Under the pieces are notes generated by a model. It saw only the letters and a program-made list of their open reading frames with translations. It was not told where the DNA came from and ran no database searches. Position numbers and translations under genes: made by a program. Shown piece by piece: positions 1 through 64,000 of a DNA stretch of 64,000 nucleotides. The stretch comes from Alphaproteobacteria bacterium (GTDB lineage: Bacteria > Pseudomonadota > Alphaproteobacteria > UBA828): the NCBI GenBank assembly GCA_965237415.1, contig CBDEFM010000002.1:224001-288000 (forward strand), given 5' to 3'. Numbering within the stretch: position 1 is the stretch's first letter; every line of letters starts with the position of its first letter.

Positions 1-573
1 GGCATAGACGCCGCGCGCGGTGTCGGAGAGCACCGCGTCCTCCTCCCAGCTTCCCTCCCACAGCTTATAGGTGACCTCCAGATATTCCTCGGCGCGGCGG
101 TAGCGCTCATCGTGGGGCGGCAACCCGCCGAGGCCGAGATTGGTGCCCGCGTTCGGCAGGTACGAGGTCACGATGTTCCAGGCGAGGCGCCCTTGCGTGA
201 GGTGGTCCAGCGTCGAAATCTGGCGGGCGAAGGTGAAGGGCGGCACCTGAAGGACGGAGCTGGTGAAGGCGAAGCCGAGATGCTCGGTCGCCATCGCCAT
301 CGCCGGGATGAGCGGCATCGGGTCGTTCGCCGGGATCTGCACGGCTTCCACGATCGCGGTATCCGGCCCGCCGCGGTAGAGGTCGTACGTGCCGATCACA
401 TCGGCGAGGAAGAGCGCGTCGAAGCCGCCCTTCTCAAGCAGCCGGGCGAGCTCGATCCAGGGCTCGATCCGGTTGAACTCGCGTTGACGCGTGTCGTCCC
501 GCACCCAGAGGCCGTGCTGGATGTGGGAGACGCAGTTCATCGAGAAGGCGTTGAGGTGGATGCGCTTGCGCAT
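1..573 (-). CDS. NtaA/DmoA/SoxA-family FMN-dependent (LLM class) monooxygenase, 3' end beyond window
   Basis: Not in the ORF track. Manual minus-strand translation from ATG at 573 gives MRKRIHLNAFSMNCVSHIQHGLW...LARLLEKGGFDALFLADVIG...FARQISTLDHLTQGRLAWNIVTS...HDERYRRAEEYLEVTYKLWEGSWEEDA, the typical family motifs. Confidence 0.9.
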   Translation of the reverse strand, partial: MRKRIHLNAFSMNCVSHIQHGLWVRDDTRQREFNRIEPWIELARLLEKGGFDALFLADVIGTYDLYRGGPDTAIVEAVQIPANDPMPLIPAMAMATEHLGFAFTSSVLQVPPFTFARQISTLDHLTQGRLAWNIVTSYLPNAGTNLGLGGLPPHDERYRRAEEYLEVTYKLWEGSWEEDAVLSDTARGVYA

Positions 574-721
574 CGGCGCTCGTCTTTCAAGCCGCGGCCG
601 CATGCCAGCATGGCACGCCCGCGCCGGTTGCGAAACGCAGAGAGCACGGCGGTCGCGGCGTACTGTATGGTCGGCGCCATGACGTGGCGCTCGGCGCCGC
701 GAGCGAGGCCAAGCGCAGGCG

Positions 722-1531
722 ATGGCGGGGGAGGCGATGGCGGAGGATCGCGCAGCGGACCACACGGTCGGCGTCGACGGCAAGGTGGTACTGGTCACCG
801 GCGCATCGCGCGGCATCGGTGCGTGCTGCGTCCGCTCGCTGCTCGATGGCGGCGCCTCCGTCGTCGTCCACTACAACACACGGCGGGAGGCAGCCGAGGC
901 ATTGGCGCAAGCCGCGCCCGACCGCTGCTTTCCGGTGGGTGCCGATCTCGCGGAGGAGGAGGCGCCCCACGCGCTCTGGCAGCAGGCGCTCGCCTGGCAG
1001 GGCCGGATCGACGTGCTCATCAACAACGCGGCCGTCTACGAGGCCGAGCCTGCGATCACCGATGATGATGGCTGGCCCGCAGCGTGGCGCGCCGTCTGGC
1101 AGCGCACGTTGCAGATCAATCTGCTGGCCCCCGCCGAACTCGCCACGCTTGCCGTCGAGCACTTCCGCTCGCGGGGCGGCGGCATCCTCATCCATCTCTC
1201 GAGCCGGGCGGCCCATCGCGGCGAGAAGCCGCTGCTCGGCGCCTATGCGGCAAGCAAGAGTGCGCTCAATGCGCTGAGCCACACCATCGCCCGCAATCAC
1301 GGTGGCGAGGGCGTGCTCTCCTACGCTGTGGCGCCCGGCTGGGTCGGCACCGACATGTCGTGGGACTACATCAACAAGACCGGCGATCGCGGCCCGCTCG
1401 CAGAGAACGCGCTCGGCACGCTGATCCCACCCGAGGAAGTGGCGAACATCGTGACCTTCCTCGCCTCCGGCGCGGCCCGCCACGCCACCGGCACCGTCAT
1501 CGACATCAACGGCGCGTCCTTCCCGCGATAG
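722..1531 (+). CDS. SDR family NAD(P)-dependent oxidoreductase
   Basis: TGASRGIG Rossmann motif, NNAA, YAASK catalytic motif, C-terminal TGTVIDINGAS. Confidence 0.93.
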   Translation: MAGEAMAEDRAADHTVGVDGKVVLVTGASRGIGACCVRSLLDGGASVVVHYNTRREAAEALAQAAPDRCFPVGADLAEEEAPHALWQQALAWQGRIDVLINNAAVYEAEPAITDDDGWPAAWRAVWQRTLQINLLAPAELATLAVEHFRSRGGGILIHLSSRAAHRGEKPLLGAYAASKSALNALSHTIARNHGGEGVLSYAVAPGWVGTDMSWDYINKTGDRGPLAENALGTLIPPEEVANIVTFLASGAARHATGTVIDINGASFPR

Positions 1532-1539
1532 GGGGACGG
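1486..1539 (+). repeat. SDR 3'-end direct repeat, copy R1 (functional gene end)
   Basis: caccggcaccgtcatcgacatcaacggcgcgtccttcccgcgaTAGggggacgg. Confidence 0.9.
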
Positions 1540-1572
1540 AGGTGCGGATCACCGTCGCAAACAATTGCGCGA

Positions 1573-1588
1573 ATCGCAAAAATGCTAT
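1573..1588 (+). promoter_or_regulatory. Probable TA autoregulatory operator/promoter
   Basis: Imperfect inverted repeat ATCGCA-AAAA-TGCTAT in the AT-rich stretch just upstream of the toxin start. Confidence 0.5.
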
Positions 1589-1604
1589 ATCTGAGTGATC
1601 GAAG

Positions 1605-1931
1605 GTGTGGACCGTCGAGTCCCTGAATGAGACCGTGGACGAGGAACTTCAGGCGTTACCCGCCGATATGCGGGCACGCCTCACGCGAATCTGCGAATTG
1701 ATTTCCACGGTGGGTCTGGAGCGTGTGGGCGCACCGCATGTCAGGCACTTGAGAGGTCCGCTCTGGGAAATGCGTATGAGCGGCAGGGCGGGAATATCGC
1801 GTGCGGTCTATGTCGCAAGCAGAGAGGACAAGAGAATTGTGATCGTGCGGGCGTTCATCAAGAAAACCATGAAGACGCCTCGCCGAGAAATCGATTTGGC
1901 GCTGCGCCGCGCCAAGGAGGTGACAGGATGA
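1605..1931 (+). CDS. Type II toxin, RelE/ParE (Gp49-like) family
   Basis: 108 aa, PHVRHLRGPLWEMRMSG...RAVY...AFIKKTMKTPRREIDLALRR; overlaps the antitoxin start (ATGA). Confidence 0.88.
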   Translation: MWTVESLNETVDEELQALPADMRARLTRICELISTVGLERVGAPHVRHLRGPLWEMRMSGRAGISRAVYVASREDKRIVIVRAFIKKTMKTPRREIDLALRRAKEVTG

Positions 1932-2206
1932 GCAAGCTGGCCGATTTGCACGAAAGGTGGAGCCGGGAGCCGGAATATCGCGAGGCCTACGACGGGCTGG
2001 GCCTGGAGTTCGAACTTTCCCGCTCTCTCATCGAGGCACGCACTCGTGCAAAGCTCACACAAGCCGAACTGGCCGAACGCATGCAGACCACGCAATCGGT
2101 GATCGCCCGGCTCGAGAGTGGCCGGAGCCGACCGTCGACGAGGACGTTGGAAAAGATCGCGCAAGCGACCGGCACGAGGCTTCGTATCAACTTCGACCCG
2201 GCGTGA
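1928..2206 (+). CDS. XRE/HigA-type HTH antitoxin
   Basis: LTQAELAERMQTTQSVIARLESG HTH; toxin-first gene order. Confidence 0.88.
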   Translation: MSKLADLHERWSREPEYREAYDGLGLEFELSRSLIEARTRAKLTQAELAERMQTTQSVIARLESGRSRPSTRTLEKIAQATGTRLRINFDPA

Positions 2207-2217
2207 CGATCGCTGCA

Positions 2218-2266
2218 GCACTGTCATCGATATCAACGGCGCCTCTTTCCCACGCTTGGGAGACGG
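2218..2266 (+). repeat. SDR 3'-end direct repeat, copy R2
   Basis: gcactgtcatcgatatcaacggcgcctctttcccacgcttgggagacgg, 41/49 identical to 1491-1539; still translates TVIDINGASFPR. Confidence 0.9.
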
Positions 2267-2303
2267 CCCGTCGTGGAAGACGCGACAGACACGGAGGGCA
2301 ACC

Positions 2304-3419
2304 ATGAAGGCAACCACATGCTTTGCCGCGTTAGCGACGATCGGCCTGCTTGCACTTGCGGGCTGCTTACACGATGGCGGAGACGACGACTCTCTTGCAT
2401 CCGGGCCTCCGGCGACCACCGAGACGGACATGTCCACGGTAACCCTGAACGACTCGCGCAGCGCGAATTCCGCCGAGGTCATGGACGTGACGGCCCAAGC
2501 GGCACGGTCGCTGCCCCAATTCGGGAGCGTTGTTCAGGCGGCAGCCGTCGGTGTGGCGAACGCTTCCGGCATTTCTACGAGCTTCGACGGCACTGACCTG
2601 ACGATCACTGTGTCGCGCGACGATGGCAGCGCGCTGGCGCTCGACACCGGGAGCGACGTCTCAGACTCTTCCGGCACTTTTTTCGAGTCACCCATTGCCG
2701 GCCACAGTGCTCAGGCGTGGGTCGTGTTGAAGATCGACAACGACGGCATTTCGGTCGCTCGCGCTACGGTGACTGCGAACGAGGGCGATGCGGCCGACTA
2801 CCTGACGATGGGCTATTGGATGCACATCGCCGGGGATTTGTCCGAGTTCAGCTTCACCGGTGTTGAGATCGGGACCTTCGTCGATGGCCCCGAGCTCTCT
2901 TTGACATCGCCGGCGAGCCTGCCGAACCAGGGAACGGCGTCATATTACGGGCCGGCAGGAGGCGCTTGCAGCGTCCTCCATGGCACGGGGGAGGGGGGCA
3001 CCCCAGGCCCGACCGAGATCGGCGAGTTCGCCTCGACCGTGGAGCTCACGGCCTATTTCGCAGGGGGTACCATCGGCGGGTGCGTGGGGTGCCGCGATGG
3101 GGTTGAGCTGTTCGGGGTGCTTCATGACGCCGACACGGGGGAAGAAAGCGACATCCTGCTTGAGAATTCCGGCTATCGCTTGCATCTCGACCCCACCAGC
3201 CTCGACTCCAACGGCACGTTCCTCGGTCAGCAGATGAGGCTGGAGCACCCAGCCATTTCGATCACCAGGACAACGGGTGCGTGGGGCGGTCAGTTCTCAA
3301 ACATTCCCGACAGCGCGGGCGACCCACGTCTGTTGGCCGGCACATTCGGCGCCGAGGCGACCGGCGCCGACGAGAGCGAGGCCGTCTTCCTCGGCTCCTT
3401 CATCGGCACCAAGGAATAG
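2304..3419 (+). CDS. Lipoprotein with probable transferrin-binding-protein-like beta-barrel
   Basis: RBS ggaggg and ATG at 2304; signal peptide with lipobox LAGC, Asp/Ser-rich linker, C-terminal GAWGGQFS...LAGTFGA...FLGSFIG beta-strand pattern. The fold assignment is inferred. Confidence 0.65.
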   Translation: MKATTCFAALATIGLLALAGCLHDGGDDDSLASGPPATTETDMSTVTLNDSRSANSAEVMDVTAQAARSLPQFGSVVQAAAVGVANASGISTSFDGTDLTITVSRDDGSALALDTGSDVSDSSGTFFESPIAGHSAQAWVVLKIDNDGISVARATVTANEGDAADYLTMGYWMHIAGDLSEFSFTGVEIGTFVDGPELSLTSPASLPNQGTASYYGPAGGACSVLHGTGEGGTPGPTEIGEFASTVELTAYFAGGTIGGCVGCRDGVELFGVLHDADTGEESDILLENSGYRLHLDPTSLDSNGTFLGQQMRLEHPAISITRTTGAWGGQFSNIPDSAGDPRLLAGTFGAEATGADESEAVFLGSFIGTKE

Positions 3420-3468
3420 ATGCTTGCTCAGGGGCCGCTCCGTTCGAGCGGTCCCACTTTCACTCCCT

Positions 3469-3516
3469 CACCGGCACCGTCATCGATATCAACGGTGCGC
3501 GCTTACGCAATAGGGG
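3469..3516 (+). repeat. SDR 3'-end direct repeat, copy R3
   Basis: caccggcaccgtcatcgatatcaacggtgcg is 29/31 identical to 1486-1516, followed by ...cgcaaTAGggg retaining the stop codon context. Confidence 0.88.
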
Positions 3517-3547
3517 AGGCGGCCCCGCGCTGAACACGGGGCCGCCT
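3517..3547. terminator. Stem-loop between convergent genes
   Basis: Perfect 11-bp stem aggcggccccg-N9-cggggccgcct. Confidence 0.7.
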
Positions 3548-3555
3548 GTTGCCGA

Positions 3556-4599
3556 TCAGCCGTAACGATAGGGCCTTCCGGCCTTCTCCATGTCCGAATT
3601 GTACTGCTTGAAGATCTCGACCACCTTGGCCTTGGTTTCCGATTCGGCCGCGATTTCGTCCCAGAAGATGCGTGCCGCGGCTTCGACCTGGGCCCATTCG
3701 TCGTCGGGGATCGAGGTCAGCTGCATCTTCGTGCCGTGGACGCGGAGGCTCGCCTCGCCGCCCCAATACCACCACTGGCGGTAGTAGTGGGACTGATCGC
3801 AGATGACGTGCAGGAGGGTCTGAAGATCCTCGGGAATCTCGTTCCAGCGTTCCATGTTGGCGTAGAACGAGCCGATCCAGGCGCCTGAGATGTTGTTGGT
3901 GAGGAAGTAGTTGGTCACGTCGGCCCAGCCGACCGTGTAGTCCTCGGTGATTCCGGACCAAGAGACGCCGTCGAGCTCGCCGGTCTGCACCGCGACCTCG
4001 ATGTCCTCCCAGGGAAGCGTCACCGGGACCACCCCGAACTGGGTCAGGAAGCGCCCGGCGGTGGGGAAGGTGAAGACGCGCTTGCCCTCCAGGTCGGCGA
4101 GAGAGTGGATCGGGTCCTTGGTTGCGAAGTGGCAGGGATCCCAGGCACCCGCCGAGATATGCTTAATCCCGACTTTCTCGTACTCGGCTGCCCAGATCTC
4201 GTTCAGGCCGTATTGGTTGAATAGCACGGGCACGTCGAGCGAATAGCGCGATGCGAAGGGGAAGTATCCACCGAAGACCGTCACCTCGGTGGGCGACGCC
4301 ATCGAGTCGTCGTCCGATTGCACCGCGTCGATTGTGCCCCCCTGCATGGAGCGGAAGAGCTCGCCCGTGGGCACGATCTGGTCAGAGAAGAACAGCTCGA
4401 TCTGCATGCGCTCGCCCGCGATCTTGTTGAACATATCGATCGCGGGTTTCACCACGTGCGCGGCCAAGGCGGGACCGGCGTAGGTCTGCATCCGCCACGT
4501 GATTTGGGCCTGCGCGACTGCGGGCGTCGTCAGCGCGGCGGCAGCGGCAACGGCAGGCGCGGCGGCAGCGGCCTTGAGAAGATTACGCCGTGTTGTCAT
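3556..4599 (-). CDS. dctP: TRAP transporter substrate-binding protein (TakP-like), Tat signal
   Basis: TRRNLLK Tat motif, WRMQTY; operon with DctQ and DctM. Confidence 0.9.
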   Translation of the reverse strand: MTTRRNLLKAAAAAPAVAAAAALTTPAVAQAQITWRMQTYAGPALAAHVVKPAIDMFNKIAGERMQIELFFSDQIVPTGELFRSMQGGTIDAVQSDDDSMASPTEVTVFGGYFPFASRYSLDVPVLFNQYGLNEIWAAEYEKVGIKHISAGAWDPCHFATKDPIHSLADLEGKRVFTFPTAGRFLTQFGVVPVTLPWEDIEVAVQTGELDGVSWSGITEDYTVGWADVTNYFLTNNISGAWIGSFYANMERWNEIPEDLQTLLHVICDQSHYYRQWWYWGGEASLRVHGTKMQLTSIPDDEWAQVEAAARIFWDEIAAESETKAKVVEIFKQYNSDMEKAGRPYRYG

Positions 4600-4644
4600 G
4601 AGTTTTTCCTTTCAGGTTGATGCTGAGGTAAACCCAGCTATGGA

Positions 4645-5970
4645 TCAGTTGCCGTAAACGTGCGCCGGAAACCACAGCGCGATTTCCGGGAAAATCATGA
4701 TGATCGTGAGTGCCAAGATCATCACGCCGACAAAGGGTATGATCGAGCGGTAAATGTCGCGCAAGGTAATTTCGGGTGGGGCCATGGCCCGCATGAGGAA
4801 GAGGTTGTAGCCGAAGGGCGGCGTCATGTACGCGATCTGCGTGGTAATCGTATAGAGCACGCCGTACCAGATCAGGTTAAATCCCAGGGCGTCGACCAGC
4901 GGCACATAGAGGGGCGCCACGATCACCAGCATCGCGGTGTCGTCAAGGAACGTTCCCATCACGAGGAACGACAACTGCATGAGGACAAGCACCATCCACG
5001 GCGAAAGTCCCATTTGTTCGGTGAACACATCCTCGATCGCGTGCGCCGCGCCGAGCCCATCGAACACCGAGCCGAAGGCCAGCGCCGCCAGGATGATCCA
5101 CATGAACATGCAGCTGATGCGGAGCGTGTTGCGCACCGTGTTCTCGAGCACCTGCCGGGTCATGCGCCGCCTGACCACAGCGGCAAGGAAGGCTGCGAGA
5201 GCGCCGATGGCCGAGGATTCCACGAGCGAGGTCGATCCGCTGATGAAGGGCACGATCATCACCGCGTAGATGAAGAGCGGCAGCAGGCCGGCGCGGAGAA
5301 GTTTGATCTTTTCGGCCCTGGGCACATCGCGTTCGGCCTTGGGAAGCACGGGGCCGAGGCTGGGGGTGATCGCACAGCGCACACCGATATAGAGGACGAA
5401 AAGCCCGGCCATCATGAGACCGGGGAAAATCCCCGCGAGCCAGAGTTGCCCCACAGGCTGACGCGCAATCATCGCGTAGAGGACGAGCACCACCGAGGGA
5501 GGTACGAGGATACCGAGCGAGCTGCCGGCTTGAATGACGCCGGTCACCATGCGCTTGTCGTAGTTGCGCTTGAGCAGTTCCGGCAGCGCGATGGTCGCGC
5601 CGATGGCCATGCCCGCAACGCTCAGCCCGTTCATCGCCGACACCAGCACCATCAGGCCGATCGTGCCCATGGCGAGCCCGCCGGCCATCCCGCCCGTCCA
5701 CACGTGGAACATGCGGTAGAGGTCGTCGGCGATCCTCGATTCCGAGAGCACATAACCCATGAAGATGAACATCGGCAGCGTGAGCAGCGGATACCATTTC
5801 ATGAGCTTCATGGCGGCGGCGAAGCCCAGGTCGTAACCGCCTCGATCGCCCCAGAGGAGGAGCGCAGAAAGCACGGCGACGAAGCCAATGGCCGCAAAGA
5901 CTCGCTGGCCGGTGGCCAACATAAGCATCATTAGCGCGAACATCAGAATGGTGATTAGCTCGTAGGACAT
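4645..5970 (-). CDS. dctM: TRAP transporter large permease
   Basis: Start at MSYELIT; LGILVPPS and TPPFGYNLF motifs. Confidence 0.92.
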   Translation of the reverse strand: MSYELITILMFALMMLMLATGQRVFAAIGFVAVLSALLLWGDRGGYDLGFAAAMKLMKWYPLLTLPMFIFMGYVLSESRIADDLYRMFHVWTGGMAGGLAMGTIGLMVLVSAMNGLSVAGMAIGATIALPELLKRNYDKRMVTGVIQAGSSLGILVPPSVVLVLYAMIARQPVGQLWLAGIFPGLMMAGLFVLYIGVRCAITPSLGPVLPKAERDVPRAEKIKLLRAGLLPLFIYAVMIVPFISGSTSLVESSAIGALAAFLAAVVRRRMTRQVLENTVRNTLRISCMFMWIILAALAFGSVFDGLGAAHAIEDVFTEQMGLSPWMVLVLMQLSFLVMGTFLDDTAMLVIVAPLYVPLVDALGFNLIWYGVLYTITTQIAYMTPPFGYNLFLMRAMAPPEITLRDIYRSIIPFVGVMILALTIIMIFPEIALWFPAHVYGN

Positions 5971-6479
5971 CAGATTGCCTCGCCGCGAAGCCGCAGGATG
6001 TCCTTGAAAAACTCTGAGATCGCCTGAAAGATCATCAATGCAATGCCGACGATCATGGTGACCTTGATCGGCCAAAGATAAGGCCGCCAGGCGGTCGGGC
6101 TTCGTTCGCCCCCATACTGAAAACTGTAAATCGTGGAATCGATTCCACCCCATAGGAGAACCACAAGATAGAACAAGAGAAAGAATACCGTAACTGAGTC
6201 GATCCATGCCTTTCTGCGGACGGACCAGGATCCGTAAAACAGGTCCATCCGCACGTTTGCGTCAGTCTGAACCGAGTAGGGGCCACCTAAGATGTAATAG
6301 GCGACCATCGCGAACTGCGCCATTTCCAGCGTCCAAAGCGAGGGGTTGAAGAACGTCTTGGAGAGCGACGACCAGAGCAGAATGCCCATGATCACGAACA
6401 GGCCGTACATGATGACCCGCCCAACGCGGCGGTTGATCAAGTCGACCACGTAAATGTAACCGCGCATCGCGCGGGTCAC
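5970..6479 (-). CDS. dctQ: TRAP transporter small permease
   Basis: About four TM segments, NVRMDLFY motif; probable GTG start at 6479 after a gagggg RBS. Confidence 0.88.
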   Translation of the reverse strand: MTRAMRGYIYVVDLINRRVGRVIMYGLFVIMGILLWSSLSKTFFNPSLWTLEMAQFAMVAYYILGGPYSVQTDANVRMDLFYGSWSVRRKAWIDSVTVFFLLFYLVVLLWGGIDSTIYSFQYGGERSPTAWRPYLWPIKVTMIVGIALMIFQAISEFFKDILRLRGEAI

Positions 6480-6904
6480 GGCCGCGCTCCCCTCGCTGCG
6501 GCGCCACGCGCCCCAGGCGGCGGGACAAGGTTGCATGGAAGGGCTGCGACAATATGTGCGTGGGTCTTGGCGCCCCTCGGAAGGTCTTTCCTGCCCTCGA
6601 TCACAAGGGGCCGGAGAGTGCAGTCGTCTCCGCCAAGAAGAGGGTCCGAAGCGACGGTGTTTCCCCGCCCGAAGGGGGCGCCTGTTGCAGGCTTGCCAGA
6701 CGGTCCGTTCCCGTACTCTCCCTGCTGCACCACCCTATCCCCGGAACCTGTTCGCCCGCCGCCGCATTTTCCCCGGTGGCACTATGAACAAAACCTCGCC
6801 TGCTACGCAATCTAATCTCCTTGAAGAGCATGCGTGGGCGGCCGAAGCGAAATACGGCATCGGGGTTTCCGCCCCCTCGTGCGTGGTCGCTGCGCTTGAT
6901 TGAG

Positions 6905-6922
6905 TGTGAACCATAGTTTACA
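6905..6922 (+). promoter_or_regulatory. Probable TA operator
   Basis: Inverted repeat TGTGAAC-CATA-GTTTACA abutting the toxin start. Confidence 0.55.
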
Positions 6923-7227
6923 TGTTGCCTGTGCCCGAGATCGTTGAGAGCGCCACGTTCAAGCGCTGGATCCGAGGTTTGCGCGACAGGAGCGCCACTG
7001 CACGAATCAACGCGCGTCTGCGGAGCGTGTCGCTGGGCAATGTCGGGGATGCGGGGCCGGTGGGCGGCGGTCTGTTTGAGATGCGCGTGCATCACGGACC
7101 CGGCTACCGCATCTACTTCCTGCGTGAGGATGCGAGGGTCGTCTTGCTCTGTGGCGGCGACAAGGGCAGCCAGCAACGCGACATCGAACGCGCCGGCAAG
7201 CTCGCGAATGATTGGAGGCAGAGATGA
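6922..7227 (+). CDS. Addiction module killer protein (RelE/HigB-like toxin)
   Basis: RINARLRSVSLGNVGD...VGGGLFEMRVHHGPGYRIYF...LLCGGDKGSQQRDIERA. Confidence 0.9.
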   Translation: MLPVPEIVESATFKRWIRGLRDRSATARINARLRSVSLGNVGDAGPVGGGLFEMRVHHGPGYRIYFLREDARVVLLCGGDKGSQQRDIERAGKLANDWRQR

Positions 7228-7511
7228 ACGAAGCGTTTACAAGGTGGGACGTTACCGAGCACCTTCGCACCCGCGAAGACACGCGCCTCTATCTGGAAGC
7301 CTGTGCGGAGGAGGACCCGGGCGATGGCAGTCTGATCCGCGCCGCCCTGAACGATATCGCACGGGCGGGTAACATAAGCCGGCTGGCGCGCGACGTGGGA
7401 ATGAGCCGCGAGGGACTTTACAAGGCATTGTCGGAGGACGGGAATCCAAGTTTTGCGACGGTAATGCGGATTGCGCGGGCGTTAGGGTTGCAAGTTCGGA
7501 TTACGGTGTAG
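7224..7511 (+). CDS. Addiction module antidote protein (HTH)
   Basis: WDVTEHL...ALNDIARA...LARDVGMSREGLYKALSEDGNPSFATVMRI. Confidence 0.9.
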   Translation: MNEAFTRWDVTEHLRTREDTRLYLEACAEEDPGDGSLIRAALNDIARAGNISRLARDVGMSREGLYKALSEDGNPSFATVMRIARALGLQVRITV

Positions 7512-7528
7512 GCGACCGCGACCAACCA

Positions 7529-8251
7529 TCACCGTCCGCGGCGTTCGTAGACGTTGGCGCGGGGAGTGGCGCCGATGCGCCGCGCCGTCGCCTTCCACTT
7601 GGGGCCGTGGCGGGCCTCGGGGCCGGCGAGGGCGTGGGCGATCTCGTGCAACACCGTGTCTCTGATCTCGGCCTCGCTGGCGTCCAAAGCATGGGCCCGG
7701 CCGATGCGGATCACGCGGTCCTGGAAGTGGCAGTCGCCGAGGCGCCTCTCGGCTTCGAGGAAGGCGAAGGTCCACTCGCCGAGGCCGTGCTGGTCCATCA
7801 ACTCCCGCGCTATCGCGGCGATGCTGGCGAGGCGTTGGGCGCCGTTGCGCGCCTCTTTCTGCCGCCCTGAGCCACCCATGCCGCTCAGCCCGCCGTAGGG
7901 AACATTCCAAAGGGTCCGGCCCACGCGCACCCTGGCTTGCGTCGGGTTGAGCTTCACGATCTTGCCGCTCCGCGGCGTCCCGTCGGGGCCCGCGAACGCC
8001 ACCCTGTCGCCCACCCGCCACTGGGCGCGCGCCGTATCGTCGCCCGTCACCATCGTGGCGCGGCGGGGGAGGCCCGAGGGCGTCAGCGCCGCCTCCGACA
8101 CCTTCCAGAGCCGGTCCGCGTCATCGATCACCGTGGCGAGAGTCCGCCGTCTTTGCCGGCGGAGGAGGTGGCCGTGGATCGTCTTCCCCCGATGGGTGAA
8201 GCGCACGGCGTCGCCGATGGAGAGCGCCCGAACGTCCCGGCCATCGGCCAT
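7529..8251 (-). CDS. SprT-like Zn metalloprotease with two N-terminal SH3/KOW-like repeats
   Basis: DTVLHEIAHAL...HGPKWKATARRIGA SprT motif; two similar N-terminal blocks IGDAVRF...LWKV and VGDRVAF...LWNV. Confidence 0.78.
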   Translation of the reverse strand: MADGRDVRALSIGDAVRFTHRGKTIHGHLLRRQRRRTLATVIDDADRLWKVSEAALTPSGLPRRATMVTGDDTARAQWRVGDRVAFAGPDGTPRSGKIVKLNPTQARVRVGRTLWNVPYGGLSGMGGSGRQKEARNGAQRLASIAAIARELMDQHGLGEWTFAFLEAERRLGDCHFQDRVIRIGRAHALDASEAEIRDTVLHEIAHALAGPEARHGPKWKATARRIGATPRANVYERRGR

Positions 8252-8554
8252 TCGATGTATCCCCCCAACCTCGTCCCGACTGCTGCGCGCCGCCTGGGAT
8301 CAGACCCGCGACTCGACAAACGGCGCGTGAAGAATTGTACAAAAACGACGCCTCGTGGCGTGCGTCATCGGCAGAATCGCGCCAAGTTGAGGAACGATCT
8401 GCCCCCGCCGCCGTGTACATCGAAGCGTCCACTTTGCCTAGTGTTGCGGCCATTTTCGCCGCATTCGCCCCCTGCTTGCGAGTTCTCCCTCCGGGGACAT
8501 TTCGTGCATTGAAGTATTGACAAAGGATTTCCGAGGGTTACAAGCCCGGCCGTC

Positions 8555-9850
8555 ATGTTCAGCGCTAGGTGGATTCGCGAGAACGGCGCCGCGTTCGACG
8601 CAGGCCTCACCCGGCGCGGCGTAGACCCCCATGCAGAGCGGGTGATTGCGCTCGATGCAGCCCGGCGCGGCGCCCAGGCAAGATTCCAAGAGCAGCAGCA
8701 TGCGCGCAACCGGCTGTCGAAGGAGATCGGGGCCGCCCGCGCGCGCGGGGAGGACACCGCTGCGCTGGTCGCCGAGGTCTCGGCGCTGAAGGACGTCGCC
8801 CAGGAGTCGGAGCGCAAGGAACGAGAAATCTACGCCCAGCTCGTCGACGTGCTCCAGGGCCTCCCCAACCTGCCGGCGGGCGACGTGCCCGACGGCGCCA
8901 ATGAGAGCGCCAACGTCGAGATCAGGCGCTGGGGCAAGCCCCGGAAAACCGTGGGTGGCTCGCGACAGCACTTCGAGATCGGCGAGGCGCTCGGCCTGAT
9001 GGATTTCGAGCGGGCGGCCGAGCTCTCCGGCTCCCGCTTCGTCGTACTCTCCGGCGCGCTGGCGCGGCTGGAACGCGCGCTCGGGGCCTTCATGCTTGAC
9101 ATGCACACGACCGAGTACGGCTACACCGAGATCTCGCCGCCGCTGCTGGTGCGCAACAACGCCGCCTACGGCACCGGCAACCTGCCGAAGTTCCGGGAAG
9201 ACCTGTTCGAAACGACCGACGGCCGTTGGCTGATCCCGACGGCCGAAATGCCGCTCACCAACCTCGTCTACGGCGAGATCCTGGATGAGGCCACGCTGCC
9301 GCTGCGCTTCACGGCCTATACCCCCTGCTTCCGGGCCGAGGCCGGGGCTGCGGGCAAGGACACGCGCGGCATGATGCGCCAGCACCAGTTCTCCAAGGTC
9401 GAGCTGGTGAGTGTGACCCGGCCGGAGGATTCGGAGGCGGAGCACGAACGCATGACCGCCTGCGCCGAGGAGGTGCTGAAGCGCCTTGGCCTTGCCTACC
9501 GGGTGGTCGTGCTGAGCGCAGGCGACATGGGTTTCTCGGCACGCAAGACCTACGACATCGAGGTCTGGCTGCCGGGCCAGGGGCGCTACCGCGAAATCTC
9601 GAGCTGCTCCAACTGCTGGGACTTCCAGGCGCAGCGGATGGACGCGCGCTTCCGGCGATCCGGCGAGCGGCAGACCCACTTCGTGCACACCCTCAACGGC
9701 TCGGCACTCGCGGTCGGGCGCACCCTGGTCGCTGTACTGGAGACTTATCAAGAGGAGCCGCTGGGACAACGCGTGACCGTGCCCGAGGCGCTCCGCCCCT
9801 ATTTCGGCGGCATGGAGGCGATTGAGGCTGATGCGCATCCTCGTCTGTAA
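8555..9850 (+). CDS. serS: Serine--tRNA ligase
   Basis: [42 protein letters not shown]. Confidence 0.97.
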
Positions 9851-10586
9851 CGACGACGGCATTGACGCGCCCGGCATCAAGGTGTTGGAGCGTGTGGCGC
9901 GCGGCCTCTCCAAGGACGTGTGGGTTGTGGCACCCGAGACCCAGCAGAGCGCGGCCTCCCATTCGCTCACGCTGCACCGTCCGCTGCGTCTCCGCAAAAT
10001 TTCCCGGCGCCGCTACGCCGTCAACGGCACGCCCACTGATTGTGTCTTCCTCGCCTTCAACAAGATCCTGGCGGACGGCCTGCCTGACCTGGTGCTCTCC
10101 GGCGTCAACGACGGCCCCAATGTCAGCGAGGATGTCACCTATTCCGGGACCATCGCCGCGGCGATGGAGGCGACGCTGTTCGGCGCGCCGGCGGTTGCGT
10201 TCAGCCAGGCATACGGGGACGGCCGCAAGCACCATTGGGCGACCGCCGAGCAATGGGCCGGCCGCCTCCTGCCGATGCTGATCGAGCGCGGATGGCCCGC
10301 GCGCGTCCTCATCAACGTCAACTTTCCCGATTTGGCGGCTGCCGACGTGCGCGGGATCAGGGTCGTGCGTCAGGGTCTGCACGCGCTCGACGACACGCTC
10401 GAGGAGCGGATCGACCCGCGCGGCGCGCCCTACTACTGGATCGGGGCGCAGTTGCCAGCGACCGGCAGCGGGCAGCGCGGCACGGACATGAGTGCGATCG
10501 ACGAGGGCTACGTCTCGGTGACGCCCCTTCATATGGATCTCACTCACCGACGGACCCTGACATGGCTGCGCGAGGTCATCGAATGA
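9831..10586 (+). CDS. surE: 5'/3'-nucleotidase SurE
   Basis: [29 protein letters not shown]. Confidence 0.96.
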
Positions 10587-11698
10587 TCGGCAGCATGCGA
10601 GAGACCAACTTGATCGGGCCCCTTGTGGGCGGCGCCCTGATGGCGACCGTGCTCTTGGGCGTAAGTGCCTGCGCTGAACTCCCGTTCAGCCATGGATCGC
10701 AAGGGGACGACGAGACCTTTGAGGCCGACCCGGCGCCGGCGCTGCCGCAGTTCGTTGCCGCGCCGCAGGAGAGGGTGCCGCCGCCCTTCGAGGTGCCGGA
10801 GTCCCGACCGGCGCCGCCGATGCCGCGAGACAAGCCGGCGCTGCTGCTGACAGTAGCGGCGGGCGATACCATCGATCTCATTGCCCAACGCTTCGGTGTG
10901 GCGACGCGCACGATCATCGCCCTGAACGACCTGACTCACCCCTATTGGCTGCTGGCCGGACAGCGGCTCGTGCTCCCCAGCGAGGTCCTCTCCGCCGCTC
11001 GGCGCGGCGAGCCACCGGTGGAAGCACCGCGCCTCGACCGGGACGACGCGGACGTAACGACGACCGAGATCGCAGCGCCGGTCCACGAGGTGCGCGTAAC
11101 GGTTGTCGAGACCGCAGCGCCAACCCGCGAACAGAGCGAGGCGCCCGCTCCTCAGGGTCGGAACAACCTGCGTGTGGCCCATGCGGAACCGGCGCTCAAG
11201 CCGCCTGTATCGCCCGGTCCTCGCCTGGCCCGCGCGGACTCGACGCAATCGTCGCCATCCTCGCTCTCGGTGCTGGCACGGCAAGCCGATGCGACCCACG
11301 TGCCGCTCCCGCCCACGCGCAACACATTCCTCTGGCCGATCGAGGGCCGCGTGATCTCCCGCTTCGGCTCGAAGCCCGGCGGCAAGCACAATGACGGGAT
11401 CAACATTGCCGTGCCCGTGGGCAGCGAGGTACGCGCCGCGCAGAACGGTGTGGTGGCCTATGCCGGCAACGAGCTCAGGGGCTACGGGAACCTCGTGCTC
11501 ATCCGGCACAAGGGCGGCTGGATGACGGCGTACGCCCACAACGACTTCCTTCTGGTGGGCAAGGGCGACGTGGTCCGGCGGGGCCAGGTGATCTCGCGCT
11601 CGGGCAAGTCGGGCCGTGTCTCGCGGCCGCAGGCCCATTTCGAGATCCGTCGCAACGGCGAGCCGCAGGATCCGCTGCGTCTCCTCAGCCGCAGGTAA
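10583..11698 (+). CDS. nlpD: LysM + M23 peptidase lipoprotein (NlpD-like)
   Basis: Lipobox VSAC, LysM (GDTIDLIAQRFGV), M23 domain (NDGINI, YGNLVLIRH, HFEIR); follows surE. Confidence 0.85.
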   Translation: MIGSMRETNLIGPLVGGALMATVLLGVSACAELPFSHGSQGDDETFEADPAPALPQFVAAPQERVPPPFEVPESRPAPPMPRDKPALLLTVAAGDTIDLIAQRFGVATRTIIALNDLTHPYWLLAGQRLVLPSEVLSAARRGEPPVEAPRLDRDDADVTTTEIAAPVHEVRVTVVETAAPTREQSEAPAPQGRNNLRVAHAEPALKPPVSPGPRLARADSTQSSPSSLSVLARQADATHVPLPPTRNTFLWPIEGRVISRFGSKPGGKHNDGINIAVPVGSEVRAAQNGVVAYAGNELRGYGNLVLIRHKGGWMTAYAHNDFLLVGKGDVVRRGQVISRSGKSGRVSRPQAHFEIRRNGEPQDPLRLLSRR

Positions 11699-11704
11699 GA
11701 AGGT

Positions 11705-12583
11705 TTAGCCCGAACGCCCGTCGGCCGGCGAGAGCCCGACACCGAGACGACCGGCGAGATCCTGCACGTATTGCCAGGCCACCCTGCCCGAGCGGGCGCC
11801 GCGGGTCATGCTCCACTCGATGGCCTCGGCGCGCAGCGTCTCGCGGTCGATGGCGAGGCCGAAATGGTCGGCGTAGCCCTCCACCATGGCGAAGAAGGTC
11901 GCCTGATCGCACGGGTGGAAGCCGAGCCAGAGTCCGAAACGATCCGAAAGCGAGACCGACCCCTCCACCGCTTCGCCGGGGTGGATGGCGGTCGAGCGCT
12001 CGTTGTCGATCATGTCGCGCGGCATCAGATGGCGCCGATTCGAGGTCGCATAGAACAGGACGTTGTCCGGCCGGCCGCTGATCCCGCCTTCCAGCGCCGC
12101 CTTCAGGGACTTGTAAGTCGTGTCTTCGGACTCGAAGGAGAGGTCGTCGCAGAAGAGGAGGCACTGACTGCCGCAAGCGCGCAGCCGGCCAAGCAGGATC
12201 GGCAGGGACGCGATCTCTTCCCGGTGAATCTCGATCAGCTTCAGGCCGCTCGGGTCCTCCGCCGCCACGACTCCGTGCACCGCCTTGATGAGCGAGCTCT
12301 TGCCCATTCCTCGGGCGCCCCACAGCAGGGTGTTGTTGGCCGGCAAGCCGCGGGCGAAGCGCCGCGTGTTGTCGAGCAGGATGTCGCGGACCCTGTCGAT
12401 GCCCTTGAGCAGCGAGAGCTCCAGCCGATTGATTTGGGGCACGGCCTCAAGCCGCGTGCCATCGGCGTGCCAGACAAATCCATCTGCTGACTCAAGCGCC
12501 GCATCGTCCGGCCCGGCGGGCGAGAGACGCTCCAGCGCTTCCGCGACGCGCTTGAGGAGCGGCGCAAACTCCGGGTCCGACAT
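11705..12583 (-). CDS. DUF815 family AAA+ ATPase
   Basis: LLWGARGMGKSS Walker A, FCDDLSF, YATSNRRHLMPR, LSDRFGLWLGF. Confidence 0.9.
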   Translation of the reverse strand: MSDPEFAPLLKRVAEALERLSPAGPDDAALESADGFVWHADGTRLEAVPQINRLELSLLKGIDRVRDILLDNTRRFARGLPANNTLLWGARGMGKSSLIKAVHGVVAAEDPSGLKLIEIHREEIASLPILLGRLRACGSQCLLFCDDLSFESEDTTYKSLKAALEGGISGRPDNVLFYATSNRRHLMPRDMIDNERSTAIHPGEAVEGSVSLSDRFGLWLGFHPCDQATFFAMVEGYADHFGLAIDRETLRAEAIEWSMTRGARSGRVAWQYVQDLAGRLGVGLSPADGRSG

Positions 12584-12642
12584 GCGTGCACCGGCTGGTT
12601 GGAAGGCGCGCGGAACCTAGCCCGGATGTCTCGCCACTGTCA

Positions 12643-12663
12643 CGGCCTGCGTCGCGCAGGCCG
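12643..12663. terminator. Stem-loop downstream of the helicase gene
   Basis: cggcctgcg-tcg-cgcaggccg. Confidence 0.45.
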
Positions 12664-12690
12664 CGCGCGGAGCGCACGATACGTCCCGGC

Positions 12691-15543
12691 CTAATTCTCC
12701 GGCCCGACGAAGGTGCGGGTGATCTCGACAGCCTCGGCAAGACCGACACGCTCAACCTCGACGCCCTGCGGGAAGGCGCCGGCGAGCCGGCTCGGCAGTG
12801 CGGAATCGAGAAGGACGAACACGCCGCGGTCGTCCGCCCTTCGCACGAGCCGCCCGTAAGCCTGTCGGAGACGGCCGCGCGTGAGCCGGTCGTCGTAGCG
12901 CCCGCCGCCGAAGACCCTGCGGCGGGCCTTGTGCAGGATATCCGGTCGAGGCCAGGGCACGCGGTCGAAGACGATCAACCGCAGGCTCTTCCCCGGTACG
13001 TCGATACCGTCGCGCACCGCGTCGGTGCCCAGCAGGCAGGCATCGGTCTCGCTGCGGAAGATATCGACCAAAGTCGTCGTATCGAGCGGATCGACGTGCT
13101 GGGCCCAAAGCGGGATCCCGGCATCGTCGATTTCGCCGGCAATCCGCTCGTGGACCAATCGCAGCCGGGCGATGGCGGTGAAGAGACCGAGTGCGCCGCC
13201 GCCGGCAGCGACGAAAAGCGCGCGGTAGGCTGCCGCGACCTGATCCGGCGCGCCTCGCCGCACGTCGGTGACGACGAGCACGCGGGTTTGCGCGCCGTAG
13301 TCGAAGGGGGAGGGGAGCGCAGCGCGGATCGCCGGTGCCTTCAGGTGGCGCCCGCCCGTCGCCGCCTCCGCCGCGGCCCAGTCCTGCTCCTCCTCGCCGG
13401 TGCCATCGCGCAGCGTCGCCGAGGTGATGAGCGCGCCGTGGGCGCGGCCCATGACGAACTCTGCGAACGCGATCGTAGGGTCCAGATAGTGACGGTGCAT
13501 GCCGACATCGACATCTCGCCCTTCGATGCGGGAGATCGCGAACCAATCGACGAATCCCGCGGGGTCGGCGGCGCCGTCCTCGTCCTGTGCCAGTTCGTCG
13601 TCGTCAATCGAAACGGTCGTCATGTCTTCCAGCATGGAGCGCCAGGCGCCGAGCCGCTCGCTGACCCGGCGCTCGATCCCGCGGACGACCGCCTCGATCC
13701 GCTGGCGCTCGGCGCTCTCCAGACTGTCGGCTTCCTGGTCGAGCAGCGCCGCGAGCGCGGCCGCGAGGTGGCCGAGCGGCCGGGCGATATCGGCCAGCGC
13801 TGATTCAAGAGCGGCGGCGGCCTCCGCCAGGCCGGGAATGAGCGGGTCCACCGGCGCCTCGATGCTGTAGCCGCTCCGCGGCTCCGGTGCCCGCGCCAGG
13901 ACCTGGTCTCGCACCAGCGCCAGGAATCGCTCGCACGGCCCGTGCGCCGATCCCGCCGCGAGCCGTTGGTGCCAGTCGTTGCCCGGCAGCGCACGGGCCG
14001 CGGTCAATGCCGTGTCGAGGGACTCGCGTGCAGCTTGCCTGCCCTCGGTCAGGTCGCCGATCCGGCTGCTGAGCCCCCGCGCTCGGCCGGAGTCGCTGCG
14101 GCCGCGGGATTCGGGCCCGAGCAACCAGCGTCTGAGCTCCCGCGCTTCGCTGCCGGTGAGGTGCGCGGAGAAGGCGCTGTCCGCCGCGTCGAAGATATGG
14201 TGCCCCTCGTCGAGCACGTAGCGGGTCGGCACGCCCCGCTCCTCGCCTGTGCCGAAGGCGGCGCGCGCTGCCTGCACCATGAGCAGCGCATGATTGGCGA
14301 TCACCATGTCGGCGCGGCGGGCCTTTCGCTGGCTCTTCTCGATGAAGCAGCGGCGGTAATGCGTGCAGGCGCCGTGGATGCACTCGCCGCGCCGGTCTGC
14401 GAGGCCGAGGGTGCGGCCGAAGCCGAGCAGGTCGGCGAGCCAGGCGGGCAGGTCGCCCCCGGTCATGTCGCCATCCCGCGTGGATGCCGCCCAGCGCGCC
14501 ATCAAGCCGAGGGCGATGCGCTCCGAGGGCACCAGCGCGCTACGGCCGACCGCTTCCTCCATGTTGAGCAGGCAAAAATAGTTCTCGCGCCCCTTGCGCA
14601 GCACGACCTTCTCCGCCTTCGCCTTGGGCTCCGGGTAGAGCCGGTCGAGCTCCTGGTCGATCTGGCGTTGGAGGTTGCGGGTGTACGTGGAGAGCCAGAC
14701 CGTGCCCTCGTTGCGCTCGGCCCAGAGGCTGGCCGGCGCGATATAGCCGAGGGTCTTGCCGACTCCGGTGCCGGCTTCCGCCAACACCACGTGGGGCTGC
14801 TCTTCCGTCTCCATCGGGTCGAAGGCCGCGCATGCCGCAGAGGCGAAGTCCGCCTGCTCGGGCCTGGGCTCCGCACCGTCGCCGAGCAGGTGGGCAAGGC
14901 GACGACGCGCGGCCGCAGGAGCCACCGGGTCATGCCCCGGCGCTGCAGGCGGCGCGCTCTCCTGCCATTCCTTGAGCCGGGTCCAGACGGCAAGCGGGCC
15001 CGGGTCGCCGGCCCGGCCGGAACTCGGCGGCGTGCGGCCGCCGGCCTCCAGCGCGGCCACCACCGCATCGCCCCAGGGCCAACCAGAGCGGGCCATCGTG
15101 CGCGCAATTGCCGGTGCGTCCTGCGCCCCCGCGAGGCCGGGCGCCGCGAGCGTGCCGAGAAGCCGACCGGCCGCCTCCTGCAAGGTGGATGCCTCGTCCT
15201 CGATGCTCCCGGGTAGGGTCAGCCCGAGCGCCCGTGCGAGTCCGCGCACCGTCGGCACGGTGAGGCGCGCCGGATGGACGAAGGCGAATAGTTCGAGCAC
15301 ATCAAGAGCCGACAGACCGGAGAGGCCGAGCCGGCGGACGATTGCCTTCGCGTGGCAAACGTAGGGCGCGGGACCCGCGGCAGCCAGGCGCTCGCGCGCG
15401 GCCTGGTGGCAGAGGCGGGCGAGCACGCCATCCTCGTCCAGCCAAACTGCATGACGCGGCGCCACCACGAGCACCGGTGCGCGGGGCAGCGGCAGCGCGG
15501 ATGGCCGCGAAGAGGGCTCGCGTGACTCTACAGGCGCCGGCAT
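12691..15543 (-). CDS. DinG/YoaA-family ATP-dependent DNA helicase
   Basis: [46 protein letters not shown]. Confidence 0.92.
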
Positions 15544-15614
15544 CGCACCGGAGTATAGCGGTTGACGCGCGCCGGCGGCCCGGCGCATGTTCCGCCGATT
15601 CCCAGACCCGGACG

Positions 15615-17210
15615 ATGAACGACACGGCACACGACCTTCGGGCACTCGCCCAGGGCGCCAAGGCCTGGCCCTTCAAGGAGGCCGCGGCGCTGCTCAAGCG
15701 CCTTGGCGGCGAGACGCCGGCGAAGGGGTACGCGCTCTTCGAGACCGGCTATGGCCCTTCGGGCCTGCCCCACATCGGCACCTTCGGCGAGGTCGCGCGC
15801 ACGACCATGGTGCGCCGCGCCTTCGCCGTGCTCAGCGACATCCCGACGCGCCTCGTGGCCTTCTCGGACGACTTGGACGCGCTGCGCAAGGTGCCCGAAA
15901 ACATTCCCGCTCGGGCCATGGTCGAGGAGCATCTCGGCAAGCCGCTCACGCAGATTCCCGATCCCTTCGGCACGCACGAGAGTTTTGGAGCCCACAACAA
16001 CGCCAGGCTGCGGGCCTTCCTCGACGATTTCGGCTTCGACTACACGTTCAAGAGCGCGAGCGAGGCTTATCGCTTGGGCGAGTTCGACGGCGCGCTCATG
16101 GACGCGCTCCGCCATTACGACGAGATCATGCGGATCATTCTGCCCACCCTGGGCGCCGAGCGGCAGGCGACCTACAGCCCCTTTCTGCCGCTCTGCCCCA
16201 AGACCGGCCGCGTGCTGCAGGTCCCCATCGCGGCCCGCGACGAAGGCGCGGGCACGGTGAGCTACGTGGACGAGGACGGCGAGACGATGACCGTCCCGGT
16301 CACGGGCGGCCATTGCAAGCTGCAGTGGAAGGCCGACTGGGCCATGCGCTGGCATTCGCTCGGCGTCGACTACGAGATGGCGGGGAAGGACCTGATCAGC
16401 TCTGTCGAAGTCTCAGGGAAGATCTGCCGGGCGCTGGGTTCGACGCCACCCGCCGGTTTCATCTACGAGCTCTTCCTCGACGAGAACAGCGAGAAGATTT
16501 CCAAGTCACGCGGCAACGGACTCGCTATCGAAGAATGGCTCGCCTACGGCTCACGCGATTCGCTCTCGCTCTACATGTACACCGCGCCGAGGCGCGCCAA
16601 GCGGCTCTACTTCGACGTGATTCCCCGCCACGTCGACGATCACCTGACCCATCTCGCGAAATATCCCGAGCAGGGGCCGGCCGAGCGGCTCGAGAGCCCG
16701 GCCTGGCATATTCACGCGGGCCACCCGCCCGCGCCGGAAATCGGCCTGAGTTACGGCGTCCTCCTCAACCTGGCGAGCGTCTGCAATACGGAGGACCCGG
16801 CCGTACTCTGGGGCTTCATCAGCCGCTACGTGCCGGCTGCCGCGCCGGAGACCGCACCCATCCTCGCTGAGCTCGTGGGTCACGCGCTCACCTACTACCG
16901 CGACGTGGTGAAGCCGACGAAGGCCTACCGCGCGCCGCTGCCGGAGGAGCGAGCGGCGCTCGACGACCTGCGCGCCGTGCTCGTGGCGATGCCGGCGGAC
17001 GCGGACGCCGAGGCGATCCAGACGGAGGTCTACGAGGTCGGCAAGCGCCATCCCTTCGAGTCGCTTCGCGACTGGTTCCGCGCGCTCTACGAGATTCTTC
17101 TGGGTCAGAGCCAGGGGCCCCGCATGGGCTCCTTCATCGCGCTCTATGGTTTGTCTGAGACGGTCGCGCTGATCGACCGCGCGCTCGCCGGGGAAGATCT
17201 GGCGGCATGA
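15615..17210 (+). CDS. lysS: Lysine--tRNA ligase, class I
   Basis: [37 protein letters not shown]. Confidence 0.96.
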
Positions 17211-17361
17211 GCGGCCGGCGGGCTCTCCGGCCTCATCTCAATAGAGATGCTAGTTTGGCCAACTAGTGTATTACTTAAACAGGGAACCCATCATGTGCTT
17301 TCGACATAATGACTGCTCGACAACTTGACATGGCGCACAATGTCGTGTTTCCGTATTCGCT

Positions 17362-18015
17362 ATGAAACAATCCACTAACGGGACGACATTTCTGCTTGCG
17401 TTGGAGCATGCACACGAGGAGGCACGGCCTTTTCGCCACTGGGTGCTCCACGACATCCTCGATCCCGACACGCTCGCGGGTCTCAAGGCTTGGCCGCATG
17501 CGGCGCCCAGTGTCCGCTACACCCTCGGTCGAAGGGAGGAGAACAACCCCACGCGGCGCTATGTGGATGCGGACGCGATCGAAAGCTACTTGCCTGCCAA
17601 GGCTCTCGCCGAGTTATTTCAGGATACCCGTGTCGTCTCCGCCATCGAGGCCCAATGCGGCGCCAGTCTCGCCGGCACCAGTCTCCGGATCGAATATGCC
17701 CAAGACGTCGAGGGGTTCTGGCTGGAGCCGCATACCGATATCGGCGTCAAGGCTTTCACCATGTTCGTCTGCCTGGACGACGCAGGGGAGCACCGCGATT
17801 GGGGGACAGATTTCTTTTCCGACGGTTCGACGCACGCAAAAAGGCTCCCGTTCATCGATAATACGGGCGTTATGTTCGTACCGAGTGACAACACCTGGCA
17901 CGGTTTTCTGCCGCGTAAGATCGACGGCGTGCGCCGCTCGCTGATCGTTAATTTTGTGACGAGCGAATGGCGTAACCGTCACGAACTTGCCTACCCCGAC
18001 AAGCCGGTTGCTTAG
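17362..18015 (+). CDS. 2OG-Fe(II) oxygenase family protein
   Basis: WLEPHTD (HxD), TWHGF distal His, RRSLIVNFV. Confidence 0.8.
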   Translation: MKQSTNGTTFLLALEHAHEEARPFRHWVLHDILDPDTLAGLKAWPHAAPSVRYTLGRREENNPTRRYVDADAIESYLPAKALAELFQDTRVVSAIEAQCGASLAGTSLRIEYAQDVEGFWLEPHTDIGVKAFTMFVCLDDAGEHRDWGTDFFSDGSTHAKRLPFIDNTGVMFVPSDNTWHGFLPRKIDGVRRSLIVNFVTSEWRNRHELAYPDKPVA

Positions 18016-18931
18016 AACCGTTTGGGTTGTCACCACCGGCGAAGCCGGCATGCGCTCGCAGGCAGAGGGTTTGGCCGAGGCTCTCGGCTGGCCGTTCGAG
18101 AGTATCACCGCCCACCTGCGCCGGGCTTGGTCGTGGATACCGGCGCATCGACAGCCGTTGAGTTTCCTGCGCTACGGGCTGCAGGAGCGGCTGCCGCAGC
18201 CCTGGCCCGACCTTCTGATCAGCTGCGGCCGGCGCAGCGCCTCGGTCTCGGCTGCGGTCCGGCGCGCCGCCGGCGGCAGGACTTTCACCGTGCACATACA
18301 GAACCCGCGCGCCCCTACCCATATTTTCGACCTGGTCGTTCCGCCGGCACATGACGGGCTCGCAGGGCCCAACGTGGTGGCGACGCGGGCCGCCCTGCAT
18401 CGTGTAACGCCGGAGAATCTCGCGGCCGCTAGCGCGGAGTGGCAAGACAGCCTCGGTCGGCTCAACGTCGCCGTGATGCTCGGCGGCAGCACGCGGGCAC
18501 ACCGCTTCACGCGGGAGACCGTGGATAAACTTGCGAACGGACTGGCTGGTCTTGACGGGGAAATCGCGGTCACAGCATCGAGGCGAACCGAACCCGGCGT
18601 CGTCGACGCTCTCAAGGCCCGTCTACCGCAGGCTTGGTTCTGGGACGGCACCGGCCGCAATCCCTACCTCGGCATGTTGGCGTTGGCCCGACACATCGTG
18701 GTCACCGAGGATTCGGTGTCCTTGATCAGCGAAGCCATATCCACGGGAAAGCCCGTCTACGTTGCCGAGATGGCGGGCGCCAACCGCCGGCTGGCGCATT
18801 TCCTGAAGACTCTACAGGAAGAAGGCATTGTGCGTCCCTTCGACGGCCGGCTCGCCGAATGGCGCTACGAGCCAATCAATGAAACACCACGCATCGCCGC
18901 CGAAGTGCGCCGGCGTATGGAAGCCGCATAG
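17987..18931 (+). CDS. ELM1/GtrOC1-family putative glycosyltransferase
   Basis: GMRSQAEGLAEAL, PDLLISCGRR, FDLVVPPAHD, NPYLGML, VTEDSVS. Confidence 0.85.
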   Translation: MPTPTSRLLRTVWVVTTGEAGMRSQAEGLAEALGWPFESITAHLRRAWSWIPAHRQPLSFLRYGLQERLPQPWPDLLISCGRRSASVSAAVRRAAGGRTFTVHIQNPRAPTHIFDLVVPPAHDGLAGPNVVATRAALHRVTPENLAAASAEWQDSLGRLNVAVMLGGSTRAHRFTRETVDKLANGLAGLDGEIAVTASRRTEPGVVDALKARLPQAWFWDGTGRNPYLGMLALARHIVVTEDSVSLISEAISTGKPVYVAEMAGANRRLAHFLKTLQEEGIVRPFDGRLAEWRYEPINETPRIAAEVRRRMEAA

Positions 18932-19060
18932 GCCGCTGAAGGTTCATAAGCCGCGGCCCTTCCCGTCGCTGCAACTCGCTTCTCTCGCCGGGGCGGGGAA
19001 GCTTTGCTAATGTCAGATTAACAATCGCCAATTGCGATCAACGCGAGAGGAGGCAGGTCG

Positions 19061-20371
19061 ATGACACATGAGAGCCGCAGGAAGAAAGGCGCCGGGCGCA
19101 CCCGTCGCGAAATCCTGAAAGCCGGCGCCGCCGGCGCCGTAGGAACGGCCGCGCTCAGCGCAGGCTTCCCCTCCATCGTCCGCGCTGCGGACACGGTGAA
19201 GATCGGCTATGTCAGCCCCAAGACCGGCCCGCTCGCGCCGTTCGCAGATGCCGACGAGTTCAACGTCGCCTCGGTGCTGGAGGCGATCGGCGGCAAGGTC
19301 CAGTCCGGCGGCAATAGCCTCGATGTCGAGATCATCGTCAAGGACAGCCAGTCGAACCCGAACCGCGCGGCCGAGGTCGCGAGCCAGCTGATCCTCTCCG
19401 ACGAGGTGCACCTGCTCTGCGCCGGCAACACGCCGGAGACCACCAACCCGGTCGCCGACCAGGCCGAGATCAACGAGGTCCCCTGCGTCACGACGCTCTG
19501 CCCGTGGCAGCCCTACTTCTTCGGCCGCGGCGGCGATCCGGCGACGGGCTTCCAGTGGACCTACCACTATTTCTGGGGGCTGGAGGACGTGATCGCCGTG
19601 TTCCTCAACCTCTGGGGCAAGCTGGAGACCAACAAGGTGGTCGGCGGCCTCTTCCCCAACGACGGCGACGGCAACGCCTGGGGCCACCCCGAGCTCGGCT
19701 TCCCCAAGCCGCTCGCCGGCGCCGGCTACACCCTGATCGACCCGGGCCGTTATCAGAACCTGTCGAACGATTTTTCGGCCCATATCTCCGAGTTCAAGGA
19801 CAAGGGCGTCGAGATTGTCACCGGCGTCGTCCTGCCGCCGGACTTCACCACCTTCTGGACCCAGGCCGCGCAGCAGGGCTTCCGGCCCAAGGCGGCGACG
19901 GTGGGCAAGGCGCTGCTCTTCCCCGGTGCGATCGAGGCGCTGGGCGATGCCGGGCACAACATGAGCTCGGAAATCTGGTGGAGCCCCTCGCACCCCTTCA
20001 CCTCGAGCATCACCGGCCAGACCTGCGGCGAGCTTGCCGCCGCTTTCACCGCCGCCACCGGCAAGCAGTGGAGCCAGCCGGTGGGCTACGGCCATTCGAT
20101 ATTCGAAGTCGCCCTCGATGTGGTGAGCCGGGCGGAAGACGTCAACGACCCCCAGGCGATGCTCGCCTCCATCGTCGCTACCAACATCGCGACGGTGGCT
20201 GGACCCGTGTCATGGGGCTCGGGCCCGGTCAAGAATGTGGCGAAGATGCCGCTCGTGGGCGGCCAGTGGCGGCGCACGCCGGACGGCCCCTTCGCTTACG
20301 ACCTCGCCATCACGTCCAACGAGACGGCGCCGGATATCCCCGTCGGCGCCGACATGGAGCCGATCGGCTAG
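19061..20371 (+). CDS. LIV-type ABC substrate-binding protein, Tat signal
   Basis: TRREILK Tat motif, [29 protein letters not shown]. Confidence 0.9.
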
Positions 20372-20380
20372 AGACCCAGA

Positions 20381-20414
20381 CCTGCGGACGGTGCTCCCGG
20401 CGCCGCTCCGCAGG
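20381..20414. promoter_or_regulatory. Intercistronic stem-loop after the SBP gene (mRNA stabiliser or partial terminator)
   Basis: cctgcgga...tccgcagg stem. Confidence 0.45.
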
Positions 20415-20425
20415 CGCGTGCCGGC

Positions 20426-21151
20426 ATGGCGGCGCTGATCGCGCTGGAGGGCGTCTCCAAGAGCTTCGGCTCGGTCAGGGCGACCGACCAGTTCAGCATG
20501 GAGCTCGCCGAGGGCGAGGCGCTCGGCGTCATCGGCCCCAACGGTGCCGGCAAGAGCACCATGTTCAATATCATCACCGGCGGGGTGCGGCCGAGCGAGG
20601 GGCGCGTGCTTTTCGCCGGCCGCGACATCACGCGGACGCCGGCGCACGAGCGCTGCCGCATGGGGATCGGGCGCTCGTATCAGATCCCCCATCCCTTCGC
20701 CAACATGACCGTGTTCGAGAACCTGCTGGTCGGCGCGGCCTTCGGCGGCAGCCGCTCCGAGGCCGCCTGCTATGAGGATTGCTGCGAGATCCTGGAGCGC
20801 ACCCACCTGTTGGAAAAGGCGAATGCGCTGGCCGGCGCACTCACCCTGCTGGAGCGCAAGAGGCTGGAGATGGCGCGCGCGTTGGCGACCCGGCCGCGCG
20901 TGCTGCTGCTGGATGAAATTGCCGGCGGGCTGACCGAGCATGAGTGCGGTGCGCTGGTCGAGACCATCAAGACGATCCACCGCACCGGCGTCTCGATCGT
21001 CTGGATCGAGCATGTGGTGCACGCGGTGCTCTCGGTCGTCAGCCGGCTGATCGTCATCAACTTCGGTCGGAAGCTCGCCGAAGGGGATCCGCAGCGGGTG
21101 ATGGCGAGCGCTGAGGTGCAGGAGGTCTACATGGGGATCAGCGCCGAATGA
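20426..21151 (+). CDS. LIV-type ABC ATPase (LivG-like)
   Basis: [18 protein letters not shown]. Confidence 0.92.
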
Positions 21152-21861
21152 GCGCGGCACCCGAGGCGGTGCTCGCGACCGAGAACCTCACCGCCTTCTA
21201 CGGCGATTTTCAGGCGCTCTTCGGCATCGACGTCCATGTCGGACGCGGCGAGACGGTCGCCATCATCGGGGCCAACGGCGCCGGAAAGTCGACCTTTCTC
21301 AAGAGCGTGGTCGGGCAGCTGCCGTCGGCGCCGGAGCAGGTCGCGTTCGAGGGCGAGCCCATCGGCCACCTGCCGGCCCACGAGGTCGTGCGCCGCGGCG
21401 TCGCCCTCGTGCCCGAGGGGCGTCTCCTCTTCCCGTCGCTCTCGGTTGAAGAGAACCTGCGTCTCGGCGCCTTCGGCAAGCGCCCAGGGCCCTGGCGGAT
21501 CGAGCGAGTCCACGAGCTCTTCCCTGTCCTCAGGGAGCGGCGCGCGACGCCGGGCACCGCGCTCAGCGGTGGTGAGCAACAAATGTGCGCCATCGGCCGC
21601 GCACTGATGAGCAACCCGACGCTCTTGCTCTGCGACGAGCTCAGCCTGGGTTTAGCGCCGGTCATCATCCGGCAACTCTACGCCGTCCTGCCGGTGATCG
21701 TCTCCGAAGGGACCACCGTCGTCGTGGTCGAGCAGGATATCAACCAGGCGCTTTCCGTCGCCGACCGCGTCTATTGCTTCCAGGAAGGCCGCGTCTCGCT
21801 CCAGGGCAGGCCAGACGACCTCTCCCGCGAAGACGTTGCCACGGCCTATTTCGGGATTTAG
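21148..21861 (+). CDS. LIV-type ABC ATPase (LivF-like)
   Basis: GANGAGKS, LSGGEQQM, DELSLGLAP. Confidence 0.92.
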   Translation: MSAAPEAVLATENLTAFYGDFQALFGIDVHVGRGETVAIIGANGAGKSTFLKSVVGQLPSAPEQVAFEGEPIGHLPAHEVVRRGVALVPEGRLLFPSLSVEENLRLGAFGKRPGPWRIERVHELFPVLRERRATPGTALSGGEQQMCAIGRALMSNPTLLLCDELSLGLAPVIIRQLYAVLPVIVSEGTTVVVVEQDINQALSVADRVYCFQEGRVSLQGRPDDLSREDVATAYFGI

Positions 21862-21946
21862 GGCGGCGCTGCTCGAACATACCCGAGCAACATCCCGTAT
21901 CATGCCGGCCATGACCCGCGTCCTAGCACGAGCCGCTTGACCCGCG

Positions 21947-22816
21947 ATGGAGTGGCTCCACGCCATCATCCAAGGCGTGCTGCTGGGCGGGCTCTACGCT
22001 CTGTTCGCGACCGGCCTCTCGCTGATCTTCGGCGTGATGCGGCTGGTCAACATCGCCCACGGCGATCTGATCGTGCTCGCCGCCTTCCTCGGCCTCGCCA
22101 TGGTCAACGGCACCGGCGTGCACCCATTCTTGAGCCTGATCGTCACCGTGCCGGTGATGGCGGGGATCGGCTACGCACTCCAGCGCGGCATCCTCAACCT
22201 CACGCTGGGCGGCGACATCCTGCCGCCGCTTCTGGTGACCTTCGGCCTTTCCATCATCATCCAGAACGTGCTGCTCGAGGTGTTCTCCGCCGACACACAG
22301 CGGCTCAAGGCCGGCGCGCTGGAGACGGCGAGCATCGCCATCGGCGATCAGATTGCCATCGGCTGGTTCCCGCTCATCGTCTTCCTGTCGGCGCTCGGGG
22401 TGATCGCGGGCCTGCAGCTTCTGCTCTTCCGCACCCGGCTCGGCGTGGCCTTCCGCGCGACCTCGGACGACCATGAGACGGCGGCGCTGATGGGCATCGA
22501 CAACCGCCACGTGTTTGCGCTCGCCATGGCACTGGCGCTCGCGGTGGTGGCGATCGCCGGCACCTTCATGGCGATCCGCACCAACTTCTCGCCCGCCATC
22601 GGGCCGGCACGGCTGCTCTACGCCTTCGAGGCGGTGATCATCGGCGGGCTCGGCAGCCTGTGGGGGACGCTGGCCGGCGGCGTGATCCTCGGCGTTGCCC
22701 AGGCGATCGGCGCGAAGTTTCACCCCGGCGGGCAGATCCTCGCGGGCCACGTGGCCTTCCTGATCGTGCTCGTGCTCAGGCCCAACGGGCTCTTCCCGCG
22801 AACGAGGGACCGGTGA
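21947..22816 (+). CDS. LIV-type ABC permease (LivH-like)
   Basis: GLSLIFGVMRLVNIAHGD, IIGGLGS. Confidence 0.92.
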   Translation: MEWLHAIIQGVLLGGLYALFATGLSLIFGVMRLVNIAHGDLIVLAAFLGLAMVNGTGVHPFLSLIVTVPVMAGIGYALQRGILNLTLGGDILPPLLVTFGLSIIIQNVLLEVFSADTQRLKAGALETASIAIGDQIAIGWFPLIVFLSALGVIAGLQLLLFRTRLGVAFRATSDDHETAALMGIDNRHVFALAMALALAVVAIAGTFMAIRTNFSPAIGPARLLYAFEAVIIGGLGSLWGTLAGGVILGVAQAIGAKFHPGGQILAGHVAFLIVLVLRPNGLFPRTRDR

Positions 22817-23883
22817 GCGAGGGCGCTGCCGCCTACCGGGTCGAGCGCGGCACCCGCGCGAGCCGATATGGCGCGCTGATCGCGGTCCTGGGGCTCGTCG
22901 TCCTGATCTCGCTTCCCTTTTGGGGCGGGCGCGCGGACATGCGGACGATCGTCGAGATCGCCTATTACCTCGCCCTCGCGCAGCTCTGGAACCTGCTCGC
23001 GGGCTACGCCGGGCTGGTCTCGGTCGGGCAGCAGGCGTTCTTGGGGCTCGGCGGCTATGCCCTCTTCGTGTTCGCGATGAATGCGGGGGTCCACCCCATC
23101 GCCGCGATTCCGCTCGCGGGTATTGCCGCGGCGCTCTTCGCCGTGCCGACGGCGTTCATCGTGTTCCGCTTGAGGGGCGCTTATTTCGCCATCGGCACCT
23201 GGGTCGTGGCCGAGGTGTACATGCTCTCCTTCGCGCAGGTCTCCGCGCTTGGCGGCGGCTCCGGAATGAGCCTGCCAGCGGCGGTGGTGAAGGGCATCGC
23301 CACAGGCCGTATGTGGCGGGAATCGGCGATTTACTGGACCGGGCTCGCGATCGCCGTCGGCGCCATCGCGCTGGTCTACCTGCTGCTCCGCTCGCGCCAC
23401 GGCCTCGCGCTGACGGCGATCCGGGATTCGGAGGCGGCATCCGGCAGCCTCGGCGTCGATAATTTCCGGACCAAGCTGTGGGTTTATATCGTCGCCGCCT
23501 TCGGCACCGGCATGGTCGGCGCGCTGGTGTATCTCACCAAGCTCCGCATCTCGCCCGAGGCCGGCTTCAACGTCGTCGACTGGACCGCCAACGTCATTTT
23601 CATCGTCGTGATCGGCGGCATCGGCACGATCGAAGGGCCGATCATCGGCGTCATCGTCTTCTTCGTTCTGCGCGAGTTGCTCGCGGACTTCGGCAGCTGG
23701 TATCTGATCGTGCTCGGCGCGGCCGCGGTGCTGATGATGCTGCGTGCGCCGCAGGGCATCTGGGGCCTGATCGCCGAGCGCTTCGATCTCCGGTTCTTCC
23801 CGGTGCAGCGGCGTCTGGTGTTCGATCCCGCGTCCTTCAGCTTCGTCGCGGACACTCAAGAGGAGGGTAAACGCAAACCATGA
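22813..23883 (+). CDS. LIV-type ABC permease (LivM-like)
   Basis: WNLLAGYAGLVSVGQQAF, RLRGAYFAIGT, IGGIGTIEGPIIG. Confidence 0.92.
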   Translation: MSEGAAAYRVERGTRASRYGALIAVLGLVVLISLPFWGGRADMRTIVEIAYYLALAQLWNLLAGYAGLVSVGQQAFLGLGGYALFVFAMNAGVHPIAAIPLAGIAAALFAVPTAFIVFRLRGAYFAIGTWVVAEVYMLSFAQVSALGGGSGMSLPAAVVKGIATGRMWRESAIYWTGLAIAVGAIALVYLLLRSRHGLALTAIRDSEAASGSLGVDNFRTKLWVYIVAAFGTGMVGALVYLTKLRISPEAGFNVVDWTANVIFIVVIGGIGTIEGPIIGVIVFFVLRELLADFGSWYLIVLGAAAVLMMLRAPQGIWGLIAERFDLRFFPVQRRLVFDPASFSFVADTQEEGKRKP

Positions 23884-25085
23884 CCGAGGCCTTCATCTGC
23901 GACGGACAGAGGACCCCCATCGGGCGTTTCGGCGGCGCGCTTGCCACCGTCCGGCCCGACGATCTCGGCGCAGTGCCCATCGCCGCGCTGATGGCGCGCA
24001 ACACGGGCGTGGACTGGGCGGGGGTGGACGACGTCCAGTTCGGCTGCGCCAACCAGGCGGGCGAGGACAACCGCAACGTCGCCCGCATGGCATCGTTGCT
24101 CGCGGGCCTGCCCGAGACGGTGCCGGGCGTCACCATCAACCGGCTCTGCGGCTCCGGCATGGACGCCGTCGGCAGCGCGGCACGTGCGATCAAGACGGGG
24201 GAGGCGGAACTCGCCATCGCCGGCGGCGTCGAGAGCATGACCCGCGCGCCCTTCGTCATGGCCAAGGCCGAGACCGCGTATTCCCGCGCGGCCAAGATCG
24301 AGGACACCACGCTCGGCTGGCGCTTCGTCAACAAGCTGATGAAGGCGAAGCACGGGATCGATTCAATGCCGGAGACGGCCGAGAACGTCGCCGAGGAGTA
24401 TCAGATCGAGCGCTGCGACCAGGACGCCTATGCCTACCGCAGCCAGCGCCGTGCGGCCCAGGCGATCGAGGACGGCCGGCTGGAGAGCGAGATCACCCCG
24501 GTCATGGTGCCGCAACGCAAGAGCGACCCGGTCGCAGTCGAGCGCGACGAGCATCCGCGCCCACAGACGACGCTCGAAGGTCTCGCCAAACTGCCGACGC
24601 CGTTCCGGGAGGGCGGCACCGTGACCGCCGGCAATGCATCGGGCGTCAACGACGGCGCCTGCGCGCTGCTCTTGGCCTCGGACGACGCCGCCCGGCGCCA
24701 CGGCCTCACGCCGCGCGCCCGCGTCATCGCGATGGCGAGCGCCGGCGTCGCACCCCGCATCATGGGCGTGGGCCCCGCGCCGGCCTCGCGCAAGGTGCTC
24801 GCCAATGCGGGCCTCGATCTCGACCGCATGGACGTGATCGAGCTCAACGAGGCCTTCGCGGCGCAGGTGCTGGCGGTCACCCGCGAGCTCGGGCTGGCGG
24901 ACGATGCCGAGCACGTGAACCCCAACGGCGGTGCCATCGCCTTCGGCCACCCACTGGGTATGAGCGGCGCCCGGCTCGTGCTGACGGCAATGCGCGAGCT
25001 GGAGCGGCGCGACGGCCGCTACGCGCTCTGCACCATGTGCATCGGCGTCGGCCAGGGCATTGCCATGATCCTGGAGCGGGTGTGA
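23880..25085 (+). CDS. pcaF: 3-oxoadipyl-CoA thiolase (PcaF/PaaJ)
   Basis: GCANQAGEDNRNVARM, NRLCGSG, NEAFA, GHPLG, CIGVGQG. Confidence 0.9.
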   Translation: MTEAFICDGQRTPIGRFGGALATVRPDDLGAVPIAALMARNTGVDWAGVDDVQFGCANQAGEDNRNVARMASLLAGLPETVPGVTINRLCGSGMDAVGSAARAIKTGEAELAIAGGVESMTRAPFVMAKAETAYSRAAKIEDTTLGWRFVNKLMKAKHGIDSMPETAENVAEEYQIERCDQDAYAYRSQRRAAQAIEDGRLESEITPVMVPQRKSDPVAVERDEHPRPQTTLEGLAKLPTPFREGGTVTAGNASGVNDGACALLLASDDAARRHGLTPRARVIAMASAGVAPRIMGVGPAPASRKVLANAGLDLDRMDVIELNEAFAAQVLAVTRELGLADDAEHVNPNGGAIAFGHPLGMSGARLVLTAMRELERRDGRYALCTMCIGVGQGIAMILERV

Positions 25086-25122
25086 CCGCGCCTGCGTAAC
25101 GGCCCGCGCCCGGCCCTGAAAC

Positions 25123-25812
25123 CTAATCCGAGAGCACGACGCCCCAGGGCAGGACCTGGTTGCCGGAGACGAGGCTCGCGCCGAGGATGCGCTTGGGCTT
25201 CAGCAGGTGCGTGGGGTCGTCCTCGCTCGGCTCGAAGCTGACCGTGCCCTCGCCCCAGACGGTCTCCGTGATCTCGGTCTCCGCCGGCAGTTGCACGACC
25301 TGACGCTTCACCGCGTCTGCGCGGTCGGCCTCCGGCAGCGCCTTCACGAACAGACGCGGGAAGGTCTTGAGCGGCTCGAAGGCGCGGCCCGTGGGCCGCA
25401 TGTCGATCGCGATCACGCGCCGGCCGAGACGCTCGGTGAAACCCCAGATCCTGTTCGTGTCGACGTGAAGCTCCATCGACGCGAGCTTCATGCGGAAGCC
25501 CCAGAGCTCGCGCGTCCCCGAGCACACCTGGTCGGTGCTCGTGAAGGCGTGGACCCAGTGCCCGCCGATGTCGCCCCCGTAACGCACCTGGGCGATGACG
25601 GCGCTGTCGTAGTAGGGGCGCGTCGGCACCGTGCTCTCGAAGTGCATGACGGTGATCTGCACGACGCTGGATGCAAGCTCCAGCGGTGCCGGCACGCGGG
25701 TGCTAAGCGCCGCTTCGTCGACTTCGCAGAAGATGCTGAGCGTGCGGAAGCGATGCTTCCAGGGGGGCAGGGGGTAGGGCAGGAGCTCGGTGTCGAGCTG
25801 CTTCTCGTTCAT
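25123..25812 (-). CDS. Acetoacetate decarboxylase-family protein
   Basis: LPPWKH, VPAPLE, GTRELWGFRMKLA (GRE-WG-K motif), ILGASLV. Confidence 0.75.
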   Translation of the reverse strand: MNEKQLDTELLPYPLPPWKHRFRTLSIFCEVDEAALSTRVPAPLELASSVVQITVMHFESTVPTRPYYDSAVIAQVRYGGDIGGHWVHAFTSTDQVCSGTRELWGFRMKLASMELHVDTNRIWGFTERLGRRVIAIDMRPTGRAFEPLKTFPRLFVKALPEADRADAVKRQVVQLPAETEITETVWGEGTVSFEPSEDDPTHLLKPKRILGASLVSGNQVLPWGVVLSD

Positions 25813-26056
25813 GGGGCGGTCCCGTTGAGGGGTTGTCGATAGCAGGGGCGGCCAGGAGATCGCCTCGCCGGCTCTGGTGGGCAGCATGGGAACACATCTC
25901 GGAAAGCGGAATCAAATCGCACGGTGCCCTCACCGTTTCCGACGATAACGTGCCCGTAACGCGCGCCGCCCGAGGCCCTGCCTTCGTGTCTTTCCTTGAA
26001 CAGGACGGGCTCCGGCGGTAATCCGTCTATAAGCACGGCATAGGGAGGGCCTGACG

Positions 26057-26824
26057 ATGGCAATGGATGTGAGGGTCGTGACCCCGATCACGACCTGGGG
26101 GTTTCGCGACAAGTCCGAGTTCCGCGCGCTGGAGCGGCCGGATCTGACGATCAGCCATATCGAGATCGAGACCGGGCCGGCCTCGATCGAGTGCGAGTAT
26201 GACGAGGCCCTCGCCGTACCCGGGACGATCGCCAAGATCGTCGAGGCCGAGCGCGACGGCTGCGACGCGGTGGTGATCGACTGCATGGGCGATCCCGGCA
26301 TGTTGCCGGGGCGCGAGTGCGTCTCCATCCCCGTGGTCGGGCCTTGCGAGGCGGCGATGCACGTGGCCTCGATGCTGGGGCACACCTTCAGCGTCGTTAC
26401 CGTGCTCAAGCGCCTGCGTCCGCAGTTCGAGCATCAGGCGCAGATCTACGGGGTGCGCGAGAAGCTCGCTTCGGTCCGTTCGGTCTCGATCCCGGTGCTG
26501 GAGCTGGAGCAGAACCTCGAGCGCACCAAGGCGGCCCTTGCCGAAGAGGCCATCCGCGCGGTCGAGGACGACGGGGCCGACGCGATCATCTTCGGCTGCA
26601 CCGGCATGCTGGGATGCGCCGAGGCCGTGCGCCAGGGGCTGCTCGCCAGGGGCTACGACGTTCCCGTGATCGATCCGATCCCGTGGGCGATCAAGATGGC
26701 CGCAAGCCTGGTGGATGCTGGGCTGAGCCACAGCAAGATCACCTACGAACAGCCGCCGGCCAAGCCCGTTGTCGGCTACGAGCCGCTGCCGGGGACGAGC
26801 CTCGCCCGCGACGCGGCGGAATAG
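26057..26824 (+). CDS. Asp/Glu/hydantoin racemase family protein
   Basis: GPASIEC, IDCMGDPG, IFGCTGM, VPVIDP. Confidence 0.88.
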   Translation: MAMDVRVVTPITTWGFRDKSEFRALERPDLTISHIEIETGPASIECEYDEALAVPGTIAKIVEAERDGCDAVVIDCMGDPGMLPGRECVSIPVVGPCEAAMHVASMLGHTFSVVTVLKRLRPQFEHQAQIYGVREKLASVRSVSIPVLELEQNLERTKAALAEEAIRAVEDDGADAIIFGCTGMLGCAEAVRQGLLARGYDVPVIDPIPWAIKMAASLVDAGLSHSKITYEQPPAKPVVGYEPLPGTSLARDAAE

Positions 26825-26843
26825 GCGACAGTAGACGACGCTC

Positions 26844-26869
26844 GCGGGTGCGCCGCGAGGCGCACCCGC
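26844..26869. terminator. Bidirectional hairpin between convergent genes
   Basis: gcgggtgcgcc-GCGA-ggcgcacccgc, perfect 11-bp stem with GNRA loop. Confidence 0.7.
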
Positions 26870-26886
26870 TCCGACGCGAACGGCGA

Positions 26887-27894
26887 TCAGGCGAGGTCTA
26901 GTCTCGCCCGGTTTGCGCCGATGCTGGCGGTAATGCGGTGCGCGACCTCTAGCGAGCGCACGCCGTCGGCGCCGGTCACCGCCGGCACTCCGCCCGTCCT
27001 GACCGTTTGCGCGAACGATTCGATCTCGCGCTGGAGCGGATCCCCCTGCTCGAAGTTCAGGCGCTCGAGCACCACGCTGTCGAGCCCCGCAGGCTCCGCG
27101 GCGCCCTCCCTCCTGCGTGCGACCGTCACGCTGCGGTCGCCATGGTCCACCTTGATGTAGACATCGGACTGGAAGATGCGCAGCGTGCGCTCTGTCTTGA
27201 GGCTGACCCGGCTCGCGGTGACATTGGCGACACAGCCATTGGCAAACTTGAGCCGGGCGTTGGCGATATCTTCGTTCGCCGAGAACACGGGCGCGCCCAC
27301 GGCGTCGACGTCGGCGACCGGCGCATCGACCAGCGCCAGGATGATGTCGATATCGTGGATCATCAGGTCGAAGACGACGCTCACGTCCGTGCCCCGCTGC
27401 GAGAACGGCGCAATTCGGACCGATTCGATATAGACCGGCCGGGTGATACGCGGCGCGACGGTGCGGAAGGCGTCGGAGAAGCGCTCGATCAGGCCGACCT
27501 GAAGCACCAGCCCCTTGGCCTCAGCCAGCGCCGTGAGCGTCTGGGCGGTGTCCACGGCCTTGGTGAGAGGTTTTTCGACCAGCACATGGATCCCGGCATC
27601 GAGGAGGTCTTTCACCACGCCGTAGTGCGCGGCGGCAGGTACGGCGACCGAGACCGCATCGACCCGGCCGATGAGCGCGCGGTGATCGGGCGCGGCCTCG
27701 GTCCCGAGCCGGGTAGCCACATCGGCGGCACGTGCCTGGTCGGTGTCGGCGACCGCGACCAGGCGGGCACCGTCGAGCGCGGCCATCTTCTCGGCGTGGT
27801 AACGCCCGAAATGGCCGACGCCGACCACGCCGAGCCGGAGCGGGCCGTCAGCGCCTTCCCGCGCTCCCTCCCGCGTCGCGGTGCTTGGCGCCAC
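26887..27894 (-). CDS. Gfo/Idh/MocA family oxidoreductase
   Basis: GVGHFG, HVLVEKP, DLMIHDID, NVTASRVS. Confidence 0.9.
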   Translation of the reverse strand: MAPSTATREGAREGADGPLRLGVVGVGHFGRYHAEKMAALDGARLVAVADTDQARAADVATRLGTEAAPDHRALIGRVDAVSVAVPAAAHYGVVKDLLDAGIHVLVEKPLTKAVDTAQTLTALAEAKGLVLQVGLIERFSDAFRTVAPRITRPVYIESVRIAPFSQRGTDVSVVFDLMIHDIDIILALVDAPVADVDAVGAPVFSANEDIANARLKFANGCVANVTASRVSLKTERTLRIFQSDVYIKVDHGDRSVTVARRREGAAEPAGLDSVVLERLNFEQGDPLQREIESFAQTVRTGGVPAVTGADGVRSLEVAHRITASIGANRARLDLA

Positions 27895-27901
27895 AGCCGC
27901 C

Positions 27902-29194
27902 TCAGGCCGCCTCGTCGACGAAGAGCTCCGCCAGCTCGAAGCGATCCTGGGTCATGTAGGCGAGACCCTTCGTGCTGATGCGGTAGTAGGGGATGGTGAC
28001 GAGCGAGACGAATTCGAGATTCATCTGCGGCGTTTCAAGCTCGCACCCCATGTCACGCCACGCGTCTATCCGCTTGTATTGAGGCTCGAAAAGCGCGTCG
28101 AACGGAAGGTCGGTGGCGAGCCCGTTTAGCGGGGTCGGCAGCGAAGCCTCGACCGAGCCGTTGCGGAGCGCGATGAAGCCGCCGTCCATCTTGATGGTCT
28201 CGTTGGCAGCCGCTGCCATGTCCTCGTCGGAGGCGCCGACCAGCACGGTGTTCTGGTTGAAGACGTTGGCGGTGGTGCCGATGCAGCCTTCCTTGATCCC
28301 GAAACCCTTGACGAAGGCGACGCCCACCTCGCCGGTGCCCATGATCCGGTCGATCATGCAGATCTTGTTGATCCCGTTCTCGGGGTCCGCTTGGACGAAA
28401 CCGTCGACGACGCGAAGCGTCTCGACCGACCCCGGCGTCTCCAGGGAGCCGTCCCGCGCGTTGATGCACTGGACCTTCACGGTGTCGCCTGTGCCGTCCG
28501 GCGCCTTGATGCGAAAGTCTGCGGGTTCGAGTGCCCGATCGATGTTCATGGTGCCGTAAAGCCAGTCAGTGTAGGGCGGGTTCTCCAGCGGCGCGACGAG
28601 CTTGCCGCCTTCGACCCAGAGCTTGCCGTTGGCCATCACGCGGTCGATTTCGAAGCCTTCGAGGGTCTCGACGAACACGATGTCGGCGTATCGGCCCGCC
28701 GCGATCATGCCCATGTCGTGATTCACCCGGTAGAACTCGGCCGGCTGGATGGTGGACATCTGGATTGCGGTCATCGGGTCCAGGCCGTTCTGTACGGCGA
28801 CGCGGATCGCGTTGTCCATCTGCCCGCGCGCCAGCATCCAGTCTGGCGTGATCACGTCGGTGCAGAGCTGGTAGGCGCGGGGGTGGTAGCCTTCCTTAGT
28901 AATCACCGGAAGACATGCCTCTATATCCTTGCAAGCACTGCCTTCTCCAATCACGATCAATATGCCGAGCTCGGCCTGGCGGCGGGTCTCCGAGGCGGCG
29001 TCGATCACCTCGGTCCTGTCGCCGACCGTGTACTCGACATCGCCGACGGCGGCGATGCGCTCGCCCTTGATGGCGATCCCTTCGGCCTTGACGGTTCCTG
29101 TGTGCACGTTGACCACGCGGCCATTCGTGATGACCGTGTCGGCGGGCGCGTAGCCCATAGCCACGTCGATCGACGCTTCCCGCTGAAGCTCCAT
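27902..29194 (-). pseudogene. ade: Adenine deaminase with in-frame internal deletion
   Basis: The N-terminus (ADTVITNGRVVNVHTG...EVIDAA) joins directly to ...GEGSACKD...LCTD; the PGxID-H-x-H metal-binding segment is absent; 430 aa. Confidence 0.75.
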
Positions 29195-29574
29195 GATCTC
29201 CCCCGGAATGGCTCGGTGACGGGCCGGCACCGTAGTCGGACTTGAGGGCCCCTTCAACCCGAGGCTCCGGCCGACCGCCGTGCCGACGGGTTCCCGTTTG
29301 CGCGGGTTATCGACCGGCGGCCGTGGGGCTTGAGCGACCAATCGGAGCGTGCAATTGACGGTCACGCACCGCCGTTGACGCTCAGCGTCGCCGATACGGC
29401 CGCGCTGCACGTCGACGATCGCCTCCGCATTCGGCTTGACCCACGCCGCACTTTTGTGTTCCCTGCGATACAGGACCTGTAGGCGGCAAGGCTGCGGGGC
29501 CGGGAACGCGAGGCGGACGGTACGCCCGCGACCGGCCGCCGCGACCGTCGCTGTCGTTAGACTGGAGTCGTGTC

Positions 29575-29838
29575 ATGGGTATTTCTATCTGGCAAATCCT
29601 TTTGATCGTCCTGGTGGTCGTGTTGCTGTTCGGCGCCGGCAAGCTGCCGCGCCTGATGGGCGACTTCGCCAAGGGCATCAAGAGCTTCAAGACCGGTATG
29701 CGCGAAGGCGAAGCGCCGCCGTCGGCACAGAGCTCGGCCGCAGCGGCCGAGTCTCCGCAGGAGCCCAAGGTGATCGAGAGCGAGGCCGCACCGATCGAGG
29801 CCAGCGCCGTCAAGAAGGACGAAGCCGTCAAGAGCTAG
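29575..29838 (+). CDS. tatA: Twin-arginine translocase TatA
   Basis: [37 protein letters not shown]. Confidence 0.95.
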
Positions 29839-29901
29839 ACTTAGACGCCGGACGGCCGCAGAGAAACAGGGAGATCGCCCGCTTCCGCAGCGGGAACAAA
29901 A

Positions 29902-30429
29902 ATGTTCGACATCGGCTGGCAAGAACTCATCATCCTGATGTTGATCGCCCTGATCGTCGTCGGGCCGAAGGATTTGCCGCGCATCGTCAAGACGGCGGGC
30001 CAGTGGATGGGCAAGGCGCGCGGCTATGCCCGCGACTTCCAGAGAACCATCGAGGAGGCCGCCGACGCGACCGAGATCGACGCGGTCAAGAAGGAGATCG
30101 ACGAGGCGAACCGCGAGCTCACCACCGCCCACCGCGATGTGGCGGAGGGCGCGGACGCGATAAAGCGAGATGTGGCCGAGAGTACCGACTCGATGAACAA
30201 AATGCTCAGCGAGGACGCCATGTCGCCGGCCAAGACGGCGGCCGCGAAGCCCAACGGCGGAGAACCGCCGAGCGGCCAGGCGGCGGGGGCGGACGGCGGT
30301 CAAGCGGAGTCTGCGGCCGCCGCGGCAGAGCCAGAACCCGCCGCCGCGCAGCCGGCTCCGGCGGCATCGCCGACAGAGACGCAAGGCGACGGGGCGGACG
30401 GTTCCCCCCCGCGCGGTGCGAGCGCCTAG
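29902..30429 (+). CDS. tatB: Twin-arginine translocase TatB
   Basis: MFDIGWQEL...VVGPKDLP. Confidence 0.95.
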   Translation: MFDIGWQELIILMLIALIVVGPKDLPRIVKTAGQWMGKARGYARDFQRTIEEAADATEIDAVKKEIDEANRELTTAHRDVAEGADAIKRDVAESTDSMNKMLSEDAMSPAKTAAAKPNGGEPPSGQAAGADGGQAESAAAAAEPEPAAAQPAPAASPTETQGDGADGSPPRGASA

Positions 30430-30568
30430 GCGCCCCGCCCGGTCCATTTTGCGGAATGTCGCGGCAGCACCAGTCTGGCACGTCAGTGTCACATAAGCTC
30501 AATCAAGGGGCGGCCCGCCCTCCAGCGCCGCGACGGTTCCGGGCGTTGTTCCAGTGAGTGCCTAGCCG

Positions 30569-31426
30569 GTGGTCGACAACATCGAGCTGACGCGCGCGCC
30601 GCTGATCGAGCATCTGATCGAGCTCAGGCGCCGTCTCGCCTTTGCAGCCATCGGGCTCGTGATCGCCTTTCTCGGCTGCTGGTACGTGGCCCAGGATATC
30701 TTCGCCTTCCTGGTCGAGCCGCTGCGCGAGGTGCTGGCCGACGGAGGGCACGACACCAACCTGATCTATACCCATCTGCTGGAGGCGTTCTTCACCGAGC
30801 TGAAGATCGCCTTTTGGGGCGCATTCTTCGTCTCCTTCCCGCTGATCGCGATGCAGTTCTGGATGTTCGTGGCGCCGGGGCTTTACAAGAAGGAGAAGAC
30901 GGCTGTCCTGCCCTTCCTGTTCATTACGCCGATCCTGTTTTTCTCAGGCGGCGCATTGGTTTACTACTTCATCTTCCCGCAAGCCTTCGATTTCTTCATC
31001 TCCTACCAGGACACAGCCACGGACGATCGTCTCGGCCTCGAACTGTTGCCGAAGATCGGCGAGTACTTGTCGCTGGTGATGAAGCTGATATTCGCCTTCG
31101 GCATCGCCTTCCAGTTACCGGTCATGCTGACGCTGATGGGCCGCGCCGGCCTCGCCACCTCTGCCGGGCTCAGGCGCAAGCGCAAGTACGCCATCGTCAT
31201 CGTGTTCATTGCGGCGGCGATCCTCACACCGCCCGATCTGTTCAGCCAGATCGGCCTCGGCATTCCGCTGATCGCGCTCTACGAGATATCGATCATCTCG
31301 GTCGGCTTCGTCGAGAAGAAGCGCCGCAAGAGGCAGGAAGAGGAAGAGGCGGCCTACGCCGAGATGGACGAGCTGCTCGCCGAGTACGAGGACAGCGAAG
31401 AGACCGATTTCAACTACGACCGCTAA
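30569..31426 (+). CDS. tatC: Twin-arginine translocase TatC
   Basis: PLIEHLIELRRRL, FVAPGLY, AFGIAFQLPV, LTPPD. Confidence 0.96.
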   Translation: MVDNIELTRAPLIEHLIELRRRLAFAAIGLVIAFLGCWYVAQDIFAFLVEPLREVLADGGHDTNLIYTHLLEAFFTELKIAFWGAFFVSFPLIAMQFWMFVAPGLYKKEKTAVLPFLFITPILFFSGGALVYYFIFPQAFDFFISYQDTATDDRLGLELLPKIGEYLSLVMKLIFAFGIAFQLPVMLTLMGRAGLATSAGLRRKRKYAIVIVFIAAAILTPPDLFSQIGLGIPLIALYEISIISVGFVEKKRRKRQEEEEAAYAEMDELLAEYEDSEETDFNYDR

Positions 31427-31428
31427 GA

Positions 31429-31450
31429 GTCACCCGGCAATTGCCGTGAC
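31429..31450 (+). terminator. Hairpin after tatC
   Basis: gtca-cc-cggcaattgccg-tgac dyad. Confidence 0.45.
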
Positions 31451-31596
31451 CTTCGGGCGTCCGCTCCATTTGCATAGGCTATTGGTGGAATACGAAGATT
31501 TGCGTTCGATAGCGAGCGCATCGCGCCTATGCTCGTCTTATCGGACTAACGCCGCACACGGCACGCCGGCGTGAGTCCCGAGGGGAGGGCATCGGA

Positions 31597-32375
31597 ATGA
31601 ACGCGACACATTTCTCTGCTCCGGCACATCGATCGACCCGTACGGGGCGAGGCCCCGCGATGCCGCGGGCGATTGCGGTCTTGGCCATGGCGGCGGCACT
31701 CGCGGCAGTCCCGGCCTACGACGCGGCGGCGGAGGAGGGACGCTCCGTTGCCAGCCATATCCAGGGAGCGGGGGAGACTGTGCGCCCCGTGGCCGTGATC
31801 GAGCGCGAGGATATCGCGTTCTCCGGCATGCGTACCGTCTCGGACCTGCTGCTGAGCCGGCTCACCTACAACAGCTTCGGCCTCCATCGCCCGTTGGTGC
31901 TCGGCACCGGTCGGGCCGCGGTCTTCATCAATGGTCGCCGCATATCGACGTGCGGGCGCGGATCGGCTGGGACGCCGAGTTGGCAGATATGGTCTTCGAT
32001 GTCCGCTGGCTGCATGTGAGCCGGAACGAGACCCGCGTGGCGGGAGAGCGGCAGCCGGGCGACTTTCCGCGCAACCGCGTTCACGGTTCGCTTCGCGCGA
32101 ACTGGGGCGACGTGACCGCGAGCTGGAACGTTCACGCGGTCTCGAGCTTCTGGAACGCACGCCGGACCGGCCAGTTCGATGGGTGGGTGGGCCACGACAT
32201 CACTCTGCGCTGGAGCAACCCACTAGGGCTGACCGGAATGGACCTCACCGGCGGAATTCTCAACGTCACCGACCGCGGACCGAGTATCGATCCCACGGAC
32301 CCGGATGCTGTGTTCGCAACGCAGGATTCGATCAGGAGCCGGACGTTCTTCCTGAACGCGACGATGGCGTGGTGA
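31597..32375 (+). pseudogene. TonB-dependent receptor remnant (signal/plug start joined out of frame to barrel end)
   Basis: First frame: signal peptide and plug-like PVAVIEREDI...TVSDLL...AVFINGRRI. After ~31946 another frame gives ...DLTGGILNVTDRGP...RTFFLNATMAW-stop, a typical outer-membrane barrel C-terminus. Total only ~780 bp. Confidence 0.75.
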
Positions 32376-32385
32376 GAAGTCGGGG

Positions 32386-33033
32386 CTAATCTCCGGCCCC
32401 GCCATCGACCGAAGGCAGGCTCTCGACCGCCTCGACCGGGGTCGCCTGCGCCTCGGCAGCCTGCGCCTCGGCCGCTTGTGCCTGAGCCTGGGCTGCCCGG
32501 GCCCGGGCCTGACCATCCCGATAAAGGGCGAGGAAGTCGATCGGCGCGAGCAGAAGCGGCGGGAAGCCGCCGTCGCGGGTGACATCGGCGACGATGCGGC
32601 GCGCGAAGGGGAAGATCAGCCGCGGGCACTCGACCAGAAGCGCGGGCTCCAGCGCCTCCTGCGGGATGCCGATGAGCGTGAAGACCCCGGCGTAGGTCAG
32701 CTCCACGAGGAAGACGGGCTTTTCCTCATGCCGCGCATTGGCGGTGATCTGCAGATTGACCTCGAAGGTCGTCTCCTCGAGCCTGCGCACCTCGACCTGC
32801 ACGTTGACCGTGATATCGGGCGAGCGCTCGGCCTCGGGCGGCCGGTTGGGCGCCGACGGATTCTCGAACGAGAGGTCCTTGACGTACTGGGTCCTGATCC
32901 CGAGTTGCGGGCGCGTTTCCTGGGTACTTTGGGTGGCGCCCTGGGCCTCCTGGGCGGCCTGGGCAGTGCCGTCGCCCGGGGCGCCGGATGGCGCCGGTGT
33001 GGGTGTCTCTGTGCCGTTCTCGTCAGCCGTCAT
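32386..33033 (-). CDS. secB: Protein export chaperone SecB
   Basis: QYVKDLSFENP, ELTYAGVF, ECPRLIFPFAR, GGFPPLLLAPIDF. Confidence 0.95.
   Translation of the reverse strand: MTADENGTETPTPAPSGAPGDGTAQAAQEAQGATQSTQETRPQLGIRTQYVKDLSFENPSAPNRPPEAERSPDITVNVQVEVRRLEETTFEVNLQITANARHEEKPVFLVELTYAGVFTLIGIPQEALEPALLVECPRLIFPFARRIVADVTRDGGFPPLLLAPIDFLALYRDGQARARAAQAQAQAAEAQAAEAQATPVEAVESLPSVDGGAGD
32444..32488. repeat. Three 15-bp tandem units encoding the Ala/Gln-rich SecB tail
   Basis: gcctgcgcctcggca gcctgcgcctcggcc gcttgtgcctgagcc. Confidence 0.6.
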
Positions 33034-33518
33034 CGTTCTCCTCCGTGGGGCCGCGCACTTGGGGGGCCGGGCTCGGGCGCGTCGTCGAGCACTGTATACT
33101 CGCCCTCGATGACCCGCGCACCGTCGGCGGCCGATGCCGGGCCGCCAGCGGAGCCCGCATGACGGGCGTGAGGCGCGAAGCGGGCCAGCAGGCGGCGCAA
33201 TATGCTGCGGCGAATCGGCGGCAACAGCAGCAGGGTCCCCAACGCGTCGGTGAAGAAGCCCGGGGTCAGCAACAACACCGCCGCCACCGCCAGCGCCGCG
33301 CCCTCGGCCATCTCCGCCACGGGAAGCCGGTTCGCAGCCAGCTGTTGGCGCGCCCGCGCCAGTGTCTGGAGACCCTGCCAGCGCAAGATCACGCCGCCGA
33401 CCACGGCGGTGCCGACGATCAGCCCGATGGTCGGCCATGTTCCGATGACGCTCCCGACTTCGAGAAAAATAAAGACCTCGCCGACGGGAATCGCCAACAA
33501 GAGCAGGAGAAAGGGCAT
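33030..33518 (-). CDS. fxsA: FxsA family membrane protein
   Basis: VGSVIGTWPT, LLLTPGFFTDALG, VIEGEY. Confidence 0.92.
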   Translation of the reverse strand: MPFLLLLLAIPVGEVFIFLEVGSVIGTWPTIGLIVGTAVVGGVILRWQGLQTLARARQQLAANRLPVAEMAEGAALAVAAVLLLTPGFFTDALGTLLLLPPIRRSILRRLLARFAPHARHAGSAGGPASAADGARVIEGEYTVLDDAPEPGPPSARPHGGER

Positions 33519-33710
33519 AAAGGCGGTGTGCTCCGTGCTTGCGCTTGCGCGGCGCTCTACCTATCTTGAGCCATGTCGGCTCCCCGCGCCGGGCTTCGGC
33601 AGGAATGGCGCCGGGGTCGCCGGCGAGCGCAGACGGTGGGCCCAGGATTCGGTGGCCGTATTCAGTGGCCATTGTGCGACGGAACGCCGCCTGCCCACAA
33701 GGTTCGGGAC

Positions 33711-34505
33711 ATGTCCGACGGATTTCAGTTCTACGACATCATTTTCTTCGCGCTGATCGCGATCTTCATCATTCTGAGATTGCGCGGCGTTCTCGGGCGG
33801 CGGACCGGCCAGCAGCGCCAGCGCCATCCCGATCGTTTCGCCCGGACGGAGACGGAAAAGGCCCCGGAAGAGGGCCAGGTCCAGGGCGAGATCGTCCACC
33901 TGCCGGACCGCAGCCGGCCGGCGCCCGAGGCGCCCCAGGACGTGACGCCGGAGGATGTGTTGGCAGAGGATATGGCGTCGGAGTCCGCTGCGCCGCGGCC
34001 GATACGCGCTGCGCGGAAGGAGGCGGCGCCAGACCAGGACGATGCGATGGGCGGGCTCAGGGCCGGCCTCGAGCAGATCAGGCGGGCGGATCACGAGTTC
34101 TCGCCGCGTCGCTTCATCACAGGCTCACAGGCGGCCTTCGAAATGGTGGTGGAGGCCTTCGCCAATGGCGATACGGCGACGCTCCGGCCCCTGCTGGGCG
34201 ACGATGTCTATGACGAGTTCGCGGCGGCCATCCGCGACCGCTTGGCCGAGGGCCACGCGCAGGAGACGACCATCGTGGCTCTCGATGCGGCCGAGATCAT
34301 CAGTGCCGAGATGCGCGCCAGCACCGCGCGGGTGACGATGAAGTTCGTGAGCCAGCAGATCAACGTGGTGCGGGACAAGGATGGCGAGGAGGTCGGCGGA
34401 GACCCCAGCCTGACCGAGCGGGTTACCGATATCTGGACCTTCGCCCGCAACACCCGCTCGTCCGACCCCAACTGGGCGCTGATAGAGACCAGCATCCCCA
34501 ATTGA
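33711..34505 (+). CDS. Tim44/TimA family adaptor protein
   Basis: DIIFFALIAIFIILRLRGVLGRRTG, DIWTFAR...PNW. Confidence 0.9.
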   Translation: MSDGFQFYDIIFFALIAIFIILRLRGVLGRRTGQQRQRHPDRFARTETEKAPEEGQVQGEIVHLPDRSRPAPEAPQDVTPEDVLAEDMASESAAPRPIRAARKEAAPDQDDAMGGLRAGLEQIRRADHEFSPRRFITGSQAAFEMVVEAFANGDTATLRPLLGDDVYDEFAAAIRDRLAEGHAQETTIVALDAAEIISAEMRASTARVTMKFVSQQINVVRDKDGEEVGGDPSLTERVTDIWTFARNTRSSDPNWALIETSIPN

Positions 34506-35713
34506 GGGCGGTAATCCGGCGCTGGTCGTGGGTGCTGGCGGCCGTCGTGATCCTCATGCAGGGCTGCGCACCCCAACCTGAACGAGCCGAACCCGATCGG
34601 CTGGTGCTGCGGCCCGCCTCGTTCCAGGACTTGCCGGGGTGGGAAGCCGACGACCAGAGCGCGGCGCTTCAGACGCTGCTGCGCTCGTGCGCCGCTCTGC
34701 AAGAACGCGCCGCCGACGAGCCTCTCGATATCGCGCCTCTGGGCGGCCGCGTCGGCGATTGGCGCGGCGTCTGCGCCGAGGCTGCGAGGCTGGAGGGCGC
34801 CGACCAAGCGCGCGGCTTTTTCGAATCGCGCTTCACACCCTATGAGGCGCGCAACAACGCGAAAGTGCAGGGCCTCTTCACCGGCTATTTCGAGCCCGAG
34901 CTGCGGGGTGCCTTGCGGGCGGACGGGCGCTACCGTGTTCCCCTCTATCGCCGTCCACAGGATTTGGTATCGGTGGATCTGGGTCTGTTTCGGCCTGAGT
35001 TCGCCGGCGAGCGGATCGCCGGGCGGGTCGCGGGCGGCGTGCTGGAGCCCTACGCGACGCGGACCGAGATCGACACAGGCGCGCTGGCGGAGCAGGGGCT
35101 GGAGCTTGCCTGGGTCGACGATCCCATCGACGCGTTCTTCCTGCACATTCAGGGCTCGGGCCGCATCGCCTTCGAGGATGGAACGGTGCGTCGCGTTGCC
35201 TACGCCGCCACCAACGGCCACAACTATTTCGCGATCGGCCGCCGGCTGGTCGCGCTCGGCGCATTCAGCCCCGAGGAGGTGTCGATGCCGACGATCCGCG
35301 CGTGGCTGGAAGCGAACCCCGACCGGGCGCCGGAGATCATGCGCGAGAATGCGTCCTACGTTTTCTTCCGCTGGCTCGGCGACGGGCAGGCGGCCGAGGG
35401 CCCGGTCGGCGCCCAGGGGGTGGGGCTCACCGCCGGGCGTTCGCTCGCCGTGGACCGCCGCTTCGTGCCCCTCTCGGTGCCGATCTGGCTCGACAGCGCG
35501 GCCCCCGACCCCGATCCTGCCAAGGAGGATCGCCCCCTCAGGCGCCTCATGGTGGCGCAGGACGCCGGCAGCGCGATCCGCGGCCCGGTCCGCGGTGATG
35601 TCTATTGGGGTACGGGCGACGAAGCCGGAGCGGTCGCCGGGCGCATGAAGCATGAGGGGCGCTACTGGCTGTTCCTGCCGCGCGGTCTCGACGTGACGGC
35701 GCACCTCGACTAA
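34502..35713 (+). CDS. mltA: Membrane-bound lytic murein transglycosylase A
   Basis: Lipobox MQGC, FTGYFEP, HIQGSG, NASYVFF, QDAGSAIRG, DVYWG. Confidence 0.93.
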   Translation: MRAVIRRWSWVLAAVVILMQGCAPQPERAEPDRLVLRPASFQDLPGWEADDQSAALQTLLRSCAALQERAADEPLDIAPLGGRVGDWRGVCAEAARLEGADQARGFFESRFTPYEARNNAKVQGLFTGYFEPELRGALRADGRYRVPLYRRPQDLVSVDLGLFRPEFAGERIAGRVAGGVLEPYATRTEIDTGALAEQGLELAWVDDPIDAFFLHIQGSGRIAFEDGTVRRVAYAATNGHNYFAIGRRLVALGAFSPEEVSMPTIRAWLEANPDRAPEIMRENASYVFFRWLGDGQAAEGPVGAQGVGLTAGRSLAVDRRFVPLSVPIWLDSAAPDPDPAKEDRPLRRLMVAQDAGSAIRGPVRGDVYWGTGDEAGAVAGRMKHEGRYWLFLPRGLDVTAHLD

Positions 35714-35749
35714 TCTCTCGATCCCTTTTCCCAAGTCATCGAGCCGTCG

Positions 35750-36523
35750 ATGCCCGCAACACCCCGCCGGGTCGGCCTCTTCGTGACATGCCTCGTCGAC
35801 CTGTTCCGGCCGACGGTGGGTTTCGCCGCGGCGGCGTTGCTGGAGCGCGCCGGCTGCGAGGTGATCGTGCCGGCGGCGCAAGTCTGCTGCGGTCAGCCTG
35901 CCTACAACTCGGGCGACCGCGCCGATGCGAAGGCGATCGCCCGTGACGTGATCGCCGCGTTTGAGCCCTTCGATGCGACGGTGGCGCCGTCGGGTTCCTG
36001 CGCCGGCATGATAAAGCGCCACTACCCGTCGCTCTTCGCCGGCGATGCGGTCTGGGAGCCGCGGGCACAGCGCCTCGCCGCGCGCACCTTCGAGCTGGTG
36101 TCGTTCCTCACCGATCAGTGCGGTGTCGAAAGGGTGGACGCGCGTCACCAAGGGCGGGTCACCTACCACGATTCGTGTTCGAGCCTGCGCGAGCTCGGCA
36201 TCCGGGCACAGCCGCGGCGTCTGCTCGGCAGCGTCGACGGGCTGGAGCTTGCCGAGCTTTCGGCTCCGGATGTCTGCTGCGGCTTCGGGGGCACGTTCTG
36301 CGTCAAGTATCCCGACATCTCGGGCCGCATGGTGGCGGACAAGGCCAAGGACATCGCCGCCACCGGTGCGGACACGGTGCTCGCCGGAGATTTGGGCTGC
36401 CTGCTCAACATCGCGGGCCGCTTGTCGCGCGAGGGCTCGGCCGTGCGCGTGCGCCATGTCGCCGAGGTGCTGGCGGGCATGGACGATCGCCCGGCGATCG
36501 GCGAGCCGGCGCGGGGCCGCTGA
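35750..36523 (+). CDS. lutA: Lactate utilisation Fe-S protein LutA/LldE (CCG domains)
   Basis: FVTCLVD, QVCCGQP, YHDSC, CCGFGGTF, DLGCLLNI. Confidence 0.9.
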   Translation: MPATPRRVGLFVTCLVDLFRPTVGFAAAALLERAGCEVIVPAAQVCCGQPAYNSGDRADAKAIARDVIAAFEPFDATVAPSGSCAGMIKRHYPSLFAGDAVWEPRAQRLAARTFELVSFLTDQCGVERVDARHQGRVTYHDSCSSLRELGIRAQPRRLLGSVDGLELAELSAPDVCCGFGGTFCVKYPDISGRMVADKAKDIAATGADTVLAGDLGCLLNIAGRLSREGSAVRVRHVAEVLAGMDDRPAIGEPARGR

Positions 36524-36546
36524 GGGCCACGCAGGGGCATCGGGCG

Positions 36547-37965
36547 ATGGACGCGACCAGCCGCACCTTCGTGGCCAACGCGCGTGCCGCGCTGCAGGAC
36601 GCCGCGCTGCAGACGTCGCTCGCACGCTTTCAGGGCGGCTTTCAGGTCAAGCGGGCCGAGGCCGCGAAGCGCCTGCCGGAGTTCGAGGCGCTGCGCGACC
36701 AGGCGCGGGACATCAAGGACCACACTCTCGCACATCTCGACCACTACCTGGAGCGCTACGAGGCGCAGGTGACGGCGGCCGGCGGCACCGTACACTGGTG
36801 TCAGACGCCGGAAGAGGCGCGCCGGGTCATCCTCTCGCTCTGCCAGGCGGTCGACGCCAAGACGGTGACCAAGAGCAAGTCCATGATCGCCGAGGAGTTA
36901 GAGCTCAACCCGTTCCTCGAAGAGCATGGCATCGAGCCGGTGGAGACCGATCTCGGCGAATACGTCGTGCAGCTCGCCGACGAGCGGCCGAGCCACATCA
37001 TCGCGCCGGCGGTGCACAAGACCAAGGATCAGGTCGCCGACCTCTTTCATGAGAAGCACACGCCGCTCGGCCGCACCCGCCGCCTCGACCGGGTCGAGGA
37101 GCTGGTGGAGGAGGCCCGGGAGGTACTACGCCCGCGTTATCTCGCGGCCGATGTCGGGATCACGGGCGCGAACTTCCTGATCGCGGAGACCGGATCCAGC
37201 GCGGTCGTGACCAACGAGGGCAACGCGGACCTCACCCAGATCCTGCCGCGCGTCCACATCGTGATCGCGACGCTGGAAAAGGTGGTGCCGACGCTGGAGG
37301 ATGCGACCACGATCATGCGCGTGCTCGCGCGCTCCGCCACCGGGCAGGAGTTCTCCACCTATACGACGGTCTCGACCGGCCCGCGCCGGCCGGGCGATGC
37401 CGACGGCCCCGACGCCTATCACGTGGTGCTGCTCGACAACGGCCGCTCGCGGATTCTGGGCTCCGAATTCCGCGAGGTGCTCCGCTGCATCAAGTGCGGT
37501 GCCTGCATGAACCACTGCCCGGTGTACGGCACGGTAGGCGGCCACGCCTACGGCTGGGTCTATCCGGGGCCGGTGGGCGCGGTGCTGACGCCGAACCTGA
37601 TCGGCCTCGAAGAGGCACGCCACCTCCCCAACGCATCGAGCTTCTGCGGCCGCTGCGAGGAGGTCTGCCCGATGCGCATTCCGCTGCCGGCGCTGATGCG
37701 CACGCTCAGGGAGCAGGAGTTCGAGCGGCGCCTTAGCCCGGCTGCCGTTCGGACCGGGATCGGCGCCTGGGCCTGGCTCGCCCGGCGGCCGGCGCTCTAC
37801 CGGCTCGTGACGGGCGTTGCCATCCGCGTGTTGGGCATGCTCGGCCGCCGCCGCGGGCGCTTCACGCAGCTGCCGCTCGCAGGCGGCTGGACCGCCGCGC
37901 GCGATTTGCCGGCACCCGAAGGGGCGACCTTCCACGCGCTTTGGCGCAAGAGGCGGCGGGCATGA
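36547..37965 (+). CDS. lutB: Lactate utilisation Fe-S protein LutB/LldF
   Basis: KSKSM, ETDLGE, PSHIIAPAVH, CIKCGACMNHCPVY, CGRCEEVCP. Confidence 0.93.
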   Translation: MDATSRTFVANARAALQDAALQTSLARFQGGFQVKRAEAAKRLPEFEALRDQARDIKDHTLAHLDHYLERYEAQVTAAGGTVHWCQTPEEARRVILSLCQAVDAKTVTKSKSMIAEELELNPFLEEHGIEPVETDLGEYVVQLADERPSHIIAPAVHKTKDQVADLFHEKHTPLGRTRRLDRVEELVEEAREVLRPRYLAADVGITGANFLIAETGSSAVVTNEGNADLTQILPRVHIVIATLEKVVPTLEDATTIMRVLARSATGQEFSTYTTVSTGPRRPGDADGPDAYHVVLLDNGRSRILGSEFREVLRCIKCGACMNHCPVYGTVGGHAYGWVYPGPVGAVLTPNLIGLEEARHLPNASSFCGRCEEVCPMRIPLPALMRTLREQEFERRLSPAAVRTGIGAWAWLARRPALYRLVTGVAIRVLGMLGRRRGRFTQLPLAGGWTAARDLPAPEGATFHALWRKRRRA

Positions 37966-38666
37966 GCGGGGCAGGGGCGCGCGATGCCATCTTCGGCTCG
38001 ATCCGCCGGTCGCTCGGCCGCGGGCCCTTGGACGAGGCGGCGCGCGCCGCGCTCGACGAGCGCCTGGCCAAGCCCGTGCCCAACCTCGTGCCGGCGCGTA
38101 CCGACATTTCGGGGGACGAGAGGATTGCGCTCTTCGCCTCAATGGCCGAGAGCGTGTTCGCGACCGTGGAGCGCGTCTCCGGACCCGACGCGGTGCCCGG
38201 GGCCGTCGCCGACTATCTGGCGGGACAGAACCTGCCGCCGTCGCTGGTAATGGCGCCCGATCCAGCGCTCGATGCCTATCCGTGGGCAGACCGCCCCATG
38301 CTCGCCATCCGCCGGGGCGCGGCGGAGGAGGCCGATCGCGTCTCCGTGACCGGCGCCCTCATGGGCTTCGCCGAGACCGGGACCCTGATGATGGCCTCCG
38401 GCCCTGACCACCCGTCCACGCTCAACTTCTTGCCGGAGACGCACATCGTGGTGCTGCCGGCGGAGCGGATCGGCGGCGCCTACGAGGAGGGCTGGGCACA
38501 CTTGCGGGCCGAAGGGGTGGGCGCCACGGATGGCAATTTCATGCCGCGCACGGTCAACCTCATCACCGGCCCGTCGCGCACCGCCGATATCGAGCAAACC
38601 ATCACACTCGGCGCCCACGGGCCGCGCCGGCTGCACATCGTCATCGTGGAAGGCGGAGCTCCGTGA
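37962..38666 (+). CDS. lutC: Lactate utilisation protein LutC/LldG (LUD domain)
   Basis: AETGTL, ITGPSRTADIEQ, GAHGP. Confidence 0.9.
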   Translation: MSGAGARDAIFGSIRRSLGRGPLDEAARAALDERLAKPVPNLVPARTDISGDERIALFASMAESVFATVERVSGPDAVPGAVADYLAGQNLPPSLVMAPDPALDAYPWADRPMLAIRRGAAEEADRVSVTGALMGFAETGTLMMASGPDHPSTLNFLPETHIVVLPAERIGGAYEEGWAHLRAEGVGATDGNFMPRTVNLITGPSRTADIEQTITLGAHGPRRLHIVIVEGGAP

Positions 38667-39256
38667 GCGTCGGCGGCAGACGCGTGCGGGACGAGGAGGC
38701 GGCACTCTGGCAGCGCATCGCGCGCGACGTGACTCCGCTCCCCCGCGGAGCCGTGGCATTGGAAGAAGCGGAGGTGCCGGAGGAGGAGATACCGCCGCCG
38801 CCACCGAAGAAGATCAAGGCGCCTCGTCGCGCGGCGCCTGCGGCGGCCCCGTCGCCGCCCCGCCCGCCGGCGCTCCCCGACCTCAACCCGGTGACGCCCG
38901 CGGGCCTCGACCGGCGCACCGCGCGGCGCCTGAAGCGCGGGCAGCTCGCCGTCGAGGCGCGGCTCGACCTCCACGGCAGAACGCAAGATCAGGCGCACGA
39001 CGCGCTCAAAAGCTTCATCCAGGAGAGCCGCATGGCGCGCCGCCGCTGCGTGCTGGTCATCACTGGCAAGGGCTCGGTCGCGAGTGGCAAGGGCGGCGTG
39101 CTGCGTCAGATGGTGCCGCGCTGGCTCAACGAACCGGCGCTGCGCCGGCACATCATCGCCATCACCAACGCGCCCGAGAGCAGCGGCGGCGCCGGCGCGC
39201 TCTACGTGCTGCTCAAGAGCCGGGAGCCCTTCGACCCCGACCGTGGCGCCGGATGA
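38663..39256 (+). CDS. Smr/MutS family protein
   Basis: RLDLHG, VLVITGKG, GGAGALYV. Confidence 0.9.
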   Translation: MSVGGRRVRDEEAALWQRIARDVTPLPRGAVALEEAEVPEEEIPPPPPKKIKAPRRAAPAAAPSPPRPPALPDLNPVTPAGLDRRTARRLKRGQLAVEARLDLHGRTQDQAHDALKSFIQESRMARRRCVLVITGKGSVASGKGGVLRQMVPRWLNEPALRRHIIAITNAPESSGGAGALYVLLKSREPFDPDRGAG

Positions 39257-39638
39257 GCCGAAATCCCCGGCCGTGGGGGAGGGGCTTATCGCCTTCCTCG
39301 ACCGGCTGGCGCGGCGCCTTGCAGTCGAAGTGCACACGCTCTGGCTGGTGTTTCGCCACCGCGAGACGCCCTGGCCGGTCAAGGCGGTCTTGATCCTGCT
39401 CCTCGCTTATCTCGCAAGCCCCATCGACCTCATCCCCGATGTCATTCCCGTGCTCGGAATGCTCGACGACCTCGCAGTGGCGGCGGTCGCGCTCTGGTTC
39501 GCCTATCGGCTGACGCCACCCCACGTGATGGAGGAATGCCGCGCCAAGGCCAGCGAGGCGGCTGCGGGGCGGGAGGGCTGGGTTTCGCGGCTCTGGCGCA
39601 AGCTTACCGGCCAAGATCGGCCCGATGGCGGAAGCTGA
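39243..39638 (+). CDS. YkvA/DUF1232 family membrane protein (start uncertain)
   Basis: AYLASPIDLIPDVIPVLGMLDD. Confidence 0.85.
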   Translation: MAPDEPKSPAVGEGLIAFLDRLARRLAVEVHTLWLVFRHRETPWPVKAVLILLLAYLASPIDLIPDVIPVLGMLDDLAVAAVALWFAYRLTPPHVMEECRAKASEAAAGREGWVSRLWRKLTGQDRPDGGS

Positions 39639-39791
39639 TGGCCGCCGCCGCCGGCCGCGAAAATCACAAAAGAGTCATACCAATAGCCGCCCTTGTCATC
39701 GCCCAACCCATCGGGCAGATTGCCGCCGATTCCGCCGGCCGCACCCTTTAGCGGCGGAGGGAGCGGCGGGACGCGCGTTAGGGAGGAAAGG

Positions 39792-40220
39792 ATGCGACCG
39801 AATATCCCCGAGGAAACCGGCATTCAGCTCGACCAGGGCAGAGCCTCGACCGACGACTTCATCACCCGCACCTACGTGCTGCCGCTGCTCACCGATCCGG
39901 CCACGCGCGAGCGCCTGATCGAGGAGCACCGGAACAACCCGGTCGGCAAGCCCGGCAAGGCCGGCAAGGCCGGCGTCGGCCACAGCCCCGATCTCATCAC
40001 GGTGATCGACAAGCTGCGCCGCGCGCCCATGACCGGCAAGTACGTGCGGATCTGCACCAAGCCGCGTGAGGAATACCGCATCGGCATCACCTCCGGCGTG
40101 CGCGGGGAGCCGGTCAAGATCCTGGAGGACGAGACCTATCCGAGCGAGGACGCGTGCGAGCACGCGATCTTCGTCAAGCGCGTTCACGACCTCCTGGCGC
40201 TGTACGGCTACGGCGCGTAG
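39792..40220 (+). CDS. N,N-dimethylformamidase small (alpha) subunit-like protein
   Basis: RBS ggagg; LIEEHRNNPVG, HSPDL, LRRAP..GKY, EHAIFVKR; directly upstream of the large subunit. Confidence 0.8.
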   Translation: MRPNIPEETGIQLDQGRASTDDFITRTYVLPLLTDPATRERLIEEHRNNPVGKPGKAGKAGVGHSPDLITVIDKLRRAPMTGKYVRICTKPREEYRIGITSGVRGEPVKILEDETYPSEDACEHAIFVKRVHDLLALYGYGA

Positions 40221-40264
40221 ACGCCCGCTTTTAATTCGACGAACACACGGTTGGGAGACACGAC

Positions 40265-42613
40265 ATGCTGCGGATCACCGGATACAGCGACTGCTACTCG
40301 ATCCGTCCGGGCGATGGCATCACGTTCTATGTGAACTCCGAGAACGGCGAAGACTACGAGGCCAAGCTCGTCCGCCTCATTCACGGCGACACCAACCCCG
40401 ACGGGCCGGGCTACAAGGAAGAAGAGATCGGCGCGCCGTTCGACGGCACCTGCACGGGCCGCAACCAGAAGATCCACGGCGGCTCCTACGTGATCGTGCC
40501 GCACGACGAGCGCATGTCCGTGTCGAGCTTCACCATCCAGGCTTTCATCTTCCCGACCACGCCGACCAAGGGCCGCCAGGGCATCCTGACCAAGTGGGTT
40601 AACGACTCCGGTTATGGCCTCTTCGTCGACGACGACGGCAGCCTCGCGTTCTGCATCGGCGACGGCACCACCGTCCGCAAGATCTCGAGCGGCAAGCCGC
40701 TGCTGCGCAAAGTCTGGTATCTCGCCGCCGCCTCCTACGACGCCGAGACCGGCGCGGTGCAGCTCTATCAGGAGCCGGTCGTGACGTCGGCAAACGGCGG
40801 CCTCGGCATGGCGCTGCTCCATCCCGCCGAGGAGACCACGGCCGAGGTTTCCGGCAACTGCGACATCGGACCCGGCGCCAACGACGCGCCCTTCCTCATG
40901 GCCGCGGCGACCAAGATCTCCGATTCCGGCCGTTCGATCTGCGGCGCCCACTACAAGGAGGCGTTGATCCCGGTGGCGCTGCCCGAGCAGTGCGACACCT
41001 ACAACGGCAAGATCGACCGCCCCAGGCTTTCCTCCACCGCGCTCGACAAGAATTCCATCGATGCGCTGGCGCGCGGCTTCAAGGGCTGCCCGGCCGATTT
41101 GCGGCGCATCGTGATCGGCGCCTGGGACTTCCAGGCCAACATCACCAAGAACATCGCATCCACCTACATCATCGACACCTCGCCGAACGTGCTGAACGGC
41201 CACGCCATCAACCTCCCGGCCCGCGGCATGACCGGCTACAACTGGACCGCGGACGAGATCGTCTATCACCACGCGCCGGAGGAATACGGCGCCATCCACT
41301 TCCACGACGACGATATCGACGACGCCAGGTGGGATGCGGACTTCAGCTTCACCGCGCCCGAGGGGCTTAAGAGCGGCTTCTATGCCGCGAGGCTCAGGAT
41401 CGGCGGCGAGGAATCGGCGGCGACCGAGGACTACATCCCCTTCGTCGTGCGCCCGCCCAAGGATCAGCCCTCGGCGCGGGTCGCTGTCATCATCCCGACC
41501 AACAGCTACCTCGCGTATTCCAACGACAATCTGGCGACCAATTCGGTGGTGGCGCAGCTGCTTGCGGGCAAGGTGCCGCTGATGCAGGCCTCCGACCTCT
41601 ACCTCAACGAGCATCGCGAGTACGGGCTTTCCACCTACTCGCTGCATTCGGACGGCAGCGGCGTCTGCTATTCGTCGAGGCTGCGCCCGATCCTCAACAT
41701 GCGGCCGAAGTACCGGCACTGGCTCTCGCCCTCGCTTTGGCAGCTCAACGGCGACCTCCACCTTACCGACTGGCTGGAGGCCGTCGGCTTCGACTACGAC
41801 CTGCACACCGACGAGGACCTCGACCGCGAGGGCGTGGCGCTGCTCAATCAGTATCGCGTCGTGCTCACCGGCTCGCATCCCGAGTACTCGTCCGAGGCCA
41901 TGATCGACGCCTACGAGGCCTATCAGCAGCAGGGCGGACGTTGGCTCTATCTCGGCGCCGACGGCTTCTACTGGTGCAGCCAGTACCACCCCGACAACGG
42001 CAACATCATCGAGGTCCGCAAGGGCGAGGCGGGGACGCGCGCCTGGACCGCCAATCCGGGCGAGTACAACAACGCCTTCGACGGCAAGTTCGGCGGCATG
42101 TGGCGGGCACGGGGGCGCATCCCGAGCAAGGTCTGCGGCCTCACCTTCACCGCTTACGGCTTTGACGTCTCGTCCTATTACCGGCGCGAGGCCGACAGCT
42201 TCCGCTCCGAGTGCGAATGGATATTCGAGGACATCGGCGATGACGAGATCATCGGCGACTTCGGGCTCGTCGGCGGCGGCGCTGCGGGGCTGGAGCTCGA
42301 CCGTTACGACCTCGAGTTCGGCACCCCGCACAACGGCTATCTCCTGGCCCGCTCCGAGGGCCACACCGACCTGATGCTCCAGGTCAATGAGGAGATCCAC
42401 TTCGCCTGCCGCGGCTATTACGGCGGTGGTCACGAGAACCCGCAGATCAGGGCCGACATGATCTACTACAAGACACCCAACGACGGTGCGGTGTTCGGGC
42501 CTGGCTCGCTTGTCTGGTGCGGCAGCCTTTCGCACAACAACTACGACAACAACGTCTCCAAGATCATGGAGAACGTGATCAACGGCTTCCTCAAGGACGG
42601 GCCGCTGCCCTGA
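40265..42613 (+). CDS. N,N-dimethylformamidase large (beta) subunit family protein
   Basis: LVRLIHGDTNPDGPG, GAIHFHDDD, YLAYSN, GLSTY..HSDGSG, SSRLRPILNMRP, GSHPEY, GGAAGLELDR. Confidence 0.9.
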   Translation: MLRITGYSDCYSIRPGDGITFYVNSENGEDYEAKLVRLIHGDTNPDGPGYKEEEIGAPFDGTCTGRNQKIHGGSYVIVPHDERMSVSSFTIQAFIFPTTPTKGRQGILTKWVNDSGYGLFVDDDGSLAFCIGDGTTVRKISSGKPLLRKVWYLAAASYDAETGAVQLYQEPVVTSANGGLGMALLHPAEETTAEVSGNCDIGPGANDAPFLMAAATKISDSGRSICGAHYKEALIPVALPEQCDTYNGKIDRPRLSSTALDKNSIDALARGFKGCPADLRRIVIGAWDFQANITKNIASTYIIDTSPNVLNGHAINLPARGMTGYNWTADEIVYHHAPEEYGAIHFHDDDIDDARWDADFSFTAPEGLKSGFYAARLRIGGEESAATEDYIPFVVRPPKDQPSARVAVIIPTNSYLAYSNDNLATNSVVAQLLAGKVPLMQASDLYLNEHREYGLSTYSLHSDGSGVCYSSRLRPILNMRPKYRHWLSPSLWQLNGDLHLTDWLEAVGFDYDLHTDEDLDREGVALLNQYRVVLTGSHPEYSSEAMIDAYEAYQQQGGRWLYLGADGFYWCSQYHPDNGNIIEVRKGEAGTRAWTANPGEYNNAFDGKFGGMWRARGRIPSKVCGLTFTAYGFDVSSYYRREADSFRSECEWIFEDIGDDEIIGDFGLVGGGAAGLELDRYDLEFGTPHNGYLLARSEGHTDLMLQVNEEIHFACRGYYGGGHENPQIRADMIYYKTPNDGAVFGPGSLVWCGSLSHNNYDNNVSKIMENVINGFLKDGPLP

Positions 42614-42680
42614 CCCTGAGGAACCAGCACGTCCAGCGGCAGCATAACGCCGCGTCAGCCTGGGCGGGGAGAGTCTGCGG

Positions 42681-43067
42681 ATGAGCGTTTCCGACAAGAG
42701 CCGCAGCTCTCTCATGCCCATGATCATGCCGCCGCCGGGCAAGAAGATGCTGCCCACTCGCGCCCAGGCGACCGCGCTGGAGGAGGCGCTGCTCGGCGGC
42801 CTCGACCCCGACAAGCTCAACGACCTCTCCGAGGTGCTGTTCGCGCTGAATGCCCACAAGCTCGGCCCGATCCCCGGCTTCTACGTCGTGGTCTGCACCC
42901 AGCCGGACGAAGAGTGGTGCGTCGGCCAGCTTGCGGCGGATCGCGCCAAGCCTCTGATCATGTTCGAGGACATGAGCTTCGATAAGCCGGAGGCGGCGCT
43001 CGCCGCAGCCGAGAAGCTCAAGGCCGAGGACGACGCTGCGGGCAGAAGCCCCATCGCCACCGGCTGA
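42681..43067 (+). CDS. Hypothetical protein, apparent divergent paralogue of the DMFase small subunit
   Basis: GFYVVVCTQPDEEWCVG...RAKPLIMFED aligns with GKYVRICTKPREEYRIG...RGEPVKILED of 39792..40220. Confidence 0.65.
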   Translation: MSVSDKSRSSLMPMIMPPPGKKMLPTRAQATALEEALLGGLDPDKLNDLSEVLFALNAHKLGPIPGFYVVVCTQPDEEWCVGQLAADRAKPLIMFEDMSFDKPEAALAAAEKLKAEDDAAGRSPIATG

Positions 43068-43101
43068 TGCAAAGCGGCCCGGCTCAAGCGCCCGACAGAC
43101 G

Positions 43102-43881
43102 ATGACCACCGAGACGCGCCTGGCCAGTCTGCCGATGTACTGTGAAGCCGAGGTTCGTCCCGTCACGGAGCGCTGGTGGTCGGGCCTCGCCCGTCATCTG
43201 CGGGATCGCGGCGTGCCAGGCGTTCCCGACACGCTGACCTGGCCGGACGACTATCATGGCCATTGGCGTTCGCCCGCGCTCCTGTTCAGCCAAACCTGCG
43301 GCTATCCCTTCGTCAACGTGCTCGGTCCGGCGGTGAAGCTCGTCGCGACGCCCCGGTATGACGTGCCCGGGTGCGAAGGCCCGCGCTATGGGGCGCACGT
43401 CATCGTCCGGGAGACTGCGCCCGCGCGGTCCGTTGCCGACCTGCGGGGCTGCCGGCTGGCAACCAACGGCACGGGCTCCTATTCGGGCTATCACGTCTGG
43501 CGGCACATGCTGCCCGCCGGCGATGACCCGCCGTCCTTCTTCGGAGAGATCATTGCAACCGGCGCCCACCGCGCCAGTGTCCGCTGCGTCGCGGCGGGAG
43601 ACGCGGACGCCTGCGCGGTCGACTGCGTCACTCACGCATTGCTCTCCGACCATGCACCGGAGGAACTGCGCGGCACCCGGATCCTGGCGTCGTCGCCGAC
43701 CGCGCCGGCAATGCCCTTCGTGACCGGCGCCGCGACATCGGACGAGGACGTCGAAAAGATGCGCGACGGGCTCCTTGCTGCGATAGCCGACCCGTCGCTT
43801 GCGCCCGTGCGCAAAGAACTTCGCCTCACTGGCGCGAGCGTTCTGACCGACGAGGATTATCGGAAAGCGTTCCGGGATTAG
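43102..43881 (+). CDS. PhnD/SsuA/transferrin-fold substrate-binding-like protein without signal peptide
   Basis: ASLPMY, FSQTCGYP, SYSGY, TGAHRAS, ADACAVDCVT. Confidence 0.78.
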   Translation: MTTETRLASLPMYCEAEVRPVTERWWSGLARHLRDRGVPGVPDTLTWPDDYHGHWRSPALLFSQTCGYPFVNVLGPAVKLVATPRYDVPGCEGPRYGAHVIVRETAPARSVADLRGCRLATNGTGSYSGYHVWRHMLPAGDDPPSFFGEIIATGAHRASVRCVAAGDADACAVDCVTHALLSDHAPEELRGTRILASSPTAPAMPFVTGAATSDEDVEKMRDGLLAAIADPSLAPVRKELRLTGASVLTDEDYRKAFRD

Positions 43882-43899
43882 CGCCGGTCGGGGGCGGCG

Positions 43900-44613
43900 T
43901 CAGCGCAGGGCGCGGCCGCTTGCCGGGCGCTCGCGCATGTGGCCGGAGAGGCGGTGCTCGATAAAGCGCGAGACGAGGATGAAGAAGTAGCTCATCGCCA
44001 GATACATCAGCCCCGCCGTGATGTAGAGCTTGTAGGGCTCGAAGCTGCGGGCGACGATGATGCGGGCGACGCCGGTGAGATCCAGTAGCGTGATGATCGA
44101 GATCAGCGAGGTCGCCTGCAGCAGGAACACGACCTCGTTGGTGTAGGCCGGCAGCGCAATGCGAAAGGCCTTGGGCAGTAGGATGCGCCGGTAGAGCAGG
44201 GTGCCCGACATGCCGAGCGCACGGGCCGCTTCGATATCGCCGCGCGGCACGCCCTGGATCGCCCCCCGCAAAATCTCGGCTGTGTAGGCGGCGGTGTTGA
44301 GGGTGAGCGTAAGGACGGCGCAGAAGTAGGCCTCGCGGAACAGCACCCAGAGCCCGATCTGGTCGAGGAACGGCCGGAACTGGCCGGAGCCGTAATAGAC
44401 CAGGAAGAGCTGCACCAGCAGAGGCGTGCCGCGGAAGTAGAGGATGTAGCCGTAGACCGGCATCCACAGCACAGGGTTGGGAGAGAGCCGCATGATCGCG
44501 AGCGGCACCGCGAGCGCGAGGCCCACGACCAGGCTGATGACCGTGATCTCCAGCGTAAGCACAGCGCCATCCAGCAGGCGGGGCAGGCTCTCCCATATGA
44601 TCGCGAGGTCCAT
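43900..44613 (-). CDS. Polar amino acid ABC permease (HisM-like)
   Basis: FRGTPLLVQLFLVYYG, NTAAYTAEILRG, IEAARALGM. Confidence 0.92.
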   Translation of the reverse strand: MDLAIIWESLPRLLDGAVLTLEITVISLVVGLALAVPLAIMRLSPNPVLWMPVYGYILYFRGTPLLVQLFLVYYGSGQFRPFLDQIGLWVLFREAYFCAVLTLTLNTAAYTAEILRGAIQGVPRGDIEAARALGMSGTLLYRRILLPKAFRIALPAYTNEVVFLLQATSLISIITLLDLTGVARIIVARSFEPYKLYITAGLMYLAMSYFFILVSRFIEHRLSGHMRERPASGRALR

Positions 44614-44621
44614 CGCCGGAC

Positions 44622-45311
44622 TCAGGCGCGCCGCACGCCGCGGTTGGCCCACGCCTCGGCACGCCGCTGCACCACCATCGAGACGACGGTGATGCCGAGA
44701 TAGAAGAGCGAGGCGACGAAGAAGAAGGTGAATGGCAGCTTGGTCGCGCGCGCCGCGATGTCCGCGTTGCGCATGAGCTCTTCGAGCTGGATCACTGAGA
44801 TGAGCGCCGTGGCCTTGATCAGCACCATCCAGACATTGCCGAGGCCGGGGAGCGCGAAGCGCCACATCTGCGGCATGACGATGCGGCGGAAGGTCAGCGC
44901 CCGCCCCATGCCGATCGCCCGCGCCGCCTCTATCTGCCCGCGCGGCACGGCGAGGAAGGCGCCGCGAAAGACCTCGGTCGCGAAGGCGCCGTAGATGAAG
45001 CCGATGGTGATGACGCCGGCGATGAAGGGGTTGATGTCGATGACGATGTCGTGGCCGGCGCCTTCGGCGATGTCCTGGATCAGCGTGGGTACGCCGTAAT
45101 AGACGAGCAGGATGAGCAGAAGCTCCGGCACGCCGCGGATGACGGTGGTGTAGGTGCCGGCAACCCAGCGGCCAGCGCGCCCGCGCGCGAGCTTGCCCCA
45201 GGCGCCGAGCAGGCCAAGGACCAAGGCGAGCGCCATGGCCCCGAGCCCGACCAGAATGGTGAGCTCGAGGCCCTGCCACAGCATCCAGCCGTAGCCCCTG
45301 AGATCGAGCAT
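44622..45311 (-). CDS. Polar amino acid ABC permease (HisQ-like)
   Basis: YTTVIRGVPELL, GQIEAARAIGM, ALPGLGN. Confidence 0.92.
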   Translation of the reverse strand: MLDLRGYGWMLWQGLELTILVGLGAMALALVLGLLGAWGKLARGRAGRWVAGTYTTVIRGVPELLLILLVYYGVPTLIQDIAEGAGHDIVIDINPFIAGVITIGFIYGAFATEVFRGAFLAVPRGQIEAARAIGMGRALTFRRIVMPQMWRFALPGLGNVWMVLIKATALISVIQLEELMRNADIAARATKLPFTFFFVASLFYLGITVVSMVVQRRAEAWANRGVRRA

Positions 45312-45338
45312 CGGCCCGACCCCTTACTACCCGCAGAT

Positions 45339-45372
45339 GGGCGGACGGGAGGGGAGTGCCGCCCGTCCGCCC
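45339..45372. promoter_or_regulatory. Intercistronic stem-loop after the SBP gene
   Basis: gggcggacggg-N12-cccgtccgccc, 11-bp stem. Confidence 0.55.
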
Positions 45373-45387
45373 GCCGCTACGCGACGC

Positions 45388-46164
45388 TCAGTCGCCGTAG
45401 ACGTCGAAATCGAAATAAGTGTCGTTGATCGTCTTGTAGGTACCGTCGGCGCGGATGGCTGCGATGGCGCCGTTAAGCGCGTCGAGAAGCTCGGTTTCGC
45501 CCTTGCGCATTGCGATCCCGGCGCCGTCGCCGAACCATTGCGGATCGGTGAAGTCGGGTCCCACGAACTCCGCGCCCTCGCCGTCGGGCGTGTCGAGGAA
45601 GCCCCCCTGCAGGGCCATCGAATCCGCCAGCAGCAGGTCAACGCGGCCGGCGACGAAGTCGAGGTTGGCCTCGTCCTGGGTGGCGTAGGCCTTGATGGTG
45701 ACGATATCGCCGTAGTTGTCGCGCAGGAAGTTCTCGTGGATGGTCGCCCGCTGCACGCCGACGGCCCTGCCTTCCAGACCCTCGTCGGAAATCTCGATGT
45801 CCGAGCCCTTCATGCGCACGAACTTGGCCGGCGTGGTGTAGTACTTGCCGGTGAAGTCGACCTTCTTCTTGCGCTCCTCGGTGATCGACATCGAGGCAAC
45901 GATGGCGTCGTACTTCTTGGCGAGCAGGCCGGGGATGATGCCGTCCCAATCCTGCACCGCCCACGTGCAGTCGAGCATCGCCGCGGCGCAGAGCGCGTTG
46001 CCGATGTCGATATCGAAGCCCTGGAGCTCGCCGTTCTCGTCGATCCAGTTGAAGGGCGGGTAGGCGCCTTCGGTGCCTAACGTTACTTTCTTCATGTCGG
46101 CCGCGGCGGTGCCGGCCGCGAGCGCGAGTGCCGCGAACATCGCCAGGAATGTGAATTTTCTCAT
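45388..46164 (-). CDS. Polar amino acid ABC substrate-binding protein (ArgT/HisJ-like)
   Basis: Signal peptide, GTEGAYPPF, GFDIDI, WDGIIPGL, SMSITEER. Confidence 0.93.
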   Translation of the reverse strand: MRKFTFLAMFAALALAAGTAAADMKKVTLGTEGAYPPFNWIDENGELQGFDIDIGNALCAAAMLDCTWAVQDWDGIIPGLLAKKYDAIVASMSITEERKKKVDFTGKYYTTPAKFVRMKGSDIEISDEGLEGRAVGVQRATIHENFLRDNYGDIVTIKAYATQDEANLDFVAGRVDLLLADSMALQGGFLDTPDGEGAEFVGPDFTDPQWFGDGAGIAMRKGETELLDALNGAIAAIRADGTYKTINDTYFDFDVYGD

Positions 46165-46217
46165 CTCTCCGTTCTCCCTCGTTGGTGGTGGGTCGCTTGC
46201 ATTGCCAGGCGTTGCGG

Positions 46218-47054
46218 CTAAGCGTCGCCGCGCTCGCCCGAGAGGAACCGCCTGAGCCTCGGCGATTGCGGGTCGTCGAGCAACGCCCGCGACGGGCCTT
46301 CCACCTCGATCTGGCCCTCGTGCAGGAACACGGTCCTGGACGAGACGTCGCGGGCGAAGCCGATCTCGTGGGTGACGATCAGCATGGTCCGGCCTTCCTC
46401 GGCGAGGTCGCGGATGACCCTCAGCACCTCGCCGACGAGCTCGGGATCGAGTGCAGAAGTGGGCTCGTCGAACAGCATGACGTCGGGCTCCATCGCGAGC
46501 GCCCGGGCGATCGCCGCCCGCTGCTCCTGCCCGCCGGAGAGGTGGGCCGGGAAGTAGTCGTGCTTGTCCGTTAGCCCGACCTTATCGAGCAGAGTGTGGG
46601 CACGGTCCACCGCCTCGCGCCGGGGCAGCTTCAGCACGTGGACCGGCGCCTCGATCACGTTCTGCAGCACCGTCAAGTGAGACCACAGGTTGAACTGCTG
46701 AAACACCATGCCGAGCCGGGCACGGATGCGGTCCACCTGGCGCCTGTTCGCCGGCATTGCCCGGCCGCGCCGGTCCGCCTTCATGCGGATCAGCTCCCCG
46801 CCCACGTGGACCTCGCCTGCGTCGGGAACCTCCAGCAGGTTGATGCAGCGGAGCAGCGTGCTCTTGCCAGAGCCGCTGGCGCCCAGGATGGCGATCACAT
46901 CGTGCTCGTGGGCGGTCAGCGAGACGCCCTTCAGAACCTCCAGGTCGCCGAAGCGCTTGTAGAGGTCGTCCACGCGGAGCGCGGTGCCGGGCTCTGCCCG
47001 CGCTTCGCGCTGCACCGGGATGGCGGCTCCGGGCGCCTGCGCCACCCGACCCAT
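46218..47054 (-). CDS. Polar amino acid ABC ATPase (HisP-like)
   Basis: GASGSGKS, LSGGQEQR, FDEPTSALDPELVGEVL. Confidence 0.93.
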   Translation of the reverse strand: MGRVAQAPGAAIPVQREARAEPGTALRVDDLYKRFGDLEVLKGVSLTAHEHDVIAILGASGSGKSTLLRCINLLEVPDAGEVHVGGELIRMKADRRGRAMPANRRQVDRIRARLGMVFQQFNLWSHLTVLQNVIEAPVHVLKLPRREAVDRAHTLLDKVGLTDKHDYFPAHLSGGQEQRAAIARALAMEPDVMLFDEPTSALDPELVGEVLRVIRDLAEEGRTMLIVTHEIGFARDVSSRTVFLHEGQIEVEGPSRALLDDPQSPRLRRFLSGERGDA

Positions 47055-47065
47055 CCCGCTGGCGG

Positions 47066-48430
47066 CTATGACGTGTAGGTGCGGCGCTTGACCAGCTTGC
47101 CGCGGCCGGGCTCGGCATTCACCTTGCCGTTCTCCACGATGATGTCGCCGCGGGAGATCGTCATGGTGGGCCAGCCGGTGAGCTCGAAGCCCTCGTGCAG
47201 CTCCCAGTCCTGATTGGAGTGCATGTCGCTTTGGCGGATGGTGACGGGCTTCTCCGTGTCGAACACCATGATGTCGGCGTCGGAGCCCACCGCGATCGTC
47301 CCCTTCTGCGGATACATGCCCATCAGCTTGGCCGGCTTGGTGGCGCTCACGTCGACGAAGCGCTCGAGCGAGAGCCGGCCCGTGCGCACGCCCTCGGAAT
47401 AGAGCATGGGCAGCACCGTCTCCAGGTTCGACATGCCGGGCAGAAGCTCGTCCACGGTGACGCTGGCCTTCTTCTGCTTCATGTTCCAGCCGACATGGTC
47501 GGTGGCGACCGTCTGGAGCACGCCGCTGTCCAGCGCCTGCCACATCACCTCCATCTGGTCGGCCTCGCGCAGCGGCGGCCAACCGACATAGCGCTCGGGG
47601 TCCACCTCCTCGTTGAAGCGCTCGCGCGAGAGGTGGAGGTAGATCGGCCGGGTCTCGCCGTAGCAGGTTTGGCCTCGGCCGCGCGCGTCGTTGAGCGCAT
47701 CCAGCCCCTCCTGGCACGAGAGGTGGACGAGATAGGCGGGCACATCGGCCATGTGAGCCATCCAGAGCGCGCGGCGGGCGGCGAGCCCCTCCGAGATGCG
47801 CGGCCTGGAATCGGGGAAGGTGCGGACGTTGGAGTTATTCTCCTCCTCGAGCTTCTGGGTCATGTAGGAGATGCAGCACTGGTCCTCGCAATGGATGTTA
47901 ACCATCGCGCCGAGCTTGCCGGCCTCCTCCATGCAGCGCAGGTACTGGGGCGCATACTTGTCGAACTCGGAGAAGCCGATCATGAAGATCTTGAAGCTGG
48001 TATAGCCGTCGGCGACGCAGTCCCGCATCTCGCTGAGCGTGTGCTCGCCGGGCTGGAAGATCGTCGGGTGCAGGCCGAAGTCGATTACCGACTTCTCGCC
48101 CCGCTTGTTCCAGCGGACGAGGCAGTCCTGCAGCGACTGGCCGGGTTCCGGGAACGCGTAGTCGCAGATCGTCGTGATCCCGCCGCAGGCGGCGGCCAAG
48201 GTGGACGAGTGGAAGTTGTCGGCGGTCTCCTGGCCCATCAGCTCGAACTCGACGTGGGTGTGCACGTCGACACCGCCGGGGAACACGATCTTGCCGCTGC
48301 AATCGACGGTGCGCCCGGCCGGCCCGAGGCCATGGCCGATCTGCTTGATGACGCCTCCTTCGATTCCGATATCGGCGTCATAGCTCTCGTGGGCGGTCAC
48401 GATTGTGCCGTTCGCCAAGATCATGTCCAT
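47066..48430 (-). CDS. hydA: Dihydropyrimidinase / D-hydantoinase
   Basis: PGGVDVHTH, GGITT, SFKIFM, IHCED, VHLS, VATDH. Confidence 0.85.
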   Translation of the reverse strand: MDMILANGTIVTAHESYDADIGIEGGVIKQIGHGLGPAGRTVDCSGKIVFPGGVDVHTHVEFELMGQETADNFHSSTLAAACGGITTICDYAFPEPGQSLQDCLVRWNKRGEKSVIDFGLHPTIFQPGEHTLSEMRDCVADGYTSFKIFMIGFSEFDKYAPQYLRCMEEAGKLGAMVNIHCEDQCCISYMTQKLEEENNSNVRTFPDSRPRISEGLAARRALWMAHMADVPAYLVHLSCQEGLDALNDARGRGQTCYGETRPIYLHLSRERFNEEVDPERYVGWPPLREADQMEVMWQALDSGVLQTVATDHVGWNMKQKKASVTVDELLPGMSNLETVLPMLYSEGVRTGRLSLERFVDVSATKPAKLMGMYPQKGTIAVGSDADIMVFDTEKPVTIRQSDMHSNQDWELHEGFELTGWPTMTISRGDIIVENGKVNAEPGRGKLVKRRTYTS

Positions 48431-48475
48431 CTTCCCCTCCCCACAATTCGTTGATCTTTTGTCCCTAGCCTCGAA

Positions 48476-48493
48476 GTATGAGCGCGATCATAC
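48476..48493. promoter_or_regulatory. Perfect inverted repeat in the divergent hydA/amiE promoter region
   Basis: GTATGA-N6-TCATAC. Confidence 0.45.
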
Positions 48494-48615
48494 CAGGGGG
48501 TCCAGCGTCCCGTTGCCCTCTGTGCCTCGCTTCTCGGCGAGCGGCACATGGTTGGTCGCGCTTGCGGGGCGGGGTATAAACCCGGCAGGACACGGACGGC
48601 GAAGGAGGCCATGCC

Positions 48616-49656
48616 ATGAGACACGGCGATATCGTCAGCAGCCCGGATACGGTGGGTTGCGCGGTTTTCCAGTACAAAATGCCGCGCCTGCACACGCACC
48701 AGGAGGTCCTCGACAACGCGAAGAAGATCGCCGATCTCATGGTCGGCGCGAAGATCGGGCTGCCGGGGATGGATCTCGCGATCTTCCCCGAGTACAGCAC
48801 CCACGGGATCATGTACGACCGCAAGGAGATGTTCGACACGGCGTCCGATATCCCCGGGCCGGAGACCGATATCTTCGCCGAGGCGTGCCGCGAGGCGAAC
48901 ACCTGGGGCGTCTTCTCGCTGACCGGCGAGAAGCACCCGGATCACCCCAACAAGAATCCGTACAACACCCTCATCCTGATGAACAATGAGGGCGATATTG
49001 TACAGAAGTACAGGAAGATCCTGCCCTGGTGCCCGATCGAGGGCTGGTATCCCGGCAACAACACCTATGTGAGCACCGGGCCCAAGGGAATGAAGATCAG
49101 CCTCATCATCTGCGACGACGGCAACTATCCGGAGATCTGGCGCGACTGCGCGGTCAAGGGTGCCGAGCTGATCGTCCGCTGCCAGGGCTACATGTACCCG
49201 GCAAAGGACCAGCAGATCATGATGGCGAAGGCGATGGCCTGGTCCAACTGCTGCTATGTGGCGGTGGCCAACGCCGCCGGCAATGACGGCGTCTACACTT
49301 ACTTCGGCCACTCGGCGATCGTCGGCTTCGACGGCCGCACCCTCGGCGAGTGCGGCGAGGAGGAGTACGGCATCCAGTACGCGCAGCTCTCCGTCTCGCA
49401 GATCCGCGATTCCCGTGCCAACGATCAGGCGCAGAACCACCTCTTCAAGCTGATGCACCGGGGCTACACGGGCGTGTATGCGTCGGGCGACGGCGACAAG
49501 GGCGTGGCCGAATGCCCGTTCGACTTCTACCGCACCTGGGTCGAGGACCCGAAGCGGGCGCAGCAGATGGTCGAGGCCATCACGCGGGATTCGATCGGCG
49601 TGACGGGCTGCCCCGTCGATGGCATCCCCCAGCCGCAGAAGATGGCGGCGGAGTAA
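48616..49656 (+). CDS. amiE: Aliphatic amidase (nitrilase superfamily)
   Basis: [59 protein letters not shown]. Confidence 0.95.
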
Positions 49657-49692
49657 GGGCCAAACCCACTTCGGGAATTCTCAAGTCGATCA

Positions 49693-49724
49693 GGACCCCG
49701 GCACCCTGCCGGGGTCCGCGTTTT
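49693..49724 (+). terminator. Intrinsic terminator after amiE
   Basis: ggaccccggca-ccc-tgccggggtcc followed by gcgtttt. Confidence 0.75.
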
Positions 49725-49747
49725 GGAGGCGCCCGAGGCGGCGCCGG

Positions 49748-50761
49748 TCAGACGATAATGTCTGGGTCTGCGATCAGGGCCTCCTGTTCGGCGAGGATCG
49801 CCACCGCGTCCTCGTGGGAAACACGGACGAAGCGGGTCTCCTCGAAGGGGCGGATCTGACCGACGCGCGCCATGTCGGTGGAGATCACGACGGCGATCCG
49901 CGCGTAGCCGCCGATGCTCGGTGAATCGACGCAGAGCACGATCGGCTCGACGCCAGAGGGGACCTGCACGGTGCCTACCGGCGCGCCGGGGTCGATGACG
50001 ATGTTGGAGGGGTCTACGCCGGCATCCTCGTTCAGGTAGCGTGGCCGCCCCGGCTTGAAGGAGAGTTCTGGGCCGATGAAACGCATCCCCGTCCGGTCTG
50101 CCTTCGGGTTGAGCTTCCACGCGGTCGCGTAGAAGGCCTCGACGCTCTCTTCTGTGAAGTGATGTGCCTCCGGCCCGGCCACGACGCGCACCTGCATGGG
50201 CGGCGCGTAACGGGGCACGAGGTCTGGCCGCAGCCGGCGCCCGGCGAGTTCCATGACTGGGGCCTTCGCTGTGCCCACCGGCAGGCGGTCGCCTTGCGCG
50301 AGCGGCCGACCCTCCAGCCCGCCGAAGCCGCCGCTGACATGGGTAGCGCGGCTGCCCCGGTAGAGCGGCACGTCGATCCCGCCATGGACCGCGAGATAGG
50401 CCCGTGCGCCGCTCATCGCGAGGCCGCAGGCGAGTGTCTGGCCCTCACGCAAGACGAATGATGACCAGCACTGCACCGGCTCACCATCCAGGGTCGCGCC
50501 CGTGTCGGCGCCGGTGAGCGCCAGTACGTGGTCCTGTAGCGCCCTGAGCTTCAATCGGCCGAGGGTCATCTCAAGCCCAGCCGCGCCCGGGTCCTCGCGC
50601 ACCACGAGCGGACCTCCAGGCGGGTTGCCGACGAGCAGATTGGCGATCCTGAGCGCGAATCCGTCCTGCGCGCCCGAGGGCGGAATCCCGAGTGCCTGCC
50701 CGCCGCGCCGGCCCATGTCCTGGACCGTGGTGCGCAGGCCGCCATGGATCACTTCGAGCAT
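49748..50761 (-). CDS. pxpC: PxpC/KipA-type carboxyltransferase domain protein (allophanate hydrolase subunit 2)
   Basis: TTVQDMGR, PPSGAQD, ANLLVGN, GARAYLAVHGGID, DRTGMR, GTVQVP, GGYA. Confidence 0.8.
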   Translation of the reverse strand: MLEVIHGGLRTTVQDMGRRGGQALGIPPSGAQDGFALRIANLLVGNPPGGPLVVREDPGAAGLEMTLGRLKLRALQDHVLALTGADTGATLDGEPVQCWSSFVLREGQTLACGLAMSGARAYLAVHGGIDVPLYRGSRATHVSGGFGGLEGRPLAQGDRLPVGTAKAPVMELAGRRLRPDLVPRYAPPMQVRVVAGPEAHHFTEESVEAFYATAWKLNPKADRTGMRFIGPELSFKPGRPRYLNEDAGVDPSNIVIDPGAPVGTVQVPSGVEPIVLCVDSPSIGGYARIAVVISTDMARVGQIRPFEETRFVRVSHEDAVAILAEQEALIADPDIIV

Positions 50762-51633
50762 CAGGCCGGCCCCCACGTGCTCTCGGGGTCGCGCTTCTCC
50801 TCGGGCTCCCCGATCTCAGCAAGCCAGTCCACATAGCCCGCGCAATCGAAGGTTCCCTCCTCGACCCGGTACGCGTAGGTGCCGGCCTCGACCTCTGCGC
50901 GAATCTCGTCGTATTCCTCGCGCGCGATCGATTCGTAGCGGTGGCGGTCGCCGGCGCGGGCTAGCACCGGGCCGTCGGCGAAGGCGGGGCTCAACTCCCT
51001 CGGGTCGAATATTTCGAGCGGGGTGCGGCCGAAGAGCTGGCCGCCCCCCGGCACGCGGATCGGATAGATGGTGGAGGTCAGACCGCCGAAGTTGAGCAGC
51101 CTGGCATGGGTCCACGTGCGGGGTGTGCGGTAGAGCGGCGCGCCGAAACGCTTCCCCGGGTCCATGGCGTAGGACATGAAGGCGCCGGGGACGAAGCCCA
51201 CGCCGGTGACCCAGTAGTCGCAGCGGGTGTGGGTCTCGATCACCTGGGCGACCGTCATGTCGTTGAACTCGGCGATGTATTCGATGTTGTTGCGCACGCC
51301 GAAGGCTTCGGCGCACTCGCGCGACCAGGGGTCGTCATAGAGTGCCGGGATGATCACCCGCCGGCTCGGCAGGGTCGAAACCGCGCCTTGGACTGCGATC
51401 AGTTCCTTCACTTGGGCGACGATGCGCGCGCGGGTGGTGGCGAGCGGGTCGAAGACGAGGCCGAGGGTGCGCACCTGCGGGTTGGTTTCGACAAGCCCCT
51501 TGGGCGCTTGCTCGCGCAGCGCGAAGTCGAGCGCCAGGATGCGGAAATTGAGCCGGATGCTTGTCTCGTCGCCGAACTCGACGTTGATCGCGGTGTCGCC
51601 CAGCGTCTTGAACACCGGTTCGTCGTAGATCAT
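50761..51633 (-). CDS. pxpB: PxpB/KipI-type carboxyltransferase domain protein (allophanate hydrolase subunit 1, long form)
   Basis: LGD...VEFG, IPALYDDPW, GFVPG, IYP...PGGGQLFGRTP. Confidence 0.75.
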   Translation of the reverse strand: MIYDEPVFKTLGDTAINVEFGDETSIRLNFRILALDFALREQAPKGLVETNPQVRTLGLVFDPLATTRARIVAQVKELIAVQGAVSTLPSRRVIIPALYDDPWSRECAEAFGVRNNIEYIAEFNDMTVAQVIETHTRCDYWVTGVGFVPGAFMSYAMDPGKRFGAPLYRTPRTWTHARLLNFGGLTSTIYPIRVPGGGQLFGRTPLEIFDPRELSPAFADGPVLARAGDRHRYESIAREEYDEIRAEVEAGTYAYRVEEGTFDCAGYVDWLAEIGEPEEKRDPESTWGPA

Positions 51634-51809
51634 GCCGCCCCCGCCGCTGCCGTGCCGCCATCATGGACAACCCGCCCGCACCGTCAATCTGCCCGCACCG
51701 GCAGGTGATCATTCAACCTCCACTTGCGAGATGACCAACTAAGGTGTACATACTCTCAAGGAATGGTGAGCGCGGTGTTCGAGACCGACGCAGACGTGGG
51801 GATTGGACC

Positions 51810-52091
51810 ATGCCGACCAAGATCTTCAAGGTGGCCGAAGCCCGAGCCAGCTTCTCGAGCCTCTTGGTGCGCGCCAAGGAGGGTGAGGAGATCATGATTA
51901 CAAAGGGCAGCGAACCGCAGGCGCGCATCGTCCCGCCGGCCGAGGCTGCGCAGCGCGAAGCCGCGCCGCTCAAGCACCTCAACCTGCCCGACGATCTCTT
52001 CGACCGCGAGGATCAAGAGCAAGTCATGATCGACGCCGGCGACTACGGCGATTCCCTCGGCATCTGGCGCGGCCCGCCGAAGGTTTCGTGA
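51810..52091 (+). CDS. Phd/YefM family antitoxin
   Basis: VAEARASFSSLLVRAKEGEEIMITKGSEPQARIVP. Confidence 0.88.
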   Translation: MPTKIFKVAEARASFSSLLVRAKEGEEIMITKGSEPQARIVPPAEAAQREAAPLKHLNLPDDLFDREDQEQVMIDAGDYGDSLGIWRGPPKVS

Positions 52092-52465
52092 GACTGCTTC
52101 TCGACAGCCATGCCGTCTACTGGTGGGTCGCCGGCAGCCGGAGATTGTCGGCGACCGCGAGGAAGCTGATCCTCGATCGCGAGAACGCCCTGCTGGTCAG
52201 CGCGGTCTCGATCTATGAGCTTGAGTGGAAGGCGCAGCGCAGCCGCATCGCCCTGCCGCCGCAGGAGCTGCGAGCTGCGCTCAGGCGCAATGACGTCGAG
52301 GACCTCGCCATCACCCACGACCATGCCGACTATGCGGCCCAGCTCGATTGGGACCACCGCGATCCGTGGGATCGCCTTCTGGCCGCCCAGGTGCGACTGG
52401 AGAACTGTTCCCTCGTCTCGGTCGACGAGGTCTTCGACGCCATCGGCGTCGACCGACAGTGGTGA
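52088..52465 (+). CDS. vapC: VapC (PIN domain) toxin
   Basis: LLLDSHA, VSAVSIYE, HRDPWDRLLAAQ, LVSVD. Confidence 0.9.
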   Translation: MRLLLDSHAVYWWVAGSRRLSATARKLILDRENALLVSAVSIYELEWKAQRSRIALPPQELRAALRRNDVEDLAITHDHADYAAQLDWDHRDPWDRLLAAQVRLENCSLVSVDEVFDAIGVDRQW

Positions 52466-52571
52466 GCCGCCGGCGCCGCTGCCAGTCTACGCGCTATCCA
52501 TATCCGACAACACGGGGACAGGCGCTGCGCGCGGCTTGAACATGACCAGCAAGATCATCCATAAGCGGACC

Positions 52572-52820
52572 ATGATTCGAGTCAATGTGGCTGAGGCCCG
52601 GGCCCACCTCTCGCGTTATCTTGAGCGCGTCGAGCGGGGCGAGACGGTCGTTCTGTGTCGGCGCAACGTGCCGATCGCCGAGATTCGCGCTCTCCCCAGG
52701 CCGACACGCGAGCCGCGCCCGGTCGGCATAGACCGCGGCATGACTATCTCCGCCGCCTTCTTCGAGCCGCTTCCCGATGAACTGCTGGCGGCGTTCGAAG
52801 GTGGTGGCGAGGACACGTGA
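52572..52820 (+). CDS. Second Phd/YefM family antitoxin
   Basis: VNVAEARAHLSRYLERVERGETVVLCRRNVPIAEI...FFEPLPDELLAAFEG. Confidence 0.88.
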   Translation: MIRVNVAEARAHLSRYLERVERGETVVLCRRNVPIAEIRALPRPTREPRPVGIDRGMTISAAFFEPLPDELLAAFEGGGEDT

Positions 52821-52879
52821 GGCTTCTTCTCGATACCCACATATTCCTCTGGCTGGCGGCTGAGGCCCCTCATCTGACC
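52817..52879 (+). pseudogene. Truncated vapC (first ~21 codons)
   Basis: GTG overlapping the antitoxin stop reads VRLLLDTHIFLWLAAEAPHLT, then runs into the antisense cutA end. Confidence 0.75.
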
Positions 52880-52893
52880 TGTCCCGCCCGCGG

Positions 52894-53235
52894 TCAGGCT
52901 TGGTCGGGATCGGTGGACGGAGGCACGGTCTCGGCGTCGATCCAGGCCAGATAGTCCGCGTTGCCGCCTGCGATCGGGAGCGCGATGACGCAGGGGCAAT
53001 CGTAGCTGTGCATTGCCTTAACCATGGCCGTGAGAGGCTCGACCAGATCGGCGCGGGTCTTCGCCCAGAGCATGGCTTCGTCGGCTTCACGCACTGCGCC
53101 GTCCCACCAGTAGACGGACGAGACGCCCGGCACGATATTGACCGACGCCGCAAGGCGCGCCTCTATCAAGGCGCGGCCGATGGCCTCAGCCTCGGGCTCG
53201 CTCGGGGCGGTCACGCAGACCGCGACGTGCGCCAT
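52894..53235 (-). CDS. cutA: Divalent cation tolerance protein CutA
   Basis: RLAASVNI, SVYWWDG, KT, HSYDCPCVIALPI, GNADYLAWI. Confidence 0.92.
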   Translation of the reverse strand: MAHVAVCVTAPSEPEAEAIGRALIEARLAASVNIVPGVSSVYWWDGAVREADEAMLWAKTRADLVEPLTAMVKAMHSYDCPCVIALPIAGGNADYLAWIDAETVPPSTDPDQA

Positions 53236-53318
53236 CCCTTGGTCCTCCCAGTCGTTGCGGCGTGCTGGTCCGACGATACAACAACTCGCCCGTGCGCGAG
53301 TGGCGAGGAAGGCGTGTG

Positions 53319-54700
53319 TGTCGAGAACATTCTGAGTTGACCGCTTCTGTTGTTGTGGCTGGCCCTGTGGGGAAGTGGTCAGGCGCGGAGCGGTTGTCCA
53401 CTTGTCCACGGGGCTTTGGCCGGTCGCGTCGAAGCGGATCACGCGGCCTGCCGGGTTGAGGTGTCGATGGGCTCGCCGCCGGCCTTGTAGCGGGCCAGGC
53501 ATCGGGGTCCGTGGAAGACGGCGAGCGTGCCATCGGGATACTCGTGCACCCGGACCGTGGCCTTGACGTAGTGGCGGCGGTGGCGGTCGGCGGGGAGCTG
53601 GAGCACCCGGCGCTTGTAGCGCACGGTGTTGTCGTTAGCGACGGTGCGCTCCTCCTGGACGCAGAGGATATCGTCGAGCGCGCCGGCGAAGGGGACGAAG
53701 GCGGTGCCCTGGTCCTCGGCCGGGGTGGCGAAGTGGGCGTTGTGTTGGGGCAGATAGACCTCCTTGAGGAAGCGGTTGGCCTCGTCGATCCCGGTGATGC
53801 CGGCGAGCCGGAGTTCCTGGGGCAGGCGCTTCTGCAAGGTGCCGAACATGCGCTCGGAGCGCCCCCTGGCCTCGGGCGAATAGGCTGCGATGAGCTCGAT
53901 GCCGAGGCGCTGAAGCGCGCGCCCGACCTGGGTCGGGTTGTCCTTGTCCACCTTGCCGCCCGCGTCGGGCGTGTGCCAGTAGTGGCTGGCCCGGTCGGCA
54001 TAGAGCGAGCAGAACAGCCCGCGCTCCCCGATCACCTCGAAAAGCGCCCGGAGGCTCGACATCGTGCCCTCCTCCTCGACGAAGAAGGCCGAGTAGATCT
54101 CGCTCGTGGCGTCGTCCATGGTGACGATCAGGTCGAGCGGCGGCTGGCCGGCGAGCCACTCATGCCGCGAGCCGTCCTGGTGCACCATCATGCCGGGAAG
54201 CGCGCGGCGTGGGCGCTTGCGCCGGTGCGCGCCACGGCGCGGTGCCGCCCGCCTGCGCCCATACGCCTGTAAGGTCAGCCGCACCCAGTTGTAGCTGCGC
54301 TTGCTGCCGTGCTCCGCCACCAGCTTCTCGTGGAAGTGCTTGGCGGTGAAGTCCCAGTAGCGGGTGTCGAACAGCTCAAGCACCCGCGCCACTTCGTCCA
54401 CCGGCGCGCGACGTGCCGAGAGGCGGCCCAGGCGGCGATCGTAGAGACCCTCCGCGCCTTCCGCCTCAAAGCGATCGCGCCAGCGCCGGAAGGTGCGCTC
54501 CGAGACGCCCAGGATCTCCGCCGCCTCCGCTTGGCCCAGCACACCGCGACGGGTGCGCCCGTAAACCTCTTCGAACTTCATCAGTCTCAGCCCCTGTGCC
54601 TGCTCCGTCCGACGCATCCAAACCCTCCGTGGCTTGGAAGCCTTCTAAAGCCGGACAGATCATCTGGTACATGGACCGGACATATCCCGTGTTACCGACA
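53319..54700 (-). mobile_element. IS1202-like (ISNCY) insertion sequence
   Basis: Ends TGTCGAGAACA... and ...TGTTACCGACA (imperfect IRs, TGT...ACA); flanking 17-bp direct repeats at 53302-53318 and 54701-54717; single transposase ORF. Confidence 0.88.
53439..54617 (-). CDS. ISNCY/IS1202-family DDE transposase
   Basis: N-terminal HTH (AAEILGVSERTFRRW), HQDGSRHEW, MDDATS, YADRAS, AYSPEARGRSERMFGTLQKRL. Confidence 0.93.
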   Translation of the reverse strand: MRRTEQAQGLRLMKFEEVYGRTRRGVLGQAEAAEILGVSERTFRRWRDRFEAEGAEGLYDRRLGRLSARRAPVDEVARVLELFDTRYWDFTAKHFHEKLVAEHGSKRSYNWVRLTLQAYGRRRAAPRRGAHRRKRPRRALPGMMVHQDGSRHEWLAGQPPLDLIVTMDDATSEIYSAFFVEEEGTMSSLRALFEVIGERGLFCSLYADRASHYWHTPDAGGKVDKDNPTQVGRALQRLGIELIAAYSPEARGRSERMFGTLQKRLPQELRLAGITGIDEANRFLKEVYLPQHNAHFATPAEDQGTAFVPFAGALDDILCVQEERTVANDNTVRYKRRVLQLPADRHRRHYVKATVRVHEYPDGTLAVFHGPRCLARYKAGGEPIDTSTRQAA

Positions 54701-54836
54701 GTCGAGGAAGGCGTGTGTTGCCGGCTCAGCGCGTCTGCGATAGGGTGTGACGGTGGCTCTAGGGTGCGGAGTCGATGGTCCCGCCCCAAGTAACCCCAGG
54801 ATGGAGCAAGGGCCTAACGTGGGCGACAACGGCAGC

Positions 54837-55811
54837 ATGCAGGTCATCCTGGCGGAACCCCGCGGCTTTTGCGCAGGCGTCGAGCGGGCGATCGAGATCG
54901 TGGAGCGCGCCCTCGAAGTCTTCGGCCCGCCGGTCTACGTCCGGCACGAGATCGTGCACAACAAGCGCGTGGTGGAAGACCTGCGCAAAAAGGGCGCGGT
55001 CTTCGTCGAGGAGATCGACGAGGTGCCGGAAGGCGCGGTCACCATCTTCAGTGCCCACGGCGTCTCCGAGAAGGTAGAGAGCGAAGCCGGGCGCCGGAAC
55101 CTGCCGGTGATCGACGCGACCTGCCCGCTGGTGGCGAAAGTCCATATCGAGGCGCGGCGCTACGAGGGCGAGGGGCGCGAGATCATTCTCATCGGCCACG
55201 ACGGGCATCCCGAGGTCGAGGGCACCAGCGGCCGCGTGAAGAACGGCGTCCACATCGTCGCCACGCCGGCCGACGTCGCCAGGCTCGAGGTGGCCAACCC
55301 CGACAAGGTCGCCTACGTCACCCAGACCACGCTCAGCGTCGACGATACCCGCGACGTGATCGACGCGCTGACGTCGCGCTTTCCGAGCATCTCCGGACCC
55401 GACGTCAAGGACATCTGCTACGCGACCCAGAACCGCCAGGCCTCGGTGCGCAAGCTCGCCGAAGAGGTCGAGCTGATCCTCGTGGTGGGCGCGCGCAACA
55501 GCTCCAACTCCAACCGCTTGCGGGAGATCGGCGAGGAGATGGGCGTGCCAACCCACCTGATCGACGACGCCCGCGACCTCGACCCGACGTGGTTCGACGG
55601 CGTGCGCCGGGTGGGGGTGACCGCCGGCGCGTCCGCACCCGAAGAACTGGTGCAGGACCTGGTCGCCCGGCTGCGGGAGATCAACGCGGTCGAGCTTCAG
55701 ATCCAGGACGGGATCCAGGAGCGGGTGCGGTTCAAGCTGCCGGCCGAGCTGGTCGAGGCCAGCGGCAACGGCAAGGCGCAGAAGCCTGCCGCCGGTGCGC
55801 CCGGTGGCTGA
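54837..55811 (+). CDS. ispH: 4-hydroxy-3-methylbut-2-enyl diphosphate reductase
   Basis: [51 protein letters not shown]. Confidence 0.96.
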
Positions 55812-55849
55812 GCGTACTGCGCCGGCATGACGCTCACGAGCGGTCCGCA

Positions 55850-57022
55850 ATGTCCGTCCCTCTGATCCAGAAAATACGTGTCGGCGCCTATATCGTGGGC
55901 AAGAAGCTCACGGGCGAGAAGCGCTATCCCCTGGTGCTGATGCTCGAGCCGCTCTTCCGCTGCAACCTCGCGTGCCCCGGCTGCGGCAAGATCGACTACC
56001 CGCCCGAGATCCTGAACCAGCGCCTCAGCGTCGACGAGTGCCTGCAGGCGGTGGACGAGTGCGGCGCGCCGATGGTGTCGATCCCAGGCGGCGAACCGCT
56101 GATCCACCCGGAGATCGGGGAGATCGTCGCCGGCATCATCGCGCGCAAGAAGTTCGTCTATCTCTGCACGAACGCGCTGCTGCTCAAGAAGAAGCTCGAT
56201 CTCTTCACCCCGACGAAATATCTGACCTTCTCCGTCCACCTCGACGGGCTGGAGGAGGAGCACGACCACGCGGTGGATCAGCCCGGCACCTTCAAGCGCG
56301 CAGTGGCGGCGATCAAGGAGGCCCGGCGCCGGGGCTTCCGCGTCAACGTCAACGCCACCGTGTTCGACGGCCACCCGGCGGAGCGGCTCGCCGCCTTCTT
56401 CGACTTCGTTACCGACGAGCTCGGCGCCGACGCGATCACCGTCTCGCCCGGCTATTCCTACGAGCGGGCGCCCGATCAGCAGCACTTCCTCAACCGCAGC
56501 AAGACCAAGGAGCTGTTCCGCGAGATCTTCGCGCGCGGCGCCGGTAAGAAGTGGCGCTTCAGCCAGTCCAGCCTGTTCCTGGATTTCCTGGCGGGCAATC
56601 AGAGCTTCCAATGCACGCCCTGGGGCAATCCCACCCGCAACGTCTTCGGCTGGCAGAAGCCCTGCTACCTGATCGGCGAAGGCTATACCGGCAGCTTCCG
56701 CGCCCTGATGGATGAAACCGACTGGGATTCCTACGGGACCGGGCGCTACGAAAAGTGCGCGGACTGCATGGTCCACTGCGGCTATGAGCCGACGGCGGCT
56801 GAGCACTCGCTGTCGCGGCCCTGGGCGGCGCTGATGGTCAAGCTGCGCGGGATCAGGACAACGGGGCCGATGGCGCCCGAGATCGACCTGAGTCAGGCGC
56901 GGCCCGCCGAGTACATATTCGACCGACACGTGCAGGAGAAGCTGCGCGACATTCGCCTGGCCGAGGAAGCGACGTCACAGACTCAGGAGAAGGGACGCCG
57001 CCCGGCGACCAACGCGGCGTAG
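55850..57022 (+). CDS. hpnH: Adenosyl-hopene transferase (radical SAM)
   Basis: YPLVLMLEPLFRCNLACPGCGKIDYP, CTPWGNPTRNVFGWQKPCY, KCADCMVHCGYEPTA. Confidence 0.95.
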   Translation: MSVPLIQKIRVGAYIVGKKLTGEKRYPLVLMLEPLFRCNLACPGCGKIDYPPEILNQRLSVDECLQAVDECGAPMVSIPGGEPLIHPEIGEIVAGIIARKKFVYLCTNALLLKKKLDLFTPTKYLTFSVHLDGLEEEHDHAVDQPGTFKRAVAAIKEARRRGFRVNVNATVFDGHPAERLAAFFDFVTDELGADAITVSPGYSYERAPDQQHFLNRSKTKELFREIFARGAGKKWRFSQSSLFLDFLAGNQSFQCTPWGNPTRNVFGWQKPCYLIGEGYTGSFRALMDETDWDSYGTGRYEKCADCMVHCGYEPTAAEHSLSRPWAALMVKLRGIRTTGPMAPEIDLSQARPAEYIFDRHVQEKLRDIRLAEEATSQTQEKGRRPATNAA

Positions 57023-57757
57023 CCGGTGCATCGCCTGCGCCCCGTCGAGCGCAAGCGTCAGCATATCGAGACATTCCCACGGCCGTCGCAGCAGCGCGAC
57101 GGCTATCGCCGCGCCGTCGACGCGGCCCTCCTCGGTAAGCCCGGCGAGGGCGGCCTGCGGGAGCGCGCGGTTGCTCGGATCGCTGACGACACGGAGCACC
57201 ACGAAGGGCACGCCTGCCGCTGACGCAGCACGGGCGACGACGTGGCTCTCCATATCTGCGGCTCCGGCGCGGGTTTGCGCGAAGAGAGAGAGCTTCTGAT
57301 CGCCGTACATCAGCGGGTGTTCGACGCCGGCGATGGCGCCGCCTTCGACCCGCTCTCCGAGACCCTGGCTCAGCAGCTCGCGCACGCGCCCATCCACCGC
57401 CAGGTAGCTCTCGGCCGGCGGCGGCTCCGGCGGCCCTCGCCCCTCGTCACGCTTGAAGGACGTCATCCGCTGGAGCTGGTCGCGCACACCGCCGCGATCG
57501 GGCGTTTCGACCTCCCCCTCGTGGGCAATCACCGTCTCGGGAAGCAACAGGGCACCCGGGCCGAAACGCGGGTCGAGCCCGGCGGCCAAGCCGTAGCTCA
57601 CCAGCAGCGTTACACCGCCAGCGACCATGGCGTCGGCCGCCTGCGCTGCCCGCGCCGGATCGGCGGCCGAGACCGCGATCCAGAAGTCGTCTTCGGGAAG
57701 GGTTGCCGCTTCCGCCGCGAGGCCCGTGATGACGCCGATGCGGGACCGGTCGGCCAT
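56975..57757 (-). CDS. hpnG: Hopanoid-associated nucleoside phosphorylase
   Basis: GVITGLAAEA, VSYGLAAGLDP, ADMESH, LRVVSDP; directly downstream of shc. Confidence 0.8.
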   Translation of the reverse strand: MADRSRIGVITGLAAEAATLPEDDFWIAVSAADPARAAQAADAMVAGGVTLLVSYGLAAGLDPRFGPGALLLPETVIAHEGEVETPDRGGVRDQLQRMTSFKRDEGRGPPEPPPAESYLAVDGRVRELLSQGLGERVEGGAIAGVEHPLMYGDQKLSLFAQTRAGAADMESHVVARAASAAGVPFVVLRVVSDPSNRALPQAALAGLTEEGRVDGAAIAVALLRRPWECLDMLTLALDGAQAMHRLRRVGRRAASLLLSL

Positions 57758-57782
57758 GGTGCCCCGGCCCTCAACCTTCTTG

Positions 57783-59774
57783 CTACATGCCGTAGTGCGG
57801 GCGGCGCTCGTTACTGCCCACGAGGGCGCGGTAGCGCGCCAACGCCCAGAGCGGGAAATAGGCACTGTAGCCGTGGTAGCGGAGATAGAAGACGCGGGGG
57901 AAGCCGACTGCGGTGTATTCGTCCTCCCGCCACATGGCACCCTGCCGCTCCGCGCGGCAGAGATAGGCGATACCGCGCCGCACTGCGTCGCTCCCGACCT
58001 CACCCACGGCCATCAGCGCGAGCAGCGCCCATGCCGTCTGCGATGGAGTGGAGATCGCCTCGAAGGAGCGCTCGATGCGCTCGGCATAGTAGCTGTCCCC
58101 CGTTTCGCCCCAGCCGCCGTCGGCACGCTGCTTGGCTTCGAGCCAGGCGACCGCCTTGCGGATGGCGGGCGACGCCGGGTCTTCGCCGGCGGCGTTCAAT
58201 GCGCAGAGCACCGACCAGGTGCCGTAAATGTAGTTGGTCCCCCAGCGGCCGAACCAGGAGCCGTTCTCTTCCTGGTCGGCGAGCAGATAGTCGATGCCCT
58301 TGGCAACGGTGTCATGCTCGCGCGCATAGCCGATCTGACAGAGGAAACTCACGCAGCGCGCGCTGACATCGGCAGTAGCCGGGTCGAGGAGAGCCCCGTG
58401 GTCGGCGAAGGGGATGCGGTTGAGATGATAGTGCTCGTTCCCGGCGTCGAAGGAGCCCCAGCCGCCGTTCTCGTTCTGCATGGCGACGATCCACGCGGCC
58501 GACCGCTCGATCGCCTCGCGGTGCGCCTCGGGATCGGCCCGGTGGAGCGCCATGCCCACGACCGCCGTGTCGTCCACGTCCGGGTAGTAATCATTGCGGT
58601 ACTGAAAGGCCCAGCCTCCCGGCGGCGCATCGGGCCGAGTCTCTGCCCAATCGCCTTCGACATCGAGGATCTGAAGGTCGGTGAGCCAGGGGAGGGAGTC
58701 GAGGGCCGCGCGCTGCTCGGCCTCGCCGCCGCATTCCATCAGGCTCTGCGCTGCGAGCCCCGTGTCCCAAATCGGCGAGACGCAGGGCTGAACGTACTGG
58801 CTATCGCCGACCGGCTCGGTCACCAGCAATTCGATCGCGCGGCGGGCGGTGCGGCGCGCCGGGTGGTCCGGTGGGTAGCCCAGTGTGTCGAAGGCCATCA
58901 GGACGTTGGCCATCGGCGGAAAGATCCCGCCGAGGCCGTCCTCGCCGTTGAGCCTCGTCATGCACCAGTCGAGCGCTTTGTCGATGGCGCGCCGTCGCAA
59001 CGCTCGCGGCGTCGACCACTCGCCGAGCGCGATCGCGCGGTCGAGGGTCAGGAAGAACCATTCGGTGGCGGTCCGCCTCGGGAAATAGTGCCATTCCCGT
59101 TCCGGCGGAGTGGCGAACAGCTCCGCGATCCCGATGCCCCGCGGGTTTCTCGCCCTGGGCTTGAGTGCGAGCAGGATCGTGAGCGGCACGATGGTGGTGC
59201 GCGACCAGTAGGAGACCTTGCTCAGGTGGAAGGGAAACCACCGCGGCAGGAGCATGATCTCCACCGGCATCGCCGGCACAGCCCGCCAGGGCACCTGGCC
59301 GAAGAGGGCGAGGGTGATCCGCGTGAACACGTTGCACCGCGCCGCGCCGCCGGCGGCGAGCACGGCCTTGCGCGCCCGCACCATGTGCGGCGCTTCCGGG
59401 TCGTCGCCGATCAGCTTGAGCGCGAAGTAGGCCTTGACGGTGCAGCTTATGTCGAGCGCGCCGCCATGAAAGAGCGGCCAGCCGCCGTGATCGCCTTGCC
59501 GGGCGCGTATGTAGGTGCCGAGCCGCGCCTCGGTCTCGGGATCGATCTCATCCAGGAAGTGGTTGAGGAGGATGTATTCGGCGGGAATGCTCGCGTCCGC
59601 TTCGAGCTCGAACACCCAATGGCCGTCGTCGCGCTGGAGGCCGCGCAGGCCGGCAGACGCCTCGTCGATGACCTGCTCGATGCCGGGGGCGGGAATAGTG
59701 CCGTCTGGGCTGTCCGACGGCGGGCGGACGATGGTCTCACTTCGCCGGTCTGGCCCGGCGCGTGCAACCTCCAT
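57783..59774 (-). CDS. shc: Squalene--hopene cyclase
   Basis: DGHWVFELEAD, QPCVSPIWDT, YPDVDDTA (DxDD), GSWFGRWG and DGGWGE QW repeats. Confidence 0.96.
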   Translation of the reverse strand: MEVARAGPDRRSETIVRPPSDSPDGTIPAPGIEQVIDEASAGLRGLQRDDGHWVFELEADASIPAEYILLNHFLDEIDPETEARLGTYIRARQGDHGGWPLFHGGALDISCTVKAYFALKLIGDDPEAPHMVRARKAVLAAGGAARCNVFTRITLALFGQVPWRAVPAMPVEIMLLPRWFPFHLSKVSYWSRTTIVPLTILLALKPRARNPRGIGIAELFATPPEREWHYFPRRTATEWFFLTLDRAIALGEWSTPRALRRRAIDKALDWCMTRLNGEDGLGGIFPPMANVLMAFDTLGYPPDHPARRTARRAIELLVTEPVGDSQYVQPCVSPIWDTGLAAQSLMECGGEAEQRAALDSLPWLTDLQILDVEGDWAETRPDAPPGGWAFQYRNDYYPDVDDTAVVGMALHRADPEAHREAIERSAAWIVAMQNENGGWGSFDAGNEHYHLNRIPFADHGALLDPATADVSARCVSFLCQIGYAREHDTVAKGIDYLLADQEENGSWFGRWGTNYIYGTWSVLCALNAAGEDPASPAIRKAVAWLEAKQRADGGWGETGDSYYAERIERSFEAISTPSQTAWALLALMAVGEVGSDAVRRGIAYLCRAERQGAMWREDEYTAVGFPRVFYLRYHGYSAYFPLWALARYRALVGSNERRPHYGM

Positions 59775-59781
59775 GGGCCCG

Positions 59782-61695
59782 TCAGGCGCGCCGCGGCATG
59801 GTGGCCGAGTTGCTGCCGAGGGCAGAGAGCGCCATGTCGACAATGTGGCCGGCGGTCAGCCCCGCGTCCTCGTACATGCCGGCCGGCGTGCCGTGCGCAA
59901 CGAAGCGGTCCGGCAGCAGCATCGGCCTGATCTTGAGGCCGGCGTCCATGAAGCCGGCCATGGCCAGGAACTGCATGACATGCGCGCCGAAGCCGCCGAT
60001 CGATCCTTCCTCGATCGTGATCAGCACCTCATGCTCCCGCGCCAACAGGCGGATCAGGTCCTCGTCCAGCGGCTTGGCGAAGCGGGCGTCGGCAACCGTG
60101 GTGGAGAGACCCCGCGCCTGCAGCTCGTCCGCCGCACCGAGCGCCTCCTGCAACCGACCGCCGAGGGAGAGGATCGCGATCGTCGTTCCCTCGCGGATGA
60201 TCCGCCCCTTGCCGATCTCCAGCATTTTCGGATGCTCCGGCAGCGGCACGCCGGCGCCTTCGCCGCGCGGGTAGCGGAAGGCGCTGGGGCGGTCGTCGAT
60301 CTTCGCCGCCGTGTGCACCATGTGGACGAGCTCCGCCTCGTCCGCCGCAGCCATGACGACGAAGCCCGGCAGCGTCGCGAGATAGGTGATGTCGAAGCTG
60401 CCCGCGTGCGTCGGCCCGTCGGCGCCCACCAAGCCGGCGCGGTCGATCGCGAAGCGAACCGGCAGCCTCTGGATCGCCACGTCGTGCACCACCTGGTCGT
60501 AGGCACGCTGGAGAAAGGTGGAATAGATCGCCGCGAACGGCTTCAACCCCTCCGTAGCCAGCCCCGCCGCGAAGGTGACGCAGTGCTGCTCCGCGATGCC
60601 CACATCGAAGCAGCGTGTGGGGTGCGCCTTGGCGAACTTATCGAGCCCGGTGCCGGACGGCATGGCGGCGGTCAGCGCCACGATCTTCTCGTCGCGGTCG
60701 GCCTCCTTGATCAGGCTCTGGGCGAACACGTTGGTATAGCTCGGCGCCTTGGGCTTGCTCTTCTTCTGCTCGCCCGTCACCACGTCGAACTTGCCGAGCG
60801 CATGGCCGCGGTCCGGCGCGTTCTCGGCGGGCTCATAGCCCTTGCCCTTGCTGGTGACGACGTGCAGCAGCACCGGCCCCGGCGTCTCGTCCCTGCGCAC
60901 GTTGCGGAGCACCGGGATCAGGTGCTCGAGATTGTGGCCGTCGATCGGCCCGATGTAGAAGAAGCCCAGCTCCTCGAAGAGGGTGCCGCCGGTGACCATG
61001 CCGCGGGAATACTCCTCGGCCCGCATCGCGGCATCGCCCATTGCCTTGGGCAGCCTGCGCGCCCACTGCTTGCCGAGCTCGCGCAGGCTGCGGAACTGGT
61101 GGCTGGACAGCAGCCGCGAGAGATAGGCGTTGAGCGCGCCCACCGCCGGCGCGATCGACATCTCGTTGTCATTGAGGATGACGATGAGGCGCGGCGGCAT
61201 GGAGCCCGCATTGTTCATCGCCTCATAGGCCATGCCGCCCGACATGGCGCCGTCGCCGATGACGCAGACGACGTTGCGCGCTTCGCCCTTGAGGCTGCTC
61301 GCCACCGCCATGCCGAGCCCGGCCGAGATCGACGTGGACGAATGCGCCGCGCCGAAGGGGTCGTATTCGCTCTCGGTCCGTTTGGTGAAGCCGTAGAGCC
61401 CGCCAGGCTGGCGGATGGTGCGAATCCGGTCGCGCCGGCCGGTAATGATCTTGTGCGGGTAGGACTGGTGCCCGACGTCCCAGATCAAGCGGTCGCGGGG
61501 CGTGTCGAACACGTGGTGGAGGGCAATCGTCAGCTCGACCACGCCAAGCCCGGCACCCAGATGGCCGCCGGTCTCCGAGACCGCGTCAACGGTCTCGGCC
61601 CGCAGCTCCTCGGCAACCTTCTTCAGGTCCTTGATCGAGAGGTTGCGCAAGTCTTCGGGGCTCTTCACGCGATCCAGATGCGGCGTCTCCGGCAT
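59782..61695 (-). CDS. dxs: 1-deoxy-D-xylulose-5-phosphate synthase
   Basis: [23 protein letters not shown]...[28 protein letters not shown]. Confidence 0.97.
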
Positions 61696-61940
61696 GGCTC
61701 CCTCTCCGTGGCGGCTCACCGTTCGGCCCGTCGCGCGGCCTGATTCTCACGAGACCAGCATGACCAAACTACTACAAAGGGCAACCTCGTCAAACGACCT
61801 GTCATGCACCGCCGTCATAAGCGCGTGAGCGCGAATCGGGCCAGCCTCGTGTGCCATAATTGCACCATGCACCGCCTTGGGGAAGTCGGTTTGCCAATGT
61901 ATTCTGAGGCCCCGTCCAAGGCCTTGAGCGGGCCTAGAAA

Positions 61941-63119
61941 ATGCGAAATCTCGACGACGATCCCCCGATTATCACGCTCAGCGCAGGGCCGGTCGATGCG
62001 TACCCCGTGGTCCTGCGCGCACTCTCGCGGCCCGTCACCTACGACTTCGATCCGTCCTTCCAGCAGTTCTACGAATCGACCGTCCTCAAGACCGCCGAGT
62101 CGCTGCGCACCGCGCTGCCGCCGGTGATCCTGCAGGGCGAGCCGGTGCTGGGCCTCGAAGCCGCGGCTGCCGCCCTGATCGGCGCCGACGACGTGGTCCT
62201 GAACCTTGCGTCGGGCGAATACGGCAAGGGCTTCGGCTTCTGGGCGGCGCGCCATTGCCGGGAGCTGGTCGAGATCGAGGTGCCCTACGACGACGCCATC
62301 GATCCCGAGGCGGTCAGCGACATGCTGAAGACCCGGCCGGAAATCCGCGTTCTCTCCGTCTGCCACCACGATACGCCGTCGGGAACCGTCAACCCGGTGC
62401 ACGAGATCGGCGCCATTTGCCGCGCGCATGACGTGTTGACCATCGTGGACGCCGTCTCCTCCTTCGGCGGCATGGACGTTCATCCGGAGGATGTGAACGC
62501 TGACATATTCGTGACCAGCCCCAGCAAGTGCCTGGGCGGGAGCACGGGTCTTTGCATCGTCCACGTCAGCGAGCGCGCCTGGGCGAAAATCGACGCCAAC
62601 CCCGCCGCGCCCTCAGGCTCCGTGCTCAGCCTCAAGGACTGGCGGGACGCGTGGCGCTCGGATGTCCTCTTCCCCTTCACGCCGTCGGTATCCGAGGTCC
62701 ATGCGCTGGACGCTGCCGTGCAGAACTACCTCGACGAGGGGTCGGAGGCGGTGTGGGCGCGTCACGCGCTGACAGCACGCGCCTGCCGCGCCGGAGTCCG
62801 AGCCATGGGGCTCGACCTCTGGCCCGTGCGCGAATCCATCTGCGCCGATACGGCGACCACGGTGCGGGTGCCGGCGGGCCTGGAGGATGAGGCGATCCGG
62901 CAGGAGGCGCGCCGGCGCTACGGCGTGGTCTTCTCGGCGGGCCGGGGCTCGCTGCTCGGCAAGCTCGTGCGAATCGGCCACATGGGGCCGGTGGCGCGGC
63001 CGATCTATGCGGTTGTTGCTGTCACCGCGCTCGGCGGCGCCATTGCGGCGCTGGGCGGGCGGGCCGACGTGGGGGCGGGCGTCGAGGCGGCGCTCGCGGC
63101 GATCGACGGCGCCGGGTAG
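61941..63119 (+). CDS. ppaT: Pyridoxamine--pyruvate aminotransferase-like (class V PLP-fold aminotransferase)
   Basis: ITLSAGPV, GEPVLGLEAAAA, YGKGFGFWA, VCHHDTPSG, DAVSSFGG, KCLG, FPFTPSVSE, RIGHMGP; closely resembles Mesorhizobium PPAT as I recall it. Confidence 0.78.
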   Translation: MRNLDDDPPIITLSAGPVDAYPVVLRALSRPVTYDFDPSFQQFYESTVLKTAESLRTALPPVILQGEPVLGLEAAAAALIGADDVVLNLASGEYGKGFGFWAARHCRELVEIEVPYDDAIDPEAVSDMLKTRPEIRVLSVCHHDTPSGTVNPVHEIGAICRAHDVLTIVDAVSSFGGMDVHPEDVNADIFVTSPSKCLGGSTGLCIVHVSERAWAKIDANPAAPSGSVLSLKDWRDAWRSDVLFPFTPSVSEVHALDAAVQNYLDEGSEAVWARHALTARACRAGVRAMGLDLWPVRESICADTATTVRVPAGLEDEAIRQEARRRYGVVFSAGRGSLLGKLVRIGHMGPVARPIYAVVAVTALGGAIAALGGRADVGAGVEAALAAIDGAG

Positions 63120-63134
63120 GGGATCGACGCCGGG

Positions 63135-64000
63135 TCAGAGCCCCGGAAGGACCTCACGCCCGAATACGTCAAGCTGCTCCGGCAGCTCTTCCGAGGGAAC
63201 GACGCAGAGGACGACACGGGTCGCGCCTGCGTCGAAGAGTGCCTCGATGCCGGCGCGGCAGTCCTCGGGCCGGCCGGCGACCGCGAGCCAGTCCAGCCAG
63301 TCGTCCGGCATGTCGGCTTCGATCGCCGCGGCGCCGCCGGCCTCCATCATCGCAACGAGGGCCTCGTTGGCGTCATAGACGCCGGTGATCAGCGTCGGTC
63401 CCATGGCCTCCAGATAGAACGCGATCACAGGGCGAACCTTGGCGCGGGCGGCGGCCGGGTCCTCGCTCACGCCGGCGAGGGCGTAGACCACCATCGCGAA
63501 TTCCTCGGGCAGCCCCTGCGCGCGCCGGACCCGCGCAATTCGTTCTCTGATCGTCGCAACGTAGTGCGGCCCTGCGAGCACCGAGAGGACCATGCCGTCC
63601 GCAATCTCGGCGCAAAGATCGACCGACTTCGGTCCGACTGCCGCCCCCAGCACCTTGAGGTCGGGCGCGGGGTGCGTCAGTGCGACCCGATCGTAGCCAT
63701 AGTAGGCGCCGGCCTGGGTCAGGCTCTCGCCCGCGAGCAGCCGCTTCACGTCCGTGATCGCTTCGCGCAGGGAGCTCATGACCGATTGGGGGGTGAGGTG
63801 CATTTGCGCGACCCAGGCGGGAACGCCGTGGCCGATGCCGAGCGTGAAACGGCCGGGATAGGCGTTGGCCAGCGTCGACGCCTCCATGGCGGTGACGGCC
63901 GGATGGCGCACCCGGTTGGAGACCGCGCCGATCCCCACATCGATCGCCTCGGTGGCCTGCAGCGCGATGCCGGCGCTCGCGAAGCCAGAGAGCATGAAAT
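63135..64000 (-). CDS. LLM class flavin-dependent oxidoreductase, 5' end beyond window
   Basis: RHPAVTAMEASTL...PGRFTLGIGHG, AAVGPKSVDLCAEIADG. Confidence 0.88.
   Translation of the reverse strand, partial: FMLSGFASAGIALQATEAIDVGIGAVSNRVRHPAVTAMEASTLANAYPGRFTLGIGHGVPAWVAQMHLTPQSVMSSLREAITDVKRLLAGESLTQAGAYYGYDRVALTHPAPDLKVLGAAVGPKSVDLCAEIADGMVLSVLAGPHYVATIRERIARVRRAQGLPEEFAMVVYALAGVSEDPAAARAKVRPVIAFYLEAMGPTLITGVYDANEALVAMMEAGGAAAIEADMPDDWLDWLAVAGRPEDCRAGIEALFDAGATRVVLCVVPSEELPEQLDVFGREVLPGL

Follow-up and report, generated by a model that had tools for sequence, protein, structure and literature searches.

Three direct copies of an SDR gene end in a hypervariable interval of an alphaproteobacterial genome: possible scars of serially nested alleles

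The window analysed here, a stretch of 64,000 nucleotides from an uncultured alphaproteobacterium, contains a variable interval bounded by two conserved, convergent genes. The left flank is an SDR-family oxidoreductase gene (722-1531, + strand; Pfam adh_short_C2, 6.8e-38), whose orthologues at 15 loci show 80-97% identity, and the right flank is the gene for a SprT-like protein (7529-8251, - strand; Pfam SprT-like, 1.7e-10), syntenic in 13 loci. The 3' end of the SDR gene is present in three direct copies, R1 (1486-1539), R2 (2218-2266) and R3 (3469-3522), all on the + strand, giving the gene order SDR-R1-HigB/HigA-like toxin-antitoxin (TA) pair-R2-lipoprotein-R3-hairpin-dctPQM, with a second TA pair next to sprT.

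The first TA pair (TA1) comprises a Gp49/HigB-like toxin gene of the RelE/ParE superfamily (1605-1931, +; Pfam Gp49, 6.5e-22) and a HigA-like antitoxin gene with an HTH_3 domain (1928-2206, +; Pfam HTH_3, 1.4e-14), the start of which overlaps the toxin stop by 4 nt. The toxin has 2161 homologues that, where named by their source, are called RelE/ParE family toxins, and the combination of a RelE/ParE (HigB/Gp49) toxin with an overlapping HTH antitoxin gene predicts a type II TA system. A palindrome upstream of the toxin gene (TTGCG-N5-CGCAA, 1565-1579) is a possible operator of this pair; its 5-bp stem was also picked up by the terminator scan. The lipoprotein gene (2304-3419, +; lipobox LAGC) matched no Pfam or NCBIfam family and its own family is small (74 clusters), a TbpB-like beta-barrel being a lead only. 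It is followed by a hairpin with a 10-bp stem (3431-3455, +; dG -21.1, z -3.7), which according to an alignment by eye is common to L009, one of the related loci described below. The TRAP transporter genes dctP (3556-4599), dctM (4645-5970) and dctQ (5970-6536) lie on the - strand (3556-6536; Pfam DctP, DctM and DctQ) and have a lower GC content (0.50-0.66 in the GC profile). The second TA pair (TA2; 6922-7511, +) consists of an HI1419-type RelE/ParE toxin (6922-7227; NCBIfam TIGR02683, 9e-34) and an HI1420-type antidote (7212-7511; TIGR02684, 8e-29).

The three direct copies of the SDR end claimed in the original prediction were recovered by a repeat search, by comparison with shuffled sequence and by a profile. 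The repeat search returned a single three-copy direct family, 1491-1539, 2218-2266 and 3474-3522, of 49 nt each, in which R2 and R3 are 84% and 71% identical to R1; with a 12-nt seed the family begins at 1486, 2213 and 3469, the identity between R3 and R1 rising to 89% over 36 nt. A 22-nt core occurs three times in the 64 kb at up to one mismatch, compared to 0.00 times in 100 shuffles. The profile, built from the terminal 66 nt of 16 SDR orthologues, detected R2 at E 4e-8 (profile positions 26-64) and R3 at E 6e-8 (positions 21-57), the next-best match in the window having E 0.045. In SDR coordinates R2 thus starts 5 nt later than R3, in agreement with the predicted distance of at most 5 nt. 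By eye the core is unlike the dif consensus and has only 4-bp terminal inverted repeats, and the idea of a dif/Xer or attC-like site was dropped on this visual comparison.

The three copies are in different states. R1 is the working SDR 3' end, terminating in …TGTVIDINGASFPR* plus 8 nt past the stop; the ...FPR terminus was found in 37 of the 45 best SDR protein clusters. In R2 the coding for TVIDINGASFPR is intact and the stop has changed from TAG to TTG. All six differences between R1 and R2 in 12 codons are synonymous (P 1.3e-4 to 2.3e-4 under random substitutions), and the 12-nt tail of R2 is 1 nt away from those of four related loci (L007, L008, L010 and L015) and 3 nt away from that of R1. 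In R3, the TAG at 3511-3513 is one base out of frame and the tail is decayed (...NGARLRN...), with a 1-nt deletion; compared with functional ends, 2-5 sites are changed in its left 31 nt, while the 18-nt tail carries about 5 changes and an indel. These features support the reading of R2 and R3 as displaced ends of the SDR gene. The predicted order, R3 oldest and R1 newest, also fits the decay states, since R3 is frame-shifted, R2 lacks the stop only and R1 is functional. An assignment of the R3 tail to the AGC type of clade A (see below) was not kept; the alignment favours the tail type of the window and L001, by a margin that is not diagnostic.

A perfect 11-bp-stem hairpin (3517-3547) is situated between R3 and the dctP stop, with dG values of -29.9 on the + strand and -32.2 on the - strand (z -3.4 and -4.2). 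The original prediction placed it right after the TAG of R3, with none after R1. The perfect stem and its absence after R1, where folding was no better than in shuffles (z -0.12), were borne out. However, the hairpin begins 4 nt after a TAG that is out of frame, and it is kept at the dctP 3' end in L005 and L011, from which it follows that it belongs to dctP and the TRAP module and not to the SDR end. Neither this hairpin nor the one at 3431-3455 was flagged by the terminator scan, because no T-run follows either of them.

Small accessory modules are commonly exchanged at hotspots devoid of mobility genes, by mechanisms that are poorly understood. The comparison across relatives that the original prediction had suggested covered 14 syntenic loci from metagenome-assembled genomes (MAGs) of uncultured Alphaproteobacteria/Rhodospirillales, beside the window, and it shows that the SDR-sprT interval is a hypervariable hotspot for alternative small modules, with at least 10 distinct contents. 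The interval is empty in L014 (about 146 nt between the SDR and sprT stops), holds the lipoprotein alone in L009, the lipoprotein and TA2 in L004 and L008, the lipoprotein and a TA2 remnant in L007, L010 and L015, and the TA2 remnant only in L012. Orphan antitoxin 1 accompanies TA2 in L002 and, in L005, an SDR-end remnant, TRAP and TA2. The TRAP module is combined with other inserts in L003 and L011 (its nucleotide identity to the window being 87-88% in L003, L005 and L011), and a 268-aa ORF without family occupies the interval in L006. L001 resembles the window up to lipoprotein residue 61, after which IS elements follow. The empty site (L014), the allele with one module (L009) and the alleles with other modules (L006 and L011) are the kinds of variation that the original prediction had called for. 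TA2 is present, whole or truncated, in 10 relatives, the toxin 2 gene being truncated in L003, L007, L010, L012 and L015, and antitoxin 1 was orphaned in L002 and L005 by toxin 1 deletions with different endpoints; TA pair decay at this locus shows that the toxin was lost first, in at least three independent deletions. Trees of both flanks gave the same two clades, A and B. TRAP and TA1 are missing from all eight clade-B genomes and the lipoprotein from five of the seven clade-A genomes.

L001 comes from an independent, chromosome-level MAG and contains R1-TA1-R2 at 94% identity to the window, continuing into the start of the lipoprotein gene. Moreover, the protein P0292, encoded on another contig, derives from a frame-shifted lipoprotein gene that reads into R3-like sequence and the dctP hairpin region. 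In view of these two sequences, the array is not an assembly artefact. The repeats could in principle have arisen as collapsed or concatenated alternative alleles of strain variants, given that the window is probably from a MAG itself and that its modules match alternative alleles in relatives. This possibility, which the original prediction had named as one that would overturn it, is highly improbable: besides the independent sequences there is the analogous remnant in L005, and the lost stop of R2 and the frameshift of R3 are decay mutations unexpected from a chimera of functional alleles.

The origin of the lipoprotein module is indicated by its position in the sister clade. In six of the eight clade-B genomes (L004, L007-L010 and L015) the lipoprotein gene lies directly behind the SDR gene with no repeat, whereas in clade A it is found only in the window and L001, there behind R2 (in the window between R2 and R3). 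Window 2218-3420, that is R2 plus lipoprotein, is colinear with the SDR end plus lipoprotein of these six genomes, and R2 carries their type of end. The lipoprotein, predicted to be a mobile cassette, therefore turned out to be an ordinary neighbour of the SDR gene in the sister clade. Together with the exclusively synonymous differences between R1 and R2, the colinearity implies that R2 was still in use as a gene end while it diverged and that its displacement is recent. In the lipoprotein tree the window shares an unresolved node with L015, beside L004, which is compatible with both import and vertical descent. The window branch is not longer than the clade-B branches, a hint of import and not proof of it.

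The state of R2 also bears on the possibility that the full array (TA1-R2-lipoprotein-R3-TRAP-TA2) is ancestral and that all other alleles arose by deletion alone, in part between repeats, with no repeated insertion. Deletions are indeed frequent, toxin 1 having been lost twice with different endpoints (L002 and L005) and toxin 2 truncated in five loci, and the layout of L005 (antitoxin 1-remnant-TRAP) is the expected product of a deletion between R2 and R3. However, an anciently displaced R2 should be decayed, yet it differs from R1 at synonymous sites only and has the tail type of the sister clade. That old remnants do decay is evident from the L005 remnant, which differs from L005's own functional end at 11 of 41 sites. 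Purely deletional descent, which would also need many independent clean losses (of TRAP and TA1 in all of clade B and of the lipoprotein in five of seven clade-A genomes) and would leave the origin of the repeats unexplained, is considered very unlikely.

A further pointer to the source of the lipoprotein module lies at its right end. The 9-mer CCCTCACCG (3465-3473, +) exactly matches the sequence around the sprT stop in L008, L011 and L015, and its last five nucleotides, CACCG, are also SDR sequence (position -46), giving a 5-nt microhomology at the junction between lipoprotein and R3. The left junction of R2 shows no clear microhomology. It should be underlined that the 9-mer has two matches in the 64 kb, compared to 1.1 expected, and that the sprT match was found post hoc. 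The module thus appears to span the whole variable interval of a donor together with bits of both conserved flanks, as expected from flank-anchored recombination of a whole allele and not from an att site. The reading we prefer, with a probability of about 0.5, is that alleles of the hotspot were nested serially at the SDR end by flank-anchored homologous and microhomology recombination, each bringing its own gene end. The three SDR ends would then be the scars of two successive events, in each of which the locus received, at the SDR end, DNA of another of its haplotypes, so that the donor SDR tail pushed the resident tail downstream. In the first event, a sister-clade-type SDR-lipoprotein-sprT allele would have recombined into an SDR-hairpin-TRAP allele, anchored by a homologous crossover in the SDR gene, while the second join would have been illegitimate, at CACCG, linking the donor sprT stop region to recipient SDR position -46 and leaving R3. 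In the second event, a TA-pair allele would have entered likewise, or via its own older remnant, displacing the lipoprotein-type tail as R2; the order of the two events is inferred. The pathway may have combined a RecA-type anchor with microhomology, as in homology-facilitated illegitimate recombination (HFIR), or a circle may have been inserted in the Campbell manner. For transformable bacteria, HFIR with 3-10 bp junctions is on record (PMC6382021).

Several observations fit the nested-allele reading less well. In the SDR body no mosaic tract could be made out: there are only five fixed clade differences (the window having states A, A, B, A and B), and by sliding identity the window is equally close to both clades along the gene, with no contrast. 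The homologous anchor is therefore putative. RecA is also inefficient at crossovers confined to 41-49 nt of about 85% identity, which counts against the reading. The left edges of the displaced ends lie at -41 for R2 (profile position 26, also in L001), -46 for R3 (21) and -49 for the L005 remnant (18), all within 8 nt in the SDR gene, and a defined site fits this better than random illegitimate joins do. Part of the clustering is ascertainment, as a join must fall inside the gene to be recognisable by its repeat, and a long repeat would not be stable. Leftward extensions of the R3 and L005-remnant homology required several gaps and overlapped, in R3, the lipoprotein hairpin, and are at most tentative. 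Finally, the uneven conservation of R3 core and tail could mean that the core is maintained by function or gene conversion instead of decaying freely. L002, for its part, contains an exact 12-nt match, GGCGCCGCCCGC, a candidate SDR remnant beginning more than 66 nt before the stop, which is suggestive only.

A site-specific explanation of the kind originally predicted would take the SDR end of about 45 nt as the att site of a tyrosine or serine recombinase encoded elsewhere, with the TA pair and the lipoprotein as cassettes without integrase that leave as circles and return to the gene end or to a displaced copy (tandem accretion), in the manner of cis-mobilisable elements (CIMEs) or integrons. 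The direct repeats of a gene 3' end with the SDR gene restored each time, the proximity of the left edges and the better conservation of the R3 core all agree with this, as does the 9-nt string GCAGCACTG at the junction behind antitoxin 1, common to the window and L002 as if part of an element arm. Tandem arrays of islands between gene-end repeats, in part without integration genes, are also known from CIMEs (PMC5704250) and from the Dehalococcoides ssrA islands (PMC3146451). In contrast, as predicted for the vicinity of the array, no tyrosine or serine recombinase was found among 110 window ORFs (19 plus 91, those beyond 10 kb being pre-filtered by GC3>=0.66 and length>=80 aa), nor among 39 ORFs in the upstream flanks of L001 and L002 and downstream of the L013 SDR gene. 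The sole transposase-like ORF of the window (53442-54617, - strand) is about 50 kb away. The modules hold TA genes or one lipoprotein gene only, with no remnants of integration or transfer genes, and none of the 15 related loci contained a related integrase-bearing element. The repeat edges are not identical, the core shows no notable inverted-repeat structure, folding after R1 is at shuffle level, and the lipoprotein module holds an sprT stop-region fragment and corresponds to ordinary adjoining DNA in the sister clade. Of the 16 genomes, three (the window, L001 and L005) have any additional SDR end, and the other 13 vary in content without any repeat. As most module boundaries in relatives are thus repeat-free, the repeat is not a general cassette boundary. 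Mobilisation in trans by an integron-like or CIME-like system has gained no positive support, and this explanation is rather unlikely.

In a broader variant, the SDR end would be a portable recombination site: a module once flanked by two copies becomes a cassette, leaves as a circle and enters the gene end or a displaced copy, the catalyst being either RecA, at the conserved 22-nt core, or a recombinase from elsewhere in the genome. It would predict the better conservation of the R3 core than of its tail, the edges within 8 nt and the sharing of GCAGCACTG, and we judge it unlikely. If true, the locus would be an integrase-free cassette array anchored to a protein gene, held in place by TA1 beside the SDR gene and TA2 beside sprT; cassettes mobilised in trans would likewise imply a new kind of att site. 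On the preferred reading of nested alleles, the locus is a readable record of module swaps in which the synonymous-only divergence of R2 dates an event, and nesting of whole alleles, as opposed to their replacement, is suggested by the junction that includes part of the gene on the other flank. If this is general, serial gene-end scars could show, in genomes without an integrase signal, in which order modules were acquired and from where. To our knowledge, HFIR scars of natural origin in which a gene end is duplicated and the copies are stacked serially have not been described as such.

Compared with known systems, the array resembles chromosomal integron arrays with TA cassettes in its series of small, mostly single-function units, including RelE/ParE-type TA pairs, with repeats in between. 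Unlike in integrons, there are only two units and the repeats are coding sequence of the neighbouring gene, in direct orientation and with no attC-like fold, the two hairpins being mutually unrelated and belonging to the lipoprotein gene and dctP. No intI or attI counterpart was seen, neither Phage_integrase nor any other recombinase being detected in the 110 window ORFs or the L001 and L002 upstream flanks. CIMEs and tandem accretion at a gene 3' end are exemplified by ICESt1/ICESt3 at fda (PMC5704250). The likeness lies in integrase-less DNA between direct repeats of the target gene end (here R1 and R2 bounding the TA pair, R2 and R3 the lipoprotein gene), in tandem units and in restoration of the gene by element-borne sequence. 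CIMEs are described there as decayed ICEs or IMEs using the integrase of a related element, whereas the units here are cargo only, of 0.7 and 1.2 kb, with no decayed mobility genes in the modules and no cognate integrase in the loci examined; moreover, the repeat edges are not identical and one unit has a fragment of the gene on the other flank at its end. The Dehalococcoides ssrA islands (PMC3146451) are likewise tandem units downstream of one gene in a region hypervariable between strains, with 20-bp 3'-end repeats and some units lacking the integration module. Their target, however, is tmRNA, a conserved serine-recombinase module is present in 16 islands and insertion is at one fixed nucleotide, none of which applies here. 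HFIR (de Vries & Wackernagel 2002; Prudhomme 2002; Meier & Wackernagel 2003, as cited in PMC6382021) shares with the proposed events one homologous anchor, a microhomology join of 3-10 bp and the placing of foreign DNA beside a conserved gene without an element-encoded enzyme; it is known from laboratory transformation, while the scars here are natural and serially stacked. The minimal mobile elements (MMEs) of Neisseria (Saunders & Snyder 2002, as cited in PMC1797815), which are thought to be exchanged by homologous recombination in the flanks, are small gene sets that alternate at a single syntenic position flanked by conserved genes, with selfish cargo (restriction-modification there, TA pairs here) and no mobility genes. 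The SDR-sprT interval likewise has different content between the same flanks, and its modules contain no transposase, integrase or terminal repeats of their own, the exception being secondary IS insertions in L001. The hosts here are uncultured alphaproteobacteria and, whereas MME alleles as described there replace one another, the alleles of this locus appear to be nested in series, each leaving behind a displaced 3' end of the flanking gene.

The SDR gene (722-1531) is followed by a Gp49/HigB-like toxin gene (1605-1931) and an HTH_3 antitoxin gene (1928-2206), together TA1, then by a lipoprotein gene without family (2304-3419) and the convergent dctP-dctM-dctQ (TRAP) operon on the minus strand (3556-6536). 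A repeat search returned a single direct family with three copies, 1491-1539, 2218-2266 and 3474-3522, of which the second matches the first at 84% and the third at 71% identity; lengthening the seed moves the starts to 1486, 2213 and 3469. The 22-nt core of the family, allowing at most one mismatch, occurs three times in the 64 kb as against 0.00 times in 100 shuffles. The copies at the SDR gene end (R1) and behind the antitoxin gene (R2) encode the canonical SDR C-terminus; the copy before the TRAP operon (R3) does not. Close orthologues of the SDR are numerous, and this terminus ends in ...FPR in 37 of the 45 best SDR protein clusters, most of which read TGTVIDINGASFPR. In one cluster (P0039) a frameshift carries the protein past its end and into the leader of the TA pair, so the SDR-TA1 junction is present in a further contig. 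The original prediction noted a perfect 11-bp hairpin right after the TAG of R3; the stem at 3517-3547 is real, but it belongs to the TRAP module, since it is kept next to the dctP stop in the related loci L005 and L011.

Using the SDR protein as query and 10-kb flanks, a genome scan yielded 21 loci, 15 of which are orthologous (L001-L015, 80-97% identity; all from MAGs titled Alphaproteobacteria or Rhodospirillales bacterium); the other six are paralogues (28-51%) and were left out. L013 has a different gene context and was excluded from the comparison of alleles. The remaining 14 keep the order lux-like monooxygenase, SDR, variable interval, sprT-like, serS and surE, except L001, which runs into IS elements before sprT. 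It was predicted that relatives would vary in content and include an empty site, and variation is plentiful. L014 is empty (about 146 nt between SDR and sprT), L009 holds the lipoprotein gene, L004 and L008 add a second TA pair (TA2, 6922-7511 in the window), and L007, L010 and L015 add a truncated TA2, which is all that L012 holds. L002 carries an orphan antitoxin 1 and TA2, L005 an orphan antitoxin 1, an SDR-end remnant, TRAP and TA2, L003 446 nt (including N and poly-G), TRAP and a TA2 fragment, L011 two small lipoprotein-like ORFs and TRAP, and L006 a single 268-aa ORF of no family. Upstream of dctP, the interval behind the L003 SDR gene has a stretch of N and an extended poly-G tract (L003:11150-11260) that look like an assembly problem, and the content of this allele is therefore uncertain. 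L001, the closest relative, resembles the window up to lipoprotein residue 61, where an IS6-family transposase interrupts the gene (L001:11767-20807); IS110-type and DUF772 transposases and three Sel1-repeat/trypsin-like/SH3 proteins follow, and sprT is absent within 10 kb, so the locus is rearranged.

An assembly chimera of functional alleles could in principle give such a layout. This is argued against by L001 (OZ253557.1), an independent chromosome-level assembly with R1-TA1-R2, and by P0292, a frame-shifted lipoprotein (85% identical in its lipoprotein part) from another contig that reads through '...HSLTGTVIDINGARLGSRGGGPALNTGPPVADQP', an R3-like copy, into the hairpin region. Moreover, R2 and R3 carry decay mutations, which functional alleles would not supply.

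A profile of the terminal 66 nt of SDR, built from all 16 genomes, matched only four SDR-end copies besides the genes themselves: R2 of the window (profile positions 26-64, E 4e-8), R3 of the window (21-57, E 6e-8), R2 of L001 (26-64, E 2e-7) and the L005 remnant between antitoxin 1 and the dctP hairpin (18-66, E 1.5e-6). The next match had an E of 0.045. Behind antitoxin 1 of L002 lies a much-decayed candidate (pairwise score 33), in which 12 nt are identical to a more upstream part of the L002 SDR gene; it is only possibly an SDR-end remnant. Displaced ends thus occur in three of the 16 genomes, and most module boundaries in the relatives are without one; in the six clade-B genomes that have the lipoprotein gene, for instance, no SDR-like sequence stands behind it.

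Trees built from the left flank, with the terminal 66 nt of SDR removed, and trees from the right flank agreed on two groups: clade A (the window, L001, L002, L003, L005, L011 and L012) and clade B (L004, L006-L010, L014 and L015; 100/100 on the left flank). L014 was placed by the left flank only, its right-flank stretch being partly mis-chosen and on a long branch. TA1 or its orphan antitoxin is confined to clade A (4/7), as is TRAP (4/7). The lipoprotein gene lies directly behind SDR in six of the eight clade-B genomes, and within clade A occurs only in the window and L001. Nucleotide identities between the window and its relatives (82-85% for antitoxin 1, 87-88% for TRAP, 84-87% for the left flank) make the antitoxin 1 and TRAP modules look as old as clade A. 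The GC content of the TRAP operon is markedly below that of its flanks (~0.70), down to 0.50 in dctQ, yet the four clade-A genomes that have the operon share it at 87-88% identity, which suggests an old acquisition that part of the clade has retained.

Window positions 2218-3420 align in one block with the 'SDR end + leader + lipoprotein' of L004, L007-L010 and L015, and the 12-nt tail of R2 is 1 nt from that of L007, L008, L010 and L015 and 3 nt from that of R1. Across the 12 codons shared by R1 and R2, all six differences are third-position and synonymous (P 1.3e-4 to 2.3e-4 under random substitutions), and the only damage to R2 is TAG to TTG, common to L001. By comparison, 11 of 41 sites in the L005 remnant have changed relative to the functional end of the same genome, amino-acid changes among them. 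R2 therefore diverged under selection as a working gene end and was displaced shortly before the window and L001 split. A single ancient array, from which all alleles arose by deletions only, is thereby made very unlikely. Two histories would fit: TA1 recently came, together with R1, into a haplotype of SDR and lipoprotein, or R2 and the lipoprotein gene came in behind TA1. We favour the entry of TA1, because the left 31 nt of R3 (2-5 differences from functional ends) are too well kept for an old clade-A remnant, because decay increases from R1 through R2 to R3, as additions at the working end would have it, and because the junction that follows antitoxin 1 has the same 9 nt, GCAGCACTG, in L002 as in the window, which would be so if the TA allele brought its older remnant along and recombined through it. 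The predicted polarity, R3 oldest and R1 newest, agrees with both the decay and the favoured order of events, albeit weakly. Since the R2 stop is mutated to TTG, a 433-aa ORF (2118-3419) links part of the antitoxin gene, R2 and the lipoprotein gene, and automatic annotation may wrongly give the lipoprotein an N-terminal extension that bears the SDR tail peptide.

The far end of the lipoprotein module suggests how it was joined. A hairpin (3431-3455), common to L009, follows the gene, and downstream of it lie 9 nt, CCCTCACCG (3465-3473), identical to the sprT stop-codon context of L008, L011 and L015; the window's own sprT has ACCATCACCG there. The match is post hoc and suggestive, since chance predicts about one occurrence of the 9-mer in 64 kb. 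In the SDR gene, the five bases that close the 9-mer (CACCG) also stand immediately before the core, which is why R3 begins 5 nt further upstream in the gene than R2 does. From R2 to CCCTCACCG, the module thus corresponds to the whole SDR-to-sprT interval of an L009-like allele, extended by 41 nt from one flanking gene and by about 6 nt from the other. Homology-facilitated illegitimate recombination (HFIR), with a homologous anchor in SDR and the donor's far end joined to the recipient's SDR by microhomology, would leave exactly this structure, and so would the Campbell-type insertion of a circle that had closed at CACCG. HFIR junctions of 3-10 bp are described in PMC6382021. The basis for this mechanism is 16 genomes and two or three independent junctions of short sequence. 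No Pfam or NCBIfam family matches the lipoprotein itself, and among 5.8 billion proteins just 74 clusters are related to it; a search by language model pointed to surface lipoproteins with a TbpB-like beta-barrel (score 0.95, 208 of 256 features), which we take as a lead only.

That a dedicated site-specific system mobilises the modules seems unlikely to us. The three repeat edges lie at most 8 nt apart and the core of R3 is better kept than its tail, as such a system would leave them, and tandem, partly integrase-less islands between gene-end repeats are well documented in the accounts of cis-mobilizable elements (CIMEs) and accretion (PMC5704250) and of the Dehalococcoides ssrA islands (PMC3146451). 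However, no tyrosine or serine recombinase was found among 110 ORFs scanned in the window, in the 9 kb that precede the locus in L001 and L002, or in L013 downstream of its SDR gene; the only mobility genes are the IS transposases in L001 and one HTH-only transposase-like ORF (53442-54617). Neither decayed integration or transfer genes in the modules nor an attC-like fold in the repeats was found. A third, VapBC-like TA pair (Phd/YefM antitoxin and PIN toxin, 51744-52462) adjoins the transposase-like ORF, and the two may form another small accessory islet.

At these loci, the toxin of a pair goes first and the antitoxin later. Two deletions with differing endpoints removed toxin 1, one in L002 (L002:10804-10850), where its last ~23 nt are kept, and one in L005 (L005:7572-7585), where the antitoxin starts ~12 nt after the SDR stop. 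Toxin 2 is reduced to its last ~60 nt in L007 (11965-12030), L010, L015 and L012 (10804-10870), in which the antidote gene was then partly deleted too (window 7368-7470 is missing). A spacer of 385 nt (6537-6921) separates dctQ from toxin 2 and is partly conserved in L002, L003 and L005; it ends just before toxin 2 in the palindromic GTGTGAACCATAGTTTACAT, which also occurs in L004 and L008 and is probably the TA2 operator/promoter.

Among known systems, the Neisseria minimal mobile elements (MMEs), described as alternative cargo between fixed flanks without mobility genes (PMC1797815), are closest to the locus in behaviour, and CIME-type accretion is closest in anatomy. The locus differs from both in that no integrase lineage is visible and in that its alleles are stacked rather than replaced.
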